DNA from: Trichosphaerium sp. ATCC 40318
Taxonomy: Eukaryota; Protista; Tubulinea
Direction: 5' to 3'
Length of the DNA stretch: 64,000 nt
NCBI GenBank assembly: GCA_038496445.1
Contig: JALMLS010000523.1
Coordinates: forward strand, 49,110-113,109
Of the stretch, positions 1-64,000 are shown in pieces. Position numbers and translations under genes: made by a program. The notes below the pieces were generated by a model, which was not told the DNA's origin, made no database searches, and saw only the letters and a list, made by a program, of their open reading frames with translations. Position 1 is the first letter of the stretch. Every line of letters starts with the position of its first letter.

Positions 1-407
1 GTTTCAAGTACCTGCAGATAGATCATAAAGTCCTTCACGAATATTCACTGTCACACCGCCATTAGGTAAACCACTAGGATAGGAACATCAAAACAACTTA
101 GAAACGCAGGTGAACTTTCTGAATCACAGTAAAAAGGGATCGCACGTGTGAAAAGGGTATCAATGGTATTACGTATGTTGACTCACGTACGTTGATGATT
201 TTAGGCTTCTAATAGTGTCTCTTGCCTTTTCTAGTGTTTTAAAGGGTTTGTCTATTGTGCCACTGTTGGTGTCGCTCCCATGAGTACCTAGTAGTTTGTT
301 GTAAGGTGGTATCAAGCGAATAAAGAAATTTTACCATCTACGTAGTACTCAGAAGCTCCTAACACAGCTTGAAAAGCCAGTAGAGCAATAATTGCTTGTA
401 CGATCAT
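1..407 (-). CDS. Secreted right-handed beta-helix (pectin-lyase fold/DUF1565-like) protein, 5' part; continues beyond left edge
   Basis: ATG at 407; spliced translation MIVQAIIALLAFQAVLGASEYYVDG/THGSDTNSGTIDKPFKTLEKARDTIRSLK...LPNGGVTVNIREGLY: signal peptide followed by the YYV-G-D-N-GT--PFKT motif typical of this fold's N-terminus. Confidence 0.7.
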
Positions 408-837
408 AAGGTAACGGTTTTTAGGTGCTTGTTGTCGGCCTACAAAGTTTTTTGGTGGTGAGCCAAAATGTCAAAATATAGTCAATGTAAAAGAAAGTCA
501 TTGATGCTTGTCATTGTGACTCTGGGTTTCATTATTTGTTCCTTTTAGTGCATCTCGAATGTGATGATCGCCACAAGGCGAATCTTTCTAGGCACGTGTT
601 TCTATAGCGTGTTGCTGTGTTTACACTGGCGCATCGATTATTTCATACAAACATGTTAGAACGTTTGAGGACTGTATACATAAAAAATTTTCTAACTTTA
701 TTACGTGTACATGCAGAATTACACTATCACTTGGTGTTTAGTTTGTTGAAATTGTACAGAAATGTGATGTAGCAATGCCTACACGTGTTTTTGAGGATTG
801 AAAAATTGGCACAAAGTAGTCACTCAACATCATTTAT

Positions 838-1143
838 TTACGAGTGCGCCTGATACAATACTTCACGTGGACAACCTCTCCTGCTTACAAGATAAACTGT
901 TGAGTTATTTCTCAGGTTACAATCATCAACCACAAAATCATCCATTAGTTGTCTATCACCATAGACTAGATACTGTTCATCTATTGGTTTTCCTATCTTA
1001 TCCCTTATTTGTATTTTGATGCTCATTATTGTATTCAAAGGTCTGGTGTTGATTTCTATTCTTTTACCAGTGGCGGTGCTAACAAACAAGTTTATTTCGT
1101 TATCCTGGTGCATATGGTGTTTTTTGATAGTGGCTTTGTCCAT
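838..1143 (-). CDS. Divergent ubiquitin-like domain protein (intronless)
   Basis: INLFVSTATGKRIEI...IKIQIRDKIGKPIDEQYLVYGDRQLMDD...STVYLVSRRG aligns to ubiquitin; no terminal GG. Confidence 0.7.
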   Translation of the reverse strand: MDKATIKKHHMHQDNEINLFVSTATGKRIEINTRPLNTIMSIKIQIRDKIGKPIDEQYLVYGDRQLMDDFVVDDCNLRNNSTVYLVSRRGCPREVLYQAHS

Positions 1144-1405
1144 CTAGTTTATAGCAATGCGTTGTGGCTTAAAAGAGAGCAATAATTGGCAAATGGTTGT
1201 ATTCGGTTCATTGAACTCTGTACAGAGTACCTTTTCTTTGTATTTATTTATACATCTTCACTTGCTACACATGAAATTTGCGAATTAAATTGCGCACTAT
1301 ATTCACTATTAGGTACAATGGTATCTTTATATTCCTAGCACAAGTACGTTCATAAATGAATGCAAACATTAGTTTGTTGGTTCAACAAAATAGTTAAATC
1401 AGGCA

Positions 1406-1895
1406 CTATTTTCCATCATAGCACCAACCTTTGAAATTACCTTGTAATTCGCCATTCTTATAATTACATTGCACCCACAGTTGTCCATTATCATGCCACA
1501 TTTTATATTCTCCTTCAAATTTATCATCAACATAGTTTATCAACTTGTATAACTGACCATTCTCATACCACTGTTTATACTCACCATTACGTTTACCATG
1601 TTTCCAACACTCTTGATATTTAAGCTTACATGTTAAAGAAGACTTGTAATATGTTTGTTTAAGCCATTTCCCATGTCTTTTTAAGTCAGCATCAAACCTT
1701 GTGTTTAGTGCTGTTTGCTTGGATAATATTGGCCATTTTGTGTATACTTCAAAGTCTAAGTCAGTGATATCTAGCTGTAGCTCCACAGGAAGGCTTAATA
1801 GAGTATTATCTTCCAACAACTTAATATTAACCTATTTATTAGCTCAGTAGGTGCTGTATTGTATTTAAAACTAAAACCTTGCGTTTAGCCGCCAT
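1406..1895 (-). CDS. F-box-like + MORN-variant (YwqK-like) repeat protein
   Basis: Exon 1 MAAKRK (ATG 1895), intron ~1832-1877, then LLSLPVELQLDI..W..LSKQ (F-box-like) and repeats NGEYKQWYENGQL / EGEYKMWHDNGQL. Confidence 0.7.
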
Positions 1896-2132
1896 TTATC
1901 AGATTCTATACATCTTTCTAAGAATAAAACACCTTCAGGAAGGTTCAGTTTAATTGATTAAAGTACTACCCTTGTTGACTATCAAGGCTTACGAAAGACC
2001 GTTCCTTCTTGGTATTTTACAAAACAGCTTTTTGCTGCTAAGACTTGTAAAACACATAGCAACGTTGACAATCAAGGCGTTAGATGCTTTTTATTATTCT
2101 ACACGAAAGAAATACACCACAGAGTTAAGTGT

Positions 2133-5100
2133 TTAGTTGTTATACTCACTCTTGTGCATATTACCGAGTCTTTCACGCTCTTGACGCAATTGTTTCTCGA
2201 GTTGTAAGATACGAATCCTTTGTTCCATTTGTTCTCGTTTTGTCCTAGAAATAAAGATTAGTAACCAAAGCCACGTGATTGAGTGCAAGCAATCCAAAAA
2301 AAAAAAGAAAGAAAAAACTTACTTTGACATTGTGAACGCTTTTCTTTGCTCCTCTTGTTGTTTCTCTTCGAGCCAGTTTCCTGCTTCTCTAGCAGTATTT
2401 ACTAATCCTGTTGTTGCCTTAGCTACACCCTTGGCAGCGGAGGCAAGTTTCTTTACTGAAGAAGCGTTTGGATCAATCTAAGGGAAAAAAGTCAGATTAC
2501 TTTACAAAATTTTTCGGAGACAAAGGCAATGTAACGTACCCTGTAGTTAGATGATGCTACAAGCTGAGCTGTGGCAGCATTTACTTCCTTTGCAGTAGCA
2601 ATAAGTGCTTCTTCTACTACTTCTTTCTAAAACAAAAGTGTGAGGACGGAAAACAAACAACCAACAAAATGAAGAATTTACCTTGATTGCCAAATCGCAG
2701 TTCGATACAAGCATATTAATAGCAGCACCTACGGTCTGGGCCGCTGAGATTAATCCCTTACCCCACTGTGGGTTGTTGTGGTACTTCTTACCAGAGAATG
2801 ACGAAGATTTACGTTCCTGAAGTACAAATCAACAAAAAGTCATTCGAAAAGAAATTTTGTTACTGAGAAGTACTACGTACACCTTGTACAGCTGTTGCTG
2901 CTCTAATAAGTTCACCAGTACAACCAGCTACTAGCCGTGAAGCTTTAAGAATACCCTCATGTAGATCGTGCAAATCAATACCGCCTCCCGCTTTTGGTTC
3001 TGCACGAGGTGGAATCTTGATAGATTGAAGCAACTATCATGAGGTGAGTAAACAACAATACATGAGAGACGATTAAGGGAAATCACGTGTTTTGTACGTA
3101 CCTTTGTTGCTTCTGCGATAGCCTTTGAGGTGTTTTGTAATGACAAATCTGCTTTTTGGTGAATAGATAAGGCATCTCCTCCAGTGAAGTCCACAATTTG
3201 GTGATCTGGGAACATATCCTTTAATGTGGATACAACACCTGCTACCATGCCAATAACAGCTATTTGATAAACTCGTTAGAAGATAATAAACCACGAAGAA
3301 ACCACAAAGTTTATTGTACCTTGTCCAGAGTCTTCAATCTTTTTGTTACCCTCTGGTCTTTCGAGCTTGCATTTATCCAAAAATTCCATACAAGCTACAC
3401 CTGTTTTTCTACCTGCACCAAGGAGATGGTTTGAAGCCATCTTATCAGCAGATAGACGAGTTACACCACGACATTGCGCGAGGAGTTGTTTAATGGCTGT
3501 AAAAAAGTTAATGAAAGGTAATGTTTCTAAAGCTTGAAAGAAAAATCACGTGACAGTTATCTCAAAAAATATCAATTAAAAAAACACGTGCAATCAAAGA
3601 TATCCTTAGAGCAACCAACAATCTTATCTTCATTACTAGCAATAACCATTTCGTTAACAGAGTCATGTAATGCTTTAGCGGCCTTCATTACATCTTAAAA
3701 AGAGTGAGTTAAAACGACCTTTTTAACATATGTAAGGTTCTGCGTACCTTCTGGTCTTGCTGAAGCAGAAGCGGTATTACTGTTAAGTAAGAACTCAATA
3801 TCCATGCGAGCGTCTTCTAGATATTTCTAAAGGAGAGAGTTCAGTACGAGAGGCTTGACACGAAAACTAGCCGAAGAACTTCAAACCATCGGCTATCTTT
3901 TTTTTTGGCGTAGGGTGTTAAAGGTACCTCTGTACGGTTAGAGTTCTTAAGAGCAATTTCAGTGGATTCAATAAGTTGTGCAGCTATCTTATCAAGTTGT
4001 GTATTAGCATCTTTCAGAGTACGACCAGATAAATTATCGGAAGGATCATTAATGTTATCACGCATAGCTTGAAGGATCTATAATAAAAAGTATATAAGCA
4101 TGTGCTATCAAAATAATAAGCGAAATGTGACTATGATACGTACATCAGCGTTAAGGTCAACAAACTGTTTGGTAGCATTTAATACGCTTTGTTGTGACTC
4201 AATATCACCCATTTTACCAGCAGCGTTGATAGCCAAAGGACCAACTTGAGATTGCATAGCCTTTGCTAGACTAGCAGACAATGCTCCAAGCTTCTCTGGA
4301 GTGTTCCTGTAATAAGCGTAAGTACGTGGTTACAAGAAAAAAACAAGAGAGAAAAAAAGAAGCGGGTTCTTACTTAGCAGCAACAAAGTTCTTTGCGTAT
4401 TTGACAGTAGCACCAACAGATGAATTCAATTGGCGCATCAAGTCATCTAAGCTCTCAGAACCCTTGTATGGTTCTAATTGACCTGCTTGAGCGTAAATCG
4501 CTGCAGAGTCAAGTTTGCCAACAACGTCTTTTACAACAGTTTGTGCTTGACGGATTTGACGATCTCCAGTAGATCCCTTTGCTGCAGTCTTTCCGAGACC
4601 TGTCATTGATGTAGCAATCTGCCTGATGGCGTTTTGCATTTTATTCTGACTTTGTCTTGAGTTAGGCTGGTTGACCAAGTCTTGAGCAGTGGTAGCCAAA
4701 TCTAAGAAAAAAGTAAGAAGAAAAATACGCTTGTGTTTCCTTGCTTCAAAGCCACGTGTTGACGCAGCAAATGAATAAACGACGAGTTTTAAATAAGGAG
4801 ATAATAGTTTTAACAATTAAAAGCCAAGAAGCGTTGGTGATAAGAAAAAGTAGAAAGGTACCCAAAACTGCGTTCAAAGAGCTCTTGAGGCCACTTGTGA
4901 ATTCTGTTTTAGCGTCTTGCTCCTTTGTAGTTGCAATAGCATCTTGAACAACCTTTACAAATCGAGGAAGCTCATCAGCAAGATTCTTGCACTCCATAGC
5001 AACTTGACCAATATTCGCTAAAAGGCACAAGTCAATACTTTGAACTTTCAATCGATAACAAACGTACATTTATCAGCAGAGCTGACTTTATGAGCGCCTT

Positions 5101-8100
5101 CACTGACATTCTTAATCTCTTTTGTTAGGTCCAGACGGATTTGTGGGTAAGATCTTCCACTTGGTTTGCCTGGTTGTCCAGCTTTTTGGATGAGCTCTAA
5201 AACCAACGTAAATACAAAATACTATCTTTTGAAGAACCAACTTACGTTTGATACTGTTGATGGTAGCATTGAGCTCCTTTGCAACAATAGCATTTCCTCT
5301 TAGCTTGGTTACAAGTTGTCCAAGCGTATCAGAGGCAGACTTATAGTTTCCAAGCAAATCACGTTGAGATTCACTAATAGCAAAGTCAATATAATTCAGC
5401 TTCAAAAGATTCCTCGCTTGTGTTATGTACCTATCGTCTGGGTTGGCTTCCTTACAACCATTAATGAGTCCAAGAAGTCCATCCGCAAGTTCTCTAGACA
5501 ACGCCAAGAGATCTTTTTGCATATCAATGTTGGAAATTGTTCCAGCAGCGTTCAAAGAAGCTTGAACCAAACGAGGCATGTCTGATCCCATTTTCTTGGC
5601 TGCAGCACGCAAGTCACCAACACCTCTTGCTCCTTCCATGAGTCTTGCCATTCCAGATGCAATATCTTTACAAACAGTGACAAGTTTGGCTTGAGCGACT
5701 TCAGGAGATTCACTGCTCTAAACATTAAAGTCAGTATTTCGAAGGTTGTTGAGAGTGCTTGACGTACCTTGGCAATACCAAGAAGTTGCGCTTTATCAAG
5801 TTCTTGAATAGCAGCATTAGCTTTTTCAGTGGCTTTATCGCATTCGTAAATAGCAGGATCCAAAGCCTGGGAAGGACAGGTGAGCAAGACTTAAAAAGGA
5901 ATAATTAAGCTGGTTTTCTATGTACCTTGCAAGCCTCAAGCATGTCTTGGATGGCTTCAGATACCATCTTACTGGCTTCATTGAGGCTAGCTGGATTATA
6001 AGGACCAGCAGAGGCACCAGTATTGGAAACAGCTGTCTGAATAAGACCTAGTATTTGGTGTTAACTGAAGAGAGTACAACCAGGAAATAACGTGTATAAA
6101 ACGTACTTGTCGTTGCCAAAGCTACGCGCTTAGATGTTGTCTTGATCTTGCTTCTAGCATGATCATCCAAAGCGAATTCAGGAGCATCACCTGAGGAGAG
6201 AGAATCAACAAAGAGCAAGAAGAAATCAAAGAATGATGAATTGATTGCGTACCGCCTACAGCTTCTGCGACTTTACGAACGTGTCCTTTGAGTGCATTCG
6301 CAGCAGTAACAAGTGCTCTTACATCAGCTTGGTTTGTTCTCTTTGGATCTCTGTCGATCTTTTGAGCAGCTTTACCCATACCTTAAACGCATATGTTAAG
6401 GCGGAGTTTCGCACTTTTTGCTTCGTACCAGATATTGCTTGTGCTAAGCCGTGTGCTAGTTTTAATGTTGCTTGTTGTTCTGGTTTTGTTTTAGCTCTGC
6501 TTGCGGCGCCTTTGAGCTCAGAAATCAATTGAGGTGCAGTGAGGGCGACCTTCTTTGTTGATGGAATTACAACATTATATTTGTTTGGATTCTAGGAAAG
6601 AATATGAGTATTGGCGGCAAATGGTAAGGTCTATGTGTACTCCAGCTATGGCATCGCATAATCCAATGATTGTGCTAACAGCAGGCGATTGAGCGGATGA
6701 TGTAGCATGAGTAGTAGCTAGATAAAGGCATCAGAAAATCAAAAGACGAAATTGCTTCCACAACAAAGAACATACCAGCTGCTGCGCTCAAGATGTCATC
6801 TACGGAGTCGATACAAGCGTTACAGCATTGTCCAAGTTTTGGTGACTCAGTACGAGCAGCACTCTAACAGAAATCGTCAGATAAGAGAATCAAAGAGTGT
6901 TTTTCTTCAGTACTTACCATTACTTTAGTTGCGCTCTTTGCAAGTTCTTGTGTGGCTTCTTTGAACTGCTTCAAAACATCTTCAGGTCTTAGAGCACTTC
7001 CTGGTTTCTCACGATCAAAGTTGCTAAAACCACAAAGTTAGCCATAATTGACACGATCGCAAGTCACGTGGGCAAGGTATTTTTTTTTTCGTACTTTGCT
7101 CTTGATAATATGCGTTGGATTGCATCTTCTACTTCAGGCATTACATCACCTTGACTTGCTGTTTTAACAAGATTCTTCAATTTATTAGCCAAAAGCTGAG
7201 CTGCGCCATTAAGAGCGTCGATTGACTGAGGACTCTTCTTCGTAAGTGCAACTGCCTTGACACTATTCAAAAGAACTAAAAAAACAATTAGCAAGAGCTC
7301 ACTGAAGCAATAGTAACGGATGACATACCAGGTGTTTGTTCTACGAGATCAATAGTAGCATTCTTAAGTGCAGCTCCTACAGTCTTATCTGGAGCAGTAG
7401 CGATAGCGTTTTGAGCTACTGTAACCAAATTTTTAACCTACAACAAAAGTTTGTTTGGTTCTGGACACGGCTGATAAGGTGACTTACAGTTGAAGCAACC
7501 ATTTTAGCTGGAGGTCCAGCGTTCTTTGGGTTTGATTTAGCAGTCATAACAAGTTCTAAAGACAAGACGTCAGTCAAGTAAAAGACTTATACAAAAAGTT
7601 GTACGTTGTGTAGCTGCATTCAAAGCCTTGCTTGATCCAATCAAAGCTCCAGTACAATCTTTGAAGCTTCTGGAAGCAACAGATGGGCGTCTACCTGGAT
7701 CTTTCACCAATCTATCGAGAGCACCATTAACAGTGTTGATAGCGTCATCGAGGTCACGTGAACCAAGGCCTAAACGAACAATCAACGAAGAAATTCAACG
7801 ACAAGATGAACGGGCTTACCTTTACTGGCAGCCATCAGTTTGTTTAATGCATCTTGAAGGTTCTTATTAGCTCTCGCAAGTCCTTCTTTACTTCCTCCAC
7901 GTGCAGCACTTCTGGCAGCGACGATAAGTTCAGCCAAAGAGTCATTCAAAAGGCGAGCCTGTCCGAGAAAATAAGTTCAAAACTGTCACCTATGTTCAAA
8001 GTATCACGTACATTGTCTATTATACCCTTTTGAGTTGCTTTACCCTTTGCAGTACTTGCGACTACCTTTGCAGCGTCACATAGTTCAGTACATGCGCTCG

Positions 8101-11100
8101 TAGCAGTGGTAACAGGCTGGGAGGAAGGTCAGCAACCAAGAAATAAAAGAGTTTCCGAGAAAGAACGTACAGCGCCAAGTGGTTTACCGCTATCAGCGGC
8201 TGCGACAATTCCTTGGATGGCCTTGGAGAGCTCAGCTGCCGCTTGAGCAAGCATGAGGTTTGCGCTTTCGAGACTCTAACAAAACATTACAAATGCAACA
8301 AAAAACATCCAAAACAAACCTGTCCTGGAAGGCTTGGTAGTGCGCCTGCATCGACTGCAAAAGCTGCAGCTTTTAGTTCAGATCCGTTAGCATTTAATTG
8401 ATCTACAGCTTCATCCAAAGCTTCATCACCAGCACGTGCAGCAACACCCTAAAACAACTTATAAGAAAAATCGAAGAAAACAAGAAGCCGAGATGCATAC
8501 CTTGATGGCTCTAGCGAGGTTACCCAATTTGTCTTGTAAATCAGTTGAAGCGTTGTTCAATGAAGCCTTTGCTTTAATATCAGAGATTTGAGGTGATACT
8601 CTCTTCACTCCAGCAATAGCTTGACTCATAGGATAAACAACCTTTTTAGATGCATCCAATAAAGCGTTCTGTGCTTGTGGGCTATTAGGCTCTTTACAAG
8701 CCCATTTAAGAGGTTCCATGTAGTCCTCAAGAGCTTTGTCTAGTCCTTTGGATGCTTTTAGAAGAGCTCCTTTCACACGAGGATCAGTTTTAGCGTTTCT
8801 GTTGGAAGAGTAAGTTAAGCGAATATTTATTGGCAAAAAAAGTTAAGAGTACCTTGCTGTTGTTCTCATGTCGTTACCAAGTCTCAAAGCTTCGGTAAGA
8901 GCTGCTTTACCAGTTTTTCTCAATGCTGAACCTTCTAGAGGTTGTCCTACAGCAAGCAATTGGCGAGCGAGGGCATCAACCTTAGCAATCTAAAAAAACG
9001 TCTGGGTTAGGATTCGTTTTTCTTTTAAAAACTTACTTTTCCATTTAATCTCTGACGAGCGTTTGGATCGTTAGGATTTGCAGCTGCATCCTTTGCTGTC
9101 CTTAGAAGTTCTTGGAGTCCGTCTGTAAGCAATTTAGCGGCTTTACTCAAGTCACCACCCTGAACAAAACGGTCAACAATAAAGTCTTGAGCTGAGGCGA
9201 TTTTACCAATTGGTTTGGATTAGCGTCAGCGAGTAACTTCGCAGCTTTAGCAAGTGTACTACCACCAGCCATGACATGCTTACAAGCACCAACAATAGCG
9301 TTAGCACCGCGAGCGTTCTGTAGCATTGGCAAGGCCTTAAAAGAAGTAAGTCATACAGTGTAGCACTTGTGATAGTAATACCTTTATCAAACGAGTATGT
9401 GGCTCGTCCAAGTCGATATCGGTCCATCCTGGCTCTGCCATCTCTACAGTAGCCTTTACTTGGTTTGCAGTAATATCCATCTCTTCAGCAAGCTCGGCAA
9501 GCCCAGGGAGTAAATTAGCAAGAGCCTTAGCAGGTCCAAGAAGATCTGTGAGAAGAGTTAGATATAAGCTCTTACAAGTTGAAAACAAAATACCTTCCGT
9601 AGCTCCAATAATACGTCTCCTGGCTTTTGGATTTACAGCAGCAGGTGCTAGAGTATCAACAGTACCCATCATAGCCTTTTCAGCAGCAGCAATGTTCTTA
9701 ATAAGACCACCTGTTACGTGACGTTAAAATTCTCGGTTTTAACTCTTTTCTTTTGACATAAGAAACGTACCAACTTCTCTCATTGTTTTACCATCCTTGA
9801 TGCCACCCATCTGACCTTTGGCAGCTCCCAGTAAATTATCAGTAGCAGAAGATAAACCGGCTGCAGACATATGCACCAAAGCTTTAGCAGGACCATCGCT
9901 AAGCTAAAAAAAGAGTGAGTCGATGCTGATGTAAGCTATTTCCAACATACGTTTCCGGCTTGAGCAGAATCTAATAGAATAGCAGCGTTCTCATAAGCGC
10001 GAACAGCGTCATCATAAAGAGCACGCGTCTTTGGATCATGTGGGGCTTTTTGTAATCGCTCACCTGCAGCAAGAAGACCAGCTGCGGCCTAAACAAATAG
10101 CGATAAGCCAGAGAAAAAAAACGAAAACGGTTTGGTTTTTTATCGGTTTAACTTACAGCAGCTACACGAGCTACAGCATCTGCCAAAGCGCGAGGATCTC
10201 CTTTACCGACTAACATCTTTGCTGTTTGTCCAAGCTTTCTTACGGAATCACCTGTTGAAGAAAAAAAGTCAGCATAATTCAATTCAAACTGCTTTGCAAA
10301 ACTCGGTTGGTGTTGGCGCGAGTTGCGTACCAATTGGTGGAGAGTGTTTTGCTAAAGCTGCTTTTATCATAAGAGGATCTACATTTCCTTCAAGAGCATT
10401 ATTAAGTGCGCCAACATTAGCTTGAACAGCCTTCATATTTTGGGCCATTTGATCACGCCATTGTGGAAGACCCATCTCTGAGTGTTCAGCCATAGCGTGG
10501 AACTTTTCCCTGTTTTCAAAAGGTTAGACACATGATTCGCGCACGTGATTTTGAAAAGTAGTTAACGTACCGACTTGGGTCTGCAAGTTCGTCCATGAGT
10601 AATTTCATGGCACGTTGTGCAGTTGGTAAGTCCATAATCTTTACTTGTTGTGAAGGAGCCATGTGCTTTTGATTTTGATCTTGGAATGATCCAGAGTGTG
10701 CCTAGATGTAGTTTAGCATATATAACGATTTGACTAGTCTGAAAAAAGTGCACATACGCCACCTAATGTGCCAGCTTGTCCAGTGATCATAGCCACTTAA
10801 TAAAAAAGTCAGAATGAAAAACAAAAAGAAGGTTATTCTTACTTTGAGCTTGACCAACATGAGGTCTCATATCATCAATCTCAGCTGTGTTCAAGTCATC
10901 TTCTTCGTGAAGTGTAGCAACATCTATACAGGGAAGAGTAGAGTAAGTACATAAGAGTAATCGTATAAATTTGTTGCGAATGTACCTTTCCTTGCTTTCA
11001 AAATAATATCGATATAACCGGAGATAAGACCCGCAATTTGTTCTCCTTCGGTAGTAACAAGAACCTTGTATTCATCTTCGTAGTTACCAAAATCTAGTCG

Positions 11101-12904
11101 CAAACGCGTAAGAAGTAAAGCAAGGCAAAAATATAAATAAGAGTGTACCCAAAGTGATGTTGTGTGATGTAGCGGCCCAACGTTTTAAATGCGTCAAGTG
11201 GTGATCCAAGAAAACCTCTCTAGAAGGTGCGTCTGCGAGTACAATATTTTCTCTTGTAACACCAATGTACTGAGGCAACAGTTTCTTCTTTTTTCTGTCT
11301 TTGCCGTGTGGTTTTCCCTATTTGAAAAAAAATCAGGTAAATAGCTCCTGTCGTCACGTGGTTTTATTTTTGAGAAACGTACTCTGACTTCGAAAAAGGT
11401 GATACCATAGGATGATAGAGATCGAACCATTTGTACGTAACGGTACTTGGCATTAATCTCAGACATACCAACAAGTTTTTGGTATGCTCCTAAGATATCC
11501 TTTTCAATACCTCTGTTTTTAGACCATTTCTTGGAGATGAACTTTGGTAGGCTGTAACAACAATTAGTTCCGATTTTTTACGTCTGAGAAAATGGAGAAA
11601 TGCCGTTTAATAAGTCCAGTACGTACTCCATAAAGCCTGGTCTGTGTTTCTGAGGGTTGAAATCACCCAGTTCAATTTGAAGTTGAATAGAGGCCAAAGT
11701 TTTTGATTCTTCCTTCGAAGCAGGGTAACTTCCATCAATAACTTTATCACGAGCCTATCACATAAAACATATTAATACAATAGGTACACAAAACAAACCA
11801 AAATTAAATTAAAAACAACAAAAAAAGTAAAGAATACATCACGTGGGATAACGTAGGGGCAAAAAAATGTGAGTTTTCTGCACTTGTTAAATAGAGAAAG
11901 GAGATTTTACATTAACAACGTGAACCAAAAAAATAACAAAAAAGGCTCTGGCGTTTCAGTACACATGTGTTTTTCATATTCATACCTGAACGTATATCAA
12001 GTGAAGTTGTACAGGATCTGATCTATCTACATTTGCATCATAGTAAAAGAACCTCTTGGCTAGTAAAAGCATCTGATTATCTTCATCAAACCCTTGGTCT
12101 GCGAGCCCTTCAATATTTTTAAGCCATTCGCCAGCTAAACACAGCAATTAGTAATTCCTAATCTACCCAAGCATGGGGAAAAAAAGTCAAAAATTTTCTG
12201 TTACCGTTTGGATTCTCTTCGTCCTTGATGATTTTTACGCCTATAAATGATCAGTACGCATAACACATACACCAAGCTTCCTTACCGTATTCTTCAGAGT
12301 TACCAATACGCGCTTTTTTACAAATAGCTTCCAAAATGTCTGTTACATTTTTACTAACGTCAGTGACGACCTACACAAACCATACTAAGCAATCTCCCAT
12401 TAATGAAGTCGCGTACACGCTTTGTAGATCCGTCAACTAGCTTAACGTGTAGCTGTCTGTGCTTCTTTCTGTAAATCATAGCGGTCTACAAACAAGCATG
12501 TTAGCGCAAACAGCCATAAATACATAGTGATGTGAACTGGTCTTGCAGTAGACGCACCCCGGATGTGATATCGTAGTAACGTAGTGTCCTGCGCACGTTT
12601 AGCCATCGTCCACCAGCGCCTTTCTAAAATATCGATGTTACTCAACAAAACAGGAGTGTAAGCCTACGCACCTTCTTAAATGGTTCAAATAGACCGTGAT
12701 CACGTCCTTTTTAAAGTCGTTAGTATCACGTGCGGTTTAAATTATCAAAAGCACTTCAAAAAAAAAACAATGAGTCTGAGACATACCACCGCCAAACTTT
12801 TCACGCAAATCTCTAACGATTTCAGCGATGGCAATATCAGGTGGAAATTTAATTGTCTTGGTGGCATTAGTGCTCTCCAACAGTACTTTCAATAGTATAG
12901 ACAT
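2133..12904 (-). CDS. TLN: Talin (FERM head, helical rod, C-terminal I/LWEQ domain), dozens of short introns
   Basis: N-terminus MSILLKVLLESTNATKTIKFPPD; FERM motifs DPVQLHLIYVQ, MSEINAKYRYVQMVRSLSSYGITFFEV, GEQIAGLISGYIDI; Ala-rich rod; NPQWGKGLISAAQTV and terminal helix EQRIRILQLEKQLRQERERLG; stop 2133-2135. Confidence 0.95.
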
Positions 12905-13312
12905 TCTCGCAGTGTTGTCTACGTTGTAGCGCCTTTCTTTTTGTAAGGGTTGCTAGCGCGGAAGAGGTGTTTACGAGAAGACTGCTCTGGTTGGTTTAAA
13001 TCAGTTCACAAAGGGCACATTTTGAACACATGGCTCTGGTTGGCTGTAACGGATTTTTAACGGATTTTAGCATAAAAGGGTACTGCGGATAAGGTACTGC
13101 GCACGTTTAAACTCTTGTAGCATGTTTTTGTGACTCAAAAAAAAACCAAATGCTTGAGAATTATGGGTGTTTAGTGATAAATAGTTGTCTATTTACATGG
13201 GCTGTTGTTACACACGCGTTAGCCAAAATGGCAACACGAAAGGAGAAAAAAATTCGGAGGTTGTACTGTGCTTTTGTTTTGTACGTTAGCTCCTCCAATA
13301 CACTCACGCGAT

Positions 13313-14059
13313 TCACTGAGTGTTTGTCATGTCTTTAATATTGTACTAGCGCGTAATTAGAAATGATTACACGTATGAAGTGTCGTACCATATCCGATCC
13401 CTGTAAAAGGTTCAAAGGACGCGGAGGCGGACCTGAGGCGTTTGATCTACGAGCTCGAAGCGGCTTTAGAAAAAATAAGTAAGAAAATTATTCTGTTGAT
13501 CTAAAAAATGCTGTACATACCCTCATTGGTTTTCTTAAACTGTCTTTAATGAGTTGCAACCATTTTTCTGCAGAACTGACATCCCCAAAAGAAAATATGT
13601 AGTGTCTTGTTGTTTTATCGCGTTTGCTATTAAAAGTGAGCACTGGTAACACTCTTTATATGGTTATATACCTAAACAAGCGAAAACACCATTTGTGACC
13701 TTGCAAAGAGTTTCCGTTTGTTTCAAGCAGCGCGAGTGTATCGTAGTGCTTTAAATCTATTACTCCAAGCGGCTAGCGGAATGTTAGTAATTAGTGAACA
13801 ATCGTTGAAAGGTTCACAAAGCTTGTAATTGCACAATGCTCCAAAAGGAGTGACATTAAAGTTGTATGCGCGCTGTAGAGTGTCGAACCTTGTCTTGTTT
13901 GTAAGTTTTGTAGTAATACAGTGTTTCTTGTCGTAGCACCAACCAGCGGCGTTTCCAAGGCTTATCAGCGTTTTTACCACCTCTTTTTTCAATCCAACCT
14001 GTATACCTCTGACCAGCCCTTCCTGTAGATACAGAGCGCTTATTAGACGCCGCGCACAT
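13313..14059 (-). CDS. Small PH-domain protein
   Basis: YTGWIEKRGGKNADKPWKRRWLVLRQETLYYYK ... HYIFSFGDVSSAEKWLQLIK; GT-AG introns; stop 13313-13315. Confidence 0.8.
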
Positions 14060-16634
14060 AAAAGGAGGTGCAATTCCCGAATTGCTTTGTAAGAAAACCA
14101 AAAACAGGTATCACATGCCTTAGCTTCCAAAACAGTCTCGAGGCTAAATAGTCCTTATAAACAACATACTATCCGCTCGTTCTTGATGTTGCAACACCGT
14201 TGAACACGTGTTCGCTTGTCAAGCCATGAAAAATGCGAGTAAGCTTGTGAGTTATTTTTTTTTAATTTACAATCTACCATTCGACTGTTCAGTTTGCTTT
14301 TTTTTTTTGATGTAAGGATTACATAGGAATCTACCCTTCCCTTCGTCTCTCTACAGTTTTGTTGTTATGGATGACAAATAGAAGACTCTTAAGTTCTGTT
14401 TAAACATAAGGACTGTCGGCATCAATACCAGGCTCTTCATTTTTATTTGCCATTGCCAATGCTTGTTCATTTCCATTCTTCTTAGCAAGTTCTTGCTCTT
14501 CATTTACATTGTAATCTCCAGTTGAGCTTTCTTCATCTCCAGTAGAGCTTGCTTGTTCGGAAGTACAGCTTATTACTTCTTCTGAAGGCGTTTCCGTATG
14601 TACTGATGATTCGCTCACAGCTCGTGTGATCTTTTTCAATGGCTCATCTGCAGGCGCAGGGCTTGGTTTAGGTTTTTTTGCCTTTGAAAAGCCTTTGTAA
14701 ATATCAGACCTAGAGAGCTCGTCCCAGGCATTATATGCGATACGACCCATTGTTGCACCATCATAAAACGATAGAACTACATCAGTAATAATGTGTATTA
14801 TGATAACAGGAATACCTAAAGGAGAAAGTACAATGAGTAACAGCAACGATAAGTATAGTCTTTTTTTTATGAAATGACAATAAAATATTGAAGAAAGAAG
14901 TACACGTACAGGCAGCAAGAAATCCAATAAAACCAGAAAACGCTACGGTGACGTAGTATATACCAAACACCATCATAATGATAATAAAAGAATGGGCGGC
15001 AAGAGCGATGTAAACATGTGCCGGTCTAATAAATACAGCGATAAAAAGATAACACATCCAAACAACAAATGGTCCAGCAAGCAATCCATAGGCAATCCAC
15101 CCTAAGTTTGGTCTATGGTAATGAACACCTCTTTCGAAACAGGTCCAGGAGTCACAGGAGCTTCCTGAGTTTCCAGAAGCACAAGAACATGTGGCAATCT
15201 CAAATTCTTCGTATGAATCAATATTACCTTCCCATTTGCTACAATAACCACCTGGTGCTACTTCAAGGCATACATAATTCTCGTCCTCTGGTTCACTGTC
15301 TTTACCAAGCCCAGTCTCTAGACAATACCTTCACAAACGTCAAAATAATATCAAACATTGAGATAAATCAAAGAAAACACTATTTGTGGCTCGGAAATTG
15401 AGTTTTTGACGAGGAAAGCAGTCTAAAAGGCGCCACATATTTTTACAGTTGTGGTGAGGTTGTCTCAAAGCCAAAATGGAAAATAGGGAAACAAACGCGC
15501 ACCATTCAATGCAAACACTAGTAGTTGCAGTAACATTTTGCGTTTTTCTACATTCACAAAGAGCGAACTCTCTTTCAATCCTTGGTAAGCAAGTCGTATC
15601 ACATGTGTACTCACCACAAGATAAAGAACAGCACTCTGCTCTTATTGTTTCACCGTCTGAGACAAGATTAGTAAGCACAAAAATAAACTATTTAAGGGCA
15701 CGTGACGCCCCTCAAAAACGCACTGATCAATGTTGTCGTCCCAGTTGCCTCTTCGCCCCGTTTACAGTTTGTAACCTCTTGTTGATCTACTCTCCATTTC
15801 TCGCAGTACCCTCTAGAGTTGAAACTTGTACAGTTGCCCAGACCTACTTCGAGTTCGTCTGGTGAGATCTCTCTTGCGTTCCATTGAATACAAGCAGAGC
15901 CAATATTTCTCAAACATGTGTATTGCTCGTTTTCATCGTCATAACCAAATGGAAGAAGTGGAGCGCCACCATTGTAGTAAGGAAACCCACTGCAAGTATG
16001 TCCGGCACGTTTCATCGCGTCTGATTTAGTACATGACTCAAAAGTTTGGCAAAGCGTTTTGTCGTGGCATTCAACCCCTGCGTGTACTTTCTGGGCGCAA
16101 AGGAGGGTAAACACAATTGCTATTGCAAGTACGCAAAAATTACAGCGTCCTAGTAATAAATAAGCCCACGCATATTATGATCTCTCAAGAGCTTAGCAAA
16201 CCCAAGCAGAAAGATAAAAAATATAACACCGAAAACTCCCTACAAATGGACGGTTGCTTTTATTGTATGGTTTAATTCATCTACGTACTGTTTGTATTAT
16301 GCATTGCCACTTGTGTCTGAGCGTAAGTAAAATCACATAAAATCACAACAGAAAAGCATGGAGCAATTTGAAAAACAATGGAATTTTACGGAAAGCCGGT
16401 TTTACCAAATTTGTTCTTAACCATCTTATAGTATATATAAGATTACGTGTTTAATTACTTTTATGAATTTTCGACTCATTTTGGGTCACCCGAAACGACT
16501 TTTTTCGTACATTAGACGTACCGGAACAACCTACAATTAGCAATTGACATTTTTACCAGCTGTTATACTCAAAATGGCGTATGCCTCAGTATGTAGTTAA
16601 CTTAAAGTTTCGGATAACTGTCGGGTTGCGATGG
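14036..16634. repeat. Inverted segmental duplication, left copy (~2.6 kb)
   Basis: Reverse complement closely matches ~45357-48026 through coding, intron and flanking DNA; boundaries read by eye. Confidence 0.9.
14400..16150 (-). CDS. Cys-rich ectodomain, 3-TM orphan membrane protein with acidic tail (copy 1); start codon unresolved
   Basis: Hydrophobic leader ..VFTLLCAQKVHA, Cys/Trp-rich exons, three hydrophobic segments, Glu/Ser tail ending DSPYV; ORFs 15692-16114, 15340-15678, 14782-15084 and 14400-14927 join by GT-AG introns. Confidence 0.75.
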
Positions 16635-16963
16635 AAACTGTTCACAGAAAATGTAAATAAATTGTGTTTACCCGACTTTGATTATTAGCACGATTATATG
16701 AACGTGTAGTTGCTGTGGTATAAATTCAAGCTCGGTTACTTTGCAGATATAGTTCTAAGAACATAACGTCCATGTGAAAGTTCTACCGAAAACTATCCAG
16801 AAAACAACGAAATTTAGTTTGTTTTAACCTGGTACACATCACCGTGCCGTACGATACCTGCAACGTTGCGTATACACATACTTATTTACGTAGTAACGTG
16901 AATGTACCTAAAGTTGTCGCCTAAGTTTGTACGAGCGACTTGTTTAAAAATAACTTTTTTTAT

Positions 16964-19014
16964 TTATGATTTTGTAATAGATTTCTTAGAGTTTAAACTT
17001 TTTTCAGAACCATTCCTTCGTAGAACTTTAGCTTGTTTCTTTTCTATCTTTCTATCCTTTTCTGATTTTTTTTCTTTATCAGTCTTTTTATCTGACTTAT
17101 CCTTTATACTTTTGTCATGTTTCTTGTCTGACTTATCTGACTTCTTATCTGACTTATCCTGTTTTTTCTCTTTTTCCTGTTTCCTCTCCTGTTTCTCAAG
17201 TTTTCTCTTTTCCTTCAGGCTCTTACTCTCTTTAACTTGTTTAGAAAGTTCTTCCACAGTATCAGTTAGCCTTTTATATCCTTCAGTTAACTCATGTACT
17301 TTTCCTTTTAGTGTAGAGTTCTCGTTAACTAATAGACCAAGAGCTGATTGATATGTTTTGTTGATTTGTTGAAGAGACTTAATCTGGTTTTGCATCTCAT
17401 CTAGTTCGCTTTGTATCTTAGAGTTTATACCTCCTTCTGGCAATAAAACAGCTATAGGTGTATTATTTCTTTTCACATGTGCAGGAGGGTCCATTGCGAC
17501 TGAGATAAGAGTGTATGTATCATTATCGAAGATATAAATTTTTCCTTTTGAAAAAGCTATTGCTCCAGGGTTACTGAACCTATCATTTAGCGAAAGAGCT
17601 TCTACTTTTCTTGGAGCGAGACTAAGCTATTAATGTACATATAAGAGTGTTTATAATGATATTTTAAGGTGAGTAAAAGAGGTACCTTGTAGAGAAAATG
17701 TCTACCAGCAACAACACAATAAATCGCTCTGTCTTCCTTATCGTAGCATATCCTTATAGACTCAAGGCTATCATGAAATCGATAAAGCGTCTTTGCATTA
17801 TTTTCTAGCGCTAGTGTTAATCGAAAAATCTTTTTAAAGAAGATAAAGATTAACAAGATTAAAACGAAAAGTCACGGTCACTAAGATGCTTATTTTCGCT
17901 GTATTAAGGTGTTTTTGGTTGTATCGTACGCGAAATATTAATCATGATAACACGTGACTCAAAAGGAAGCCCGCTTTTTTTAGAAGCAGTGACAGCGTAT
18001 ATATCACCGTCTAGGTGAATAATATCATCTGTATCCCACCCTTCAACATTAAAAACACGCTCGCAGTTCCGCCTTGCCGGATCAACCTGATATATACCAT
18101 CTTCACAGCAAACCTAAACAAACCATAAAAAACTCACTTTAAAGATTTTTTGTTTGTGAATGCGTTGTAGCGTTTATCACGTGACGCATCGTATTTTAAG
18201 ACTTTTTTTACATTGTATCGATAGTTACCTGGATTTCGCCTTTAGCATTTGTTGTAACACCGCTAGGGTCTGTGAGAGAAGAGCATATAGTTTCAATAGA
18301 GTTATCCTCCCTTGCTATGCAAACGTTCCCAAGACGGAAATCTGTGAAGATAATACGAGGTTTGTCAGCGTATTTATCATAGTGTACTTGCCATGGCCGC
18401 TATTTAATAGATTTAGAATACGATTTGGTAAAAAAAATGATCACGTGGCCAAAAAACGTTTCAAAAAGGTGAAGCTAGCTTTCTTGTGCGCTGGAATAGG
18501 CGTTGAGATGTTTTAACAAATTTGTATTCGACGTTTCGTACAAAAGCGTAAATCCCAGCTGTCCCCGCAATTGTTTTAACATGCAACTCTGTAGGATTTA
18601 CTCTACGTATGACATAGTTTTCAGTGTCGCTAAGAATAACCTAATAGCGTCATACAAATGATAATTAACAATCCTTTTCTGAAAAAAAAAAAATGAAAGA
18701 AAATACTGCCAAAACGTTAAATGGAAAGTTGGACTTCATACAAAGTTTACATCTTTGTCACGTGATTTTTTATATTGAAAATAGTAAAGAGACGGGTGTA
18801 AATTAAATAAAAAGATATTTTCGGTTTTCTCCCTTTGGGTAAATGCCCGTACGTCTCCGTTATTATCTACTGTCATTCCACGACATAAATCAAGCTTTGC
18901 TGTTCTACATTGACCATCTTGGTATCCTTGGCCATTTCCTCCAGCTAGAATGACAGGTTTAGACTTTATATTCAAAGGAGCAATCTCAGGTTTGCTTTCA
19001 GACACAGAAGACAT
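16964..19014 (-). CDS. NHL-repeat beta-propeller protein with C-terminal coiled coil and Lys/Asp-rich tail
   Basis: LAGGNGQGYQDG...GMTVDNNGD/VILSDTENYVIRRV...VKTIAGTAG (NHL-type); last exon is coiled coil plus DKSDKK repeats. Confidence 0.7.
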
Positions 19015-19576
19015 AGTACAGCTAGTTTTTCGTAACTTTAAAAGAAATATTCTGACCTAGTGTTTCCGCTAAGATACGCCTTCTATCTCCCACCAACACA
19101 ACATTGGCAGCCGCAAAATACTACAAAAGGACAATTTATATGCACGTGCTTAAATATGAGTCGATACCATTAACCTGTTATTAAAACAAGCGCACAACAC
19201 GGGTGTTTCCTAAAAGATTATATTTTCAACTAAACTTACTCTAGGAAGTAATAATAGATGATAGTACAGATAAAACGTAAATACGGCGCCTCAGCTTTTC
19301 GCTGAGTATTCGTCATTACTACGCTGCTAGGTAAAGTTTAGTACACTGGATACAGATTGATTTTGAAAAAGTCGATTACTAGTTGCAGCTCCGTCGTATC
19401 AATCAATCAACAGCCTACACTTTATCAGTCAAGTCTAGTCAGGGTTATTTACGTATTGTATCATTTGATTGGCACCTCGTATGGCAGCAAAGAGGACTGT
19501 ATGTAACAACCTTGAGATAACGTATTCTCATTATACCTAGCGCTTATCATCAACTCAAACTGAGGAACTATCACTC

Positions 19577-19996
19577 ATGAAACTTCCTTTTGAAATACAA
19601 CAATCTATGATTGAAATGTCAACCAATGCTTATCGTGATTGGCCTCTACTTTGCCGTCAATCAGCAATGTCAACTCGTTTTACAGTAGACATGAATAAAA
19701 AGGGGACTTGGGTGAAGTACAATCAAGAGAAAAGACCAAAAGAAGTCGAATTTAAAAAAACTCAACTTGATGAATGGAAAGATGGAATACGAGATGGTAC
19801 ATGTGTTAGATGGCATGAAAATGGTGTAAAGATACTCGAATGCACATATAAGAACGGTGAGATTGACGGGAAGTACGAGCAGTTTTATAAAAACGGAAAA
19901 AGATTTGTTCTTCGACATTTCAAAGATGGGACTGAAACAGGATTGTACAAGATGTGGGACCCAGAAGGTAGACTCAAGATTAAACGATACTATTAA
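19577..19996 (+). CDS. F-box-like + MORN-variant repeat protein (paralog of 1406-1895), intronless
   Basis: MKLPFEIQQSM..WPLLCRQ..TRF..D..K.G.W; repeats DGTCVRWHENG, DGKYEQFYKNG, TGLYKMWDPEG. Confidence 0.75.
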   Translation: MKLPFEIQQSMIEMSTNAYRDWPLLCRQSAMSTRFTVDMNKKGTWVKYNQEKRPKEVEFKKTQLDEWKDGIRDGTCVRWHENGVKILECTYKNGEIDGKYEQFYKNGKRFVLRHFKDGTETGLYKMWDPEGRLKIKRYY

Positions 19997-20233
19997 AGCT
20001 AGTTACTCATAAGCGTAAATCATCGAAATAAGTATTTTTAAACGAACATCTCTTTGTTTAAGTTTCATGCAATTTTCTTGGTTTTTTCGGCCTTTGAAAT
20101 GGTGCTAATAAATGTAAACTTTGGTCATCTACCAGACTACATATCTATTGATGTATGGTACTACGAGAAGGCTTTAAATCTCAGCGTAATGCGAATTTCC
20201 GCGACTTTTGTGTTTTTTGTCGAAAGCTCGTTA

Positions 20234-21502
20234 ATGGATCTTTCTCGAGTAGAAAAGACAAATCCGGGAAGGGTTGACGGCTCAGCTCAGTTGTACGCGT
20301 TTTTCAATATTCAAAGCAATTTAAAAGTTTAGTTTGTTGCCTTTAGAGAACTCATAGGTCTCCCTAACGAAATATTGGGAGTTGTTCTATGGTTTTTAGA
20401 CAACTCAAGGTTTCAAGCTGCTCAAACATGTTGGTTATTTGCATCTATCATCCACAACTTCTTGGGGTATACTTCCATCAAAGTGGAGTCTGTTAACGAG
20501 TGCTCGTTGTTATCCGAATTCCCAGGTGTTCTAAACAATACAAAAATCGCAGTTAAAAACGCAACCAGAACAATGGTATCAAAACTGATTGGCCTCAAAC
20601 GTTTGATTTTTGCTGAGCCTGTTGTTGACCTCCTCTCATCAGATATAATATCTCTCGCTGGTGTACATAGCATAAATCTATCAGGGTTGAGTGACATAGT
20701 GAATGATCAAGTTGTACAGGCTCTCAGTGGTGTACATACAATCAATGTAAGCAATTGTAACAATGTTACTGATCTATCTATGAAGTCACTTTCTGGTGTG
20801 CACTCTATTGACTTGTCTCGAACATCAGTCACAGATGAGGGTTTGAAGTGGTTGAAGGGTGTTCACACTATCGTATTGAACCGCGTGCAGGTGACTGACG
20901 TTGGATTAAAGTATCTCAAAGGTGTCAAAAGAGCCACTATTGATACGATACGTATTTCGAATGAAGGTATAAAAGCTCTTGTTGGGATAGAATCTTTAGC
21001 GCTGCTTCACGTCATACCTTTAGCGCATGAGAGCATTGCATATTTAACTGGTATCCATAGCATTTTATTACTTGGTTTATCTATGGATGATAAAGTGCTC
21101 AAAGTATTATCTGGTATACACACTATTACTATCTTTCAAACGACTGCTACTGATGAAGGAATCAAATCACTTTCAACAAGTCATTGTGTGACTCTTGGTC
21201 GCTGTAAAAAGATTCCTGATAATGGTATAAAGTATCTACGTAATGTTGAATCAATAACACTGGGGTGTATGCCTCAAATAACAGATGAAAGTATAGAATG
21301 TCTTGTTAATGTCAAACATCTATATCTTTTTAGAATGCTTGGTATTTCATCAAAAAGTGTCTTGAAGCTCACGCTCTTGAATACTCATATTCATATTTTC
21401 GATTGTCCTGATTTGCCATGTCCTGGAAAACATATTAGTTATATGGATCATAAAAGTTCGATGAAAAGACTTACTACTACAAATATTGATCTCCTTTACT
21501 AA
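20234..21502 (+). CDS. F-box + leucine-rich repeat protein (GVHTINL-type 21-22 aa LRRs)
   Basis: Exon 1 from ATG 20234, intron 20293-20346 restores LELIGLPNEILGVVLWFL (F-box); repeats such as L.GVH.I.LS.T.VTDEGLK. Confidence 0.8.
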
Positions 21503-22047
21503 TGAAAAAAAGTGAAAATACATACTGATATTTCTTGTCATTCTGTCCACATACATAATTATTTAATTTGCTGTACCTAATACCGTAAGTACTTCAATTG
21601 CTTCCATGAGATAATCTGATATAAGACGTCCAAAAGTAGAACGATGACATAGTATTGCTTAACTGCTAAAACTGTTTTGTCATATTTTGAAGATAAAATA
21701 GTTGAGATTCGTTGAATGCGCCAATGAACGGTTTTACAATAATATCTTGGACACGATAACCCACAGTTGACCAGGTTAATATGCTGACAATAGGATATCG
21801 CTTATACAAGGTATAATCATTGTCACAAGATAACACTTTAGTGACAGATTTTTCAAGACAACTTTGTACTGTCTAATCTTTAAGCTCAGGAACATTGGAA
21901 TACGACCTGTTGGTTAGCCAACAACTTGATTAATGATATCAGCCAAATCGGTTGTCGAAATCAGCAACAGAGCAACAGAAATCTAACCGAAAAGAGCGGC
22001 TTAGTGAAGCAAATTAAGACACTGAAACAATATTGAAGACATCCATA

Positions 22048-23823
22048 ATGGCGTCCGAACCTAGCTACCTACCGAGCTCATCTGATAAGCCTGTATCGAA
22101 GATGCAGTATAATTACCTCGGTAATAGCGGTATTAAAGTATCTGAGTTATGTTTGGGTAAGCTAGTAACGTTTGCAAGGATTGTTTGGTCTTAACAGTGT
22201 TAATGAGTAATAGGTGCTCTTACTTTTGGAAAAGTTGATAAAAACCTGGGATGGCTTCCAACTGTATCAACGGAGGATAGCTTTGCGCTTATGGATAAGT
22301 TTGTTGAAGCTGGTGGTAACTTTATAGATACAGCAAATATGTATGGCCTTGGGGAGAGCGAACGAGTAGGCACGTGGACGGAGGTTGAAGGCTCCACCTT
22401 TTGTTTTTTCTTTTTGGATAAAAAAATAGACTTGAAATTCTGATGTGTTTTTCTCCTTTGTTTATTACTCCTTTTCACTATTGACGCACGTGATAGTCGG
22501 TAAATGGATGAAAGAAAGGAATAATCGCGATAAAATCATACTTGCTACTAAACGTGAGTGCGAATCAGTAGAACGGATTTAGACCTCTTTTAATGCTAGT
22601 TCCTACAATTCTGAATTTTCAATTAGTTTTTTTCCCTCTTGCGACTGACGTTGGTCCTAATAATGCTGGTTATAATCGAAGATACGTCAGGAAATGTGTA
22701 GAAAGCTCTCTTGAGAGACTTCAAACTTCCTACATTGATTTAATACAAGCACGTGATAATTCACATTACCAGATCCAAAAGTTTTTTAATGGCTCAATAG
22801 GTTCATGCTTACGACCCTGGCACTCCTATCCGTGAACTTATGAGGACTTTAAACGATCTTGTACGCGAAGGAAAGATCAGCTACATTGGAGTATCAAACT
22901 GGCCTGCATGGGCAATTCAGCAAGCTCAATGCATTGCCAGATACGAAAACATGACAAGTATGTTCGCAACATTTCGTTTCAACCCAACTATCACCTCAAA
23001 ACCACTAACACTCCAAAGCGTTGGTTTCTTTGCAGTCTCAATATAACCTATTATCGAGAGTTCCAGAGTGGGAATTATTTCCTGTTTGTAAGGTAAACAA
23101 TCACTCAAGTTGGTTTTGTGTAATGCATTTAGGCGAACAACATTGCGTATTTGCCTTGGTCTCCATTGAAAGGTGGATGGCTTAGTGGTAAGTTTGACCG
23201 CAACAGTGAAAAACCAGAAGAAGGTAGAGTAGCTTGGGCCGAAAGCCACGCATGGCAGGAGACAGCGTGGACAGTACTTGCAAAAGAAAGGTAAGAACAA
23301 AGAAAATTTATTTGAAATTATACTTTCTTGTGGGTAGACAAAGTTTGGTGATTCTTTTGTTGTCCGTGACCTTTAAGTTCTATGATCATAGTTTTCAATA
23401 TTTTAGTAGCGCTCTAAGTCACAATTGACTTCGAAAATCGTGAACTTCAATTATTTTTCGAGTTTCTGAGAAAAATCAACGATAAAACCTTCTGGCCTAA
23501 TGTCACGTGTGCTGATAAATATTTTTAGCACCTGGAAAGTAATAGATGCAATGAAAGAGATATCTAAAGAATTAGAACGTCCTGTAGTGCAAATAGCACT
23601 AAGATGGTTAATGCAACGTCCTGGTGTCACTTCAACTATTATTGGAGCAAGAAAAATGAGTCACTTGATTGATAACTTGGGTACAGTTGAGTTTTCGTTG
23701 TCTGAAGATCAAATGAAGAAATTGAATGAAGCTTCAAGTGTTGATATACCTTATCCTTATAACCTTGTACCCGGTTTCGCTACTCAAGTAGGAAGGTCAA
23801 GGAACACAAGAACAGATTTTTAA
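22048..23823 (+). CDS. Aldo/keto reductase
   Basis: [78 protein letters not shown]; two GC-AG introns. Confidence 0.92.
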
Positions 23824-24191
23824 AGAAGTAAACCGAGAACATTAGTTGAGAAAGTGTTCGAGAATAAAGTTTAAACAGCTGTTTATTAGAAAAATAAACG
23901 AGATTTATCGCTCAGTTTTGTTCATTCATGACACTCTCTACCTCTTGAACGTATTTATCTTCCATCATCAAAAGGCATGACCTTCATGATCTTCTATACG
24001 GAAGCACTTTAAACTATATTTCACTCATACCCAAAGTCCTACTTTATTTACAAATACAAATCGTTTTCTTTTGATGATACATACTTTTTCCTTGCATCAA
24101 AGAAGACCTCTCGACTCTCACCACCTCGTTGGGGATGTACAAGTTCGTTTAGAATTTCTTTAATAACAAAGGTAATCATTGTGATGAAGGA

Positions 24192-26169
24192 CTAGCTTGG
24201 TCTTGAAACAAGCTGCATCCTTCCCATCTTGTTATACAAAGAAAAGCAAAAGATATAATCATCTGCAGGCTTTAACTTTGCTGTATAAAACTCGTTACCA
24301 TTGAAATCCCATGTTACAGTAAAGTTCTCTATATTGACCTTAATACCAACTTCATTACCCATTGTACATCTTGGAATGGTCTTCTCAACTAAAACAAAAC
24401 GAAATAAGAAAAACTCCAAAAAAATTCTACATAAACAATCAAAAAAAAAAAAAGTCTTGAGAAGTTTGTTTCTCCACTCCACGCCACACTTACTGTCTTT
24501 CCCTACATTTCTAGTTTTATTTTGCTTAGTATCTGTCCATACACATCCATTATCCTCATAAACATAAGAGTCTTTCAAGTCCCTGTTAAGCGTCAACAAA
24601 AGACGTGTATTGAAAAGAAAACAAAAGTTCATTCAGGTAGATTTTCATTTCTAGAAGAAGTACCTCAAACAAGCGTTGTAATTTGTCAATGTTGCTTTTC
24701 TAATAACACCAAAGTAGTAGCATCCTCTTACTCTATTTTCAGCAAGTTTAACTCGAACATACGGCTTTCCTAAAACTAAAATCAGAAAATTCTTTCTTTT
24801 GACCCGTTTGAATGATTTTTGCGCTCAGAACGAATATAGAACTCCTCTCTACATATTTTCCTTGTAAAGACACTGTTCCTGGGAGTACGTACCTTTGATG
24901 ATTCCTGCGAGAGTGGCAATAGCGTGACCTTCAGAGTTTTTCTTTATTGTGTTGGACTCCTTTACGAGTATAACAGAATCTGCCTTTGCATTTGGATTCC
25001 ACATGTACGGGCCAACTGCGCGCGAAACTGAGTAAGATTCCAAACAGTGAAAGAAAATTCAAACGATTTAATTTTCGGTTAAGTGATTGACATAGACACA
25101 AAGGTAGTAATGATGAAGGTTTTTGTTCACTTCAGAAGTAAAAGATTAAAATATATAATTTGTACATTTTGAAATGAGGTCAAGCGTTGGGTCTAGCTGG
25201 TTGATCAATCCTGTTAGTGTATAGTATTTAGCTTCTATTAGAACACGTTCTCTCGTTTCTGGGTCATGAGGCATGACCTATTAAGATAACTTAGTAAGCA
25301 TATACAGAAGAGACAAAGCTGAAGATCACAAGCAAGAAAAAAAAAAGACAAGAAAAAGAAACTAACGAAAAAATTCTCGTACAGCCTCTGGACCATCTCG
25401 TAGGTAGTTTAATATATAAGCAAAGTGTGTTCCATCCCTTTAAACGCATTTAAAACTTCAAACAACAAAGGAAACTTCCAAAAAATCAAAAATAATAAAA
25501 ATGTGGCAGCAAACTACTAAAAAAAGAATTTAAGCTTATTTACCTGTCAATGAAGATACTCCCATCTAAAAAGGTATTAAAAAGTATCCTTGTATTAAGA
25601 TAAAGGTCATACCTCGTTGTGGTACTATTGTGTGCCTCCCTGAAAACATGGCGTAGAGCATAGAAGTTTCGCGCTATTTCTAGGGTCAGTGTAATTCCGT
25701 ATAACGTTTATATATTGTTTTAAGCCGTTTAGCCGGTTTTAATAAAAAGAAAACGTAGTTGTTGCTTAATTTAATTATCAGTACCGTTAAAGTATCCACT
25801 GTAGTATGGTAAACGGTGCCACCAACGTCTAAGGTTACAGGAATCAGACTTTTTAATGTAATTTTGACTTCATTACAAAATGCAATTGTAACGTTCTGCC
25901 TTCGCGGTTTTGTAATGCCAGGAACTCGTGGGTCGTACCTAGTACTATAACTTTTGTTAAATTATTTTCCATTGGATTTGCCATAGTATCTACAGTCACT
26001 GCGTCATTGTTATTGGGCTTAGAATCACGAATGTCTTCTTTAAGCTCGTGGACTAGCTGTTCCAAAGAAGCAACGCGATCCCGTAATGCCCTATTTTCAT
26101 ACTCAAGACCTGATCCAATATTTAGGAGTAACGTTAAAGGCTTTTAGTACTTGTGTTATTGTTTTCCAT
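24192..26169 (-). CDS. Coiled-coil + KCTD-type BTB/POZ + SPRY-like C-terminal domain protein
   Basis: VTLDVGGTVYHTTVDTLT, FYAMFSG-like exon, IFIDRDGTHFAYILNYLRDG, LIEAKYYTL; C-terminal WNPNAK...GNEVGIKVNIENFTVTWDFNG. Confidence 0.8.
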
Positions 26170-26357
26170 GCGCACGCAATCTTTTATGATAAATGACCTA
26201 GCCTGAGGCTGGGCAACGCGCCCGTGAATGTTATGTAAATGTAAGTAACTAAGTTAAATTGCCAAGCAAAAGCTTTGTGGAACATTTTTGCTCAAAAGAA
26301 AAAAGGTTACTTTGTGTATGCCATGAGCTAGTCCTTTATTATTATTATTGTAAGACC

Positions 26358-29300
26358 ATGTCGCATTACGTGTTAAAGCGTCACAACCCTGACTTGCTGG
26401 ATTTACGACCAACAAAGGTCGAGCAACGCAAACTTCGACAGACAGTTGAGGAACGAGAAGTAGCTCTACTTAGAAAGCGCTTAAAGCAAGCAGCGAGACC
26501 AAAACCGGGTGTAAGCTGAGAATTGTTCAATAATTGTATTAACTGTACACAGACTGTTCCTGTACCTGACAGTGAAGATGCAAACGCAGAACAGACACCT
26601 GCCGCTAAACGACAGGTAAATATGCAGAAACCACGCAACGAGGCGTGTAACATTGTTTTATACGCTTGAAACGCTTATCCATGTTATATAATTGTATCTT
26701 GGTGATTTCTCATAAGAAAATATGTACAATTGATTTAATACGTGCCTAGGCCGATAAATTTCCAAAGACATTCGATAAACTACCAATCTCGTTGGCTTTA
26801 GCTGCTGGTACGTGAAAACTAAACGTTAAATTATTTAAACTAGTAAAATATCGCGTTATTCACCTCACCGACGCGCTAGCACTGAAACAAAATGATTTTA
26901 CAACAATGACAGAAATTCAACGTGCTGCTATTCCTCATGCGTTGTGTAACCGTGATGTATTGGGTGCTGCCAAGACAGGTTCAGGAAAAACCCTTGCATT
27001 CTTAATACCAGTACGGCTAAGCGTTTGAGCAAAAAAAAAAGGAGTGTTTGACTTATATCTTTTTTCTAGGCGCTTGAGAAGCTTTATAGAAGTAAACACG
27101 TACCAGAGTACGTACTGAAAAATGTGGAACATGGTTTTTAATAACATACCCTGCAAAGACGACAATTGATTTAGATTGCTTTTTATTAAACCAAGTTTTC
27201 ATTTATTTTTTGTGGGTTAACTGGTGTTTCTAGGTATGGTTTAGGTGCTGTTATTATTTCTCCAACACGTGAGCTTGCTCTACAAATTTATGGCGTTGTA
27301 CAACAGATTGGGCAAAGGTAGCTAAACTTATTTTTTGATTGTAGTTTGTAATTAAACTTTTCTTCAAAGGTACCCAAGTTTGACAGCTGGTGTTGTTACT
27401 GGAGGGTCAGGATTTAGGGAAGAATCTAGAGCTATTCATTCACTCACTTTGCTTGTAGCAACGCCAGGTAATACAGTGCTTTTGAATAATAAAAAGAAAT
27501 CGTCGCAGTTTTATTAATTTTGTTTTCATAGGTCGTTTGTTGCAACATCTCGATGAATCAGAGATTGAGACAAATAACCTACAAGTACTAGGTACACAGA
27601 ATATTAGATGATAACTATAGCAAAATAACTGGCCTTTTAGTCCTAGATGAAGCTGATAGGCTTCTTGATATGGGATTTAAAAAGCAATTAAATGCAATTC
27701 TCGAACATTTGCCCACAAAGCGTCAGACTCTTCTATTTTCTGCTACACAAACAGCTTCAGTAAAACAGCTTGCAAGGCTATCACTAAACGTAAGGATTTG
27801 CCTTAAAACTTCTTAAGATTTCCTCCCTTGCAGCATGGAGACAAAGAATATTCTTCGCTTTCCATTACTCTTTTTTTATCTATTGCATCTGGACTTTGTC
27901 TAATCACTTTGTGTAGAAGCCAGAGTTTATATGGGTTCATAAAGAATCAAAACATACTACGCCCGAAGGGCTTGCACAAAACTTTGTTATTTGTCCTGTA
28001 GAAGAAAAGATAAATATGCTATGGTCTTTCTTAAAAAAATTTAAAACACAAAAAGTTCTTGTATTCCTTGCTACAAAAAAACAAGTACGTTCACCTAGCT
28101 CTCAATGGTACAAAAATTTTTGACAAACTATGCTTTTTTTAGGTTGTATTTTATGGTCACGTGTTTAAAAAATTACGTCCTGGTATGCCAGTTGAGGCTA
28201 TTCATGGTGGCATGGGTGGTGTAAAAAGAACAAATATTTGGAAAAAATTCAAAAACAAAGAACGTGGTACGTACCACGTTAATTATACGCCAAAAAAATT
28301 CATTTCACGTGTCACTTTTTGTTGGTACTTGACACTTAAAAAATCAAGCAGCATGTCATGTCACTTTTGTTGACGTTTGACACTTCAAAACAGAAATGAT
28401 ATTTAAACATTTTGACGTCACATTTTGACACTCAAATGACATGATTTTTATACATTTTCTTTATGTACTTTGTTCTTATTGGCTATGTTTTTAGGTCTTT
28501 TAATCACTACAGATGTCGCTTCTAGAGGTCTTGATCTCACAGAAGTTCATTGGGTTATTCAAGTGAGTATTTTTTTTATTTTTTATTGTTGGTTTCAATG
28601 TCTCACATATTTCTTCACTAAAAAGGTTGATTGTCCAATGGATGTTGATACATATGTTCACAGAGTTGGACGTACTGCTCGGTACAACAAGGTATGTGAA
28701 TAGAGCGAATATAACATTCGATAAACCGCCAAAAGATTTATTTTAATATTGACCTTAGGGTGGCTTTGCTGTGCTTTTCTTAGAACCTTCACAACGTAAA
28801 TACGTTGAAAAACTTGAAGCTGCACGTATACCTATTGAAGAACGCGCAATCAACCTTCACTTGGTACATTTTTTTTATTCCAAAGCAACACAAAACAAAC
28901 AATCGAGTTTTTTGTTTTGCATTTATTAACATGGTTAAGGCACGTAGTATAAATGGAAGTATTAGAGATCTTGTTGATGATGACGACGATATTAAGGATT
29001 ACGCTATAAAGGTACGGTACTTGTTATTACGAGCATAAGGTGATATCGATTTAGGCAATCAGGAACTACCTCAAGCAATATTTTTTGGCTTCTGATAAGG
29101 AAATTTTTGATATTGCAAATATTGATGTTAGGCGATTTGCAGAGAGTTATGGACTTGATGAAATGCCTGAAATATCTGTTGAACCTGGCCGTAGAGTAAA
29201 TAAAAATGAAAGAGTACGTAACTAACACCGCTAGAAACGTGTTTTTGTTTGAAAACTTCCTAAAGAAGAAACTATATACTAACAGAACTATTAGCGCTTT

Positions 29301-29795
29301 CAAGAGCGTATTCAGACAATTTTGGATGCAGAAGAAGAACAAGAACCTTCAGAGCCTAAGGTTAATGCAAACTGGATACGTATTCCTGAACCTTCAGAGA
29401 TACTACCAGAGGATATACCAATAGATGAATTTATTGATTTAATCAAGCCGCCAGATCCATCTACATACGTTCCTAGGCATATGTACGTATCCACCAAGAG
29501 TTTTATACACTGAATAGCGCAGTTCCTAACTGATAAACTGTGCTTGATTGTTAACTGTTCGCTCACTTTTCTTGTAGGCAAAAAGGAAAGAAAATGGACA
29601 GAAAGTTGCGTATGTTGAGTCTACCGAATATTGCAGATAAGGAGGAGCGTGACGATGATAGATGGAAGCCATACGATGATGCATTACGTCCTCAAAGACG
29701 TGCAGTTAGAGATATGGGCGAAAAGGTATATCAACTTAACACAGAGGAGATTTTATTAACACATTTGTTTTTAGAGCTTTTTCACTGACGACTGA
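26358..29795 (+). CDS. DDX10: DEAD-box RNA helicase, DDX10/Dbp4-like
   Basis: [92 protein letters not shown]. Confidence 0.9.
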
Positions 29796-29956
29796 AAAAA
29801 GATGAAGCAGAAAACTCGCACCAATTTTAATTCTCCGTTGACCCGTCCATAAATAATGTAAAAACCAAAAAAATGAGATGTACAGACATACTTGGGTAGT
29901 TTTAATAGCAAATCGTTTCGATTAGTAGAATTATAACAATAAGACACTGTATTTTA

Positions 29957-31076
29957 ATGTCAGAGCCAGTAGATGAGTTTTCAGTGCAATATATAACTGT
30001 TAGAACGGTATCAGTCGCTTACACAACGGGTGGTGCGAAAACACCCCAAAAACCTTCAATCATACTGCTGCACGGATTTCTTGGTTCTTTAGAGCATTTC
30101 AGGCCGATTAGAAGCGCTCTAGCTCAAAATCATCATATTGTTGCGTATGATCGCGTAGGGTTTGGATTAACATCGCGCCCTTTACCTCCCAATTACAATG
30201 AGTATCCAGGGGATGGAACACATGAAAATCCGTACTCTGAAGCGGAAGCGGCGAAACTTTTGGTGCCGTGAAATTCCCTGTTAACCTCTAACTTGCTGTA
30301 GGCCGCACTATGTCATGAACTAGATATAACATCATTTTTCCTTGTTGGCCATTCTGCTGGAGGTACAACTTCATTAAACGCATGGCTTGACATTCCGTGG
30401 ATACAGGAATCATGCAGAGGTAAGTAAAATGGCTCTAGTATTTTGTTTGAGACTCTTTGGGTTAATCTTTTACTTAGGTATTGCTTTGATATCGTCGCCC
30501 TTGAATGGCCCTCCTCGCATTGCCACGGTTAGTAGCGTGTCTGCAGTTATTGTGTTTGGTGTATTTATTCGTTTTTGTTGCAGTACATGGCTAACTGGAT
30601 CCCTTTTATGACACATTTGGTTGTCAAGGGAATGAAACTTATGGCACCACATTTAATAACAAGTGCTGTTTATGATAAGAAACGTGTCATTCATGACAAC
30701 CCACCAGAGTGGTTAGAAGATCAGGATATGACGTTCAGACACAAAGATTGGCAAACAGGTAAATCTTAAAAAATTCTTATTTTATTTTTACTTTTTACTC
30801 CAAAAAACAAAAGTGCTCAAGTAACGGATAGGTCTTTTTGAGTTTACAAAAGCATCCACGGATGTGAAACTGTATTCAAGGGTTGAAAAAATGAAAGGAA
30901 ATGTTCCTATACTTTTTATTGCTGGAAAGAATGATAGTATCGTGTCCTACAAAGACCATAAGAAAACAGCAGAATTATTGGATTGTGATACTATTTTTTT
31001 GGAAAAATGCGGACATTTGCCACATGTTGAGTATCCTGATATTGTGCTACAAGCTTTAGAAGACTTTTTCAAGTAA
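29957..31076 (+). CDS. Alpha/beta-fold hydrolase (Abhydrolase_1/6 type)
   Basis: ILLHGFLGS, AYDRVGFGLT, GHSAGG nucleophile elbow, AGKNDSIV, CGHLPHVEYP. Confidence 0.88.
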
Positions 31077-31744
31077 AAAAGTAATAACAATAAGGAAAAG
31101 TAAACTTGTAACAAAACCGTGTAAAACTAGGTTATAATTTGCCTGTTGCAGCATTTAAGAAAAAACAATAAAAAATCTACACTTACAATAGCAGATAATT
31201 ATTGACTTGCAATAAAATAGTTTGATGTTGAGTTGTTCTGTAAGTTTTGGACAAATCAAGGTGCTCAAACTTGTTGTTTATTTGGATCTATTATCCACAA
31301 CGTCTAGTATTTTCTCCAAATAGCATCCATCCTTGGTTAAATTTACAAGGCATTTTGTACCAACTGCGTGAGCCTGTACTTAAAAGAAAAGCTAATTTGG
31401 TTCTCAAATATTAATGTGTAGTTGAGGCTTGTAGTTGACATGAAACACAGTCAGTTTCGAAGTGGTCATCATCGGTAAGTCGGTTTACGCTTGCCGGGCA
31501 TTTATTTTTTTAGCGGGCTTATTGTATTATTGGGTTTTCTGTGAATACGTTCTGCACAGTTTTGTGGAAATTTTCGCTTTCAAGCCACCGCAAACAATGT
31601 AGTAATCAATGGCATATGATTTCTCTTTTCTGTAGAATTGTAGTATGTAGTAAACTGTAGTTTGTCCGGAAATTTGACGTATTTTTGACATGTTTATTTT
31701 CAGAATAAGACGCGTCGTAACAGCTCATCGAGACTAATCTTCAA

Positions 31745-34700
31745 ATGAATCTATACATTCTTGCTTCTATAATCGCAGGTAAAGCAAAAAAAAATACTCA
31801 AAACAGTTTACCTCTTCAACTTCAATTTTATTGCTTATCTTACAGTGTCAGTTCTATTGGAGTATCTCACATACCCCGATAGCCATACAGAAATAAAGTT
31901 GTTTTTCTTTTTCTTTACAACAGACAGCTGTTCGCGGCAATGTCAGAACCGCTCGTGACACTCAAATTATGAAACGCTTTGTAGCCTTTATAGACCATCA
32001 CCATAGAGCCATTGTTTAATCAACTAATACTTTGTTATCAGTGTATGCGAGTACAGTAAATGCAGGGCTAGATTTGACAAGAATTGGAATAAACGGGGTT
32101 GATTATACTGAAATAGAAAGACAAAGTACTTATCCAAGTACGCAAACAAGCATCAAAACGAATCAATGTCAATTTTTTTCTTATGTCCAAAATAGATGCA
32201 ATAAGTGACTGCATTGGCGAAAGTTTTGATGGCTTAGCAGTGATTGATACAAACTTCATCAATTCGTACTTGCGTAATAAGCTCACCAGTCTTCCCGAAA
32301 CAATCTGGGTTGGCTTGAAGCACAACAATTCTGTTGAAAATGAGTTCCAATGGAGCGATGGAACACCTTTAGAATCTCATGCTTATACCAACTGGGCTAT
32401 AGGACAACCTAGTCTTGACAACATAACTGAAGGGTGTGTTGCTATGAAAACAGACGAGAAATGGTTCATAGCAGAGTGTCAAGAAGTATACGGTTTCATT
32501 TGTGGTAAGTAAATTTTTTACAAAAACTTAGAAACCTTGAGAAGTTCTTCGCTCTGTTTGCTTACATTTCTCTATTTTAGAAAAAAGATACGAAACAGCA
32601 TCAAGTGATAGCTTCAATGGAACAAAGTATGTATTACTAGATACCCTTTCAACAAACCAATCGTGTATGTTTAACGTTTTCCGTTTCCTCTTCTAAGTTA
32701 GTTGTAGTCGCCGTAGATATCTGTAATAGGCTAGGAGGAACCCCACCTGTGGTACTAAACCAACAAGTACAAGAGTAAGTTTATTAGTACCATCGCATGC
32801 ATGCTAAAAAATTTTCTTAGCTTTTTGGACAATCTATTAACCGGTACAGAAACGTGGATACATCTAAAGTTGGAAATGGGAAGTTATGTATGGGGTGATG
32901 ATTCTCCAGTAGATTATCTCAATTTCATGCCCATGATAAGTACGCCTCACAGTTTAACGCCTAACTTTGTCTAACTCCACAATAATAGCTCCTGGATCAC
33001 AGGACGAATGTGTTAGCACTATAGATGACTATTGGGTATACACAGACTGCGAAATGATGCGTCCAGTTGTTTGTGGTATTGGTTTTTTTTCTTTTCCAGT
33101 TGAAATTGCCCTAACATGTTGCTTTATAGCGTATCCATCAATAGTAAATCGGTGCCCTCTTGTCGAGAGTTTTGAAAAGAATGATACTACTTTCAAAGTT
33201 GTTGAAGGTCAGATATTTGCTGCAGAAGGAACTGAAGATTCCGACGACTATTTTGGTATTTCTGATGCAATTCATGGTCCAAGCGCTGGGTTCTGGAACG
33301 GCTTTGACCCTCCAACACAATTTAGAACAGTAATAGGATTCGCAAACAAGTTTCTTATTGGAGAGGATACTGACTACGATGATGACGAAAGTCCTGTCAG
33401 GCACCCAACTATAGGTACTGTAACATAGGTTTTTGTCTGTGTTTTTCACCACCTTACCATTGTTATTTAGAATGGACTGATATAAATTTAAACAGAGAAA
33501 TTTTTGGTCTTAGATTAACTTTCGACATTGCAGCTGGACAAGAATTGAATTGTTCTGGTTCTGGAAACTTTGCAACTGATGACTTTGTTAAAATAGAATA
33601 CTGTGGCGAGTCATCATCAAGTGGATGCAAGGTTGGAACTCCTGTAATCCAATTCGTTCCAAGTGAACTAACAAACAACTTTTTGGGTCTTGACGCTGAC
33701 CTTGACGGTGAACCTGATAGTAGTTCACTTACAACAACTTTGGTTCCAAACGCTATTAGATATTCTGTTGGAATTCCAGCTTCTAATGATAAACTTACCC
33801 TTAGATTATCCTTGCAACTCGCCAAAGAAGCATGGGCTGCCATAACTAATATATACCTGCTTGGTCAATCTATAACGGGATCATGTGATCAAATTTGTAC
33901 GACTTGGAACTTTCCTATTTTTTTCTTACCTTTTTGATTTATCTGTAGTGCGTCCTCCACCCCTTATCAATCCTATAATTATTACCCGACCACCTACAAA
34001 CGCTCCAGCACGACCATTAAACTTAGTAGAAGGTAAGAGTTTTAGTGCTTCATAAAAACTAATCAACAAAACTTCACCTAGCTGCTGATGGACTTATTAT
34101 ATCTGAAATTACCCGCGAACGTAGATTTCCACACTATATTGAACTTACAAATTGCGGATCTTCACCTATCGACTTAAGTGACTATAGTATCATTTCGTTG
34201 TCGGAGAGTATGCACTTGTTACACTTTTGTCATTAACAACCAAAGCACTTACTTGTATTTGTCAGGTGAGCCAACAACATACCAAGAAAAGTTACGACTT
34301 GCAGGAACCATAAATCCAGGAGAAAACTATCTGGTTGCGAATGGATGGGATTCATTCTCACCAGAACCAAACATAACAACTAAAATATTAAGTATAAACA
34401 CCAACAGATACTTTGCTGTTGTGCTAGCAGTTTCAAAATGTGCAACTTCAGTTCCACTTGAAGATTTCATTGATGTATTCGGATACATCAACACAACACC
34501 AAATATCACTGATTTTGTAGTTAACAGAACATCATCGGTATACACTGGATCTGGTTATTCATTTGATCCAAGTGGATGGTCTTTCAGCTCAAGTATGTTG
34601 GGTTTTTTGATTAAACTACTAAGATACTAACGCATAATTCTTTAGATGGACGGACTCCATTTAGCCATATATGTGGCGTACCACCTCCAACGACCCAGGG

Positions 34701-34998
34701 GCCAACCATGCCACCGAATGCGGAACCATCCACAAAGGCACCGCCTACAGATACTACTAGTTCGCCATCTCAAGGAAGCTCAACAACTATAGCACCTACT
34801 CCGAGTATGCAACTTCCAATACCTCCACGACCTTCTATTCCTGAAGTACCTACAACAGCACCAAGTTCTGTACCAATTGTAGAACCCTTTACACCAATTG
34901 CACCTACGGAGGTTACTACGTCTTCTGCTCTTGCTAGATACCAAGGAACATGGCCTATACTTGTAGCTTTTTTACTCTCTAGAATACTCTATTTGTAA
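31745..34998 (+). CDS. Surface glycoprotein: signal peptide, C-type lectin domains, lamin-tail-like domain, Pro/Thr stalk, probable GPI signal
   Basis: MNLYILASIIAVYASTVNA (spliced); IWVGL..FQWSDGT..YTNWAIGQP..CV (C-type lectin); LIISEI..YIELTNCGSSPIDLSDY (LTD-like); P/T-rich stalk; hydrophobic C-terminus WPILVAFLLSRILYL. Confidence 0.8.
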
Positions 34999-35449
34999 TC
35001 AATGAACCATAAATAACTTAGCATCTCGTCAGTTTTTAATAGCGTTAGCTTGCCCTTATTTTTCTGCCGGCATAACCCTAGTACTGTAGAGGAATTTGTA
35101 TGAGGCTCCACATAATGAATGTACTTGTTTTGATATCACATGAGGCTTTGGAAATAGAATGTTAAACTACAGTATGTGCTGTTATAACAGACTTACGCAC
35201 TTTTGACAAAAAATGTGAACACAAAGTAACTGGAAATGAGTGTAGAGGCAATTGGTAAGCATACATTACCGTGTATTTGATGTTAATCAAACAGTAAAAA
35301 AGTCATTCTTTGACTATGTACACGGTTTGAATAACAAAAAGATGAGCGTGTACAAAACATACGGAGTAATGGAATGTTGAGGGGTTTATTGGTGAAACAA
35401 TAAACAAGCTGTTGGTTAAGCTTACGAGCATAGAAAGAATTCATTGCCT

Positions 35450-35569
35450 TCAATGGTTCTTATACCACGACAGCACGTGCAAGGCATGTCTTGCATTTTT
35501 TAGAACTTGTTTTTGCTTCTGGGCAATGATCATTGCCTTTCTCCCTACATAGTTGACGTCCATTCCAAA
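35450..35569 (-). pseudogene. Truncated copy (exon 2 only) of the 8-Cys secreted peptide gene
   Basis: WNGRQLCREKGNDHCPEAKTSSKKCKTC then frameshift/stop; acceptor intron remnant is retained but exon 1 is absent. Confidence 0.75.
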
Positions 35570-35750
35570 CTAAACCCTTCACTAAAACAAAAACACAAAA
35601 GTGGTTGAACGCATATTAACACTAGTCAAACAATAAAACAAGTCATTCTTGTAGCTATATGGTTCGAAGAACAAAAAAGATGAGTGTGCAAAGTATAATG
35701 GAATGTTGAGGGGTTTATTGACGAAACAATAAACTAGCTGTTCGTTGAGC

Positions 35751-36062
35751 TCAATCGCATTTAATGAATGAGTGATAACCAATGTCTACTTCAGGACCTT
35801 TACATCCACGCTTGTAGCATGGCTTGCATTTTTTAGAACTTGTTTTTGCTTCTACACCAGGGAACTCCTTGTGTGGGCAATTATAATAAAGCTCCCTACA
35901 TAGTTGCGTTCCATTGCTAACTAAACCCTTCCTTAAAACAAAACCACACCAAAGCGGGGTTTATGACGTACGGTATTTCCTGGAGCATACACGACAGGTT
36001 GACAGGGATTCGACAATGCATAGCAAGCAAAGAAATACGGCGAAGAGTAGTAAGAGCTTCAT
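35751..36062 (-). CDS. Small secreted 8-Cys peptide, copy B (86 aa)
   Basis: Exons 36062-35972 and 35920-35751: MKLLLLFAVFLCLLCIVESLSTCRVCSRKYLSNGTQLCRELYYNCPHKEFPGVEAKTSSKKCKPCYKRGCKGPEVDIGYHSFIKCD. Confidence 0.8.
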
Positions 36063-37182
36063 TTTTAAGGGTGTAGTTGTTTGTATTGTTGTTGTTAAGG
36101 GTGTAGTTGTTTGTGTTGTTGGTGTTAAAGAATAATGCTAACTTAAGTGAGATATTATCTATTTTTTACATTTGTGATTCCTCAATAACTTACTATTAAC
36201 TTCTACGCTCGTGGAGGAGGTACCCAAAGAATGAATTGAATCATAAATGAAACAAGTTAAGTATCGGGGAAATAGTTACAACCGGAAAAACTGCAAACAA
36301 CACGTGCGCCGGAGGTGACGCCTTTGGGTAGGCACTTAGGGAGGACATCCAGTGTCACGATTGAGCACACAACCAACCCTAGGCTTTTTTTCGGTTGTGG
36401 TTATGATGAAGATGAAAGTTGTTGGCTTCACTTGTAAGCCACCCGACACTTTTTTTGCTGGTGCCCCTGTAAAGGCAGGCGCCAATACTGGTACATTCCC
36501 GTCAAGCTCTAGTGCGCTTTTTTTTTTGTAAAACACATGCCTTTTTGATAGTGACTAGAGCGCTCTTAAAATTGAGTTTTTGTCGAAAATATCACGTTCA
36601 CGATGTATTTCTTTGACCTTTTTCCGCAATCTCTTGTTTGTTGCTTTGTCACTGTCTAGTCCCTTATAATGTTCAGTAGAAAGAGCAATTGCTATGTATT
36701 TCGATGCGTATCCGGAGCAAGATCTGGCTACCATTGGTTTGTACTACCAACGTTGCTGTGGGCTTTGTTAATGCCAGGGTCAAATGTGTTAATAAAAATT
36801 TTGATCTGGGTTTGTTAAATCACGTGGGTTTAAACGTCTGTGTAAACAACTTTAAACTGGTTAGATTTGCAAAAAATTTTCCGCTTGACTTTTGAGGGCA
36901 TCACATTTTAAAAAGTGAGATTTGCAAGTTCTGTCAGAAGTGTCAAATCCGTCAGATCTGATAGATCAGGCAGAAACTGGATTTTTTTTGCTAAAAGTCA
37001 GTCTGGCTAAAAACTTGAACGAAACATACAATATGGGTAAAACCAACTATGTACACGGTTTGAATAACAAAAAGATGAGCGTGTACAAAACATACGGAGT
37101 AATGGAATGTTGAGGGGTTTATTGGTGAAACAATAAACCAGCTGTTGGTTAAGCTTACGAGCATAGAAAGAATTCATTGCCT

Positions 37183-37507
37183 TCACTGGTTAGCTTCGAA
37201 GCATATAACGAAGTCATTGCCGTTAATAGTTGTTCCAAGACCACTACAGCCGCGCTGATCACATGTCCTGCATTTTTTAGAACTTGTTTTTGCTTCTACA
37301 CCAGGGTACTCCTTTTGTGGGCAATGATTGCCTTTCTCCTTACATAGTTGCTGTCCATTGTATACTAAACCCTTCAGTAAAACAAAAACACACAAAAGCG
37401 AGTTCTAAAGACATACAGTATTTCCTGGAGCATACACCAATACATGAAGCGGCTTCGACAATGTATAGCAAGCAAAGAAATACAGCGAAGAGTAACAGGA
37501 GTTTCAT
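37183..37507 (-). CDS. Small secreted 8-Cys peptide, copy A (90 aa)
   Basis: Exons 37507-37417 and 37364-37183: MKLLLLFAVFLCLLYIVEAASCIGVCSRKYLYNGQQLCKEKGNHCPQKEYPGVEAKTSSKKCRTCDQRGCSGLGTTINGNDFVICFEANQ. Confidence 0.8.
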
Positions 37508-38128
37508 TTTAAGGGTGTAGTTGTTTGTATTGTTGTTGTTAAAGAACAATGCTAACTTAAGTGAGATATTATCTATTATTATGTTTGTGATTCCTCAATA
37601 ACTTACTATTAACTTCTACGCCCATTGAGGTACCCAAAGAAGTGAATGGAATCATAAATGAAACAAGTTAAGTATCGGGGAAATAGTTAATACCGGCCAA
37701 ACTGCAAAAAACACGTGCACCGGAGGTGACGCCTTTGGGTAGGCACTTAGGGACCTAATGCCAAGAAACATTACCGATTGAACTTAAACCACTAGCTCAT
37801 TTTACCGGCTATGGCAATTCGTAACCGGTTGGGTTGAAATGACGCTTGTCGGTTTCATTTGTAAGCCACGGACACACGCTGTTTTTTCATCCAAACTGCT
37901 CTCCTACGCTTTAAAATAACAAAGTCCGACATGTTAAAGTGACAAACTGTTGCGATTGAAATAATCAACTCACTCGGATGCTTGAAGTACTCGAAATCTC
38001 TCAAATTGTTTCTTGAGGTTGGTTTACAACCCTTCCAATTATGTATGTTTATTATAAGATACAAGCGTTTGTTTTTTTTTTTGTTTTTAAAGGCTATTAA
38101 AAAGATACAATGAAAGAGAGGTCTGCAT

Positions 38129-41100
38129 TTAAAAAACAAAGTTAATTTTATCATAGCTATTCTTCTTTTTGTTAAAGCAAGCCCTAATATGATCTTCATT
38201 AAATTTTTTCATCTCCCTCAATACCAACCAATGATCAAATGGATCAAGTAGATTAGCTACAGCAGCAAAATGGCCTGGTTTAAGCTTTCCTCTCTTACCT
38301 ATTTGAAGAAATCAGAAAAAATCAAAAAAGAGGGGTTATAGTTCGATTGTGTCTAGTGATTTTCATCACGTGGGTTTTTCTTTCAAAATAAAATTTTGTC
38401 GTATTTTGTTCCCAAGTAAAACACCAACACAAGATAGCCAAAATCGAGAATATAATCCAAAAAATGTAAAAAAGAAATAACGTACCACACCAAGCTACTA
38501 GTACGTCCTTATGGTGCTCTCCATCATCTGGTATACGAAGCTTAATAAACATAACCTTATTATCATCTAACAAATCCTTTACATCACTTGACGATCGGCC
38601 ATAATCATCAACGACAATCTTACCTTTTGAAAAAGGTAAGCAAGAAGTTTTTCACTTAAAAGTATCATAAAACGTCAACTGAACTCTTACCATCAGAGTT
38701 ATATACTAAGGTTATCCACCCCCGTTCACTCTCATTTGTGAATGCCTTATTATTCAGCTCTTTGACATTTTCACTATCTAGTATCTCCTTAAACTCAGGT
38801 GGAACATCTCCAATATTAGATAAATCTCCATTTTCTCTAGACAATCGCTTCTCTGAGCTATGTGAATTTTTTGAGTTACGCTTCTGCTGATGTAGCCTAA
38901 AAAAATAACTACGTCAGCCCAAGAAAAAAAAAAAAGAATCACAAGCAACAAAACGGAGAAGAGACGATAAGATAACACAGAAAAGAAAAAAAAGAGAAAG
39001 CAACAATTCTTAACAACTTACCCTTTTCTATCTTCTTTAATAATGTCAGGCAGTCTCGACTCAAACTTGGAAAACAAAGACAATAATGCACTTATACCTA
39101 TCATAAAATATAAGTATACATCGCACATAAAAAACAAAGCTAAAACAAAAACAGTACCAGGTCTATTAGCAGGGTTTTGATCCAAACACATCTTAATAAT
39201 TTTAGCCCAATACTGCGATGATTTCAAGTTCGCATCTGGCATCTCTGATATGTCCATACTTCCCAACGTAACGAGTCCATTGTAACCATCAATATTGCAA
39301 CAAACTAATCTCAAAATCAGTACAACAACAATAAAAGACAATCCGTACCTAACTCCCAACAAATTAGACCAAAGCTCCAAACTAATAACAGAATTAGCAC
39401 AACGAATAAAAACAACACGTTTTTCTCTTACCATTTGCTTTGGGCGTTAATGAGTCCCTCCTATATAGCTCTGGTGCAGTATATACCAAAGTATCTTCAT
39501 TAGGGAAACCAAAATCATATAGTCTAACAGTTGCATGCTCGTCGGAAACCTAAAACAAACACCACAATCAGCAAACGCACATACAACATGAACCCTCAAC
39601 AACACGTACGATTATTGTCCTCGAATTCAAATTTTCTGGTACAAGTACCGGACTTTGACTGTGCAAGTAGGAAAGTGCTATAACAACATAAGACACTCGA
39701 ACTTAATATGAACTAGAAAAAAACCAGAAAATACAAATGTTTGTTGCTATACCGTACCTTGTAATACACCATGCGCTATTCTAACCTTTTGACTGGTATT
39801 TACAACGTTTTTTACAGAATAATCATACAAGGTGCCCCTAGCGTTCTATTAGGAACAAAGAAACAAAAAAAACTCTGTTAGCTTTTAATATCCACGTACT
39901 GTCTTCCTACAGGCCACACGATACACATATTTACAGGATCTGCAACAACACCCAACGGCTTTAATAAAGCAGGGTGATCCAAGTTGCTACCACAGTATTA
40001 GAACATACACGTGTACTTTTTTTTTGAGATAACTTACCATACTACAGCAGCTTGTTTGCAGAAGGTAGCAAACTCCTTAAACCTCGGAGAGAACCGTTTG
40101 TATATAACCTTTCGGCTTTGCTTAAAAATCCCTCTGAATATGGAACTCTCATCCGTTCTAAGAGGGAAAAACATAAGCAATTCGAAATTTGATCTTTCAA
40201 AAAAAAAAAAAGGTTCGTACTTTTGGAGAAGGAAAACTTCTTCCAAATCATCATAACTTAAGATAGAGCCTTTCAAAGGAGCTAGCATTCTCCATTCATC
40301 ATTACTTTTGAGTATAAGCTTAATAGCAGTATCGTCCTTAAAGCCTAAAACACGAGTCAAAAAAGAAAAACACCAATTAAATATGCGTCTGAACGTTATT
40401 GGAATATCTTAGCGTACCTATAGATTTTAGCTCTACTGGGCTTCGTATAGAACGAACTGAAAGTAAATCGTAATAACCAGCTACAAAAAAGAAGTAAGAA
40501 TAAATGGAATACTTCAAGAGTTGAAGGTAATACCTTGTATTATAGTTTCTGTGTACGATTCTAACCCCAACTCTTTCAGCCAACTTCCAATAACGTCAAC
40601 TGGTTGATTTTGCAAGTATTTAGGCATCACAGGGACATTAGCTCTTCTAGGACTGCAACAAATATCAGCAAACAAAGCAGTAAAAAAAAGTCGGACAAGC
40701 TTACTAAAATCGGTACCCAAATCAAAACTCCTTTTTTTGGGGATTCAACAAAAAGAAAAAGATCAATAAAATTAATGGCTTTTTTAGCATGAAAAATACT
40801 TGCCTGGATAACTCGGGAGCAATGTACTCTAAAAATTCAATAAGTGAGTCCAAAGACTCATCTTCTAGCTGATTATGGCCAGCACTACTAACAATCTGGC
40901 ACTTCCACATATTTATGAATTTTGAATCCAATTTCTACATCAAAAATCAGACACAGGCATACCAAAGTGCGTAACAGATTTTAATATGAAAAGAATATAC
41001 ATACCTTGGCACTTTTAACAGAGATATATTCATCATCCTCACCATGAATAATAAAAACTGGACAAACAATCTTTTCTGCTTTTTTCACATTCTCGCAATA

Positions 41101-42194
41101 ATCATTTGTCATAAGAGCAGCTAAAGAAGTCTTACGACGTTCTTTTCTAAAACAAAAAAAATAAGCCTACGCTCTACAAAAATAGACACAAAAAAAAAAT
41201 GGACAAGAATACTCGAGCTTTGAAAAAAAAAATATCTTACCCTCCTGTAAGAAAAGTATTCCATGATGCAATAGGGGACTCTAATACTAATCCTCCCAAT
41301 GTACGATATTTTCTCTTTAAGTCGTCCTCTGGAATTACACCTTTCTGCTAAGACAGTTAATTTTTGTGTTCTCAAAAAAACAGAAAATTTTCTTGACTTG
41401 TCCACAAGAAAAAATCTAATACCTTAAACCCTCTAAAACCTCGTAGGCTTGCTGGTGATTTATGTTTTGGCACGCTTGATACCTCTGCTGCCAAATTAAC
41501 TACTGCTGCTGTAGCAAGAGATCGTCCCATACTAAAAAGAGAGTAATGAGTGAGTAATTGCCTATTTGATCGATAAAACGCATAAAAAAAAAAGAAATGA
41601 CGAGGTTTGTATCACGACATAGAATAGCGCGTTCCGTACACTATTATTCTATGAGGTTTTACCCCTTTTACTTTAATAAGCCAATCGTATGCAGCTGTTA
41701 TCTCCTCGTATGCTCTTTTCTCTGTAATTGGGCCATATTTGTTTAGGCCGTAGCCACTAAAATCAAACGACAACACGTTAACCTTTATAATAGTCAGAAG
41801 TTGTTTGATTCGCGCTCGTAGTTGCTTTTTAAGCGTGTTGTTGCCTTTTAAGAAGAGGGCTATTTTCTGCACCAAAAACACTCATGTGACGCAATTACGT
41901 ACCTTTAACGCGGCGTTGAGCAATTTACGAAAGTTGTGAGTGTGGCTCATGTCTTGTTCAGGTCCACCAACATACAGAAACCAAAAGTTACCACTGCGAT
42001 TGAAAAACCATTAATTGTTATCGATAATGGTAGTATTTCACGCACACTGATTTGGTTTCGTCATTAAAATGTTCTAAATACGAAGCAGGTATGCGAATAT
42101 TGCCCTCTCCTTCTAACCAAAAGAATCCTAGTAACGATTCTTCTGAATAACCAACAGGAGGTGGAGACAGCACTTTTCCTACACCACTGCCCAT
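38129..42194 (-). CDS. Multidomain protein: ABHD17-like hydrolase + SAM + pseudokinase + ADF-H (coactosin-like)
   Basis: MGSG start; FDFSGYG, GRSLA, LVLESP, IIHGEDDE, AGHN (hydrolase); VIGSWLKELGLESYTETI (SAM); YLHSQSPVLVPENLNSRT..LYDFG..YTAPE..CLDQNPANRP (kinase fold); GWITLVYNSDGKIVV..LDDNKVMFIKLRI..VLVAWCG (ADF-H). Confidence 0.7.
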
Positions 42195-42923
42195 ACTGTC
42201 CCCACGGCCAAAGTACGCTATGTCAGAAGCTAAAAAAGTGATTACTTGACCTAGTCTGAAATAGCTCGTTCGAAGCTTTATCGAGTATTTTCTCAGCGGT
42301 TCTCAACAAGCGCCGATGCACGTTATAAAAATAGCTCTGTGGCAGTGTACTTCACAGTTCTAGTACAATTGTAGAAAATCGCCGTTTCACGTTTAGTGAC
42401 GTCTTGGAAATCGCTACGCTGTGCGAAATGCACCCGTAGTACCTCTTTTGGGACAACCAATCGTAAGTCACAAGCAAGCGAGCCTGAATAAATGTTATTT
42501 TTCAGGCGTTAAAGCGACTACGATAAGAGTTCTTGTGTTGCAAATTAAATAAGAAGAAAGTAACGCTTTTCAAGCCTTTTTGTGTTGTTTTAAATGAGCA
42601 GCTGGTAACCTTTCCCCACGTTCGCGCTGTAGCGACGACAGAGTTATAGGAAAATATGGAGCGTTGTTACTCCTTACAAGACACAGAACTTTTTTTGTTT
42701 TTAGCGCTTCGCCTCATTCAAAAAAAAAATGAGCGTTCTGGTTTTGAGCCTAAAGAGAAGGTACTGCGGTATCCTAAACAAACTATCTAGACTGAAAAAA
42801 AAAATGGTGTTTAAGCTTAAATATTGCGAAGAAAATCTACTAGTGTGTTTTGAAGGCTTTTATGAGTCTACAAATACTTATTGGCCCCAAGCCCAAAAGG
42901 AACCAGGGAGTGCCTTATTTCTT

Positions 42924-43157
42924 CTATTGTCCGCCTCTGAGGGATAATACCAAGTGAAGGGTGCTTCCGGCTTTGATTTTATAGTCGCTAACGTTTTTTT
43001 CATCGGCCATAGCGCGTCCAGCGAAGATTAATCGTTGCTGTGGAGGTGGGATACCTTCTTTCTCTTCAACTCGCTCTTTTACTCTTTGAATGGAGTCATC
43101 GGCTTCAATATCAATTTCAATAATTTTGCCAGTGAGAGTTTTTACTTTGATTTGCAT
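42924..43157 (-). CDS. NEDD8: NEDD8/Rub1 ubiquitin-like modifier (intronless)
   Basis: [18 protein letters not shown]...[21 protein letters not shown]...[11 protein letters not shown]. Confidence 0.93.
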
Positions 43158-43766
43158 GTTGGAGATGAGTGTGCGCTTTGTTGAATACAAGTGGTATTTG
43201 ACCAGATTTGAAGAGAATTTTTATGCTCAAATCCCAAAGACCCTCGCGAGAAAGTCACGATCTTAGTTGTTCAATTCCGTTACACGAACCGAATTTCGTT
43301 ACTATAACGGCAATTGCTTTTACATTACAGTTTAAAAACACATATATAGCGCTTCCAGCTTACTCTGGTTATGCCTACGCGTGAGGGCGGCTCAAATTGC
43401 ACCGCATGCAGTGTTACAACTATGTATTCAACAAACAACTGCGCAAACACAATCTTTCAAGCTATTGACCTTACTATGCATTTCTTTCGTGGTACATCAC
43501 CGTGGAAAGGCATAATTGGACAAGCATTTCACAAGACACTTCAAATACAAATAATTGTTGAGAGTTTTGGTAGTTGCAACCACTATACACCTGTTTCACG
43601 TGTTTGTCGCGTACAATAAATACCTACGTATTTCAAACACATTTTTAAACCCCCATGGTCTACCAAACGCACTTGGAGCAGGCCGGCACAGCGTAGAGGA
43701 ACTAGTCAAAAAAAGTAATTTTGTAAATCATTTTTCGAAATAAGGCTTTGATTACAGCACTTCCAG

Positions 43767-45159
43767 ATGGCTCAAAATTCTATGTATGGGTCTACTGCCT
43801 TTACTGAAGAAGAAAAACAAACGATTCAGACATTACTAGAAGTAAAGCTTGATGCTTCACATCTCGCAACGCGCCCAGGTCCTGGATCACGTACGCACGG
43901 GTTGTTACGTTTAAATTTTAACATTACGCAGAAAAATTACATTACGTTGAATCTTGGAAAGCTATTGAGCTCGCAAATAGTATTTTTGGGTTTACTGGGT
44001 GGAGTTCGTCAGTGGTAGACGTAACGCCCGATTATGTACGTTTTTTTTCCATTAAATTACATCAAACAGCTCCAAAACGTTTGTTTTACGCATTACAGTG
44101 GCATGTTTTCTGGGAATAACCGATTTTTTTTGTAGATGGACCAAGTGGCAGGTAAAATGAACATTAGAGTGGGCGTAACAGCTGTTGTACGCGTCACACT
44201 GAAAGACGGAACGTTTCATGAGGTACAAATCACTCAACGCTTTATTTCAAAACTTCAGATTTTTCGCGGCCGTTTGGCGCCTTTTTTACGCTCAGAGGCT
44301 TATTTATTAGTTGAGTACTAACCAGCGATTTTTTTAAAGGACGTTGGTTATGGTACATCTGAGAACAGAGATAAAGGTAAAGCCATTGAACATGCAAAAA
44401 AAGAAGCTGTTTCAGATGCTCGTAAACGTGCTCTTAAAAACTTTGGTAATGCCTTGGGTAACTGTGTATATGATAAACAGCATCTTCAACGTATAAAGAA
44501 ACATGCAAAGGTACGTAGTACCACTAATACGATAAAAGAAATGAATGACGACGCTTTAACTTTTTCTTTCACCTTTTTTTTTGAAACTGATTTTTCCTTC
44601 AGAAAACTGCTAGTTCAATATGTACATACCAAAACTTGCGTCAAAGTCTTCAATACAGTCAACAGATGCAACAACAGAATAACCAAATGAATGGTGGAGA
44701 TGTTCCTATGCCTACAGCTCCACAAGGAGGTCTTGGACCGCAACCAGGATTTATGCAAAATAACAACAACCAACCACCTGCTCAAACAGTAAAAGCACCT
44801 CCTCCTGTACGAGCTCCACCACCAAGAAACAATAACAGCTGGAGACCTCCTGGCGCTGGTGCTGTTAAAGCACCATCACAAGTGCGTGCTCCACCGCCAA
44901 CTACACAAGTCCGCGCTCCTCCAGCTGCACAAGTGCGTGCTCCGCCTCCTGGCCGCTCAGGACCTCCTGTGCAAGGTCAGCAACCAATGAATGGTGTGAC
45001 ACAACAACAGCAGCAAGGCACCTCACAGTATGGTGGTTTGAGTGCCTCTACTGGTATGTAAATGATTGGTATTCAACTGGAAATACGTAAACGCTAACTG
45101 TGTTTTTTTTAACAGAGGCGTTGATGAGTAGTATGGCTGTACCAAATGGAAAGCCATAA
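43767..45159 (+). CDS. RAD52: DNA repair/recombination protein RAD52
   Basis: ATRPGPG, KAIELANSIFGFTGWSSSV, VRVTLKDGTFHEDVGYG, AKKEAVSDARKRALKNFGNALGNCVYDK; Pro/Gln-rich tail with VRAPP repeats. Confidence 0.93.
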
Positions 45160-45870
45160 AATTGTAATTAAACAAAAAAAAAAAAGAAATTGTATCTTAA
45201 AGTAAATATTTTCACTACCTACCTGTCTCACATCTTAGCCTTGGACTAATCACGAGTATAACTTGAATACAATCATTGTCGAGCATAGGCCTATACCGGA
45301 ATGTACGTGTTGCAGTGTAATTGTTGATATAAGTACTTAGATAGATAAAAACTATGGACCAGCCACAACCCGACAGTAATCCGAAACTTTAGACTTGTGC
45401 TTCGCGAAGGCACACAAAGATACCTTAGAATTACACCATTTTGAGTAACAGCTGGTGAAATGTCAATTGCTAACATTGTAGGTTGTTCCGTTTTGGTCAG
45501 TATACGAAAAAAGTCGTTTCGGGTGACCCCAAAAATGACGAAACGTCATAAAAGTAATTAAACGCGTAATATTTACAATAAGATGTTTAAGAACAATTTG
45601 GTAAAACCGGCTTTCCGTAAAACCGAAAATCCATTGTTTTTCAAATTGAAATTACTTCGTTCTTTTCTGTTGTGATTTTACTTACGCTCGGACACAAGTG
45701 GCAATGTATAATAATAACAGTACGTAGATGAATTAAACCATACAATAAAAGCAACCGTCCATTTGTAGGGAGTTTTCGGTGCTATATTTTCGGTGTTATA
45801 TTTTTATCTTTCTGCTTGGGTTTGCTAAGCTCTTGAGAGATCATAATATGCGTGGGCTTATTTATTACTA

Positions 45871-47690
45871 GGACGCTGCAATTTTGGCGTACTTGCAATA
45901 GTAATTGTGTTTACCCTCCTTTGCGCCCAGAAAGTACACGCAGGGCTTGAGTGCCACGACAAAACGCTTTGCCAAACTTTTGATTCATGTACTAAATCAG
46001 ACGCGATGAAACGTGCTGGACATACTTGTAGTGGGTTTCCTTACTACAATGGTGGCGCTCCACTTCTTCCATTTCGTTTTGACGATGAAAACGAGCGATA
46101 CATATGTTTGAGAAATATTGGCTCTGCTTGTATTCAATGGAACACAAGAGAGACCTCACCAGACGCATTCGAAGTAGGTCTGGGCAACTGTACAAGTTTT
46201 AACTCTAGAGGGTACTGCGAGAACTGGAGAGTAGATCAACAAGAGGTTACAAACTGTAAACGGGGTGAAAAGGCAACTGGGATTACAACATTGATCAGTG
46301 CGTTTTTGAGGGGCGTCACGTGCCCTTAAATATTTATTTGTGCTTACTAAACTTGTCTCAGACGGTGAAACAACAAGAGCAGAGTGCTGTTCTACATCTT
46401 GTGATGACTATGGATGTGATACGACTTGTTTAGCAAGGATTGAAAGAGAGTTCGCTCTTTGTGAATGTAGAAAAACGCAAAATGTTACTGCAACTACTAG
46501 TGTTTGCATTGAATGGTGCGTGTTTGTTTCCCTATTTCCATTTTTGGCTTTGAGACAACCTCACCACAACTGTAAAAATATGTGGCGCCTTTTAGACTGC
46601 TTTCCTCGTCAAAAACTCAATTTCCGAGCCACAAATAGTGTTTTCTTTGATTTATCTCAATGTTTGTTATTATTTTGACGTTTGTGAAGGTATTGTCTAG
46701 AGACTGGGTTTGGTAAAGACAATGCACCAGAGGACGAGAATTATGTATGCCTTGAAGTAGCACCAGGTGGTTATTGTAGCAAATGGGAAGGTAATATTGA
46801 TTCATACGAAGAATTTGAGATTGCCACATGTTCGTGTGCTTCTGGAAGCGCAGGAAACCCCTGTGACATCTGGACGTGTTTCGAAAGAGGCGTTCATTAC
46901 CAGAGACCAAACTTAGGGTGGATTGCCTATGGATTGCTTGTTGGACCATTTGTTGTTTGGATGTGTTATCTTTTCATCGCTGTATTTATTAGACCGGCAC
47001 ATGTTTACATCGCTCTCGCCGCCCATTCTTTTATTATCATTATGATGGTGTTTGGTATATACTACGTCACCGTAGCGTTTTCTGGTTTTATTGGATTTCT
47101 TGCTGCCTGTACGTGTACTTCTTTCTTCAATATTTTATTGTCATTTCATAAAAAAAAGACTATACTTACCGTTGCTGTTACTCATTGTACTTTCTCCTTT
47201 AGGTATTCCTGTTATGATAATACACATTATTACTGATGTAGTTCTATCGTTTTATGATGGTGCAACAATGGGTCGTATCGCATATAATGCCTGGGACGAG
47301 CTCTCTAGGTCTGATATTTACAAAGGCTTTTCAAAGGCAAAAAAACCTAAACCAAGCCCTGCGCCTGCAGATGAGCCATTGAAAAACATCACACGAGCTG
47401 TGAGCGAATCATCAGTACATACGGAAACGCTTTCAGAAGAAGTAATAGAACAAGCAAGCTCCACTGAAGAGAGTTCCGAAGTAAGCTCCACTGAAGAGAC
47501 TTCCGAAGTAAGCTCCACTGAAGAGAGTTCCGAAGTAAGCACTAGTGCAGAGACCGAAGAAAGCTCAACTGGAGATTACAATGTAAATGAAGAGCAAGAA
47601 CTTGCTAAGAAGAATGGAAATGAACAAGCATTGGCAATGGCAAATGAAAATGAAGAGCCTGGTATTGATGCCGACAGTCCTTATGTTTAA
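45871..47690 (+). CDS. Cys-rich ectodomain, 3-TM orphan membrane protein (copy 2); start codon unresolved
   Basis: Near-identical ORFs to copy 1 (45907-46329, 46340-46678, 46934-47236, 47091-47690) with the same intron positions. Confidence 0.75.
47453..47541 (+). repeat. 30-bp coding tandem repeat (~3 copies, SSTEESSEV-like)
   Basis: agctccactgaagagagttccgaagta-like unit repeated three times; not expanded in copy 1. Confidence 0.85.
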
Positions 47691-48813
47691 ACAGAACTTA
47701 AGGGTCTTCTATTTGTCATCCATAACAACAAAACTGTAGAGACGAAGGGAAGCATCAAAAAAAAAAAGCAAACTGAACAGATTGTAAAAAAAAAAAAAAA
47801 ACGCACAAGTTTACTCGCATTTTTCTTGGCTTGACAAGCGAACACGTGTTCAATGGTGTTGCAACATCAAGAACGAGCGGCGGATAGTATGTTTTTTATA
47901 AGGACTATTTACTGAGTGAGTCTCAAGACTTTTTTGGAAGCTAAGGCATGTGATGCTTGTTTTTGGTTTTCTTACAAGCAATTCGGGAATTGCACCTCCT
48001 TTTATGTGCGCGGCGTGTTATAAGCGTAAATATTGAGGTAATTTTTGACTTTGTGTTTATTGTTGTAAGTCACAGGTAATCAACTTTCGTTACAAAATAC
48101 CTTCGTTCCAAAAGACTGGGCACATGAAAACTTTGTCTTGTCTCTGATTGCTTGTCAACGAAGAAGAACGTATATACCCTTTGAATAGTTTAACACTTGA
48201 GTTGGATATGTGACTTTTGAGTTGACATTCTAAAAAGACTGGGTTTGGAATGAAATACTGCTATTTTGGTTATATCTACAGCTAGTTTTTTCTAGATGGT
48301 TTGTGAAGTAACCACTAGAGTATACAAGTTAGCCTATATTTACCGTTACAGTGTGCATTTTTGTGACGATACGATCAAGTCACCTGCATATTGTTTAATG
48401 AAACTGCCTGGCTGTTAACTAAAGCAGGTTTGCTTTCGAACAAACTATATGCTAACAGTTGTGAACAAAACTAAATAATGTTTATTGTTAATCTTGGTCA
48501 ACTCTCCAAGATAAAAGCTCGAGCTGATGGTGTTAGTTTAGTCACTTTTATGACTTAGTCATTTGAGTTGTGGGAAATACTTCTTGGTATTTGTCTGCAT
48601 TACCACAACAAGCCCACTACTAAAACCGTGCAAATGTCTGAAATAATATTGGTATTTATGTTTAAACAATCACCACATCGAACTCAGAGCAGCTAGTAAC
48701 AACAAATTGCCTATTTTGCACAAGCAAAAAGGTGTTAGGGTACAAAAAATTTGGAATGTGCAGAGTAGATAGACAATGAACTTGGTTTCAATGTAAAGTG
48801 GAACATGTTTATT

Positions 48814-51190
48814 TTATATTGGATTTAGCCCCAATCCGCGTATGAAACCTTCAGCTGTTGATACATCAAGTGTTGATACAAAGTGTGAGTATGATCGCAA
48901 CAAGTTGTTGGTGAGTTGTCCACCAAAGAAGTCTATCAAGTCTGCAACTTCGTTTAATGAACGCCCTAAAGAAAGAGACTCTTAAAAACCAATCTTGAGT
49001 ACTAATAGATGTCTTGTATTTGATAAAAAGACAAACACATTGCTTTGATTATGGTTCAAGCTACAAATAAAAAAAGTTACCTCTTCGCCAATAGATGCGG
49101 TGTGCTATCCATGAATGTTTACAAAATAATTTCTTTGTTTCCTGTGATTCTCTACTAATACTACTTGCAAAGGGTTGGATAATATCTGCCCATGAAACTT
49201 CTGAAGATTCCTAAGAAAATATTGTACATTAGATATTTTTGTTGACAAACAATATCACGTGATTTGATTTTTTTTAACTTGGAAGATATACACAACATAC
49301 AATTATAATAAAGTGTATAATAAACCTGGCAAGTAATGAGTTGTATCCACGATAAAAGAATCTTTTGGCATCTTTTTTGATTGTTAATATTATCTTTGGA
49401 TACAGCTCAGTAAGAGCAATGAGTATTCTAAAGATACTTATAAAAACTAAATAAACAGACTTAGCAAGAATCTTTTTTTAACGCTCTACAGAAAAAACCT
49501 TATTCTATTCCTTCAAGAAGAGGTAATAGAGTCAAGGTATTTGTGTAGTAGAGGATTATTCAACCTCATTTGTGGTTGATTTGAAGGCCATAAATAGGAA
49601 GTGCAATACTCACGTATACATTCTGGTTCTTTGAAGGCACTCTTCCGTAGGATTATACGTAGTATGAGTACAATGCTATCACTTATTTTCAATCCGTTGT
49701 GTAGTTTTCTGTTAGCTTTAATGGACTCCTTAAAAAACCTTTGTAGTAATGGAAGAGCCCTAAACATTCAATGAAAAAACACTAAGTACAGTAAAAAAAC
49801 AAGTGGGTGGAAAAGATTAAAGTATGAATCAAAAAATATCAAAACGAAGGCTCACCTTTTACCATGGATGTTGTTTACCCAAATAGGAAAGAAAACCCTG
49901 TTAGACACCTTTTGGCTGGTTATAGTAGTGTCAAAGTATAAGTATTGAATGCTAGTTAAGTGAAAACCTAGAAGAGTATTTTTCCATGAACTATAAGTAA
50001 TACCACATTTTGATTGTTTTGTATCCTTAAACAAACAACATAAGATTCAATTCTCCAAAAGATAAATATCTAACTCACCAGGTATAAATCTGTACGTGAT
50101 GTTCTAGGATCAAATCTTTGTTGGTCAGGGAAAGCATATTGCAGCTTTTTCCACCACAAACTAAAAGAAAAATTATTGGTTTGTTTAAGAATTGCTTTGT
50201 TGATGCATACCTCATATCTCCAGATACTCGTTTGAAGTTTACACAAACAACCCTCACGTTTGAAAGGGATGTGATGGAAAGAGAACTGAAGATGTGTAGG
50301 AGTATCTCATCTGGTAGCTGGATACTTTCTTGGCTCTCATTCAAAGTTTGTGTGTTTGTTTTGCTTCTTGGTTTTCGTTGGTTATTCTTTCTCTGCTTTG
50401 GTATGTCAGTTGGTTGGCTATGCATCGATGCCAATGATTTATAATCAGTCTGTATAAGATAACTGGAAAGGTCTACATCACCATATGTCTTCACATGAAG
50501 TATAGGTTTTGTAAATAGAATGGGTGTTCTTTTAACAAAAGTGTCTTTGAACTGAGGACATGGAGTTTCTGTGCAGTGTTCACATGTCTTACAACGAAAA
50601 TCTACATCCTAAATACATTGTAAACAATTATATAAAACAGATTACTAGTTAACTCTTGACATACAGACTTGAAGCAAATGCTTGTGTTTGGATCTTCCAC
50701 GTTTTCATAAATTGTTGGTAGATAGTGTGACATGTCTTTTGATTCATAGGTATCGTTTAAGCGTTTCTGAGAATACTTAACAAGGTTTTGGTCTCCTATT
50801 GTACTAGTTGTGAAGAAACACTTTGGAACAAGTACTATTGGGTGCTCTCTTGGGTATTTGTTGAGGTCGATTATGATATGAATGTATGACTTTTTGTCTT
50901 TTGATCTCATATTAACATGCAGGTGTTTACTGCTTTGTACAGGGTGAATGAATATCTAAATGTCTTACTTAGCATGATGAAACAAGGTGGCTCTCCATCA
51001 TCCGCGTAGGATAGGATTGTAGTGGCAGTAATCGTGGCTTTAGCCCACAGATTTGCCGTTGAGGTATTAAACGCACGTTTTCAAAAGGGTTTGAGCCAAG
51101 AAGCTTTGTTTCGTTTCTAAAACGATCTGCCGATGGATCTCTCTTTAATTCCTTTGTAACAGTAGTGGTGTAACGTGAATGATAGGTCAT
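48814..51190 (-). CDS. Degenerate UBC/E2-like domain + F-box + unknown C-terminal domain protein
   Basis: ADRFRNETKLL, IIIDLNKYPREHPIV, PTIYENVEDPNTSICF (E2-like); QLPDEILLHIFSSLSITSLSNVRVVCVNFKRV (F-box); stop 48814-48816. Confidence 0.65.
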
Positions 51191-51582
51191 TGAGGTAAAT
51201 GCCTTGTGTTCGTTGAAGAAAATGTCTGGTTAAGGACACATTTTGGAAATAAGGCAAGATTTCTTGTTCTTTAAACGAGTTGACCTGTCAGGTGTAGGTT
51301 GAGGTGTTACTGTTTTATGATGTAAACGAGAATACGCAACAGGGAAACTAATTGGAAGGGTCTCACTGCTCAAATACAATTCATGAATCAATAGACTAAA
51401 ACGGAAGAATAGGAACTTTGTGGATAATTTCAGTGAATCAAAAACGATGTTGAACTTTGTTCTTGTAGTGTAATCAATGGGTGGAAAAGTAGAAAATATT
51501 TTAGAACTAAATTGGGGTACAAGGAAATTGGTAGTAATTTTCTGTTTATCTTTTTTTCAACACCTTTTGCACTTTTTTTGAT

Positions 51583-54500
51583 TCAATTCTTAGGCCCAAG
51601 CAATGCGCCAGTTGTCATTCTTCCACCGCCTCGACCAAACTAAAATATAAAAATAAGAATATGATATCATTGTTTCAATAGGCACGATCAAGAGTAAGAC
51701 CTTGTGCAAAAAAGAAAAATAAAGGAAAGATCATTTGTTAAAAAAAATAAGACTCTTGGTTGTTTACCTTTAGCCTCTTTCTTGCTTTAACAACATCAGC
51801 TTGAATACAACTTGATACAATACTACTAAAGTCCTTAAAGAATAAAAACATCTCAGCAAAGAATGCATAACGATGAATATCCTCGTTTGCTCTATCAAGT
51901 ACATCCTTTGCATTTCCCTAAACTCAACCATTACTTAATAAATCACGTGAATAATCACGTGCCATTTTCAACGGTGGTGCATATAGCTCTACCCAAGCTG
52001 ATGTGATTTCTCTAACAGACGCATCCTCTACAAAAGAGTAAGAAAATTTGATTTTTGTCGATCTGAGGAAAGCAGAAAAGGAATGTACGTTGCCAGGCTG
52101 TTTGATCATAATCTATACCACCAACAAAGTCTATAGCATCGCTTACTTTTCTAAGAAGAAGATTCATGTGCATAACACGTTTTCGCATATCAGCAGCAAA
52201 ATTCTTTATGGGTCAAGGAAATTTGCAATAAATCAAAGTAAAAATACAAGCTTGTTTGAGGATACTACCATGGAGTTTGTGAAAAATAGTTTACCGCTTT
52301 CTTCTTCATCTTGACTGTTCTCTTGTATTGCCTTTTCTATGTCCCATAGTTTTCTTAACGCTGTTGGTGGAACAAGTTGTCCATGAAGCAATGCTATTAG
52401 CGTGTTAGAAGAGGTTGTTGAAGATAAAAACTCAACCTGCAAGAGCTTTTTGGAACTTCTCTCCGAGGCTGCTTATGGTAAGAGCAGCGTCTTTATTCGT
52501 TTGGTAAAGTGTTTCAGTGATGAATCTAAGCACAGAGACCTTTGGATTTGCTGGTGATTTAATGTCATTGAGCTAGAAGATCAAACAGTTGTGAACAAGC
52601 TAACGGCAATGAATCAATAATGTCTTACCTTTAGTAATGAATTGATATTGAAGCCTCTTGTCTTCCTTGTTGATAAGTGATTCATTACGCCTATTACCAT
52701 CTAGTAAAGATAAAAAGTTAGTGTAGTTCAAAAAGGGTTGTCGCTATTACCTCCAAGAACACTTTGAAGTTTTTCCCGCCAAGTTCTTTTACAACATTAA
52801 GTACGTCCATAACACCCTACCACTCTAAGTTCACATAACCGTGCCAACTAGCCGAGCAGGCGTACGTCTGTTTTCTCTGCAATCGATTCTAAAAATTCTT
52901 CTTTCCATTTCATCAATGGTAGACGTGTCACAATGTCAGGACACTCATTGTACATCTGAATAAAAAATAAACAAAGGCAAGCAAAAAAAGTGCGTTCGTG
53001 CCTTAACCAGAAATTGTGATCCTTTCTCGAGTGCATCCATACGTCCTTCGTAGGCTATACATCGTGCATACTATAACGTTATTTTCTGTAAGTTAAAGAT
53101 TAGATAATAATCATCCAAATCGTACGTCTTCTTTGTATTCTTGTGCATGTTTCTGACTTACAAAGATTGGTGTTATCACTTGAAGTACATCTATTGTTAT
53201 TGTTTTTGATAGTTTCATTTTATGAATGCAATCAATAAGATGTCTCAAATCAAGGTTTGAAGAACGCAAGAATATCTCTAAAAAAATATCACGTGTTAGA
53301 AAGAAAGATCAAAGAACGTGTTGTTTGGCTGCAAGAAAAAAAAGAGATGTTTTGTAGTTTCTCTTTGCACGTGACTTACTCAGCATGCGTTCGCGCTTTG
53401 GTGCCAGTGATATCAATTTATTCTCTTCTTTTTTAACTGTAGGTCCAGCAGATACAGTAACGCGACCTGTCTTCATTGTAAACTGTTGTTCTAATACTTC
53501 TGCTTTAATTCCATGAAGCTCTGGTTTCATATCGTGGAATATAGTATCCTTTGTCATAGAAATACTCTTTACCCTAAATAAAACAAAAACATGTCAGACT
53601 CACGTGTACGAGTATGTACCCAAGGGTACTGCACTAACCTGTTTGCAATATTCAAAAATTTTCTTGTTGGTTTCTTTTTAGCACCAGGAGGAGGAGGAGG
53701 GCCGGGAGCGCTTGGTGGAGGTGGTGGAGCAGGCGGTCCTGGTACTGGTGGAGCATTTGGTGGTGAAGGGATTCCAGGTGGAGGTGGAGCGCCAGGAGGA
53801 GGTGGAGGTATATCACCATCTGCCAACATCACCTTGTGTTAAGTTAAGCTTGATTATTGTTTATTTGAGCTTCTTACCTGTGGTTTTGGATTCGCACGCT
53901 CCTTCGCTGTAACGAATTTTTTGAGTGAAAAGAAATTTGTTGTTTTTGTTTACCTTGCTTTCTGTTCTCAATGAGTTTATGAACAAATTCTATGAACGCT
54001 CGCGTTGGTGCTTGTGGTAATCCGAACGTTTCATTTGCAGGATCTTTTGGTTTGTTCGCTTTCTGTAAAAATCATCCATGTCAGTACAACAAACTGTTAT
54101 AAGTCTGCGCATACCTTAACCATTGGAACAACTACCTCAGGTTTGGTTATAACTACTTTACTATCTACCTACAATTAAAGTTAAGAGTGACTTATTCTGT
54201 TAGTTAAGTGATGATAGGTCCGTTTGTACTTTTTTATCAGATGGTGATGAACCTCCACCAGTATTCAATTGTTTTATCTTTTCTGTTAGTTGTTTAATCT
54301 TTTCTTCATCGCCTTTAGCCTTTTCTTCTAGCTTTTTAATCGTTTCCATCAGCTGTTAACAAGGTTAATCGAGGTACCCTAAACTATCACAAATGGGGCG
54401 TACTTCTGCTTCAGATGGCGGAGGTGGAGGTGCATCTAAGTCAACCTCAGAAGTAACAACTAGTGAAGACTCTTCTTCGTCTTTTGATTGTTCTTCTTTT

Positions 54501-57458
54501 AGCCTCCCTGTAGAGTTGTTATAATCATTGATATAAACGTGAGTCTGTCTATAAGTATTCACATACTTGAATTTGATCGTTTTAAGTTGCTACTATTCGC
54601 TCTCTGTGAAAGAAAACAAAGTAAGTTTCATGCGAACGAAAAAAAAAGAACAAGTCAAACTGCACGCACTGATGGTTTTGGAGACTTTAATAATCCGTTT
54701 ACCTGTATATTTGTGTTAATGGAATATGTATTTAAGGTCATTTCTTATCTTACCTTTGTTTTTACATCATACTTAAGGCCGTTATCATTGATAAGTTGCA
54801 TTAATGATCTAACATCACTTTCAAGACTTCTTGCTAGTTTTTTAAGAGCTCTTGCTTCTTTATCACGTTTGCGAAGTCTAAGCTTATACTTATCAAGCTC
54901 TTGTAATACGAGAGCGTAGTCAGCGCTTGAATTAGCTAAAAAAGAGTGAGAACAACCAACAAAAGAATAAAAGATGTCAAAAAGATTACATAAAAAAACC
55001 GAACCTGGGTTTGTTGATAGAATTCTATCCTCTTGTTGTAAGTAAGCATCAACCTCTTTTCTTAAAATAGCAACATCTTCATATTTATCTAGTATTTTCT
55101 ATTCATGTCACGTGTTAAAAAAAAACTGAAAAAAAGTTTTTGTTGGTGACTTTACCTCAAAGTTCTCCCTCATGAGTCCGGTTTTAGGATGATTAAGTGC
55201 AGGTTCTTTTAAGAAACCATATTTATCATTATTTGATATACATATTGTCAACAGTCGCAGGAAATTAGCCTGGATGATGTAAGGAATGACGTCAATGTGA
55301 CATGTTCGTGTTTTATTAAAGTATGTACCTTGAACTCAAGATTTGTACCCTCCCAAAGCTCTTCTAGAAGATCTCCAGTGACTCCAGTATGTACAACAAT
55401 GAACGATTTAACAGAAACAATCATTGAGCTAGTTAAAAACACGTGAGCGTTTTTATGCTTATTACCAAACAAAAGTAATAAACTCAAGTTCGTACTCCAC
55501 AACTGCATCGTTCTTAGCCATTCGAATAAGTAAACTAAACACGAGAACAACTTCTTCAATATCAACGCAGTCTATAACACTAACCAATAACTTGAGGTTA
55601 TCAAGAATGGTCAAGCAAGTTTTACTGATCTAAAGAGTACCTATTAATGAAGCAATTGTAGACTTAATCCTACGTAAAAAAACCCGGCTTAAACAAAAAT
55701 ATCACGTGACACCTTTAGCAACTTTGGTACCCCCAAAACCAGAAATGTTCAATAACAGATATTAAAAAATACGCACCTGTTCGTATCGTACAGCGTGATC
55801 AATTGTGTGAACCAAGTACTTCACCATATCGATATCTTGATCAGTAAATGTACGTGCTGCGCTCCTATCCATCTCGCGTTATTAATGAACCGATAATGAA
55901 TACTACTAGCTATATTAGCCATACCTAATCTTACTCATTTTGAAGCTAAGACATTCAACTATCCAAACTAATCCATCACGCCTTATAAACTCTTTTCTCC
56001 AGTTTTTAATATCCTCCTGTGCAGCCTTTTCGTTGTCTTTTAAAAATCACTTACACTACTCTTAGTACCTTTCTCTTTACACTTAACTTTGAGTTTAGGG
56101 TAGTAAGCACATCAATTGTCACATCGCCACGCTTTAAAAGGCCTACAGTTTGATTAAAAACATATCCACGTGGCGCCTAAAATGATCTTTTTTTGAAGTT
56201 TTCGGAAGTACCTATAAAATACTCTGGTTCTTGTTTTCTTTGCATGTGCTTTTCTTGTGCTACACGAAGCTGTTGAATAAGCGCCCATTTTTCACCAACA
56301 TTAGTTCTTTTTGGAATAACACCCGTTGGAAGTGATCTCTAAATATCTTTCAATTTAATCTTGATACATATTATACAAGGAATCATTTGTACGTACACAT
56401 GCTTTCTTATACATACTATCAATTTCGCGAACAGACATGAGCTTATTTATGTCAAACTTTGAAAAAAATTAGCGGCAACAAAGAAATAATACACGAAAGG
56501 AAAAACTTGTGGGTTCCTTACGTCGAAATGAACTTGCATGTGGATTTGACCAAGTTTAGTTCCAGAAAATTCCTTTCTAAAGCCAATACCAGAACCAGTT
56601 TTCTCTCTCATTTTCCTAAAACGCCTTCTCTTCAACTACACAGACAATTATTTTTATTGTTTTTTTTTGCTTCTTGAAAAAACTTGCTTACTTGTATCCA
56701 AAAGTCGTGTGGCTTATTATCAGCGAAATTGACCACAGGTATTTCAACAACACCCATGCTTGCTGTCATAATAAAGTTGACATATTCGAATACTTCAACA
56801 CGTAATAAAACAGGATCTGATTTTGTTCCAAGGTCATGAACTATCCTATAAAAATCCACAAAAATTAAATCACGTGATACTTGTCTTCCATGGTTTTAAC
56901 GTTATTTCAGTAAAAATAAAAAAAAACAGACACGTGACTAATAATAATATATCTTACGTAGCTGAAGTGAAAGCCCACATGACCTTACCCTTATCTGAAG
57001 CGATTGGCGCTAAAAAACACAAAAAGGTTACTACTTGTGGGTTTTTTAACCAAAATTCAACAAAAAAAATCCTAACGCGTACGGCTTGCTTCTTTGTGAT
57101 GTAGCACGCTCATTGTCACCCACGTATTATTATTAGAGAATCTTCCAGCTAAATTTATTAACAACCAACAAAAATAAAACAATCACGTGCTTCGTTACAA
57201 CGAAGTCTATAAGATAAGAAAAAACCTATGTTTTCGGTTTTCAAAACAAGACAACAATTTACCTCCGCTTTTCTTTTTTCCTAGCTGACCGATCTGTCTG
57301 CCCTCTAATATCGTCACTTGTAACAAGGCCTTGTCAAAATAAAGAGTTGGGTCAAGTTTGCCAACGTGATCCTCTAATTCATCTCCAACGTCTCCAACTG
57401 TATTCCGCTCAAACCCAAAGGCATCTTGAGCGAGAGTGTCTTCACTACTGGATTCCAT
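51583..57458 (-). CDS. Formin with N-terminal C2 domain, GBD/FH3, FH1 and FH2
   Basis: LQVTILEGRQ and LRVEVFEY..MGVVEIPV..HDFWI (C2); WRKEFIRRDGLVWI (GBD); poly-Pro FH1 at 53690-53820; LISLAPKRERML, FNINSLLKLNDIKS-like FH2 motifs. Confidence 0.9.
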
Positions 57459-57899
57459 CGTGTATTAAGGATAGCAACACGCTACAGTTTATACTTTATA
57501 TTAATTAACGCGTTATTTGGCAAAAAGAAGGTGGCTAGCAATATGAGAAAGAAAGACTTAATGAGAGAAAGGTGACTTGTTTTTTTTTGTTTTTGATTCT
57601 CAAAAAGTCCGAAATACTCCTATTCACGAAGTGACGTTTTGTGTTATGATCACACGAACTGTAATGGTTAATGAATACAGTATTCCGACAATGTAAGTAT
57701 TTCCTTTACCCCTATTTTTGTATTTTCTGCACCTCATGTCTACACGGAATGTTGAACAGCAATATTTATTCTATTTTTCAAGATCAGTTTTAATGCCTTT
57801 TTTTTTAGTTTTTTGGAGCTTCGATAATGTTCAATAAATGGAGGTGTGCGTTGAAATACTTTGTAGTCAAAAAGCGCAAAACTCACTTTGGAAGCACGT

Positions 57900-58737
57900 T
57901 CATTTATAATATTTACGTTTTTGGTTCCTCTTTGCTTTTGAGGTTATTTTAGTATGAACAGTGCGCAAAGTATAAACACCATTTAGTGATTTGATGCCTT
58001 CATCTGTAGCAGAAGTATAAGAGAGATCAAGTGTATGAACGCCTGCCAGTGATTTAATGCCTTCATCTGATATTTGCATACATCTAGTAAGGTCGATACT
58101 ATGTACACCAGCGAGTGCTCTTAAACCTTCATCTGTAACAGAAGTACGAGTAAGGTTAATGGTATGAACACCTACAAGTGCTTTGATGCCTTCATCTGAT
58201 ATTTGCATACATATACTAAGGTTGATACTATGTACACCAGCGAGTGCTCTTAAACCTTCATCTGTAACAGAAGTACGAGTAAGGTTAATGGTATGAACAC
58301 CAGCAAGGGCTTTGACACCTTCATCGTCAACATCAGAACATTCAAGATTAATCGTATGAATGCCAGCAAGTGCTAATACCTTTATCTTTCATATTGCAAA
58401 ATGGAAGATTTATGGAATGAACCCCGGTAAGTTGTTTTATGTCTTTGTATGTTAATTGATGTCTGTATGTTGATGTTATATTTCGACAATCAGCTAATAA
58501 TGAAAACAAATTAACTTTCTTCTTTATACAAACGCAAACCATAGAATTTCTCATAATACCCTTGTACTGTGCGATCCTCACCAAGTCTGGAATATTGTGA
58601 ATATAGACACGTCCATAGCCAACAATGGCGTGAATGATATCAGCCAATATACTACAAGATTGAGCAATAGAGAACTTATCTTTCTCTCTTATTCGACATA
58701 CAATCTTTGAAAGAACTTCTGGTGGACAATCAAGCAT
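57900..58737 (-). pseudogene. F-box + LRR gene (paralog of 20234-21502) with a frameshift near 58374
   Basis: MLDCPPEVLSKIV..KFSIAQSC; frame breaks at GGT ATT A GCA CTT GCT; the downstream frame continues ALAGIHTINLEC...GVHTINLTRTSVTDEGL. Confidence 0.7.
58048..58303. repeat. ~129-bp tandem duplication (two LRR units) inside the LRR gene
   Basis: ccttcatctgatatttgcatac...gtacaccagcgagtgctcttaaaccttcatctgtaacagaagtacgagtaaggttaatggtatgaacacc occurs twice. Confidence 0.85.
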
Positions 58738-58862
58738 ATTCGCCCTAAATTGTTTTAGTAACAACTCTTTGTGACTAGAAAAACACAACTTATGTATGTA
58801 TTCAAACTAAAATGTACGACTTCGGTATTGTTGATTTGTTACGGTGTTGTACACATGTCATT

Positions 58863-59186
58863 TCAAAGATTACACTTGACACATAACGGCACTGAAAGAT
58901 AAATGTTCTTTAACCACAAAGGTGAATTGTAGAAGAATGTTTGTTTTTCTGAGAAAAATATCAACAACACGTACTTTCTTGGTTTGCACTTTGTCAAATT
59001 AAGATTCTTTGGTTGTTGTCCAACGTTCGTAAGTTGTTGCGTGATGGTTGTATCTGAGACGTTTAATATAGTTTCCACTTGTTTTACGAAGGTTTTGTGT
59101 TCTGGTGTAATTTTATTAAATAGATCCTTGTGGTTCTTGTGATAGTATGTGAGGGCTTGTTCTACGGTGATACCACAAAAACTCAT
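58863..59186 (-). CDS. Hypothetical small protein
   Basis: ATG-initiated ORF, possibly with a 3' intron (gtacgt donor ~58973); no recognisable motif. Confidence 0.3.
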   Translation of the reverse strand: MSFCGITVEQALTYYHKNHKDLFNKITPEHKTFVKQVETILNVSDTTITQQLTNVGQQPKNLNLTKCKPRKYVLLIFFSEKQTFFYNSPLWLKNIYLSVPLCVKCNL

Positions 59187-59448
59187 GATTTGCTGTGTTT
59201 GGAATGCGATAACCAGTTTGCAACAACACTTAACTCCTTAAGCTAGATTGCCAAGAAATTTGAAAAATAGTCATTCTTTGTTAAGAGGAGATTTCACCTG
59301 TTCGAACCAAGGCTGATTGCGTGGGTTAAAGTCTGAGCGTGGAAACGGCTTTCAACTTTACTAGAGTAGCATTCACTTGTACAAGTAATTGTAGGTAACC
59401 GTTTAATAATGTTTGTGCCTAGTAGGGACCGGACCACTACCTTGTCTG

Positions 59449-61898
59449 TTACTTTCTGAACGGTACGGGTTCCTTTGCTGGTAATCCTCTAGGGTCTTCG
59501 TCAAGTGGAGTTACATCTGCAGTCTGCAAATACCATTCTAAGAGCTCCTCAAGTAGTTCTACACGTTGGGTAGAGTACCTAAACAATACATTACTTTTTT
59601 TTAAGGTCACTTTTCAAACTCACGATGGATCGTTATAAACGTTGTTCAGTTCTCTTGGATCTTTTTTAATATCATAAAGCTCATTAACACCGAGCGGCCT
59701 GTAAACCATCTAGATTCCAAAAACTTAGTTTAAAGTTGCGCAGAAGAACGAACTATTGAAAAAATAAAGAATTCTGTCCTTGTCGAACCTTAAAGTCCAT
59801 TTTTCGTATCATTACACAACGTGGTATTCCATTAGGTTGTTTTTCTTCTTCTCCTCTTGGATAAACCATACGAGTCTTATCCGCATATGTTTTAGCTTGC
59901 TCTGGATCATAGGGCTCAATCTCCTGTTGCAGAAAGGTCAGCGCCAATAGTCTTTGGAGAAAGTAGTGTACATAATGGTAGTAGTAGCCTCCTTCGCTGA
60001 ATACTGCACGATTTACATCACCAGTGCTTCCTTTTAATTCTGGCACAAGTGATTTTGAAAAATGTACACGTGTATCATTAATGCCTGCAAGATCAAGGAT
60101 AGTAGACATAATATCAAATTGAGCGACAGGTGTCCTACGAAAATAAGCATCAATCTTAGAAAGTTTGTTTGATGCTTGCGTACTTTACACGATGACCTTT
60201 TACACCATCTGGTATGCGCATCATCAATGGAACATGTGTTAAGATATCATCCATACCACCAGGCCATTTTTCGACAAGGTGGAAATCACCCTTTTATTGC
60301 CTTTAGTTGTGAATAAATTTCTGATTTTTTTCTTACTGAAAAGTCTCCATGATCAGATGAAACTATAACTGCTGTGTTATCCCAGTACTCGCTTTTTTCA
60401 ACATAGTCTAACATTTGACCAAATACCCAATCTAATAAATTGATAAGCGCAACACAAGCTAAGCCTCACTTACCAGAGTACGAAATTAGCCCCAAGTATA
60501 CTGCATTTATTCTATAGAACAGATCATCATTGAAGTTTGTCAAATTTCTATAATATTGAATGCCCTCAGTTGGTGAATGATATTTTGGTTTTTCTATCCC
60601 ATCCATTAGCTATTAAAAAACATAAAGAAGTTTCGCACTTGGATTATTTGGTGGTCTCAAAGGTGCTTTTTTCTAAACGTGATTGTTAGTTGCTCAGAAA
60701 AAAAAAGTTGCATGTACCTTTATTTCATCTGGATTGTACATGCTGTAGTACGGATTCGGAGCACCATAAGGTGGATGAGCTCCAATACCAGGTAAAAATA
60801 TCATCCAAGGCTCCTGAGGGTTTGTCTCTAAAAACCGAATCGCACGTGTTACTGCGTAGTAATCCCTTGCCAAAAGAAATTAGCAACAACAAAGCACTGT
60901 TTTCCCTTTTTCGTTCTTTCTTTACCTGTTATTGGTTGAATTGTACGAGTCTGTATCAGGCTTGTCCAAGTACGAATAATACCTATAACTAGTAAACAAG
61001 CGTAAAAAAGGCCATAAGCTGATATTGATCACTTTTTTTTTGCGTTCGAAAACTACAAAGCGTACCCTGCCTCACCAAATTTGAACATGGGTCCTCCTCT
61101 TTGAACGCCTATATCGTCTTCCCAATATGTAACAGAGTCTGGGAACGCTTTTTGACTAAACATATCGTTCTTTCCAAGCCATACAACAGTATAGCCATCT
61201 TCCTTCAAATACTTGAACAGATTTCTTTCATAAACTTGAACAAGATGCGTCTGAGTTCTATCCTCAAAATTAGGAACATACAGGCCTACAAACATAATCT
61301 AAACGATTTTCACCTGTGACCAAGAACCTAAAAAACCCAAAATAGTTACTCACGTGATATTTCAAGTAAAGGAAAAGTAGCTAAAGTGTTCAAAAATACT
61401 GTCGTATAACTTAGCTAGGGTTATAGGACGAGTTGTTGCAGGTACGAGGTAAGTAGAATTCTAAGTTTATTAATCTTATTACAAAATAAGGAACTTCGTT
61501 ATATTCAGATAACGAATGACGGATATGAATGTGTTCATATACGACAATACAACGAATAAACAACTTCGTTACTCACATGCAAGTATCTTCCTGTAGTGAG
61601 TGCGCAGCGACTTGGAGAGCACTAGTTATAAAACAAGTTAGTTTAAACCAAAAATAAATGCAAGGCATGTCGGTAGTCTTTGTTAACGTACTTGGGTATG
61701 CTGCACGTGAGCATTTTCAAAAACAGTGCCCATGGAGGCTAAGCGATCATAGTTTGGTGTTTTTGTTATAGGATGACCATAAGTACCAAGAGACTCTGCT
61801 CTTGTCTCATCTGGAAAGAAAAAGATAAAGTTTGGCTTCTTTGCAGCCAGTACCAATCCTAATAAACATAATAACACAATCGTTGCGATATATGTCAT
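59449..61898 (-). CDS. Secreted formylglycine-dependent sulfatase
   Basis: Signal peptide; KKPNFIFFFPDETRAESLG; HTQ/CSPSRCALTTGRY (CxPxR); SSDHGDF; ELYDIKKDPRELNNV. Confidence 0.92.
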
Positions 61899-62621
61899 TA
61901 TCACGTGTTAAGTGTAGTGGACTGAATAAGACCAATTTTTTTATGTATACTATGACTGTACCGTTATGCCCAAGATTAAACCGTCTGGATCCAGCAAAAA
62001 TACATAAACATCGGACCTAGATACGCTTCTGAAGTTCATCTAATACGACACTATTAGGGAAATTTTGTCAACTTTATTGTTACTGGAATTGCTTGATAAG
62101 AAATGTCTCCTTCATTCTTCTTTCCTTTCCAATGTTACGTAGAAGCAGTCGCAGCACCTAACTCCTCTACGAAATATACAACTTTGTAGCAGTTAAGCCT
62201 GATTAGGATCGACGGCTGTTTTGCGTTTGCCGTTAACAGAATGGTAATTTTTCTAAAACTCGTGATTGTCGAAACTACTGCCAAGGTGTAACTTTAGAGA
62301 AAAGTTAGTCTCCCTTAAAGTTTAATCATTAACCGTGCAATGATTAGCTTTGGCACCAGTGACGCACAATTTTGTTAGAGTGGTATACGCATTTAATAAC
62401 CTATGGGGCCACAAATACCAACGGGTTATCCACCCAAATTCCATAGTATTCTTTCAATCATAAATGTTTGCTAAAGAAACTGGACGCCGGATTTGTAAGT
62501 GTAAAAATCACTAAGGCTACATTCATAGTACATCCGGTAGTAAATACTGAGATCATCTTCCCTGGTCTGTTGAAACTGACATTGAAAAGTTTGTTATAAC
62601 TTAAGGTACTTAAGTCATACT

Positions 62622-62927
62622 ATGAAGGACACAATGAGACATTTTGAGCCACAACAATTACTTTCAACATCTTTTATGGAGCACACTCATTGGAATCAGT
62701 CTTTTGACACAAGTGACAACACACAACAGCTAAAAATATCGTTTCGCGTCAAATTCAAGAAAGAAACGTACAGAATACGTACATCAACGTATGGTACAGT
62801 AATTCAACTCAAACAGGCTGTATATAAAGTGATAGGGGTTAAACCACATTTACAACGTTATCCTTCACTTGATTACTCGGAGTACACCAATGTAATGTAC
62901 GGACTGGCTTACGCCGGTCAACTGTAA
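62622..62927 (+). CDS. Ubiquitin-like domain ORF, probably disrupted
   Basis: ISFRVKFKKETYRI..GTVIQLKQAVYKVIGVKPHLQR resembles the first two-thirds of a UBL domain. Confidence 0.5.
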   Translation: MKDTMRHFEPQQLLSTSFMEHTHWNQSFDTSDNTQQLKISFRVKFKKETYRIRTSTYGTVIQLKQAVYKVIGVKPHLQRYPSLDYSEYTNVMYGLAYAGQL

Positions 62928-63016
62928 TCAACCCAAATAAACACACTTAATCTCCTCGAGTTCTCCAAGCACCCTCTCCTGTTATATTTGACGACACGAA
63001 TCGATTTGAACACACC

Positions 63017-64000
63017 ATGAACACCCTCAGCGATCTAGAACGTACATTAGCTCCTTGGAATTATCTACCGGACTTCGACAAAATCAAAACGGCACGAAAC
63101 ACGCGACTGAAATTGCTCTACAAACAGAAGGACTTCAAAGCCGACACGGTTTCCGAAACCGACTTCATTTCCAGCCAAGCCACAGCCCCTCAGCTTCCCC
63201 GCAGCGGTATTCTGTTTTTCTCTGGTGCGCCACCTTCCAAGAACTCGCCTGGGATCCGCGAATGGTTAAACTCGATGAAACGGCACACCACTACTTATAG
63301 TTGGACCGACAAGCAGTTTGAAGGCGTTTTGCGTTCACATCTATCAGGTTTAGCCCTTCAGAAGACACGAAACCTCGCGTACAACAACAAAGCTAAGCAC
63401 CAGATCGCAGACCCTACCGCAGACGAACCGTTGGCTGAACGAACGATTTCTTCTGCTTCATACGAGCTAGTACACACCTTGGTATTAGCGTACGTCCCAG
63501 CAACGACCGAAACCGACACACGTGAGAAACTTCGTACGCTTGTTCACCGCGATACCGAAACTGTGGCAGATTTCTACAACAAGATCCAGAACCTATCCTA
63601 CGACGCCGGTTACGCTCCAGAAGACAAGTATCTTCTCGACAGATTTATCGCCTGTATTCACAAGAATTATTTTGCTCTCCTCGTCTCCCAGCAACCAAAG
63701 ACCATCACAAAGGCTTATTCACTGGCTCAAGCGATGGAAGCCTCTTTTCAAGCCCGCGAAACTTCCATGGCATCTTCCGCTCCTCCAGCTACATCTCCTT
63801 TGCCTTCTGTCAGTGCCATCTCCCCTCCTCCCTCCTCCCAGCCTCGACATGGCCATCTCACATGTTACTATTGCAAGAAACCAGGCCACATCAAACGCAA
63901 TTGCCCTATCAGACCGAAGAGACCAGCTAAATATGAACGACAGCAGTGGTCTCAACGTTTCAATCAAAGACGCCCTCGACACTTCGGTCCAAGACGCCCT
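63017..64000 (+). mobile_element. gag: LTR-retrotransposon (Ty3/gypsy-like) gag ORF, runs off the right edge
   Basis: Uninterrupted intronless ORF from ATG 63017 with higher GC; FSG..IREWL..W.D..HLSG capsid-like motifs; ETVADFYNKI; zinc knuckle CYYCKKPGHIKRNC. Confidence 0.85.

Follow-up and report, generated by a model that had tools for sequence, protein, structure and literature searches.

An amoebozoan gene joins a candidate membrane-anchored hydrolase to a SAM domain, a pseudokinase and a probable ADF-H domain

Does a run of exons in the genome of Trichosphaerium sp. ATCC 40318 encode one protein, and could that protein connect the removal of lipid anchors to the actin cytoskeleton? What is known of lipid-anchor removal from proteins comes mostly from a small number of single-domain animal enzymes, whose targeting to particular membrane sites is still being worked out. 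The original prediction had read one stretch of contig JALMLS010000523.1 as a single minus-strand exon chain, in which a myristoylation-type start was followed by a hydrolase, a SAM domain, a degenerate kinase and an ADF-H domain resembling coactosin, an architecture thought to be new. All coordinates below are those of the window, the 64,000 nucleotides of this contig that were analysed, and all features lie on its minus strand.

Reading of the minus strand gave a stop-free chain from an ATG at 42194 to a TAA at 38131-38129. In the best model (model C), the coding region (38129-42194) is made of 21 exons totalling 2418 nt and encodes 805 aa. Exons 1-7 are located at 42194-42046, 41993-41903, 41782-41640, 41531-41423, 41344-41241, 41146-41005 and 40934-40804; exons 8-14 at 40652-40534, 40480-40418, 40344-40221, 40157-40038, 39986-39900, 39837-39758 and 39677-39610; and exons 15-21 at 39549-39432, 39381-39349, 39304-39158, 39097-39022, 38896-38691, 38623-38486 and 38298-38129. 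The introns range from 44 to 187 nt and follow the GT-AG rule throughout, except for one GC-AG intron. No internal stop was found over the 21 exons, which occupy three frames, and the splice sites match the consensus, confirming that the exons form one chain from start to stop. Judged by its sequence, the locus is one intact gene encoding a predicted cytosolic protein of 805 aa (or 802 aa). The databases searched contained no orthologue of the whole gene, and the best match to exon 3 was 37% identical.

Homologues of the first part of the protein were found in ten amoebozoan sequences from Filamoeba, Planoprotostelium, Soliformovum, Cavostelium and Thecamoeba as well as environmental members, six of them from transcriptome assemblies. 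The named members include Filamoeba sp. ATCC50430 P0016, Planoprotostelium fungivorum PRP81584.1 (P0047), Soliformovum irregulare P0058 and P0060, and Cavostelium apophysatum P0059. An alpha/beta serine hydrolase domain covers aa 13-295 (exons 1-7 and the beginning of exon 8; 40637-42158), scoring 186 bits against the family profile (A2), and tblastn searches with the homologues were collinear across the hydrolase exons. The predicted catalytic residues proved to form a complete triad: Ser132 (GRSLA; 41521-41519), Asp237 (HGEDD; 41034-41032) and His266 (AGHN; 40877-40875) all fall on the triad columns of the ten homologues. Within the family, the Asp is invariant, the His near-invariant and the Ser of the GxSxG motif kept in eight of ten sequences, having been lost in P0021 and P0060. 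The nucleophile motif of the Trichosphaerium protein is GxSxA, with Ala in place of the last Gly, and both versions of the oxyanion segment depart from the usual pattern. In the family alignment, a family-specific basic insertion follows the nucleophile helix (aa 145-185; 41282-41482), which in the model has 10 Lys/Arg residues against 3 Asp/Glu; the corresponding segment of a homologue was modelled by AF2 at a pLDDT below 50.

Exon 6 alone matched Pfam Hydrolase_4 with an E-value of 0.031, whereas the homologues exceeded the Pfam cut-offs. Among solved structures, exon 3 was closest in sequence to the MARTX ABH domain (6imp, E 9e-4). The AF2 model of homologue P0058 displayed alpha/beta-hydrolase topology, and a fold search matched exclusively such folds; lipases, monoglyceride lipase and lysophospholipases were recovered, as were APT1/2.

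The start codon and the following residues encode MGSGVGK (42174-42194). With Gly at position 2, Ser at position 3, the small and uncharged Gly at position 6 and Lys rather than Pro at position 7, this sequence conforms to the N-myristoylation pattern and bears out the predicted myristoylation-type start. All ten homologues also begin with MG, and nine of them have Ser or Thr at position 6. The first 30 residues of the model contain no Cys and thus lack an N-terminal S-acylated Cys cluster of the ABHD17 type. Lipid anchoring of the N-terminus is therefore plausible, with the modification itself being predicted from the motif.

The hydrolase is joined to the SAM domain by a GC-AG intron of 151 nt (40653-40803; CAG/GCAAGT at the donor, TTGTTGCAG/T at the acceptor), which is in frame and 45% T on the coding strand. 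With this intron in place, the model gave a single continuous match of 248.5 bits to a hydrolase and SAM family profile. The only in-frame GT-AG option (40799-40700) scored 235.7 bits, 13 bits lower. In all ten homologues the SAM domain follows the hydrolase at equal spacing in one ORF, and gaps relative to the model at the junction do not exceed one residue. The shared spacing supports the GC-AG intron, as anticipated in the original prediction, and since the transcriptome homologues encode both parts in one ORF and their linkers are equally long, hydrolase and SAM domain very probably belong to one gene and not two. The SAM domain itself (aa 291-366, exons 8-10; 40298-40651) was confirmed by a profile of the homologues' SAM region, which gave 52 bits on the model and 26.5 and 15.6 bits on two raw open frames. 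On its own, exon 8 (39 aa) matched Pfam SAM_1 below the cut-off (E 0.0096), whereas the SAM domains of the homologues exceeded the Pfam cut-offs, with values up to 3e-14.

Exons 11-18 encode a TKL-type kinase fold (aa 395-628; 39042-40150), which scored 104.8 bits against a profile of 66 TKL kinases and 38.9 bits against the Thecamoeba kinase domain; Pfam searches with single kinase exons returned no match. The catalytic loop reads exactly as predicted, PENLNSRT aligning with HRDLKxxN, so that HRD is replaced by PEN (39639-39631) and the catalytic-loop Asn by Thr. The Gly loop is absent (KTDESSIF, without Gly) and the helix-C Glu is replaced by Gln, while the beta3 Lys (Lys412, 40099-40097), DFG (39516-39508) and APE are retained. 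Given the missing Gly loop and the replacement of Glu, HRD and Asn, the domain is, by sequence comparison, a TKL-derived pseudokinase.

Behind the pseudokinase, a basic, Ser-rich linker without family match (aa 636-674; 38779-38895) leads into the C-terminal tail (aa 675-797, exons 19-21; 38156-38778), which Pfam and hhalign comparisons identify as a probable divergent ADF-H domain of the coactosin/Abp1 class. The predicted resemblance to coactosin was found above chance level but is weak. Exon 20 matched Pfam Cofilin_ADF with an E-value of 0.0043 and 17.2 bits, under the cut-off of 22.4, and coactosin HMMs gave 7-12 bits on the tail, barely above the best of 2000 shuffles. Alignment of the tail by hhalign with a verified coactosin alignment (A1) covered 123 columns with a P-value of 5e-4 and a probability of 31%; the real tail scored 27.7, whereas the best of 200 shuffles reached 21.6. 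The match is collinear over three exons in three frames. Identical residues occupy 9 of 30 coactosin-invariant columns, and the Lys present in every sequence of the coactosin alignment has its counterpart in Lys742 (38510-38508); Trp748 lies at 38492-38490. When the tail was compared with its own genome, the nine best matches were all ADF-H frames of the coactosin/Abp1/drebrin class. Exons 19 and 21 alone found no ADF-H structure in the PDB. Compared with the ADF-H domains of coactosin, Abp1 and drebrin, the tail matches in the length and order of its elements and keeps W-x4-Y, G, LR and K-x-V-x3-W-x-G, but the residues of the N-terminal helix are not conserved and the long helix behind the Trp is reduced in length. 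Free coactosins measure about 145 aa, whereas the tail is part of an 805-aa protein. Since the frame holding exon 19 (38913-38668) contains no Met, and the splice sites at the kinase-tail junction are consensus (donor AGG/GTAAGT, T-rich-AG acceptor) with fitting phases, the gene very probably continues across this junction.

The amoebozoan homologues share the MG start, the N-terminal motif, the basic insertion and a SAM domain directly behind the hydrolase. They differ in their tails, which carry a PP2C domain in P0047 and a pseudokinase in Thecamoeba, the rest being of coiled-coil type or unassigned; none of the ten has an ADF-H domain. On this comparison, hydrolase and SAM domain form a conserved amoebozoan family whose C-terminal ends were swapped in evolution. 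The closest relative of the model is a 927-aa transcriptome ORF of Thecamoeba quadrilineata (EukProt EP01103_P014816, P0061), which matched at 197 bits in two collinear stretches. It has the same MG start, hydrolase family and SAM position and a TKL-type kinase domain (Pfam PK_Tyr_Ser-Thr 1.3e-31) that is likewise catalytically dead, reading HGRLSSKN and with LGG in place of the DFG kept in Trichosphaerium. Its tail (aa 675-927) is of low complexity and lacks an ADF-H domain, and its overall identity to the model is low. Because the hydrolase-SAM family is conserved and Thecamoeba already carries the pseudokinase, the architecture is less new than first thought. The ADF-H addition appears to be the sole unique part so far, and the first three parts appear to belong to an older amoebozoan design; our searches turned up the combination of all four in no other protein and in no paper.

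SAM domains are also combined with TKL- or TK-type kinase folds, sometimes as a dead scaffold, in the Dictyostelium SplA/SplB-type TKLs, in EphA10/EphB6 and in the KSR-CNK system, and 'splB-like' kinases were present among the relatives of the Thecamoeba kinase domain. None of these systems is known to carry a hydrolase or an ADF-H domain, and the SAM domain, which here lies ahead of the kinase, comes after it in Eph receptors. The Vibrio MARTX ABH effector domain (PDB 6imp, 6ii2) shares the strand-helix-strand core that surrounds the nucleophile and matches the family profile, but it is a bacterial toxin module without SAM, kinase or ADF-H, and the similarity extends over about 75 residues. 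MARTX ABH is related to the family distantly, through the Hydrolase_4 group, and does not belong to it.

ABHD17 proteins are described as depalmitoylases (PMC4755737). Their catalytic Ser is Ser190, and they depend on membrane insertion of both the acylated N-helix and a hydrophobic loop; in ABHD17A this loop lies beside the pocket and contains F222, Y229 and F231 (bioRxiv 10.1101/2024.05.14.594217). The Trichosphaerium hydrolase resembles the animal enzymes ABHD17A/B/C in its alpha/beta fold, its small size of about 300 aa and its Ser-Asp-His triad; their lipidated N-terminus and their membrane-docking loop beside the pocket may have counterparts here. A candidate for the loop, located in the family alignment between the post-insertion strand and the 'CEN' motif, is basic at its centre, with aromatic or hydrophobic residues towards the outside; it was of low confidence in the homologue model. 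The anchor of ABHD17 is a palmitoylated Cys cluster, whereas here it would be a myristoylated Gly, and the basic insertion of about 35 aa is additional to the ABHD17 fold. ABHD17 enzymes are single-domain proteins, unlike the present fusion to a SAM domain, a pseudokinase and an ADF-H domain. Several motifs of the hydrolase may resemble human ABHD17, namely the N-terminal 'F-x-P-x-E-x-x-Y', 'F-E-N-x-K-K-I' and 'HG-x-x-D-E'. No protein named ABHD17 was recovered in any search and no ABHD17 structure was among the PDB matches; structure searches placed the hydrolase solely among generic esterases, lipases and thioesterases.

The reading that we favour, and consider reasonably likely, is that one intact gene encodes an MG start, a hydrolase, a SAM domain, a pseudokinase and a probable ADF-H domain that would act together in a mechanism leading from deacylation at the membrane to actin. 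By analogy with the N-helix and loop of ABHD17, the myristoyl group and the basic loop beside the active site would attach the hydrolase to a membrane from the inside, where it could strip acyl chains from membrane-bound proteins or lipids. The SAM domain may mediate self-association or partner binding, and the dead kinase would serve as a binding or switch module and not as an enzyme. The ADF-H end would tether the complex to actin filaments beneath the membrane. The hydrolase shares one polypeptide with the domains presumed to target it and to bind its partners, and these neighbours hint at what it is coupled to: phosphatase- or kinase-type signalling in the family and actin in this gene. 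Inferred from its domain architecture, the protein may offer a testable handle on deacylation at the amoeba cell cortex. It also adds a conserved pseudokinase lineage, common to Thecamoeba, whose role must be non-catalytic.

Alternative readings concern the substrate and the tail of the protein. The hydrolase may act on membrane lipids instead of S-acylated proteins, as a phospholipase A1 or lysophospholipase like MARTX ABH; the protein would then take part in lipid remodelling, its architecture being unaffected. We regard this as possible but less likely than not: MARTX ABH matches both exon 3 and the family profile, the fold search returned lipases, monoglyceride lipase and lysophospholipases beside APT1/2, and ABHD17 was never recovered by name, but the possible ABHD17-like motifs and the combination of a lipid anchor with a pocket-side loop, which is the ABHD17 arrangement, argue for acylated proteins. 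A tail that is not an ADF-H domain would sever the link to actin, since the C-terminal 130 residues would then represent some other small domain, unrelated to ADF-H, or an extension peculiar to the lineage, behind an otherwise correctly read protein. The sub-threshold Pfam match confined to one exon and the low coactosin profile scores are consistent with this, as are the PDB searches with exons 19 and 21, a protein-atlas feature search that gave no usable match and the disordered tail that P0061 has instead of an ADF-H domain. We nevertheless consider it somewhat unlikely, as the hhalign match runs end to end through three exons in three frames and exceeds all 200 shuffles, the nine top own-genome matches are true ADF-H frames, and the conserved core includes the coactosin-invariant Lys.

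Two further readings question the gene itself. The chain could be a misjoining of two or three neighbouring genes, with the hydrolase ending at a TGA near 40722 and a SAM-kinase gene starting from an ATG near 40628, or with an end at the TAA at 39020-39018 and the ADF-H exons belonging elsewhere. Such an ATG is indeed present, the first junction requires a non-canonical GC donor, and read-through of the intron-18 donor meets the TAA at once. This is very unlikely in view of the single-ORF homologues, six of them from assembled mRNAs, and the linker length conserved to within one residue; within the ADF-H exons no in-frame ATG occurs until halfway through the domain, and the gaps at the two junctions (151 and 125 nt), T-rich and with consensus splice ends, are too short for a terminator and a promoter. 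Even less probable is a decaying or non-functional lineage-specific fusion with an inactive hydrolase and kinase and an ADF-H remnant. The GxSxA motif, the odd and duplicated oxyanion segment, the dead kinase, the highly divergent ADF-H domain, the lack of close orthologues and the loss of the nucleophile Ser from P0021 and P0060 would all fit decay, but the 21 exons, with about 2.4 kb of coding sequence, are free of stops and frameshifts, all splice sites are intact and the triad is complete. Moreover, pseudokinases are usually functional scaffolds.

Near the 5' end of the gene, the segment made up of strand, oxyanion loop and helix occurs in frame a second time (KIALFLKGNN...; 41783-41866); model C places this copy in an intron, model B in an exon. 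In the best model, 41993-41903 is followed by an internal acceptor at 41782, and the family hydrolase profile gave 186.0 bits for model C, 169.8 bits for model A (both copies) and 165.5 bits for model B. Judging from the sequence, segment 41866-41783 may be an alternative to exon 2. A wider proposal, which we put forward as doubtful, would see in these proteins a so far undescribed amoebozoan family of myristoyl-anchored deacylase-SAM proteins with interchangeable ends (PP2C, pseudokinase, coiled coil, or pseudokinase with ADF-H), tied to cortical actin in this gene, in which the two oxyanion versions would be chosen by splicing to give catalytically different isoforms. A 5' end containing both 41993-41903 and the entire 41866-41640 required an intron of 36 nt and scored worse.

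The exon chain of the original prediction was confirmed, with a correction at its 5' end. On the minus strand, the spliced reading frame opens with the ATG at 42194, closes with the TAA at 38131-38129 and has no stop in between; its exon boundaries were fixed by coordinates and phase, and the best model encodes 805 residues in 21 exons. The window is AT-rich (38% G+C) and eukaryotic, with short introns. Those of the gene are 44-187 nt long, carry T-rich tracts ahead of their acceptors and mainly begin with GTAAG or GTACG (the latter in 9 of 20); the sole non-canonical intron spans 40803-40653 (CAG/GCAAGT ... TTGTTGCAG/T). Pfam, PDB sequences, protein collections, a protein atlas and structure prediction were queried with single exons or homologues, and joined translations made from window coordinates were scored against profiles built from the retrieved proteins. 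Exon-wise Pfam queries, being pieces of 20-75 aa for which weak matches are expected, gave weak but correctly placed hits to Hydrolase_4 (exon 6, E 0.031), SAM_1 (exon 8, E 0.0096) and Cofilin_ADF (exon 20, E 0.0043). Exons 3, 17 and 20 found no match beyond the gene itself in the 70-Mb genome. Scans for bacterial promoters and terminators, Rfam families and tandem repeats returned nothing relevant.

An exhaustive protein search with the 75-aa exon 3 retrieved 52 proteins, none above 37% identity, so that this genome's own protein is absent from the collection. Several of these matches had a SAM domain directly after the hydrolase, near residues 305-370, and one of them, used as the seed of a word search, led to further members. 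All named members are Amoebozoa: Filamoeba sp. ATCC50430, Planoprotostelium fungivorum (PRP81584.1), Soliformovum irregulare (two proteins), Cavostelium apophysatum and Thecamoeba quadrilineata. Six of the ten homologues are ORFs from transcriptome assemblies, i.e. single mRNAs; every one starts with MG, and position 6 is Ser or Thr in nine. When the homologues were compared with the window by tblastn, exons 1, 3, 6, 7, 8 and 9 were matched in order. In a multiple alignment, the model and the family differed by a gap of one residue at most at the hydrolase-SAM junction, and a hydrolase-SAM profile matched the GC-AG model continuously with 248.5 bits. The only in-frame GT-AG alternative scored 235.7 bits, 13 lower, and inserted 17 hydrophobic residues. 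Because the homologue ORFs, the junction alignment and the profile score agree, the predicted fusion of hydrolase and SAM domain is well supported, and so is the GC-AG intron originally placed between them.

The correction at the 5' end concerns a duplicated segment. Two in-frame versions of the strand, oxyanion loop and first helix follow exon 1 in tandem, ahead of the main part of the hydrolase, the first at 41993-41903 (minus strand, beginning FWFLYVGGPEQDM) and the second at 41866-41783 (minus strand, beginning KIALFLKGNN). Exon 1 has a compatible donor for each version, at 42047 or 42045. A model that uses the first version and then an internal acceptor at 41782 gives the 805-aa protein, scores 186.0 bits against the family profile and reproduces the family spacing exactly; it appears to be the best gene model. 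Using the second version only gives 802 aa and 165.5 bits. A model with both versions (833 aa) was rejected, as it scored 169.8 bits, needed a 36-nt intron and split the profile match. Splicing may select one version to the exclusion of the other, or the pair may reflect an old exon duplication of which one copy is now intronic.

Ser132 (GRSLA), Asp237 (HGEDD) and His266 (AGHN), the residues singled out originally, are all in register with the triad columns of the family, in which the Asp is invariant, the His near-invariant and the Ser that of GxSxG. The final Gly of this last motif is Ala in the model. The nucleophile Ser is gone from two family members, P0021 (GKNLG) and the S. irregulare protein P0060 (GAGFG), and the family therefore includes dead enzymes, or pseudo-hydrolases. 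With a predicted triad that is complete, the hydrolase of the window is not among them. A basic, Ser/Thr-rich stretch of some 35-40 aa is inserted behind the nucleophile helix in every member of the family; in the model it covers aa 145-185 (41282-41482, minus strand) and contains 10 Lys/Arg against 3 Asp/Glu. The MG start and this insertion look like a myristoyl-plus-basic membrane switch.

The assignment to ABHD17 fared less well, since no ABHD17-named protein was found among the sequence and structure matches of the hydrolase. The nearest solved structures by sequence were generic (a dienelactone-hydrolase-type enzyme, Hydrolase_4 proteins and the ABH domain of a MARTX toxin), the homologue hydrolase fell in generic Hydrolase_4 clusters of the protein atlas, and NCBIfam gave generic hydrolase matches only, far under their cut-offs. 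The AF2 model of P0058, the second S. irregulare homologue, was mediocre (pLDDT 59.9), with low confidence in the insertion and the next loop, and Foldseek related it to generic folds: esterases, cutinases, lipases including monoglyceride lipase, thioesterases and APT1/2. The ABHD17 label thus rests on motifs that the two presumably share. Unlike ABHD17, which is defined by a Cys cluster, the model has no such cluster.

The closest relative overall is the 927-aa Thecamoeba protein P0061 (197 bits), which aligned with the model in two collinear stretches, one covering hydrolase and SAM and the other the kinase domain (38.9 bits). The P0061 kinase domain matched Pfam PK_Tyr_Ser-Thr at 1.3e-31. 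Queried exon by exon, the kinase exons found nothing significant among PDB sequences. Against a TKL kinase profile made from 66 relatives of the P0061 domain, aa 395-628 of the model scored 104.8 bits without large gaps, which validates exons 11-18, including a 33-nt exon encoding VWSFGLICWEL. The kinase motifs read as originally described, with PENLNSRT at HRDLKxxN, DFG and APE kept and no glycine in the Gly-rich loop; in addition, the beta3 Lys is kept (Lys412) and the helix-C Glu is replaced by Gln. The P0061 kinase is dead as well (HGRLSSKN, and LGG in place of DFG), so the loss of activity may be old and the pseudokinase domain may have been conserved for a non-catalytic purpose. TKL-type kinases form a large family in this genome, with more than 1000 first-look candidate pieces.

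The C-terminal part follows a basic, Ser-rich linker and consists of three exons in three different frames. No Met occurs in the frame holding exon 19; the tail domain is therefore not a separate gene and has to be joined to the kinase exons by splicing, and the kinase-tail junction has consensus splice sites in fitting phase. The proposed resemblance to coactosin proved weak: profile comparison matched the tail to coactosin along its length, whereas exon 20 reached 17.2 bits against Pfam Cofilin_ADF, under the cut-off of 22.4. No PDB sequence matched exon 19 or 21 significantly, and exon 20 had no usable match in the protein atlas. Among 461 open frames from ADF-H loci of the genome, the nine best matches to the tail were all real ADF-H frames. 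The coactosin set comprised twelve coactosin-size proteins, and its check against the PDB was topped by coactosin-like protein (2e-34). The coactosin HMM scored only 7-12 bits on the tail, slightly more than the highest-scoring of 2000 shuffles. With hhalign, the tail aligned to coactosin end to end over 123 columns (P 5e-4), scoring 27.7, whereas none of 200 shuffles exceeded 21.6. The tail keeps nine of the 30 residues that are invariant in coactosin, including the Trp and the preceding Lys742. These comparisons point consistently, if weakly, to an ADF-H fold, which the tail probably has; that it also binds actin is less probable than the fold itself. The ADF-H family is large in this genome: Cofilin_ADF has 52 matches in six-frame translation, and 35 of these exceed the cut-off.

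The four-domain architecture had been put forward as unfamiliar. We found no description of it in the literature and no other example, but hydrolase, SAM and pseudokinase are already joined in Thecamoeba P0061, whose tail, in contrast to that of the model, is disordered and has no ADF-H domain. An ADF-H domain is missing from all 11 hydrolase-SAM relatives, the proteins related to the Thecamoeba kinase are all ordinary TKLs with neither hydrolase nor ADF-H, and the hydrolase paralogues on two other contigs, C28 and C69, lack SAM, kinase and ADF-H downstream. Three of the four parts belong to a conserved amoebozoan family, itself apparently undescribed, and the predicted gene is a new variant made from known parts.

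The reading of the protein as a module that links membrane and actin is partly supported. The intact ORF, full triad, dead kinase, family architecture and conserved MG start are read directly. Myristate and the basic insertion would hold the enzyme at the membrane with its pocket toward the bilayer, as in ABHD17, and there the hydrolase would strip acyl groups from proteins or lipids. We consider a lipid substrate, instead of a protein thioester, a real but minority possibility. In the membrane-to-actin reading, the SAM domain would serve self-association or partner binding, the pseudokinase would act as a partner binder or switch, and the tail would keep the complex on cortical actin.

Retention of intron 18 would yield a 636-aa hydrolase-SAM-pseudokinase protein without the ADF-H tail, a simple route by which one gene would produce the long and the short form. 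The donor of this intron reads AGG/GTAAGT, and its retention leads immediately to a TAA at 39018-39020 (minus strand). No AATAAA-type signal was found 3' of the TAA at 39018. An AATAAA at 38048-38053 (minus strand), about 76 nt 3' of the stop codon of the full-length frame, may be a polyadenylation signal.
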